24,309 nucleotides of DNA from Flavobacteriales bacterium (lineage in GTDB: Bacteria > Bacteroidota > Bacteroidia > Flavobacteriales_D > Crocinitomicaceae), in contig CANMFV010000001.1 of NCBI GenBank assembly GCA_947496835.1, positions 1 to 24,309 on the forward strand. Direction: 5' to 3'. Positions 1 to 24,309 of the stretch are shown in pieces. The position numbers and the translations under genes are program-made. Numbering within the stretch: position 1 is the first letter of the stretch; every line of letters begins with the position of its first letter. Under the pieces are notes generated by a model. That model was given only the letters and a program-made list of their open reading frames with translations, searched no databases and was not told the origin of the DNA.

Positions 1-286
1 ACGTGGTATGAGCACAGGTCTTAATCGAATACGTTCCAGATGCTGTATACGTATGAGCAGCATGTCCATCAGTTGTCTCTACTACCGTAGAATCGTTGTT
101 GTGATAAAATGTAACGGTGTAGAAATTTGCGTTTTCCGCTGTAGCGTGTAGGTCAACCAAACCACCTGTCGTTGTGATGGATGTCACCAAATTAGTTGGT
201 AAAGTAACAGCTGGAGGTTTGTTTTTATCGCAGCCTGCAAGTCCAGCAAAAACGAAAATAATTAGGTGATGAATGCTCATAATCAT
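1..286 (-). CDS. PKD-like domain lipoprotein, 3' end truncated by the window edge (possibly the N-terminus of a GH16 or SusE-like PUL protein)
   Basis: Manual translation from ATG 286 (alternative 280): MIMSIHHLIIFVFAGLAGCDKNKPPAVTLPTNLVTSITTTGGLVDLHATAENANFYTVTFYHNNDSTVVETTDGHAAHTYTASGTYSIKTCAHTT. It has an LAGC lipobox and a PKD-type HTYxxxGTY motif, and stays open to position 1. Absent from the ORF track because there is no stop in the window. Confidence 0.8.
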   Translation of the reverse strand, partial: MIMSIHHLIIFVFAGLAGCDKNKPPAVTLPTNLVTSITTTGGLVDLHATAENANFYTVTFYHNNDSTVVETTDGHAAHTYTASGTYSIKTCAHTT

Positions 287-290
287 TATT

Positions 291-1142
291 TTATTCAGTT
301 TTCAGGCGAAGATACCAATTGAAACCGCCTGCGTGATGTTTGTACTGTAAAGATAGGGTGGAGTCAGTGATATCCAATATTTTATAGGTATTTACTCCGG
401 TATAAAATCCAATGAAAGCATTATTGGAAATGGTGATCGTTGTATCAGCATTTTCAAGTAGTGTCCAAGACTCGTCTATTTGATCAGCATATGGAGCAGT
501 GTAATCAAGAAGGTTTTGAAAAGAACCTGGGAAATTAGCAGATAATGTGTTGTGTACATACACATCACCATTATTGATCATGTCGAATTTGAAGCCGTTT
601 AAGTGGAAAACGTATTTATCTCCGTACAATCCTACGCCGGATTTGTCTAATCCACCTGCGGACCACCATTCAGGAACATCACCTAATGGACTCGCTGGAT
701 CAGGACCAACACCCATGTGTCCATCAGCAGTAGAATCAATGACCCACGTTTTGAAACCAGGCCCATTAACTCCTCCAGTTAACATGATGAAAATAGGATT
801 ATTCAAAAGTCCAAGATTATCTTGTGCAATGGTAATATCTTGCGTAGAGCTTTTGCTACCACCTGAAGAAAACACCGTTAATTTTACCGTATATGTCCCT
901 GCATATGGATAGGGAGAACTAACGGAAGCACCTTTAGCTTTTGTACCATTTCCAAAATCCCAAAGACATTGAATATTTGGATTATTTGCCGTAAACTCAA
1001 TGATGTTTGCATTACTCGCAGAAGCAGAATAAGTAAAAGCTGCATCTGCATCAGTAGGTGCTGCACCTAATTGCGGATTGTCTTTTTTACAAGCAAAAAG
1101 TAATGTTAAAATGCTTGCTGAAAATAGTAGTTTCATTTTCAT
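291..1142 (-). CDS. PKD-domain surface lipoprotein (SusE/F-like glycan-binding accessory protein of the PUL)
   Basis: The ORF track starts at TTG 1178 inside susD; ATG 1142 (MKMKLLFSASILTLLFAC) gives a clean lipobox. PKD motifs WDFGNG and YPYAGTYTVKLTV; aromatic-rich C-terminal domain; lies directly after susD. Confidence 0.85.
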   Translation of the reverse strand: MKMKLLFSASILTLLFACKKDNPQLGAAPTDADAAFTYSASASNANIIEFTANNPNIQCLWDFGNGTKAKGASVSSPYPYAGTYTVKLTVFSSGGSKSSTQDITIAQDNLGLLNNPIFIMLTGGVNGPGFKTWVIDSTADGHMGVGPDPASPLGDVPEWWSAGGLDKSGVGLYGDKYVFHLNGFKFDMINNGDVYVHNTLSANFPGSFQNLLDYTAPYADQIDESWTLLENADTTITISNNAFIGFYTGVNTYKILDITDSTLSLQYKHHAGGFNWYLRLKTE

Positions 1143-1153
1143 ATTTCTAAATT

Positions 1154-2623
1154 TTAGTAACCTGGGTTTTGTGACCAATTACCACCTGTTAAATCAATTT
1201 CAACTTGAGGAATTGGGAATAATTCGTGTTTACCTGTAATGAAGCCATCAATGTAGGTAGCTGCCTGTCCTGTTCTAACGAGGTCAAAAAAGCGTAGTCC
1301 TTCTCCAGATAGTTCATAGCGACGTTCTCTGTAAATAACATCAATTGAATTTACAGGAATTCCAGGAACACCAGCACGGCCTCTCACTTGATTTACTAAT
1401 TGCTGTGCTGTAGATGATTGTCCAAGTCGGTAATGAGCCTCAGCCGCCATTAAAAGCACATCTGCATAGCGCATAACACGGTAATTTACTGGACTTGTCA
1501 AATCGTTGTCGGGCAAACCGATTTCACCTTGACGTTTGATGTATTTGTTGTTGTAGAAACCTGTATGTCCACCAGCACCAATTGCATACGTAATAGATGC
1601 TGGATTTGGTTGCGTTGCGATGAAAGCATCGATGTCTAAAACAGTAGCAGCACGACGTCCGTCAATGCTACTAAACGCATCGTATAATTCTTGCGTTGGT
1701 AAGTTGTAGCTGTTTCCGTCTCCATAAACTGGACCATTGTATTGACGAATCCCTTGGAATCCAACAGCTGCGTTACCTTCCAGGCAAATTAAACACCCGT
1801 AACTTCCGCCTTCTAAACCAGAGTATTGTACGTCAAATACTGTCTCTGCATTGTTTTCATTTGCAACAGAAAACAAGTCTACGTAACTTGGAGTTAGGCT
1901 GTAACTTCCGCTTGCAATGACTTCGTCAAACGTTGCTGCAGCTTCTGTAAATTTATTTTGGTAGAGGTATACTTTTCCAAGGAAAGACAAAGCTGCACCT
2001 TTTGTTGCTCTCCCTTTTTGACTTGCAACAGAGTTCAATACGGCAGATGCTTCTTGTAAATCTTTTTCGATTTGAGCATATACTTCCGATTTAGGTGAAC
2101 GTTCAATTTGAAGTGCTTCTTCAATACCGATTCTTCTGTCGATGATTAATGGAACATCTCCAAAGTATTTCACTAATTCAAAGTAGTAGTATGCGCGAAG
2201 AAATTTCGCTTCGGCGAGGATGTGTGCTTTTCCTGGAAAATCGATGTTGTCTTTGTTTTCTAGGATGTAGTTTGCACGTGTTAAACCAGTGTAATTCCAA
2301 CGAAAAACGTTTCTAAGTTCAACGTTCACTCCGCCGTGTGTCATGTTATCGATCTGATGTAGTCCAGGCGAATCATTGACGCTTTCACCACCTGCGATAG
2401 CATTATCCGAAGCAATTTCTCCAATCCACATGGTTAAGAAGGATGCTTGCAGCATGTCATATGCACCGGTTAATGCGCGGTCATAATCTTCCGGAGTTTT
2501 AAAGAAATTCTCCACATCTTGTGTGTACGGAGGGTCAACAGAAAGGAACTTGTCACACGCTGTTTGTGAAAGCGACAGGATAACTAGTCCTGTAATGATT
2601 AGTGATTTTTGAATTAGTCTCAT
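1154..2623 (-). CDS. susD: RagB/SusD family glycan-binding outer-membrane lipoprotein
   Basis: Lipoprotein signal ending QTAC; SusD motifs AEAKFLRAYYYFELVKYFGDVP, GRATKGAA, RYADVLLMAAEA, ERRYELSGEGLRFFDLVR; lies directly after susC. Confidence 0.96.
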   Translation of the reverse strand: MRLIQKSLIITGLVILSLSQTACDKFLSVDPPYTQDVENFFKTPEDYDRALTGAYDMLQASFLTMWIGEIASDNAIAGGESVNDSPGLHQIDNMTHGGVNVELRNVFRWNYTGLTRANYILENKDNIDFPGKAHILAEAKFLRAYYYFELVKYFGDVPLIIDRRIGIEEALQIERSPKSEVYAQIEKDLQEASAVLNSVASQKGRATKGAALSFLGKVYLYQNKFTEAAATFDEVIASGSYSLTPSYVDLFSVANENNAETVFDVQYSGLEGGSYGCLICLEGNAAVGFQGIRQYNGPVYGDGNSYNLPTQELYDAFSSIDGRRAATVLDIDAFIATQPNPASITYAIGAGGHTGFYNNKYIKRQGEIGLPDNDLTSPVNYRVMRYADVLLMAAEAHYRLGQSSTAQQLVNQVRGRAGVPGIPVNSIDVIYRERRYELSGEGLRFFDLVRTGQAATYIDGFITGKHELFPIPQVEIDLTGGNWSQNPGY

Positions 2624-2626
2624 CGT

Positions 2627-5600
2627 TTAGAATTTTAATTGAATACCACCCATGAATGTTTTTGCTTGCGGATAAAATCCGTAGTCTACTCCTGCAGAAA
2701 GCGCACCTGATGAACCTAGGTCTGGGTCGAATCCTTGGTAACGCGTCAAAGTAAACAGATTATTAGCAGATAAATAGATGCGGAATGAATCCACTTTGAT
2801 TTTCTTTAATTTGGCTGTAGAGAAACTGTAACCAAGTTGAACGTTTTTCAGGCGAGCAAATGATCCATCTTCTACGTAGTAAGAAGAGAACAAATTATTG
2901 CGTGTAGCCTCTGTTGTGACACGTGGATTTTCATTTGTAGATCCTTCTCCTGTCCAGCGGTCAACCATGTATCCTAATTGATTAGCGTATGGTTGTTGGC
3001 GCTCGTAGTTACGAATGATTTCTTGTCCGATTGCTGAATAAAGCATCCCTGAAAGGTCAAACGCTTTGTAGCGAACGTTGAAAGAGAATCCGAAAGTGAA
3101 GTCTGGAATGGCAGATCCCAAATACGTTTTGTCGGAATCATTGTTGAAGTTAATGACGCCATCACCGTTTTGATCAACAAAGATTAAGTCACCCGGTTTC
3201 GCTCCGTCTTGCACAACGGGCGAGGCATCAATTTGCTCTTGTGTTTGGTAGATTCCAGCTGTTTCGTACCCAAAGAAATATCCGATTTCGTATCCTTCTT
3301 GAAAACGAGTCGCGATATCACCACCCACACTAAATCCAGCTCCTGGAATGTAATCTATACCATCAGGTACTTTTGTAACTTTGTTTGCAATGGTTGTAAC
3401 GTTAAAATTCAAATCAGTGGAGAAATCTTTTTTCTTACGGAAATGGTAGGCAAATTCTAATTCGAGTCCTTTATTAGAAACATTTCCTGCGTTGATTACG
3501 GGAGGATATCCACCGGGCCCATAAGACCCAATGATCCCTGTTACGTCTGGTTGGAACAGTAAGTCAAATGTATTTTTGATAAAATAATTGGTCGTGAAGT
3601 CTAAATTTTTCCAGAATGTAAAGTCAGCACCGATGTTCAATTGACGCGTCGTTTCCCATTTCAAATCTGGGTTAGATGGACGTCCAATCGCAACTCCTTG
3701 GGTGATAACATCGTCGAAAACGTAAACTCCTTCTCCGTTTAATAGTCCACGGTAGGCGAAGTTAGGAATTTGGTCATTCCCAGAAACACCGTAGCTAATG
3801 CGAAGTTTCGCGTAGTCGATGAACTTCACTTTAAAGAATGATTCTTCAGACATTAACCAACCTGCCGATGCTGTAGGAAAGATACCATAGCGACTATTTG
3901 GACCGAATTTGCTTGAACCATCGCGTCTAACGATTCCAGAGAACATGTATTTTTCTTTATAACTATATTCTGCGCGCAAGAACGAGGAAACTAGGCGTTC
4001 TGTAAACTCCCAAGACCCTACATTGTTTAAGTACCCGCCTTGTGCTGTGTTAGCTGAAATATCTGCGAATTCAACGGAATTATTTGGAATACCGAATGCA
4101 GTTCCGTTGATGGAACTTCCTTCTCTTTGGAAGATGGAAATACCAGCTGTACCTTTGATTTTGTGCACTTCTGCAAATGTTTTTTCGTAGTTTAAGAAAC
4201 TTTCATACGTTAGGTCAACGAATGTTGAGCGCTCTTCATATACAGCAGCTCCGCGTTCGATTTCTACTCCTGGCGCAAGTTCTACAGTTGGTGATTCAAG
4301 GTCGTCGTTAAGCGCTGTGTTCGCATATTTCCCGTCTCCGTACCAAACGAGCGGAGAGAATACTTTACCGTCTACGAAAGCTACATTGTAGTTGAATCGA
4401 TTTGTAAAGGATAAATGTTCATTAAATTCATATACAAACTCCTCTTTTCCAACAATTTTGTTTGCTTTGTTCCAGTTGTATTGGTTTTGCATTTGTGCAA
4501 TTGGATTAATGATATCACTCACTTCTTCCATGTAAGAGAATTGACCATTTGGTTTACGAATGGGAACTGTCGGAAATGCATTAATGGTATTGTATAATAC
4601 AGAACCGATTCCATTTTCTGGTAATGTGCTGCGTGAATCGTTGGAATAAAGTAAAACGGAGTTTAATTTCAGTTTTGTGGACATGTCTGTACTGAAATTC
4701 AAACGTGCGTTGTAACGAGAGAAATTCGATTTAGGACCACCAACGATACCATCTTGATTAAAGTATCCTAAAGCGATGGAATAACGTGTATTCAATGTTC
4801 CTCCACTGATGCTTAAGTTGTGGCTTTGAATTGGCGCAGTTTGAAAGACAGAATCTTGCCATGGTGTACCAACACCCAGATTAGTATTGTTAAAAGGCAT
4901 GTTTTGTCCGCCCATTGCAAACATCTCATTTTTAATGACTGCATATTCTTCAGCAGTTAATAAGTCAAGTTTTCTTGACGTTTGTTGTTGTCCCCAAAAA
5001 GCATTGTATTCCACTTGAGGTTTGCTATTGATGTTTCCTTTTTTCGTTTCAACGATGATCACCCCATTTGCTGCTCGAACACCGTAAATACCTGCAGTTG
5101 CATCTTTTAGAACGTTAATTGATTTGATGTCAGATGGATTCAAGGCATTCAATCCTTCAGAATCATACACAACTCCATCCACCAAAATTAATGGGTCATT
5201 ATCACCAAACGTAGATAAACCACGAATTCGAATATTCGAAGAACCACCTGGCGAACCAGAGTTTGTTGCGATGTTTACCCCGGCAACTTGTCCTTGTAAA
5301 GCTTGGTCAACTCGAGCTACGCTCATTTTTTCAATGTTTTCACCGTTTACTTTGGATGTAGCACCGGTTACTTCTTTGCTTTTGGCCGTTCCATATCCAA
5401 CGACAACCTCTTGTTGGTTGTTTATGAGTTCGACAAGAACGATATCTAGTGTATTTCGTCCATCTATTTTTACTTCCTGTTTTTCAAAACCAATTAAGTT
5501 AAACAAGAGGATAGAATTGGAGGCATCACTCACTTTTATGCGGTAAAATCCAGTTCCATCAGTTGTTACACCGGTTGTAACTCCTTTGACCTGAACTTTA

Positions 5601-5719
5601 ACAAACGGTAATCCGACGTTTAGTTCGCTTTTTACGAATCCAGCGACCGTCATTTCTTGAGAAAATGCAAGTCCACTTACTCCAATAAATAGCAGTTGAA
5701 TGAATAGTTTTTTAATCAT
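2627..5719 (-). CDS. susC: SusC/RagA family TonB-dependent transporter
   Basis: 1030 aa; signal peptide followed by Gln; EVVVGYG, plug motifs IRIRG and DIKSINVLKDATAGIYGVRAANGVIIVETKKG; RRDGSSKFG, NPDLKWET; C-terminal Phe. Confidence 0.97.
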   Translation of the reverse strand: MIKKLFIQLLFIGVSGLAFSQEMTVAGFVKSELNVGLPFVKVQVKGVTTGVTTDGTGFYRIKVSDASNSILLFNLIGFEKQEVKIDGRNTLDIVLVELINNQQEVVVGYGTAKSKEVTGATSKVNGENIEKMSVARVDQALQGQVAGVNIATNSGSPGGSSNIRIRGLSTFGDNDPLILVDGVVYDSEGLNALNPSDIKSINVLKDATAGIYGVRAANGVIIVETKKGNINSKPQVEYNAFWGQQQTSRKLDLLTAEEYAVIKNEMFAMGGQNMPFNNTNLGVGTPWQDSVFQTAPIQSHNLSISGGTLNTRYSIALGYFNQDGIVGGPKSNFSRYNARLNFSTDMSTKLKLNSVLLYSNDSRSTLPENGIGSVLYNTINAFPTVPIRKPNGQFSYMEEVSDIINPIAQMQNQYNWNKANKIVGKEEFVYEFNEHLSFTNRFNYNVAFVDGKVFSPLVWYGDGKYANTALNDDLESPTVELAPGVEIERGAAVYEERSTFVDLTYESFLNYEKTFAEVHKIKGTAGISIFQREGSSINGTAFGIPNNSVEFADISANTAQGGYLNNVGSWEFTERLVSSFLRAEYSYKEKYMFSGIVRRDGSSKFGPNSRYGIFPTASAGWLMSEESFFKVKFIDYAKLRISYGVSGNDQIPNFAYRGLLNGEGVYVFDDVITQGVAIGRPSNPDLKWETTRQLNIGADFTFWKNLDFTTNYFIKNTFDLLFQPDVTGIIGSYGPGGYPPVINAGNVSNKGLELEFAYHFRKKKDFSTDLNFNVTTIANKVTKVPDGIDYIPGAGFSVGGDIATRFQEGYEIGYFFGYETAGIYQTQEQIDASPVVQDGAKPGDLIFVDQNGDGVINFNNDSDKTYLGSAIPDFTFGFSFNVRYKAFDLSGMLYSAIGQEIIRNYERQQPYANQLGYMVDRWTGEGSTNENPRVTTEATRNNLFSSYYVEDGSFARLKNVQLGYSFSTAKLKKIKVDSFRIYLSANNLFTLTRYQGFDPDLGSSGALSAGVDYGFYPQAKTFMGGIQLKF

Positions 5720-5759
5720 TTTAGCTTAGTTAGTTTCGTAAATATAAAAATATTATCAA

Positions 5760-5780
5760 TTATTGTAAAAAGAACAATAA
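5760..5780. promoter_or_regulatory. NrtR-type operator box 1 (TTATTGT-AAAAAGA-ACAATAA) upstream of susC
   Basis: Perfect 7-7-7 inverted repeat, 21 bp, with the GT-N7-AC core known for NrtR boxes; 41 nt upstream of the susC ATG. Confidence 0.8.
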
Positions 5781-5802
5781 CTTTTTTTTAAATCTCTACT
5801 CC

Positions 5803-5829
5803 AAAAAAAAAGAGGCCGGAGCCTCTTTT
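5803..5829 (-). terminator. Intrinsic terminator
   Basis: Minus strand reads AAAAGAGGC-TCCG-GCCTCTTTTTTTTT: GC stem, tetraloop and a 9-T tail. A shorter T tail on the plus strand could make it bidirectional. Confidence 0.85.
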
Positions 5830-5888
5830 ACTAAGTATTTAACCATTGACTATGCAAAATGTTCGCTAGTACATGGTAAATATATAAA

Positions 5889-5909
5889 TAATTGTACATT
5901 ATACAATAA
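5889..5909. promoter_or_regulatory. NrtR-type operator box 3 (TAATTGT-ACATTAT-ACAATAA) overlapping a candidate promoter
   Basis: One mismatch to boxes 1 and 2. On the minus strand, TTG (5906-5904) lies 19 nt upstream of a -7-like TATATTTA (5884-5877). Confidence 0.7.
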
Positions 5910-5925
5910 GTATTTATTTTATTTT

Positions 5926-6627
5926 TTACATTTTGAAAGTGTATCGATTTTGTTCGATCCCTTCGAAGTAGGCGATTTTATCGAAGGAGAAAAGTTTTGC
6001 TGGACGATGTTTAACATTTTGTTGTTTTTCATCATGAGCAATCAGAGGGATGTGTTTTATTTTCTTTCTAAAATTCGCTTTGTCAAAAGCTTGTTCAAAG
6101 GCAAATTCATACAATTGTTGAAATTCATTCAGGGTAAAACGCTCTGGAAGTACATCGAAACAAATGGGTTCGTTTTGTAGTTTTAATTTGAGCATTTCAT
6201 ACGTACTTGAAAGTATGTGGTTGTGGTCAAAGGCTAAATCTGGCATGTTTTTCAGTGAAACCCATTGTACATCTCCTGCCCAAGAAGAAGCCTTTACTTC
6301 AAAATCCTCGATGCGCAATAAAGCAAAGTAGGAGATTGTGATGACGCGTCCTTGTGGGTGTCTATTGGGTTTTCCGAAGGTTTGAGATTGGTGCATCGCG
6401 ATGTTATTGAGTCCTGTTAACTCAAACAAAACCCGTTCAGCAGCTTGTTCCAAATCCTCGTCTGGATAAATCAAATCACCGGGTATCGCCCAGAGATTTT
6501 CAAATGGCTGCATGGCTCTTTTGATTAAAAGGGCTTTAATCTCACCATCTGAATAACCAAAGAGTATACAATCCACGGAAAATGCCGAGGTGAAAAAATC
6601 ATTAAAATCAATGCGATACATGCTCAC
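5926..6627 (-). CDS. NrtR/AraR-family transcriptional regulator (Nudix-fold sensor plus winged-helix DNA-binding domain)
   Basis: SVDCILFGY, LLIKR, WAIPG, FGKPNRHPQGRVITISYFAL, LAFDHNHIL, FTLNEFQQLYE, DKANFRKKI, HRPAKLF. Start is GTG 6627 or ATG 6621. Confidence 0.92.
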   Translation of the reverse strand: MSMYRIDFNDFFTSAFSVDCILFGYSDGEIKALLIKRAMQPFENLWAIPGDLIYPDEDLEQAAERVLFELTGLNNIAMHQSQTFGKPNRHPQGRVITISYFALLRIEDFEVKASSWAGDVQWVSLKNMPDLAFDHNHILSSTYEMLKLKLQNEPICFDVLPERFTLNEFQQLYEFAFEQAFDKANFRKKIKHIPLIAHDEKQQNVKHRPAKLFSFDKIAYFEGIEQNRYTFKM

Positions 6628-6638
6628 AACAACAAAAT

Positions 6639-8063
6639 TTAATGTCCAGAAACTTTTTCTGAAGAGAAAATATCAACGCCTCTTCTTTGAAGTATTTTAC
6701 TAACACTCCAAGCAAAGAAAACAAGGTAGACAAAGCAAACAACACCAAGCCAGTAGGATTGTTGTATTCCTAAAACGTTGTCGTCAGCTAATGCGCCTTG
6801 TAGGACAGAAATGAATCCACCACCCATAATCATCATGATAAGCAGACTGGATGCCGTGTTGGTGTTTTCACCCATTCCTGCAATGGATAAAGTAAAGATA
6901 CATGGCCACAAGGTGCTACAAAATATCCCAACGGAAATAAACGCAAATACACTGATCATTCCGGAGCTAAATATTCCGATTGCTAGTGCAATAGCCCCAA
7001 GACTAGAGTAGATCATAATTTGTTTCACTGGATTTCCTGCACTTGCATAATCAGCAGCGATTAAAAGGACAACAATTCCTAAATAAGGATATAATTCATT
7101 GATGTCGTTTCCGCCAATGATGTTTGCTCCCGCAAATATTCCGAAAGCAACAAACGGAAGGATAATTCCCAATAGGGTTTTCATGGATTTACTCAAATCG
7201 AAAACTCCTGCAGCTGATGTCCAACGACCGATCATTAAACTTGCCCAATAAAGTGACACAAAAGGAGCGACTGCACCTTCACTTGTCCCCAATTTTTGTT
7301 TCATGAATTCGGGTAAATTACTAACCGTAGCTACTTCCACTCCTACGTAAAGAAAGATAGCGAGCATCCCTAACAAAACTTGGGGGTGACGAAGTGTTTC
7401 CATGATTTTTCCTGCTCCTTCTGAAGAGGACCCTTCGATGCGATCTGGAACGGAAGAAAACTTAAAGAAGATGGCGGCAATGACAAACGCGATTCCCAAA
7501 CAAATGTATGGAGTTTGTACTGCTGCCAAGTTGAGTGTTGTTTCACCTGAGGAAACCCCACCGAAAATCGCAAAAGAAACAATCACAGGTCCAATGGTTG
7601 TTCCAACATTGTTGATTCCACCGGCCATACTTAAGCGGATATTTCCTTTAGATGGATCGCCCATTTGAATTGCAAGGGGATTGGCCGCAATTTGTTGTAA
7701 AGCAAATCCAAGTCCCACAATGAATAATCCTGAAATTAACATGATAAATGAAGCATTGTTGGAAGCAGGAATAAACAATAAGGTTCCAACTGCTGAAATG
7801 ATGAGTCCTAGCGCCAATCCGTTTCTGTAGCCGATTTTATTCAAGATATCTTTTTTCAATAGTGCGGATATGGCAAAATAGAGGATAGATCCAACAGTAT
7901 ACGCAACATAAAACGCAAATGAAATCAACTGTGATTCAAATTGACTTAAGTTTAACGCTTTTTTGAAAACTGGAATTAAAATGTCGTTACTTGCCGCAAC
8001 AAATCCCCAGAAAAAGAAAATAGTGATGAGTGTACCAAAGGCACCGAAATTGGTTTTTTTCAC
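6639..8063 (-). CDS. MFS sugar:H+ symporter, FucP/GluP (glucose/galactose) family
   Basis: FFFWGFVAASNDILIP, ALQQIAANP, GGINNVGTTIGP, LYVGVEV, LYWASLMIGR, IMMIMGGG; about 12 hydrophobic segments; GTG start. Confidence 0.92.
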   Translation of the reverse strand: MKKTNFGAFGTLITIFFFWGFVAASNDILIPVFKKALNLSQFESQLISFAFYVAYTVGSILYFAISALLKKDILNKIGYRNGLALGLIISAVGTLLFIPASNNASFIMLISGLFIVGLGFALQQIAANPLAIQMGDPSKGNIRLSMAGGINNVGTTIGPVIVSFAIFGGVSSGETTLNLAAVQTPYICLGIAFVIAAIFFKFSSVPDRIEGSSSEGAGKIMETLRHPQVLLGMLAIFLYVGVEVATVSNLPEFMKQKLGTSEGAVAPFVSLYWASLMIGRWTSAAGVFDLSKSMKTLLGIILPFVAFGIFAGANIIGGNDINELYPYLGIVVLLIAADYASAGNPVKQIMIYSSLGAIALAIGIFSSGMISVFAFISVGIFCSTLWPCIFTLSIAGMGENTNTASSLLIMMIMGGGFISVLQGALADDNVLGIQQSYWLGVVCFVYLVFFAWSVSKILQRRGVDIFSSEKVSGH

Positions 8064-8078
8064 AAATAAAGATTTAAA

Positions 8079-8099
8079 TTATTGTCCAAATTACAATAA
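8079..8099. promoter_or_regulatory. NrtR-type operator box 2 (TTATTGT-CCAAATT-ACAATAA) upstream of the MFS transporter-regulator operon
   Basis: Perfect palindrome that extends to AATTATTGT-N7-ACAATAATT (8077-8101); 15 nt upstream of the GTG start; arms identical to box 1. Confidence 0.8.
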
Positions 8100-8137
8100 T
8101 TAAAAAAACAGACTGGGTTTTTCAAATTATTTTGGAA

Positions 8138-8145
8138 CGAAAATA
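8138..8145 (-). promoter_or_regulatory. Candidate -7 promoter element (TATTTTCG) for the MFS transporter operon
   Basis: One-mismatch variant of the Bacteroidota TAnnTTTG element in the dxs-MFS intergenic region. Confidence 0.35.
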
Positions 8146-8190
8146 TAAATTAAATGTGAAAAGTGAACGGAATAAGGATTGAAAAGTAAC

Positions 8191-10149
8191 TTAACTCACT
8201 TTTTGATTCGATGACGATTTGTTTTCGAATTTCGTTATTTCTTTTACTTTTCTTACAATAGCTTGGGTATCAAAACCACAATCAGACCATAATTCTTCTT
8301 GTGTTCCGTGGTGTACGTATTCATCTGGAATACCTAGTCGAACTACTTGACATTGGTATTTTTGATCCACCATGAACTCAATGACTGCTGATCCGAATCC
8401 ACCCATTAAACAACCATCTTCAATGGTAATTACTTTGTTAAACTTAGTAAAAACTTCATGGAGCATGACTTCATCGATTGGTTTTACGAAACGCATATCA
8501 TAATGCGCCACGGAAATCCCATTTCCAGTTAGTTCTTGAATCGCTTCTTGTGCGAAATTTCCAGGATGTCCAATGGTCAATATCGCAACATCTTCGCCAT
8601 TTGTTACTTTACGTCCTTCACCAATTTTGATTTCTTTCAACGGTGTTTTCCATTCGGTCATTACCCCGTTTCCACGTGGATAACGAATAGAGAATGGACC
8701 TTGATCCTTTAATTGAGCCGTATACATTAAATTGCGCAACTCTTCTTCATTCATTGGAGCTGAAACAACCATGTTTGGAATGCAACGCATGTAAGCTAAA
8801 TCGTAAGCTCCATGGTGAGTTGCTCCATCCGCTCCAACAAGTCCTCCACGGTCTAAACAAAATACAACGTTTAAGTTTTGCAATGCAACATCGTGTAATA
8901 CTTGGTCGAATGCACGTTGCATAAACGATGAATAGATGTTACAAAATGGAACAAGTCCTTGCGTCGCTAAACCAGCACTAAAAGTAACAGCATGTTGCTC
9001 AGCAATACCAACGTCGAAACTTCTTTCTGGCATGGCTGCCATCATGATGTTCAATGAACTTCCGGATGGCATCGCAGGTGTAACACCCATTATTTTATCA
9101 TTCTTCTCAGCTAACTCAACAATGGTATGTCCAAAAACATCTTGGTATTTTGGTGGCTGAGGAGATTTAGGAATTATCTTGACAATTTCTCCCGTTTCTT
9201 TATTGAATACTCCTGGAGCGTGCCATTTGGTTGGATTTCCTTCTTCAGAAAACTTGTATCCTGCACCTTTACGGGTAATACAATGTAATATTTTCGGACC
9301 AGGGATGTCTTTTAAATCAGCCATTACTTTAGCTAACCCAACAACATCGTGGCCGTCAACTGGACCAAAATACCTAAAGTTCAACGACTCAAATAGGTTA
9401 CTTTGATTCAATAATGTCCCTTTCAGGGCATGAGAAACTTTGGATGCGATGGTTTGTGCGTCCGGACCAAATTTGGAGATTTTCCCTAGTAATTTCCAGA
9501 CTTCATCTTTCACCTTGTTGTAGGTGTGAGATGTTGTGATGTCTGTTAAATATTCTTTTAATGCGCCAACATTTGGATCAATGGACATGCAATTGTCGTT
9601 CAAAATCACCAATAAATTTGCGTCTTTTTCGAATCCAGCATGGTTCATTCCTTCGAATGCCAATCCCGCGGTCATCGCGCCATCGCCAATAATCGCTACA
9701 TGTTGACGTTGTGTTTCACCTTTGTAGCGGCTAGCGACAGCCATTCCTAGTGCAGCAGAAATCGACGTGGATGAATGTCCTACACCAAACGTGTCGTATT
9801 CGCTTTCTGATCGTTTTGGAAAACCTGAAATCCCACCTTTCAAGCGGTTTGTATGAAATTGTTCGCGTCTTCCAGTAAGGATTTTGTGTCCATATGCTTG
9901 GTGTCCAACATCCCAAACCAATTGATCTTCCGGTGTGTTAAAAACGTAATGTAGCGCTACAGAAAGTTCAACAACACCTAAACTTGCTCCGAAATGGCTA
10001 TTTCCGATTTCAGAGATGACATCAACGATGTACTGACGTAATTCGTCAGCGACTTGTGGAAGTTGTTCCTCCGTAAATTTTTCACGCAAGTCATTTGGAG
10101 TGTTAATTTGCTCTAAGAAAGGTCCTGCTTGATATGAATGTGATGCCAT
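8191..10149 (-). CDS. dxs: 1-deoxy-D-xylulose-5-phosphate synthase
   Basis: HFGASLGVVEL, WDVGHQAYGHKILTGRR, GHSSTSISAALG, TPP motif GDGAMTAG...NDN, FDVGIAEQHAV, DRGGLVGADGATHHG, IRYPRG. Confidence 0.98.
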   Translation of the reverse strand: MASHSYQAGPFLEQINTPNDLREKFTEEQLPQVADELRQYIVDVISEIGNSHFGASLGVVELSVALHYVFNTPEDQLVWDVGHQAYGHKILTGRREQFHTNRLKGGISGFPKRSESEYDTFGVGHSSTSISAALGMAVASRYKGETQRQHVAIIGDGAMTAGLAFEGMNHAGFEKDANLLVILNDNCMSIDPNVGALKEYLTDITTSHTYNKVKDEVWKLLGKISKFGPDAQTIASKVSHALKGTLLNQSNLFESLNFRYFGPVDGHDVVGLAKVMADLKDIPGPKILHCITRKGAGYKFSEEGNPTKWHAPGVFNKETGEIVKIIPKSPQPPKYQDVFGHTIVELAEKNDKIMGVTPAMPSGSSLNIMMAAMPERSFDVGIAEQHAVTFSAGLATQGLVPFCNIYSSFMQRAFDQVLHDVALQNLNVVFCLDRGGLVGADGATHHGAYDLAYMRCIPNMVVSAPMNEEELRNLMYTAQLKDQGPFSIRYPRGNGVMTEWKTPLKEIKIGEGRKVTNGEDVAILTIGHPGNFAQEAIQELTGNGISVAHYDMRFVKPIDEVMLHEVFTKFNKVITIEDGCLMGGFGSAVIEFMVDQKYQCQVVRLGIPDEYVHHGTQEELWSDCGFDTQAIVRKVKEITKFENKSSSNQKVS

Positions 10150-10153
10150 TTAA

Positions 10154-10187
10154 CAAATTTAAGCTGATTCGGTGATTATAGAACAAA
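10154..10187 (-). promoter_or_regulatory. Candidate housekeeping promoter of dxs (TTTG...TAAATTTG)
   Basis: Exact TAnnTTTG at 10161-10154, only 4 nt before the ATG; TTTG at 10187-10184 (22-nt spacer, longer than typical). Confidence 0.55.
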
Positions 10188-10219
10188 CTTTGTAATAAAA
10201 AGTTTTCCAGTCCCTAAGA

Positions 10220-11683
10220 TTACGCTCGTAGCTTGTCAGAAAAGGATTTACGTTCCATTTTAAAAACAAAGAGCACATATACTAAAAGTAAGGCGTTTTG
10301 TAGAATGAACTGAGCAAAGTAACGCTCGAAATGTATGCGTGATCCGATGAAATAAATAACAAGTGCTAATCCTAAATACAAGAAAAATTTCTTGATATTA
10401 TAGGGGATAGGGTAGTGTTTTTGACCGAGAAAAAAGGAGATAAGCATTTGAACGGCATAGACAATAAACGTTGCCCACGCGCTCGCCATATATCCGTATT
10501 TGGGAATAAAAAGCACATTGATTCCTATTGTCAGTGCTGCCCCAAATAAGGCAATATAAGCCCCGTATTGTGTTTTCCCGCTGAGTTTGTACCAAATACT
10601 CTGGTTGTAGTAGATCCCAAGAAAAACATTTGCCAATAGTAGAATAGGTACAACGGGCAAACCAACCCAATAACGTTGATTTTGAATGAAATGCTTGAAA
10701 ATGTCGATGTTCAAACTAACGAACAAGAAAACAAAACAAACTGTCGCCACGAAAAGATTCATCACCTTCACATAAATTACATTTCGGTCTTCGTTCTTCA
10801 TTTGATTGAAAAAGAACGGTTCTGCCGCATAGCGATACGCTTGCAATAAAATGGTCACTAACATGGCTAATTTGTAACAAGCACTATAGATACCGACTTC
10901 TCCTTCTGCTGTATGAAGTGTACTTATATCGGCTGGATTATAAATGATTTGTTTCAATAGAATTCGGTCAATGGTTTCATTGATAATCCCAGCAAAACTT
11001 CCAATCACCAGGGGAAAGGAGTAAAATAACATGAGCTTAATTTCCTGCCAATTTATTTTTAATGCACTTAATTTAAAGGAATCGTATAACATCACTGGTT
11101 TCACAAGTGAGGCACATAAATTAGCCAATAAAATGAATAGAACTCCTTCTTCTGGTCGAGTTGGATTGAAGAGGTACAGCATCAAGAATAAGTTTAATCC
11201 AACATTCACGAGAATGGATGTAATTTGGATACTGACAAAACGCATGGATTTTTCTTCCACCCTTAATTTTGCCAATGGAATGGCTGTGAGTGCATCTATA
11301 CTTACAATAATGCCGAGTAGAATGATGTATTCGTTGTGTCCTTCATACAACATAAAGGAAGCGATGTCATTATTGAAGAATAACAAGACGGCAAAAAAGA
11401 AGACATTTAGTCCAAGGACTGTTGCCAGTGAATTTAAATAGGTTTGTTGCTTGTTTTCGCTCGTTTGAATAAAGCGGAAAAAGGCCGTTTCCATTCCAAA
11501 GGTTAGAATGACGATTAGAAAAGCAACCCAAGCATACAATTCAGATACAACTCCGTAATGTGCGGGATCTGTGAAAACACTCGTATATAATGGAACCAAT
11601 AAATAGTTCAACAAACGTCCGACGATGGAAGAAAGTCCATAGACGGCAGTTTGACTCATTAATTTACGAATGGGATTGCTCAT
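10220..11683 (-). CDS. Polysaccharide biosynthesis protein / Wzx-MATE-like flippase
   Basis: 487 aa, about 12-14 hydrophobic segments; QTAVYGLSSIVGRLLNYLLVPLYT, GMETAFFRF, GIYSACYKLA, YRYAAEPFFF are typical of the conserved Bacteroidota flippase-like family. Confidence 0.85.
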   Translation of the reverse strand: MSNPIRKLMSQTAVYGLSSIVGRLLNYLLVPLYTSVFTDPAHYGVVSELYAWVAFLIVILTFGMETAFFRFIQTSENKQQTYLNSLATVLGLNVFFFAVLLFFNNDIASFMLYEGHNEYIILLGIIVSIDALTAIPLAKLRVEEKSMRFVSIQITSILVNVGLNLFLMLYLFNPTRPEEGVLFILLANLCASLVKPVMLYDSFKLSALKINWQEIKLMLFYSFPLVIGSFAGIINETIDRILLKQIIYNPADISTLHTAEGEVGIYSACYKLAMLVTILLQAYRYAAEPFFFNQMKNEDRNVIYVKVMNLFVATVCFVFLFVSLNIDIFKHFIQNQRYWVGLPVVPILLLANVFLGIYYNQSIWYKLSGKTQYGAYIALFGAALTIGINVLFIPKYGYMASAWATFIVYAVQMLISFFLGQKHYPIPYNIKKFFLYLGLALVIYFIGSRIHFERYFAQFILQNALLLVYVLFVFKMERKSFSDKLRA

Positions 11684-12460
11684 TTAGCCTCTGAAATTGG
11701 CTTTTCGTTTTTCTAAAAATGCGGTGGTTCCTTCCACAAATTCTTTTGTCCCGAAACATTGAGCGAAAGACTCTATTTCTGTTTCGTAACCGTTCACACC
11801 ATCTTGGAAACCAGCATTTACTGAACGAATCGCTGCAGCAATCGCCATTGGTGAATTTGCTAATATTTTTTGTGCGATTTCCTCGCATTTGGTCATTAAC
11901 TCGGTTTGTTCTACCACGTGGTTTACCAATCCCCACTGTAAAGCTTCATCTGCTTTTAACATTCCTGCTGTGAAAATGATTTCATTCGCCTTTCCTTTTC
12001 CAATTAATTGAGGAAGTCTTTGCGTTCCTCCATATCCTGGAATCACACCCAAAGAAACCTCTGGTAATCCCATGCGTGCGTTACTTGATGCAATGCGTAT
12101 ATGTGCTGCCATTGCTAATTCAAGTCCACCACCTAGTGCAAAGCCATTCACTGCAGCGATGACAGGTGTACTTAGGTTTTCAATGAAATCAAACAACGTG
12201 GTTTGACCAGTCACGGCCAATTCACCTCCCTGAGAAATCGTAAAATCAGCAAACTCTTTGATGTCTGCCCCAGCTACAAATGCTTTTTCTCCTGAACCAG
12301 TTAAAATGATTGCTCCAACGGATGAATCTTGATTGAAAGCATCTAAAGCAGCATGCAATTCTGCAATGGTTTCTTTGTTTAATGCATTTAACTGATTTGG
12401 ACGATTAATCGTGATGTAACCAATATGGTTTTTTACTTCGGCAAGGATAAGTTGATACAT
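11684..12460 (-). CDS. Enoyl-CoA hydratase/isomerase (crotonase family)
   Basis: ITINRPNQLNALN, AFVAGADIKEF, AAVNGFALGGGLELAMA, PEVSLGVIPGYGGTQRL. Probable start is ATG 12460; the track start at 12571 overlaps the kinase gene. The stop abuts the flippase ATG (TAAATG). Confidence 0.95.
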   Translation of the reverse strand: MYQLILAEVKNHIGYITINRPNQLNALNKETIAELHAALDAFNQDSSVGAIILTGSGEKAFVAGADIKEFADFTISQGGELAVTGQTTLFDFIENLSTPVIAAVNGFALGGGLELAMAAHIRIASSNARMGLPEVSLGVIPGYGGTQRLPQLIGKGKANEIIFTAGMLKADEALQWGLVNHVVEQTELMTKCEEIAQKILANSPMAIAAAIRSVNAGFQDGVNGYETEIESFAQCFGTKEFVEGTTAFLEKRKANFRG

Positions 12461-12506
12461 AAATTGAATTTGTCTGCTAAAATAGCGAGAAATTTTCGTT
12501 CGGTTT

Positions 12507-14021
12507 CTAGTGCGGAATGCTGATTCTAAAAGTTGTTCCTTTATCCAGTTCGGAGGACACAACAAATACACGTCCCTTGTGGTATTCTTCGACGATGCGT
12601 TTCACAAGGGTAAGACCAAGTCCCCAACCTCTTTTTTTAGTGGAATAACCAGGTTGGAAAATGGATTTGATTTGTTTAGCGGTTAAACCTTTTCCGGTAT
12701 CAGTGATATCCACGTGCACCCATTCAGCCACTTCTTTGATATGAACGTGCAATTTGCCTACCCCACCCATGGCATCCACGGCATTTTTACAAATGTTCTC
12801 CACCACCCATTCCATTAAAGATCGGTTGTGTAGGACAATCATTGGACGTTGGCCCTCAACGGTAAATTGGATGTCGATTTTATCTGAGAGACGTGCTTTT
12901 AAGTAATTTAGGTTATTTTCAATGGTAAAAACAAAGTCTTCTTCTACTAGTTTTGCTCCTGATCCGATTTTTGAGAAACGATCGGTAATTTTTTCTAAAC
13001 GCTGCAAGTCTTTTTGCATTTCCCTTGGGACCATTGGATCCACATCTTCATTTTCCAAGTAACTCACCCAGGCCATTAAAGAGGATAGGGGAGTGCCGAG
13101 TTGATGCGCTGTTTCTTTTGCGAGTCCAGCCCAAACTTGATTCTGTTCGGCTTTTCGATAGGTGGAAAACAACAAATAGCCGATGATGACGATTAATCCA
13201 ACTACGCCAAATTGAATGTATGGAAGCCAAATGAGTTGCTTGACTTCAGGACTGTCACTGAAATAAAGTACTTTTTCCCCTTCACCGAAATTGATGCGAA
13301 TCGGTTTGTTTTGTGCTTTTAGATCCGATATCGTCTTGGTAAGTTGTGCGGGATTGAGTTCCTTCTTGGATAAATTACTCGAAATCACTTTTTGTTCTTT
13401 GACATCGTAGAATAAAACCGGAATTAAGTTGGATTGATTCCCTAGATCCTGATTAAAGGAAGTGATTAGCGAGTCACTTTGTTTTTGTAAACGCAAATAT
13501 TCTTGTGATTCTCCGTAGATGAAGGACATATACATATCAGCAAAGACATTGATTTTGAATTCGTGTCCTTCAAGCCTCCATTTTTTGGCAAGTGCTAAGA
13601 TTTCGTCTTCGTGATTTTTATCGTTAAATGAAGTATCTAAGTTTCTGAATTGAGCGAGGGTTCCGTCATCGTTTAATAAAATGACAGGAATGTCCTTGTT
13701 GGACTCAATAATGTTTAAAGTAAAGGCTAAATCTTGGTTGATGGATAAATCAGACGGATTCAATAAGGTTTTTTGTGCAGCAACGACCAATTCAATTTTT
13801 TCCCGTTCCCGTTCTCGCAAGGAAGTAAAAATACGTGCGTTGAGCTCCACCAATTCTACTTTCTTTTTGAGTGCGCTCGCCCATTCTTTGGCTTTAGAGC
13901 GCTCGCGTTCAGCGATTTTTTGAATCATTTGATTGGACACAAACAAAGATGCTCCTATGATCAGGAGTGAAACGAAAATCAGCACGACTTTCCAGCGTTG
14001 TTTGGCAGAATATATGTCCAT
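12507..14021 (-). CDS. Membrane-bound sensor histidine kinase (HisKA + HATPase_c), no response regulator in the window
   Basis: Two TM helices; H-box AKETAHQLGTPLSSL, N-box ENICKNAVDAM, G1 DTGKG, G2 KRGWGLGL. Confidence 0.95.
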   Translation of the reverse strand: MDIYSAKQRWKVVLIFVSLLIIGASLFVSNQMIQKIAERERSKAKEWASALKKKVELVELNARIFTSLREREREKIELVVAAQKTLLNPSDLSINQDLAFTLNIIESNKDIPVILLNDDGTLAQFRNLDTSFNDKNHEDEILALAKKWRLEGHEFKINVFADMYMSFIYGESQEYLRLQKQSDSLITSFNQDLGNQSNLIPVLFYDVKEQKVISSNLSKKELNPAQLTKTISDLKAQNKPIRINFGEGEKVLYFSDSPEVKQLIWLPYIQFGVVGLIVIIGYLLFSTYRKAEQNQVWAGLAKETAHQLGTPLSSLMAWVSYLENEDVDPMVPREMQKDLQRLEKITDRFSKIGSGAKLVEEDFVFTIENNLNYLKARLSDKIDIQFTVEGQRPMIVLHNRSLMEWVVENICKNAVDAMGGVGKLHVHIKEVAEWVHVDITDTGKGLTAKQIKSIFQPGYSTKKRGWGLGLTLVKRIVEEYHKGRVFVVSSELDKGTTFRISIPH

Positions 14022-14051
14022 TGAAGACGAATTTAAGGAGATTTAGCTTCT

Positions 14052-15161
14052 TTAACGCACGCTTTCGCAACTTAGTATGCGAGATTCAATCATTTCGCAG
14101 ATACGTTGGTGGTCAAAATAGCCATGAAATGCCTTGGTTTCAAATTTATCCGCATCGATTTCTAGTATTCTTCTCATCGCTGATGAAAAGGATGACGGAT
14201 TTCCAGGTCCAACTAAAATTCCAAAAGGAAAGAGGTTCAATAATTCCTGAGATCCGCCTGAATTTGTCGCAATTACGGGAGTGTTATGTGCCAGGGCTTC
14301 AATAGTGCTCATCCCGAAGGTTTCAAAGTCAGAAGCCATGATGAGTGCATCTATCGCGTGATAATAAGGACTCGTTTCAGCATGGAAACCACAAAAGTGG
14401 ACTTGATTCTCCAGATTTTTTTCCTGAATGAGTTGTTTAAGTTCACTTAAATAAGAATCTGGAGAATCTGGCGTTTCTTCGCCAACAATGAGTAATTGGT
14501 AATCCGTACTTTGTAGTTGATGAAGGGCTAAAATGGCCAATTCGATGCGTTTTTTTCGATCAATTCTTCCAATCATACCAAAAATCACCTTGTTTTCAGG
14601 TAAATTCAGTTGTTTTCGAGTATCGGTTTTACTTACGGACATAATTTGACTAAAATCCAATGCTGAAGGAATGACACAAACAGTTTTCGGGTTGATGCGC
14701 GTATCAGACAACACCTTTTTCCTCATGTATTCCAGTGAACAGACCCAGGAACTCAAAAAGGAGTAACGGATGGTTCTATAGAGTTGTTGCTTTTTCTCAT
14801 GAAACATTAGTTCCATAAAAAAATGAATGTGTATCCGTTTGAATGAGAAGAAAGAAATACTCGCAGCTAAGCTAATATCTGAGGTATTTCGAATCATCAC
14901 GTTTTGTACTCCCAGATTTTTTAGTTTCAGAAAAATCATCCAGGCACTAAAAAAAGCGTAATGGCGAGCGGGTTTGCGAATACTGATTACCGAAAGATGT
15001 GCGTTTAATGCTTCCTTTTCAAGAGGGGAGCTCCTAGTACATATGATGGTAATTTCATGTCCTCGTGCTTTCATCCAAAGCGCATTTCGAAGATGATTCA
15101 TCTCCAATCCACCCCAACCTCGGGAAGTACATAAATAAGCAAGGTGTAATTTTGTTGTCAA
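14052..15161 (-). CDS. Glycosyltransferase family 4 (GT-B fold)
   Basis: WGGLEMN N-terminal motif, GMIGRIDRKK, SDFETFGMSTIEALAHNTPVIATNSGG. Start uncertain: TTG 15161 preferred because the track start at 15257 overlaps the divergent gene. Confidence 0.88.
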   Translation of the reverse strand: MTTKLHLAYLCTSRGWGGLEMNHLRNALWMKARGHEITIICTRSSPLEKEALNAHLSVISIRKPARHYAFFSAWMIFLKLKNLGVQNVMIRNTSDISLAASISFFSFKRIHIHFFMELMFHEKKQQLYRTIRYSFLSSWVCSLEYMRKKVLSDTRINPKTVCVIPSALDFSQIMSVSKTDTRKQLNLPENKVIFGMIGRIDRKKRIELAILALHQLQSTDYQLLIVGEETPDSPDSYLSELKQLIQEKNLENQVHFCGFHAETSPYYHAIDALIMASDFETFGMSTIEALAHNTPVIATNSGGSQELLNLFPFGILVGPGNPSSFSSAMRRILEIDADKFETKAFHGYFDHQRICEMIESRILSCESVR

Positions 15162-15196
15162 AACGTAATTTCGAGGGCGAATATAGATAAAACGAT

Positions 15197-15204
15197 TAAT
15201 TTTG
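15197..15204 (+). promoter_or_regulatory. Candidate -7 element (TAATTTTG) of the small membrane protein gene
   Basis: Exact TAnnTTTG 4 nt before ATG 15209; no clear -33 element. Confidence 0.45.
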
Positions 15205-15208
15205 TTCG

Positions 15209-15529
15209 ATGATAAAAAATCTTTTAAAAAATCCACTGGCTGTTTTTGCGTTAACATTTGTGGTCTTCGCCATTCCCTTATTTTTCTTCAACATCAGTAT
15301 TTTCGACGGAGAAATTATCGTCCTGCAAGGAACAAAAGAAATTGGCTTACCAATCAAACTCAGCTTGTCTTATTTTATAGGTATCGGAATAAATCCTGAA
15401 GACCTCAAAGACATCGAAGGTTTTCATTTAGTGTCAAAAGGATATTTTCTAGCCGCATGTTTGTTAATCGGCTTTCCTTCTTTAATGGCGTATCGATCTT
15501 ACATCGCGAATAGGGTCGCGTCAAAATAA
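15209..15529 (+). CDS. Small hypothetical membrane protein (2 TM helices)
   Basis: 106 aa; hydrophobic segments near both termini with a loop containing IFDGEI and LSLSYFIGIG; fills the gap between the divergent GT4 gene and the convergent SDR gene. Confidence 0.75.
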   Translation: MIKNLLKNPLAVFALTFVVFAIPLFFFNISIFDGEIIVLQGTKEIGLPIKLSLSYFIGIGINPEDLKDIEGFHLVSKGYFLAACLLIGFPSLMAYRSYIANRVASK

Positions 15530-15579
15530 ATACCATACCTTTAATATATAGTAGCTAAGGATTTTACTTGGTTCGTAAA

Positions 15580-16359
15580 TTACAAACATTTCGTTCGACC
15601 GCCATCTACCGGTAAATTTATCCCGTTGATATAGGAGGCTTCCGGAGATGCTAAAAAGCAAACTGCCGCTGCTACTTCTTCTGGTTCAGCGATGCGATTC
15701 ATCGGTGTTTCTCCACCCATTTCTTGAAAAATTTCCGCTACGGTTTGACCTGTTTTTTCTGATTTTACACCAGCAATTTCCGTAAGACGTGACGTGTTGG
15801 TTGCTCCAGGCAATACATTATTCACGGTGATTCCATATTGACCAAGTTCACCTGCAAGTGTTTTACTCCAGTTGGCAACAGCTCCTCTAATCGTGTTGGA
15901 AACCCCTAGGTTTGCTAATGGTTGTTTTACGGAAGTAGAAATAATGTTGATGATTCTACCATATCCATCCGCTATCATACCTGGATTCACTGCCTGCATC
16001 AAAATATGGTTACAAATGAGGTGTTGATTAAACGTATTGATGAATTCTTCCGGCGCGGCATCTTTAATCAACCCACCTTTTGGACCACCCGTGTTATTCA
16101 CCAAAACATGCACACGATTTCCGGCATTAACGAATGTTTCGATAACTGTTTGAACACCACTAGGATTTGAAAAATCAGCTACTAAAAATTGATGTTGTTG
16201 TCCTTGACTAACATCTAATTTTGAAATGGCAGAAGTTAATTTCTCCTCATTTCGAGCCATTAAAACTAAATTATATCCATTTTTTGCCAATTGACTTGCC
16301 ACCGCAAAACCTATCCCTTGTGTGCTTCCACAAACCAATGCCATTCGAGTTTTTCCCAT
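15580..16359 (-). CDS. Short-chain dehydrogenase/reductase, BKR-like atypical subgroup
   Basis: CGSTQGIG Rossmann motif, LVNNTGGP, GRIINIIS, NNVLPG, VDGG; SNTIR replaces YxxxK. ATG 16359 preferred because the track TTG at 16386 lies inside the promoter element. Confidence 0.92.
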   Translation of the reverse strand: MGKTRMALVCGSTQGIGFAVASQLAKNGYNLVLMARNEEKLTSAISKLDVSQGQQHQFLVADFSNPSGVQTVIETFVNAGNRVHVLVNNTGGPKGGLIKDAAPEEFINTFNQHLICNHILMQAVNPGMIADGYGRIINIISTSVKQPLANLGVSNTIRGAVANWSKTLAGELGQYGITVNNVLPGATNTSRLTEIAGVKSEKTGQTVAEIFQEMGGETPMNRIAEPEEVAAAVCFLASPEASYINGINLPVDGGRTKCL

Positions 16360-16383
16360 CTTCCCTAATCGTTTAATTAGCAA

Positions 16384-16391
16384 CAAAGGTA
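16384..16391 (-). promoter_or_regulatory. -7 promoter element (TACCTTTG) of the SDR gene
   Basis: Exact TAnnTTTG 24 nt upstream of ATG 16359. Confidence 0.55.
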
Positions 16392-16441
16392 CGCTTTGTT
16401 TTTATTTTTTTTAAGTGAAAAAAGATCCTAATTGCTGCTTT

Positions 16442-16472
16442 TTTGTTTTTTAAACTTTTTGCTATACATTTG
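16442..16472 (+). promoter_or_regulatory. Bacteroidota housekeeping-sigma promoter of the giant ORF
   Basis: TTTG (16442-16445), 19-nt spacer, TACATTTG (16465-16472): full -33/-7 consensus 20 nt upstream of ATG 16493. Confidence 0.75.
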
Positions 16473-16492
16473 ATACCTAAAACCTTACTACT

Positions 16493-19400
16493 ATGAAAAT
16501 TGTTACAACTTTAAAGGGAGTACTCCGTCTTGGAATTTTCGCTCTCTCGTTATTTGTTTCGAATAGCATTTTCGCACAAACGACAATCATTAATCCCACA
16601 GGGGATGGTGGCTTCGATAATGGACCTTCATTTTTATCAAATGGCTGGACTGTGGTGAATGATGCAAATTCAGCTAATAACAATTGGTATGTTGGAAATG
16701 TACCCGGTGCATTTGCAGGATCTAATGCTGCATACATTTCAAACACCAGCGGAACTACTTGGGCATATTCTCCCACAACTGTTTCTACTACTCACTTTTA
16801 CCGAGACGTAACGGTTCCGTTAAATGAAAATGTTATCTCACTTAACTTTCAATGGAAAGGGAGCGGTGAATCTGGATGGGATAGATTATTAATCTATGCT
16901 GCTCCAGTTACTACAAATCCGTTTTCTGGTTTTCCAGCATCTAATGCGAGTGTATACCCTGGAGCAACTTTATTGTATACTCAGGCAAATAATGCGCAAG
17001 CAACGTATACGAATGCTGCAGTTACGATTCCTTCCTCTTTTGCAGGAACAACTTTCCGTTTAATTTTCACTTGGCAAAATGATGCTTCTTTTGGAACATC
17101 ACCAGGGGTGGCAATTGATAACGTTAGTTTAACTTCTGCAGCTCCGGCGCTATTTACGTCGTCAGCAATTGGTGGACAATGGTCTTCGCCTGCAACATGG
17201 GCTGGAGGAGTTGTACCAGCAGGGGGTAATTTAATTACGATTGCAGCAGGTTCTGTTGTCACAATTGATCAGGCTGTTGCATATGCTGAATTAAATGTGA
17301 ACGGAACTTTACAATGGGGTGCAACATCATTCCCGGTAACTATTGGTGGAAACATTACCATTAATTCAGGTGGAAAATATTTGGCGTATACTTCTGCCGT
17401 TGGCGGAGCAACTGGAACACCAACCGCGCTTGGTGGAAATTTCATTAACAATGGATATGCCAACTTTGCTGTTGGAACAACAACAGGCGCCTCTATAACG
17501 TTCAATGGAGCGGGGTCTATCTTAGGTGGGTCTGGAGTTTTTGAAGGAGATGGTACGAGAGGAATTATTCGTGGCATCGTTTTTTCTAATATTGGAGCAA
17601 ACTCGATCACAACAACGCAACCTTTGACTACCTTTAGCTTCGTTCATACCGCAGGTTCATTAAACACGAATGGAAAATTAAGAATTGACAACACGGCGTT
17701 AATTCATGGATTACCAATAAATACAAGAGTCGAAAGCGTACATATGACTAACATGGGAGCTAATTATAATGTTGCTCCTGTTGTTTTCGGAAGTGCTGTA
17801 ACACCTTATTCAAATGGTGCTGCCGCAACAATTGGCACAAGATACTTTAATGGAAACAATGTTTTTTTGTGTACGGCGAACGGAACATTTAATGCCAATC
17901 CACCCACTTCCACTGCTCCTACTGAATTTACAACGAGCGGTCCTTCATTAATTTGGATTGGAACATTAGGAACCATCGGAACAAATCTTCCTTACAATCA
18001 AGTACTCAGTACTGCAACGCCATATTTCTATGGAGCGAATTTATACCAAGCCTTAACTTCTACTGCTCAAACAGTGATGCCAACGCATACTTCAGGTGTT
18101 GCAGGTAATTTCCTTTATTTAGGATTGGCAGCGAAAGTTGCTGTGAATTATGATGCTGCAACACAAACAGTACGTAGCCTTTCAATCACCAACAACGGAA
18201 CAGGATATAATAGTTCAACTGCACCCAACCTTACCTTTAGTAATGGTGTTGGCGGAACAGGTACTGGAGCAGCAGCAGTTCCAGTTATTTTATACGTATT
18301 AAATGGCGGTGGCAACAGTGCTACTCAAAAATCTGGAATTGCAACTATCACAGGAGGATTGAATATTAATAGCGACTCTGGAGCAAGCTCGCTCAGCTCA
18401 GACCCTCAAGCCTCTGCTGGGGTAAGCTCTGTCTTCGCAACGAATGGTGGATTCAACTATACAGTTGTACCATTGGTTGGGTTTACGGGTCCAACAGCAT
18501 TAAACCTTGTTACGAATGTTGGTTCTGGTTACACAGCAGCTCCAACTGTTGTGGTTACCGGAGGAACATTGGTTTCTGGTGCGGCATTAACAACTGCTAA
18601 CTTTACGGTTACAGTCAATCAAGGAAAAGTAGTGTCCGTTTATTTGAACGCGAACACTTCAGTATATTCCATCCCACCAACACTTTCCTTATCTGCAGGA
18701 AATGCAACGCTTGCCTTTCCGGCTGGATGTTGGCCAACAGCGACTGCCAATATCGGTGCTAACAGACAATTATTAAGTTTTAACGTTACGAATAGTGGAT
18801 TTGGATACGTCGCTGCTCCTACTGTAGCGGTTGGAGCAACTTCAGGTTCAGCAGCTGGTGGAACATTTACTGCGCAAGCAACAGGTCTTTCCGCACGCTG
18901 TGGGTTGTACCTACTTGTGTTAAATTATTTTGCTCCAGCGACATCTGCTGTTGCGAATGCAGATGATGCAGCCATTCCTACAAACCGTAAATTAGTGCAA
19001 TTGCAACTTGCAGGTAACGGAAATGGATTAAACTTAAATTCTGACCTTATATTGTTTGGTTCTTTACCATTTACTTTGGCGGCTAGTGGAAATGTCCCTG
19101 GAAATGTCCTCGATTTAGGAGGCAATAACTTAATTTGTACATGGCAAGGGTATGCTGGTGCCTTCAGTACGTTCGGCGCAACCAACGCTTACTTTAAAAA
19201 TGGTGCGATGACTGTCTATGGAAGAGGTGGCGGAACAACAGGAAGCACCTATAATTTCCCATTCAGCGGAACGTTCTCTTGTAATACAGGAGCAGGAACA
19301 GCAATTACCGGAGGTTCTGACATCACTAGAGTGACCGTGAGAGAAACGGCAGCTCCAACCAATACTACGCAAGGGGGTACTGCAGCTGCAGTTGGAAATC

Positions 19401-22400
19401 GTGCATTCAGAGTTCAAACTCAATCCACGTTGAATCCAATAGGGACTTCAGGTACAAATCCAACGGTTACCTTACGTTATAATTCTCAAGACAACTTAAG
19501 CTCTACACAAGACCAGACTTTTGTGGCGGAGGGAACGACTTTGTCCGGACAATGGAACATAAAAAGTGCCGCTATTGGTGCTGGAGGAAATTTAGCAGCT
19601 ACTGGATTATTAGCTAGTGCAACAGTTGCTCCTGGACCAATTGCTTTAACGGGTGATGTATTTTACGCTTGGGCTGGTTTAGCACCAACAATTACGAGCG
19701 TTGCGCCTTTAATCGTTTGTGCAAGTTCAGGTAGTTTCACCATTACGGGAACAAACTTATTAGGAGTTTCTGCGGTAAATATAGGCGGAACACCAGTTTC
19801 TTCATTTACGGTGGTTTCTTCCACTCAGATTGATGCATTTGCTGGACCTGGTACAACAGGGGTGGTCTCTATTGTGAAAAATGGAACAACGTATGCTGGA
19901 ACTCAAACGATTTCAGTAACTCCATCACCGTCAGCGCCAAGTGCGACACCTGCAACGGCAACCGTTTCTTTCGGATCAACAACTACATTTATTGCGTCTT
20001 CGAGCACAGCGGGAACATACAATTGGTATTTATTTCCAAATGGAGGCACGACACTTTCAACAGGAGCATCGTTTATTACACCTCCAGCATGTTCGAACAC
20101 CACTTATTATGTTGGAGAAAGTAATGGATCATGTGAAGGGGCTCGTACGGCTGTCACAGTGAATACGACTCCAATTACAGCTTCATCTTCTATCACTAGT
20201 TTTTGTGGAACGGGCGGAAATACTACTTTAAGTGTATCTCCTGTTGACCCGAGTGTTACTTATACATGGACATCCAACACAGCGACCGCATTAATACCTA
20301 TAAATGTTGGTTCAACGGTTACGGCTACCTTATCTGAAACATCTGAAATTTATTTAACAAGCACCTTAAATGGATGTACTGCATCAAATGCGTTTTCGGT
20401 TGGCGTTTATCCTTTGCCAACGGCAACGGTGACAACTTCCGCTTCTGGTGTTTGTCCAGGAACTTCCGCAACGATTAATTCAGGTTTAAGTTCTAGTAAC
20501 TTCGCTGTTAGTACTATTCCATACGTACCTTATACGATTCCTGCGAATGCAACAACTATTTGCAGTAATGGTGTTCCTACTGTGCCTTTGTCAGGAGGAA
20601 ACTTAGATGATGGTGGATGGGGAAATATCCCAATTGGATTTACCTTTAATTTCTTCGGAACTAACTTTACTTCGTTAGCAGCTGGTACAAATGGACTTTT
20701 GATGTTCGGAGCTGTGCCAGGTTACGGTACTGCTGCTGGACAACTAGGTCAGTTTGCTTTTAACGGTGGACCAGTTTCAGGAGCATACCAGTATTTCCCG
20801 AATCCAGCGAATCCTGGAAATGTGATTTCCCTAATGGCCGGGGATCAATATTTTGGAGGTGGTACTGCTGGTTCAGCCTCAAGCGACCTTATTTACTGGA
20901 CGAGTGGTTTTGCACCAAACCGTGTATTCAACATCCTATACCAAGATGTGAATCGTTGTTGTGGCGCAGCGAATCCAACCTTTAGTGCATACGCTCGATT
21001 ATTCGAAACGATCGGAACTGTTGAAGTTCATATTTTAAATAATAACCAAAGCACCTTCGCTAACGTAGTAGGCTTACAAGATATCACAAAAACAATTGGC
21101 GCGGTTGCTCCAGGCAGACCAACACAAAATCAAGTGACGGGAGTTGCAACACCATGGGGTGTTTCAACACCAGAAGCATGGCGCTTTGTTCCGCCTTCCA
21201 ATTACACAACTGTTTGGACAGCTACAAACTCGGCAGCGACAACTACGATTGCAACTGGAACAAACATCTTCTCTCAAGCGGTTTCTCCATTAGAGACAAC
21301 AACGTATGACATTTCGTATACAAATCAAACAACAGGATGTACGAATGCGGTTGGTTCTGCAAATGTGCAAATGGTGATCTTTAGTAATGTTGCGCCAGTA
21401 GGTGTGAATACAATTGCGCCTCCGGGAGTTTGTACAGGAAGTAATTTCTCCTTAGCGACTGACTATACAGGTTCATTAAATGGTTTATCTTTTCAATGGC
21501 AAGTATCGTTAGACGGTGGTGTTACGTACAATGACATCGTTGGCGCGACTGCTACAACGTATAATACATTGATGAACGCTACGGGAACATATCGTTTACG
21601 CATGATTGCTTGTAATGGCACACCATCTTATTCAAGCGCGGCAACCGTTGTAAACAATGCGTTACCATCAATTAGTGTGACTCCTACTTCTGCTCCTTTC
21701 TGTCAACCAGGCGGAACAGCGGTAACGATGACAGCATCTGGAACGTCAACATCTTATGCTTGGTCTCCAGCAGCTGGATTAACAGCGACTACTGGTTCAA
21801 GTGTTGATGCGAGTCCAACTGCAACAACGACCTATACCGTGACAGGAACCGATGGAAATGGCTGTTCATCTTCAACAACTGCCGTAATAAATCTGGCTTC
21901 TTCCGTAACGATGAATAGCACTTTAGCGAGTCCTGCTGCAATTTGTATTAATCAAAATGCAACTTTAACAGCGTTGGCAACTGCGGCTGCGGGAACATAC
22001 TGTCAACCAGTAACCTCATGTACTTTCCCTGATATGATTACAAATGTATCATTTGGAACAATCAATAACACAACTTTATGTGACGGTGGAGCAACCGGTG
22101 GATTTACCTATTTCTCTTCGTTTAACCCAACGATTGCAGCTGGTTCAACACTTCCTCTTTCTGTTTCAACAGGTGGAGACATTGAAGGTGCTGCAGTTTG
22201 GATCGACTTCAACAAGAACGGAATATATGAGGCGAGTGAATTGGTATTGAATGGTCTTGCAGGAACAAATCCAGCAACATATACAGGAACTATTTTCATT
22301 CCACTTAGCGCAACCAATGGAACGACAAGAATGCGCGTAAGATGTGCATATAACGCCAATCCATCTGCGACGAACATAGGCCCATGCACAAACATTACCT

Positions 22401-24309
22401 TCGGCGAAACAGAGGATTATTTAATTACCATTACCGGCGGTGTTGACCCATTAACGTATACATGGACTCCAAATACGAATTTGAATAATACCATCGGTTC
22501 TTCGGTTATCGTGAGTAATGCCATAGCTACAACTACATACAACGTAGTTGCAACAAGTGCACAAGGATGTGCGGCAACTGGAACAGCAACATTAGTGGTA
22601 AATCCGCTTCCTCAAATTGGAGCTGGGAATGACGTTCTGATTTGTACGAATAGTGGATCTCAAGTCTTTACCCCATCAGGAACAGGTGCAGGTGTAGGAG
22701 GTTCTTATACTTGGAATAACGGTGCGATTAATGCGCAACCTTACACGGTAACTCAAACTGCTACCTTTATAGTAACAGGAGTGGATGCCAATTCATGTGT
22801 CAACTATGATACCTTGCAAGTAGTGTTTTCACCAGTTCCACCGGCAAATGCAGGAGTTGACCAACAAATTTGTATTGGTCAAACCGCAACCTTGCCTGCA
22901 ACAGGTTTAGCACCATTCACTTGGACTACGACAGCTTACCCTGGAAGTGGAATCTCTGCGCCAGTGGTGAATCCTCTATTGGAAGTGACACCAACGACAC
23001 CTGGAGTATATACGTATACAGTAGGAGTTATCAATGGAGTAGGTTGTACGAATGAAGATCAAGTTCAATTGACAGTCTGGGCACTCCCTAACATTAACGC
23101 AGGTGTTGATCAAACAATCTGTAATGCTTCACCATCGATTCTTGCTGGTTCTGGAGGATTAACATACACTTGGACAAACAGCGTCACAAACGCAACTCCG
23201 TTCTTCCCGTCTTCGACTGCAACTTACACAGTTGACGGTGTGGATATCAACGGATGTCACAATGTTGACCAAGTTGTTGTGACGGTATTGCCTCAGCCAA
23301 TCGTAAATGCGGGTATAGATCAATCTGTTTGTGCGACGACTCCAGTTATTTTAATGGCTCAAACAACAGCAAATACACCAACAGCGGTTACTGGTTTCCA
23401 ATGGAATAACAGCATTGTCAATGGTTCACAGTTTACACCGAATGCTACAGCTACGTACACAGTAACAGCAACAGGTGCAAATGGATGTACAAACCAAGAT
23501 CAAGTGGTTGTGACGGTATTGGCATTGCCAACAGTAAATGCTGGAAACGACATCTCCGTTTGTGCTGGATTAAGTGCAACGTTGAACGCAACAGGTGCAG
23601 CATCTTATTCTTGGAATAACGGTGTGACACAGGCAATACCTTTCTATCCGAACGCAACGACTACCTACACTGTAGTTGGAACAGGCGCTAACGGATGTAC
23701 AAACCAAGATCAAGTCGTTGTGAATGTTGGTACTGGACCAAATGTTAGTGTTTCAGGTAATCAAGTTGTTTGTTCGAATGCATCGGCAACGTTAAGCGCC
23801 GCTGCTATCAACAGCATGGGTGGTTACTGGACAACAACAAATGGCACCGGGACAATTTCTCCGAACATTTCGAATGGTACTGTAACTTATACTCCATCTT
23901 CAAATGATCCAGTTGTAGTTAATTTGACATACGTAGCTTCTAATGCTTGTGGAAACGCATCTCAGTCTACAACCGTAACTGTATTGCCAATCCCAACTGT
24001 GAACGCAGGTTTAGACCTTTCAGTATGTTCAGGTTTACCTGTAACATTGTCAGCAACAAGTAATGGATTCATTACATGGAACAACAACGTTTCAAACAAC
24101 GTAGCGTTTGTACCAGGTTCATCTGCAACGTACACAGTAACGGCAGTAGGAGCGAACAACTGTACAAACTCCGATCAAATGGTCTTGACAGTATTGGCTT
24201 TACCAGATGTAAATGCTGGTGCTGACCAAACAATCTGTTCAGGTTCAACTGCAACCTTGAATGGTTCAGGTGCAAATACATACTTATGGAACAATGGTGT
24301 TGTGAACAG
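16493..24309 (+). CDS. Giant secreted multidomain surface protein/adhesin (at least 2605 aa, 3' end truncated), probable T9SS cargo
   Basis: Manual translation is open in one frame from ATG 16493 to the window end, and the track lists no closed ORF in this frame. Signal peptide MKIVTTLKGVLRLGIFALSLFVSNSIFA/Q. Domains in order: MAM/cleaved-adhesin-like beta-sandwich (about 16577-17140); G8/beta-helix-like region starting GGQWSSPATWAGGVVP; TNxGxGY repeats; IPT/TIG (19682-19921); CHU_C-associated Ig-like (19922-20165); NIDO-like (about 20600-21195); GEVED (21998-22432: VWIDFNKNG, TRMRVR, GETEDY); tandem Ig-like repeats. The T9SS C-terminal signal is not in the window. Confidence 0.93.
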   Translation, partial: MKIVTTLKGVLRLGIFALSLFVSNSIFAQTTIINPTGDGGFDNGPSFLSNGWTVVNDANSANNNWYVGNVPGAFAGSNAAYISNTSGTTWAYSPTTVSTTHFYRDVTVPLNENVISLNFQWKGSGESGWDRLLIYAAPVTTNPFSGFPASNASVYPGATLLYTQANNAQATYTNAAVTIPSSFAGTTFRLIFTWQNDASFGTSPGVAIDNVSLTSAAPALFTSSAIGGQWSSPATWAGGVVPAGGNLITIAAGSVVTIDQAVAYAELNVNGTLQWGATSFPVTIGGNITINSGGKYLAYTSAVGGATGTPTALGGNFINNGYANFAVGTTTGASITFNGAGSILGGSGVFEGDGTRGIIRGIVFSNIGANSITTTQPLTTFSFVHTAGSLNTNGKLRIDNTALIHGLPINTRVESVHMTNMGANYNVAPVVFGSAVTPYSNGAAATIGTRYFNGNNVFLCTANGTFNANPPTSTAPTEFTTSGPSLIWIGTLGTIGTNLPYNQVLSTATPYFYGANLYQALTSTAQTVMPTHTSGVAGNFLYLGLAAKVAVNYDAATQTVRSLSITNNGTGYNSSTAPNLTFSNGVGGTGTGAAAVPVILYVLNGGGNSATQKSGIATITGGLNINSDSGASSLSSDPQASAGVSSVFATNGGFNYTVVPLVGFTGPTALNLVTNVGSGYTAAPTVVVTGGTLVSGAALTTANFTVTVNQGKVVSVYLNANTSVYSIPPTLSLSAGNATLAFPAGCWPTATANIGANRQLLSFNVTNSGFGYVAAPTVAVGATSGSAAGGTFTAQATGLSARCGLYLLVLNYFAPATSAVANADDAAIPTNRKLVQLQLAGNGNGLNLNSDLILFGSLPFTLAASGNVPGNVLDLGGNNLICTWQGYAGAFSTFGATNAYFKNGAMTVYGRGGGTTGSTYNFPFSGTFSCNTGAGTAITGGSDITRVTVRETAAPTNTTQGGTAAAVGNRAFRVQTQSTLNPIGTSGTNPTVTLRYNSQDNLSSTQDQTFVAEGTTLSGQWNIKSAAIGAGGNLAATGLLASATVAPGPIALTGDVFYAWAGLAPTITSVAPLIVCASSGSFTITGTNLLGVSAVNIGGTPVSSFTVVSSTQIDAFAGPGTTGVVSIVKNGTTYAGTQTISVTPSPSAPSATPATATVSFGSTTTFIASSSTAGTYNWYLFPNGGTTLSTGASFITPPACSNTTYYVGESNGSCEGARTAVTVNTTPITASSSITSFCGTGGNTTLSVSPVDPSVTYTWTSNTATALIPINVGSTVTATLSETSEIYLTSTLNGCTASNAFSVGVYPLPTATVTTSASGVCPGTSATINSGLSSSNFAVSTIPYVPYTIPANATTICSNGVPTVPLSGGNLDDGGWGNIPIGFTFNFFGTNFTSLAAGTNGLLMFGAVPGYGTAAGQLGQFAFNGGPVSGAYQYFPNPANPGNVISLMAGDQYFGGGTAGSASSDLIYWTSGFAPNRVFNILYQDVNRCCGAANPTFSAYARLFETIGTVEVHILNNNQSTFANVVGLQDITKTIGAVAPGRPTQNQVTGVATPWGVSTPEAWRFVPPSNYTTVWTATNSAATTTIATGTNIFSQAVSPLETTTYDISYTNQTTGCTNAVGSANVQMVIFSNVAPVGVNTIAPPGVCTGSNFSLATDYTGSLNGLSFQWQVSLDGGVTYNDIVGATATTYNTLMNATGTYRLRMIACNGTPSYSSAATVVNNALPSISVTPTSAPFCQPGGTAVTMTASGTSTSYAWSPAAGLTATTGSSVDASPTATTTYTVTGTDGNGCSSSTTAVINLASSVTMNSTLASPAAICINQNATLTALATAAAGTYCQPVTSCTFPDMITNVSFGTINNTTLCDGGATGGFTYFSSFNPTIAAGSTLPLSVSTGGDIEGAAVWIDFNKNGIYEASELVLNGLAGTNPATYTGTIFIPLSATNGTTRMRVRCAYNANPSATNIGPCTNITFGETEDYLITITGGVDPLTYTWTPNTNLNNTIGSSVIVSNAIATTTYNVVATSAQGCAATGTATLVVNPLPQIGAGNDVLICTNSGSQVFTPSGTGAGVGGSYTWNNGAINAQPYTVTQTATFIVTGVDANSCVNYDTLQVVFSPVPPANAGVDQQICIGQTATLPATGLAPFTWTTTAYPGSGISAPVVNPLLEVTPTTPGVYTYTVGVINGVGCTNEDQVQLTVWALPNINAGVDQTICNASPSILAGSGGLTYTWTNSVTNATPFFPSSTATYTVDGVDINGCHNVDQVVVTVLPQPIVNAGIDQSVCATTPVILMAQTTANTPTAVTGFQWNNSIVNGSQFTPNATATYTVTATGANGCTNQDQVVVTVLALPTVNAGNDISVCAGLSATLNATGAASYSWNNGVTQAIPFYPNATTTYTVVGTGANGCTNQDQVVVNVGTGPNVSVSGNQVVCSNASATLSAAAINSMGGYWTTTNGTGTISPNISNGTVTYTPSSNDPVVVNLTYVASNACGNASQSTTVTVLPIPTVNAGLDLSVCSGLPVTLSATSNGFITWNNNVSNNVAFVPGSSATYTVTAVGANNCTNSDQMVLTVLALPDVNAGADQTICSGSTATLNGSGANTYLWNNGVVN
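17729..18838 (+). repeat. Six degenerate V-x-S-x-x-x-T-N-x-G-x-G-Y-x-x-A-P-x-V peptide repeats inside the giant protein
   Basis: VESVHMTNMGANYNVAPVV (17729), VRSLSITNNGTGYNSSTAPNL (18170), VSSVFATNGGFNYTVVPLV (18422), LVTNVGSGYTAAPTVVV (18506), VVSVYLNANTSVYSIPPTL (18629, weakest), LLSFNVTNSGFGYVAAPTVAV (18770). Confidence 0.8.
22601..24309 (+). repeat. Tandem Ig/PKD-like repeats of 70-85 aa, each with two Cys (at least 8 units, the last truncated)
   Basis: Consensus LPxVNAGxDQxIC...TLxAxGAxxYxWNNxVxN...FxPxxTxTYTVxGxxxNGCxNxDQVxVTV; units start near 22601, 22829, 23078, 23288, 23519, 23729, 23984 and 24194; three units are exactly 210 nt. Confidence 0.9.

Follow-up and report, generated by a model that had tools for sequence, protein, structure and literature searches.

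Six repeats in the head of a giant bacterial surface protein are, on the evidence of sequence profiles, homologous to repeats in the virion proteins of T4-like cyano- and pelagimyoviruses. The protein is encoded in a 24,309-nucleotide stretch of DNA from a freshwater Flavobacteriales bacterium (the window), and the repeat unit belongs to a very large family that is unnamed in curated libraries. A sequence-only reading of the window had recognised the likeness to T4-like virion repeats and had taken the repeats for a phage module domesticated in a secreted bacterial protein, while allowing for movement of the module the other way. The likeness is borne out by PHROG, hhalign, BFVD and ESM Atlas searches and by unit matches in cyanophage genomes. 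Domestication fares less well: the unit is probably an old building block common to virions and cell surfaces, a promiscuous surface-display domain, rather than a recent phage capture.

A giant surface protein with a predicted, interrupted beta-helix

The repeats lie in P0001, an open frame of 2605+ aa that runs past the 3' end of the contig (Table 1). An N-terminal Sec signal peptide, MKIVTTLKGVLRLGIFALSLFVSNSIFA/Q, was judged by eye from the sequence. P0002, a 97%-identical orthologue of 2794 aa, carries a C-terminal type A T9SS sorting domain (PF18962); this domain or its type B counterpart (PF13585) is present on P0002 and most homologues, and the P0001 frame leaves the contig first. By analogy with these orthologues, the protein is likely secreted through Sec followed by the type IX system, and would be anchored on the cell surface at the tip of a long stalk in which Ig-like, GEVED and PKD-like domains are strung together. 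The stalk further contains five Ig_7 (CHU_C-associated) domains. The head, of about 1000 residues, is predicted to combine a beta-helix with an N-terminal MAM/CBM-like jelly roll and the repeat inserts.

Table 1. Features of the surface protein and its head, in nucleotide positions of the window
Feature	Position	Strand	Basis
Giant secreted surface protein	16493..24307	+	open frame, 2605 aa here, open at 3' contig end
Sec signal peptide, aa 1-29 (...SIFA/QTT)	16493..16579	+	sequence reading; model helix 9-25
Jelly roll, MAM domain/carbohydrate-binding module-like, aa 30-217	16580..17143	+	Foldseek, VIA
Right-handed beta-helix (predicted), N-terminal part, aa 225-412; weak G8-domain match aa 235-292	17165..17728	+	
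Unit 1, short form (VESVHMTNMGANYNVAPVVFG); opens insert 1	17729..17800	+	motif, unit models
Two ~50-aa modules (..Y.sGnNVYlCT.aGT....aPT.T..) between units 1 and 2	17801..18124	+	profile A5
Unit 2, full form (AKVAVNYDAATQTVRSLSITNNGTGYNSSTAPNLTF), then GGTGTGAAA; closes insert 1	18125..18262	+	motif, unit models
Beta-helix rung(s) between inserts (predicted), aa 591-626 (..GIATITGGLNINSD)	18263..18370	+	strands 594-599, 609-613, 618-620
Unit 3, short form (GVSSVFATNGGFNYTVVPLVGF); predicted outer domain of insert 2 with unit 6	18392..18493	+	
Unit 4, short form (LNLVTNVGSGYTAAPTVVVTGG); predicted inner domain with unit 5	18494..18568	+	
Unit 5, degenerate (FTVTVNQGKVVSVYLNANTSVYSIPPTLSLS); aligns with third unit 'YSIPPT' of phage gp14 modules	18581..18712	+	
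Unit 6, full form (WPTATANIGANRQLLSFNVTNSGFGYVAAPTVAVG); matches phage units best	18713..18847	+	
Beta-helix (predicted), C-terminal part, aa 806 to ~1000, includes LQLAGNGNGLNLNSDLIL	18908..19492	+	structural alignments and strand pattern
First E-set/IPT-like Ig domain of stalk, aa 1063-1130	19679..19882	+	VIA Z 9.8, rmsd 1.5
GEVED domain of stalk, aa 1901-1979	22193..22429	+	

The AlphaFold model of the head has a pLDDT of 84.4 and a pTM of 0.78; over most of aa 220-1000 the pLDDT exceeds 90. In this model aa ~225-1000 form a right-handed beta-helix, itself modelled at pLDDT > 90, that is broken twice by inserts built from the repeats. The jelly roll, where pLDDT is lower, resembles meprin and neuropilin MAM domains (Foldseek, E 1e-5) as well as the Eph LBD, reelin and CBM4 (VIA, Z ~9). 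Foldseek of the whole 1130-aa model returned this jelly roll only, and the matches to the helix came from VIA: the L. reuteri SRRP binding region 5nxk (Z 11.3, 202 residues aligned over model positions 219..838), the G8-containing ectodomain of TMEM2 8c6i (Z 10.5), 4phb (Z 9.9) and the pectin lyase 1idj (Z 9.0, 174 residues aligned over 218..626, the limit to which the pectin and pectate lyase alignments extend). These scores of Z 9-11.3 modestly exceed the VIA noise level of ~8. Only about 200 residues are aligned across 219..838, which places the start of the predicted helix at ~nt 17150-17165 and its resumption, after two interruptions, at ~nt 18908; the beta-helix setting described by the sequence-only reading is thereby upheld. 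Structural alignments of the C-terminal helix reach residue ~908, and its end near aa 1000 is taken from the strand pattern. The G8 domain (PF10162) falls below the Pfam threshold in P0001 (E 0.063, 13.6 bits against a cut-off of 22.9) and is recorded on several homologues in precomputed tables.

The model indicates that the units pair into three small beta domains, forming two excursions off the beta-helix. Insert 1 would consist of units 1 and 2, separated by two small tailspike-like modules, and insert 2 of units 3 and 6, within which a domain of units 4 and 5 is nested. When aa 640-810 (171 aa) were modelled alone, a pLDDT of 92.6 and a pTM of 0.86 were obtained. Ig-like matches to this model cover its residues 31-102, corresponding to units 4 and 5, while other matches span 1-171 with ~75 aligned residues, corresponding to units 3 and 6. 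The pairing is thus read from alignment ranges and the secondary structure of the model, not from contacts, and lends indirect support to the earlier suggestion that repeats 4-5 are nested between 3 and 6.

Across Flavobacteriales, Chitinophagales and Sphingobacteriales, more than 170 giant T9SS proteins have the whole head, all six units included, at 50-97% identity. The homologue search gave 173 matches; the 120 listed are all at least 51% identical, with PF18962 or PF13585 as C-terminal domains, and the head is found at 71 GTDB loci in several orders. One cultured carrier is Flavobacterium pallidum, whose orthologue is P0121. A search for insert-free orthologues yielded 12 other Bacteroidota genomes that share only aa ~208-401, at 30-41% identity. 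These distant relatives of the N-terminal part of the helix lack the repeats and do not align to its C-terminal half, so the insertion is not dated by them. The head and its inserts appear to be an old conserved cassette, found in combination with stalks of various kinds and with T9SS C-terminal domains of both types.

Repeat units and their phage relatives

The repeat region (nt 17729-18900) corresponds to aa 413-803 of P0001. A regular expression for the motif [TS]NxGx[GN][YF]..P matches at aa 419, 566, 650, 674 and 766, giving five clear TNxGxGYxxxP units within nt 17729-18847, to which is added one degenerate copy, VVSVYLNANTSVYSIPPTLSLS, near aa 712-733. The string GGTGTGAAA, which is an amino-acid sequence and not DNA, comes after repeat 2 at aa ~584-592. 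The unit comprises ~44 residues and three strands, with the pattern ATAxAxv..G.v.si.vTN.G.GY...P.V.i. An HMM trained on 22 phage units, without any sequence from the window, was run against the six-frame translation of the window and recovered five units at 6.8-21.9 bits (nt 17717-17785, 18161-18241, 18416-18493, 18509-18562 and 18737-18835), with none outside the interval. The degenerate unit is backed by profile-profile alignment to phage unit 3 and by a mixed-unit model. The six repeats counted from the sequence therefore resolve into five clear and one degenerate. The motif residues are invariant in 44 homologues; conservation of TN.G.GY..P looks structural (a turn) and is hence uninformative on binding.

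Profile searches lead from these units to virion proteins. PHROG families 460 (E 7e-7), 4406 (E 7.6e-6) and 701 are matched, the families found being head closure Hc2 (gp14), virion structural, baseplate wedge and tail fibre proteins. Aligned by hhalign (A2 against A4), units 3-6 match units 1-4 of the C-terminal module of Kyanoviridae gp14 with a probability of 99.0 and an E-value of 3.2e-18 over 154 collinear columns at 34% identity. Repeats inflate profile scores, and this E-value overstates independence; chance would not be expected to produce either the collinear order or the unit-specific features. Forty-eight IMG/VR loci match at 25-39% identity; most encode gp14 (PF11649) or baseplate wedge proteins. 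In BFVD, cyanophage structural, neck and baseplate proteins are found at E 1e-4 to 1e-2 with TM 0.27-0.41, and viral clusters in ESM Atlas reach TM 0.43-0.50 over 84-121 aligned residues; in both cases predictions are compared with predictions. Of ten rows listed for the structure search of ESM Atlas, eight are 100% viral and the other two have no recorded taxa; of three rows listed for the feature search, two are 100% viral. All three Kyanoviridae genomes tested contain units. By genome, S-SM2 and P-SSM2 have eight unit matches each, HTVC008M has two weak ones and T4 has none.

We propose that units 3-6 are homologous as a whole to the gp14 C-terminal module of the T4-like cyano- and pelagimyoviruses (Kyanoviridae). 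Both have four units in the same order: a short second unit, 'Y[ST]xPPT' in the third, a strong fourth and a trailing strand. The settings differ. In gp14 ('head closure Hc2', PHROG 460), the module follows a neck-protein domain (PF11649) at the end of a virion protein of 440-490 aa, whereas in the head it lies in the middle of a beta-helix within a surface protein that exceeds 2600 aa. P0001 lacks the N-terminal domain of gp14, and its gene is chromosomal and encodes a giant T9SS-type surface protein rather than a virion protein in a phage genome. The single unit also decorates baseplate wedge, hub, fibre and giant virion proteins of Kyanoviridae. The giant structural, baseplate wedge and tail fibre proteins of T4-like cyanophages (PHROG 701, 4406, 19630, 708, 2885 and 5342; for example the 6405-aa 'baseplate wedge initiator' of Cyanophage S-RIM50) share this 44-aa unit, in many cases as extended tandem arrays. 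These arrays sit on phage-specific cores (Baseplate_wedge, Phage-Gp8, gp53, Gp5_OB), whereas the head has six units that are split and nested.

A second phage connection comes from the two modules between units 1 and 2. The first of them matches the receptor-binding domain of the Pam1 cyanopodophage tailspike (7EEA residues 494-547, E 5e-6), the sole significant match of profile A5 in the PDB. The Pam1 domain consists of a beta-helix and a beta-sandwich and is proposed to recognise host extracellular polysaccharide (PMC9382816). A module of ~55 aa is thus common to the receptor-binding domain of the Pam1 tailspike, gp17, and the head. Pfam gave no family at E<=1 over aa 430-550. A CBM5/12 identity for the modules at aa 437-544 was considered and rejected, with no Pfam family found and 7EEA as the only significant PDB match. 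The scaffold of the head has the same predicted fold (Z 9-11.3) as other beta-helix systems, namely 5nxk, TMEM2 8c6i, the pectin and pectate lyases, and Pam1 gp17; the TNxGxGY domains are seen in the head and in none of these.

Cellular relatives and the origin of the module

The outcome that the sequence-only reading had set against itself, best matches to long-established bacterial domains, did not arise, as Pfam, NCBIfam and the PDB were empty. Pfam found no family on aa 400-830 at E<=1 except a noise match, and none on the repeat arrays of four other proteins; NCBIfam had no match to the unit. A PDB sequence profile search with units 3-6 gave no matches at E<=10, and Foldseek gave none against the PDB at E<=1. 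Identification of the units as Pfam Ig-like, FN3, BACON or PKD domains was rejected, since none of these gave a profile match over the units. A relation to the T4 gp18 sheath domain was also discarded; although the best VIA-wide match, its Z of 5.3 lies inside the noise of the tool. A literature search on the unit motif and on cyanophage repeats found nothing relevant.

The family is nevertheless widespread in cells. The unit profile matches 14,042 clusters (50% identity) at E<=1e-3, including 807 at E<=1e-30, and many of the clusters are clearly cellular. Among the top 120 clusters are ~30 multicopper-oxidase fusions, as well as proteins of Akkermansiaceae, Isosphaeraceae and Chlorohelix and an archaeal 'laccase', and cellular carriers in this set lie on contigs of up to 6.2 Mb. 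Further cellular carriers come from Verrucomicrobiota, Ramlibacter and Aquiluna. In cells the unit extends over Verrucomicrobiota, Planctomycetota, Chloroflexota and archaea, multicopper-oxidase fusions included. Arrays of 10-48 copies run through secreted proteins from a wide range of bacterial phyla and from some archaea. Those of Verrucomicrobiota, Planctomycetota, Chloroflexota and archaea, many fused to the multicopper oxidase PF07731, have units equally or more similar to the head module than those of phage proteins, and differ from the head in their 10-48 tandem units, their other catalytic or anchoring domains and the lack of a beta-helix head. By genome the unit is sparse in bacteria: it was found in 6 of 300 Bacteroidota genomes, one of the six being a phage contig, and in 10 of 150 genomes of the phylum to which the Akkermansiaceae MAG belongs. 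This low prevalence, set against three of three Kyanoviridae, leaves room for a phage reservoir.

It is exceedingly unlikely that the phage likeness reflects chance or convergence of Gly/Thr/Ala-rich, low-complexity beta sequence. The biased composition and the low Foldseek TM-scores to BFVD would fit such an account, as would a tblastn search of aa 540-810 against 50,697 phage records with no match at E<=1e-3, a null that probably stems from low-complexity filtering and divergence because profile methods recover the relation. Against it, the weakest unit found by the phage-only HMM (6.8 bits) lies above the top score in 200 composition-preserving shuffles (4.9 bits), the hhalign match and the PHROG matches down to 7e-7 are strong, and independent structure and feature searches of ESM Atlas reach the same viral clusters. 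We also consider it very improbable that the units are irregular rungs or loops of one continuous beta-solenoid with no nesting. Unit length is near that of two solenoid rungs and the strands are short and evenly spaced, but residues 640-810 alone give a compact model (pTM 0.86), of the 620 residues within 219-838 only ~200 are covered by beta-helix structures, the Ig-like matches fall cleanly on units 4-5, and the phage module stands at the end of gp14 without a surrounding helix.

The remaining alternative is that a Bacteroidota ancestor captured the four-unit module from a T4-like aquatic myovirus, perhaps together with the tailspike-like modules, and fixed it as a receptor-binding device. 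Several observations are in keeping with such a capture: the collinearity of units 3-6 with gp14 modules, down to the odd third unit (YSIPPT) and the trailing strand; viral nearest neighbours in ESM Atlas and BFVD; units in all three Kyanoviridae tested as against 2-7% of sampled bacterial genomes; the 7EEA match between units 1 and 2; and a quick tree that placed the head clade beside 14 viral neck modules (SH-aLRT 87). We nonetheless regard phage-to-bacterium transfer as unlikely. Phage identity is only 25-39% and no better than that of cellular arrays: outside the head family, cellular and viral proteins interleave among the best matches, with Akkermansiaceae at 46.8 bits and P0132 at 46.5 as against 38.9 for the best viral protein. 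The trees were built from the three-unit module (110-112 columns), and in a careful tree without five long or compositionally odd rows (P0249, P0177, P0196, P0213 and P0163) the head clade moved beside cellular rows with poor support (66/52); since its sister shifts between runs, no donor can be named. The head clade stands on a long stem and is conserved over several orders, cellular carriers number in the thousands, and the GC content of the region equals that of the remaining gene. Nor does the window hold other phage genes, as the sequence-only reading had noted: the neighbours encode SusC/SusD, an NrtR-like regulator, MFS, DXS, a glycosyltransferase, SDR and similar proteins. With the head conserved across orders, the unit common in cells, scores equal, trees unstable and GC flat, the domestication that had been put forward gives way to an old shared building block, one that may have been exchanged long ago between virions and cell surfaces in a direction that can no longer be told.

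Possible role of the displayed units

The head is a probable glycan-binding adhesin head decorated, in the model, by the unit domain. Most likely the units would act as an outward-facing accessory domain that adds weak contacts to glycans or cell surfaces, or spacing, to a polysaccharide-binding beta-helix head. Ig-like decoration domains (Big_2, I-set, FN3) are common to phage virions and bacterial surface proteins, and on phage particles they are thought to give weak surface contacts or spacing. The units follow the same logic of small displayed beta domains freely shuffled between virions and cell surfaces. They differ in belonging to another family, having no Pfam Ig, FN3 or BACON match and no convincing match to a solved fold.

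A more specific role, which we think improbable, is that the four-unit and tailspike-like modules form a dedicated cell-surface or glycan recognition device that passes back and forth between cyanophages, aquatic T4-like as well as podo-type, and adhesins in Bacteroidota associated with blooms. If so, the head would bind the class of phototroph surface polysaccharide used by the phages, and a phage-type receptor-binding apparatus would serve attachment to cyanobacteria or algae. On the favoured reading of an old shared module, the locus itself records no recent phage capture, and its interest lies in the family, which connects virion surfaces in the most abundant myoviruses of the sea to surface proteins of cells from many bacterial phyla and to multicopper-oxidase fusions. 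With a model of the family, long stretches labelled 'hypothetical' would gain an annotation, both in structural proteins of cyanophages and in giant bacterial adhesins, and the conserved Bacteroidota head, a beta-helix with two inserts, offers a compact, foldable setting in which to seek the structure of the unit and its ligand.

Repeat units of P0001 and their likeness to phage proteins

The gene for P0001, a giant and probably cell-surface protein, lies on a contig that makes up the entire 24.3-kb window, from an incomplete metagenome-assembled genome (MAG; 59% complete, 1.37 Mb). A 171-aa module of the protein is matched at 100% by GTDB record L065, whose title describes an uncultured Flavobacteriales MAG sampled from a lake. 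The upstream genes encode SusC/SusD, an NrtR-like regulator, an MFS transporter, DXS, a polysaccharide flippase, an enoyl-CoA hydratase, a histidine kinase, a GT4 glycosyltransferase and an SDR. All are ordinary for a Bacteroidota chromosome and none is a phage gene, as the sequence-only reading had noted for the window.

Nucleotides 17729-18900 encode residues 413-803 of P0001, within its ~1000-residue N-terminal head. The motif [TS]NxGx[GN][YF]..P, which marks a repeat unit of ~44 aa, occurs at residues 419, 566, 650, 674 and 766, with a degenerate copy, VVSVYLNANTSVYSIPPTLSLS, between the last two; GGTGTGAAA, the peptide singled out in the sequence-only reading, directly follows unit 2. To avoid circularity, a hidden Markov model (HMM) was built from phage units only (n = 22). 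Run against all six reading frames of the window, it detects five units, all in nt 17717-18835, at 6.8-21.9 bits; shuffling residues 1-1100 two hundred times gave at most 4.9 bits. A model from mixed units recovers all six, and in the genome these are restricted to the P0001 gene. The repeats had thus been rightly observed.

Their likeness to structural proteins of T4-like cyanomyoviruses, proposed in the sequence-only reading, is real and now measured. Residues 670-786 match phrog_460 (head closure Hc2, E 7e-7), phrog_4406 (virion structural, E 7.6e-6) and phrog_701 (likewise virion structural). A scan of IMG/VR gave 48 confirmed loci at 25-39% identity. Most encode proteins of 440-490 aa in which a T4 neck-protein N-terminus (PF11649, phrog_460/679, E 1e-100 and beyond) is followed by four units, and some are baseplate wedge proteins; their repeat parts also match PHROGs for baseplate wedge, hub, tail fibre and giant virion proteins. 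Units 3-6 of P0001 line up in order with all four phage units and with the strand that trails them, including the odd 'YSIPPT' third phage unit (profile-profile probability 99.0, E 3.2e-18, 154 columns). In BFVD the matches are to structural, neck and baseplate proteins of cyanophages. Eight of the ten listed rows of an ESM Atlas structure search are 100% viral, the other two having no recorded taxa, and the rows bear DUF4815, Gp18_domIII_N, Phage-Gp8, gp53, Gp5_OB, T4_neck and DUF1565; in the feature search, two of the three listed rows are 100% viral. Complete genomes of Synechococcus phage S-SM2 and Prochlorococcus phage P-SSM2 hold eight unit matches each, pelagiphage HTVC008M two weak ones, and T4 none with the unit model. 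No curated family for the unit was found in Pfam, NCBIfam or, by sequence or by fold, the PDB.

Architecture and predicted role of the head

Residues 1-1130 were modelled with AlphaFold2 using 44 homologues (mean pLDDT 84.4, pTM 0.78); residues 220-1000 mostly exceed 90, and the N-terminal jelly roll is less confident than the rest of the head. A VIA-align search of 48,161 PDB chains matched the model to the right-handed beta-helix of L. reuteri SRRP (Z 11.3, 202 residues aligned within 219..838), the TMEM2 ectodomain (Z 10.5, 225..826), the Cthe_2159 beta-helix (Z 9.9) and pectin lyase A (Z 9.0, 174 residues aligned within 218..626). As the alignments take in only ~200 of 620 residues and in some cases end at 626, the helix is broken twice in the model, at residues 413-590 (insert 1, units 1 and 2) and ~627-805 (insert 2, units 3-6), with at least one helix rung at residues 591-626 separating them. 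The helix restarts at about residue 806, with structural alignments extending to 908, in agreement with the proposal that a beta-helix-like region runs from nt 17162 and resumes near 18990.

Features of P0001
Feature	Residues	Window position (nt)	Strand	Basis
P0001 frame (open at contig end)	2605 aa	16493..24307	+	
MAM/CBM-like jelly roll	30-217	16580-17143	+	Foldseek meprin MAM E 1e-5; VIA Z ~9
Two ~50-aa modules between units 1 and 2	436-546	17798-18130 (modules proper 17801-18124)	+	Sequence
E-set Ig domain	1063-1130		+	VIA-align
Five Ig_7 domains (stalk)	beyond 1130		+	Pfam
GEVED domain (stalk)	1901-1979	22193-22429	+	Pfam

The only NCBIfam match on P0001, to the C-terminal part of a Leptospira thermolysin model and far under its cut-off, overlaps the GEVED stretch.

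Residues 640-810, which take in most of insert 2, were also modelled alone (pLDDT 92.6, pTM 0.86). In a VIA search, Ig-like matches to this model cover its residues 31-102, which correspond to units 4 and 5, and other matches span 6-166 with ~75 residues aligned, corresponding to units 3 and 6. These ranges back the suggested 'Russian doll', an inner domain (units 4+5) within an outer one (units 3+6). From the sequence and strand pattern, we infer that in each domain a short unit (strands B-C) comes first and a full one (A-B-C) second. Units 1 and 2 probably pair likewise in insert 1, the short unit 1 leading through the two ~50-aa modules to the full unit 2. A profile of these modules matches residues 494-547 in the receptor-binding domain of the Pam1 cyanopodophage tailspike gp17 (7EEA, E 5e-6), which combines a beta-helix with a beta-sandwich and has host extracellular polysaccharide as its proposed target (PMC9382816). 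An identity as CBM5/12 was considered for the modules and is unsupported, Pfam giving no match.

P0001 is most likely a cell-surface protein, given its own Sec signal peptide and the T9SS sorting domain of its orthologues, and the long Ig-like stalk would present the head at the cell surface. A polysaccharide is the best guess for the ligand, since the head combines a CBM/MAM-type jelly roll with a beta-helix as in adhesins, polysaccharide lyases and phage tailspikes. The repeat domains would project from the helix. As their phage counterparts sit on the exposed neck, baseplate and fibres, they are predicted to act as accessory surface domains, contributing further contacts or spacing.

Distribution and origin of the units

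Residues 400-830 have 173 relatives in giant proteins (1.7-4.5 kaa), the 120 listed sharing 51-97% identity over 95-100% of the region. Stalks vary among them, and the C-terminal T9SS domain is either PF18962 (type A) or PF13585 (type B). Across 44 homologues the motif residues do not change. Scanning GTDB gave 71 loci, which belong to Crocinitomicaceae, Cryomorphaceae, Flavobacterium, Chitinophagaceae/Ferruginibacter and Sphingobacteriales. Two head copies lie ~11 kb apart in a Ferruginibacter MAG (JASGIL010000001.1, 4117916-4133698; L105, L127), and the genome G087 has three. The occurrence of heads on different stalks and with either T9SS domain points to cassette shuffling. Six head-bearing contigs (L066, L074, L094, L102, L113, L121) are labelled as Chryseobacterium gleum, Rhizobium sp. 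Q54, Asaia bogorensis or Bifidobacterium breve MAGs; the latter three, non-Bacteroidota names are probably mislabels, and the species-level C. gleum labels are doubtful.

The unit profile matched 14,042 clusters in a library of 1.84 billion proteins, 807 of them at E<=1e-30. Of the best 120 unit-bearing proteins no longer than 2000 aa, only six carry a phage baseplate Pfam domain and ~30 a multicopper oxidase domain. Akkermansiaceae, Isosphaeraceae, Chlorohelix, Bacteroidales and an archaeon are among their named sources, on contigs of up to 6.2 Mb. One viral and one cellular carrier were also identified by name, a protein of Cyanophage S-RIM50 (6405 aa) and one from Verrucomicrobiota (5247 aa). 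Few of the genomes sampled have the unit: it occurs in 10 of 150 genomes from the phylum of the Akkermansiaceae MAG and in six of 300 sampled Bacteroidota genomes, a count inflated by one T4-like phage contig, mis-binned or from an infecting phage. In this contig (G297:C11; L055, 374-2598), gp15, which stabilises the tail sheath, is encoded next to a gp14 neck protein with four units, and a frame of 3977 aa also bears units.

The sequence-only reading proposed that a phage module had been domesticated in a bacterial protein. The units are homologous to the phage repeats, and simple capture of a phage part is unlikely given that the heads are conserved across several Bacteroidota orders, cellular carriers are many, the GC content of the unit interval (0.42-0.45) equals that of the remaining gene, and the trees are ambiguous as to donor. 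With an HMM of the head module, the best matches outside the family are an Akkermansiaceae protein (46.8 bits) and the protein P0132 (46.5 bits), followed by viral neck proteins (38.9 bits), with cellular and viral proteins interleaved below. Trees built from the three-unit module place the heads in a single clade (100/100) with a long stem, and the adjoining group differs between runs. The domain is patchy in cells and regular in Kyanoviridae, a pattern that fits repeated exchange and names no donor. We therefore favour a softened reading, in which the unit is an old surface-display domain, shared and as yet without a name, that lies nested within an adhesin head conserved in Bacteroidota. 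Domains common to virions and cell surfaces are already known as a kind; the main value here is a large unannotated family that deserves a model and a structure.

Fusion to a multicopper oxidase domain (PF07731) is frequent among the arrays richest in units, as in P0274, P0282, P0296, P0299, P0304 and ~25 more. One such protein comes from Chlorohelix and another is titled 'uncultured archaeon laccase'; the architecture is a recurrent one.
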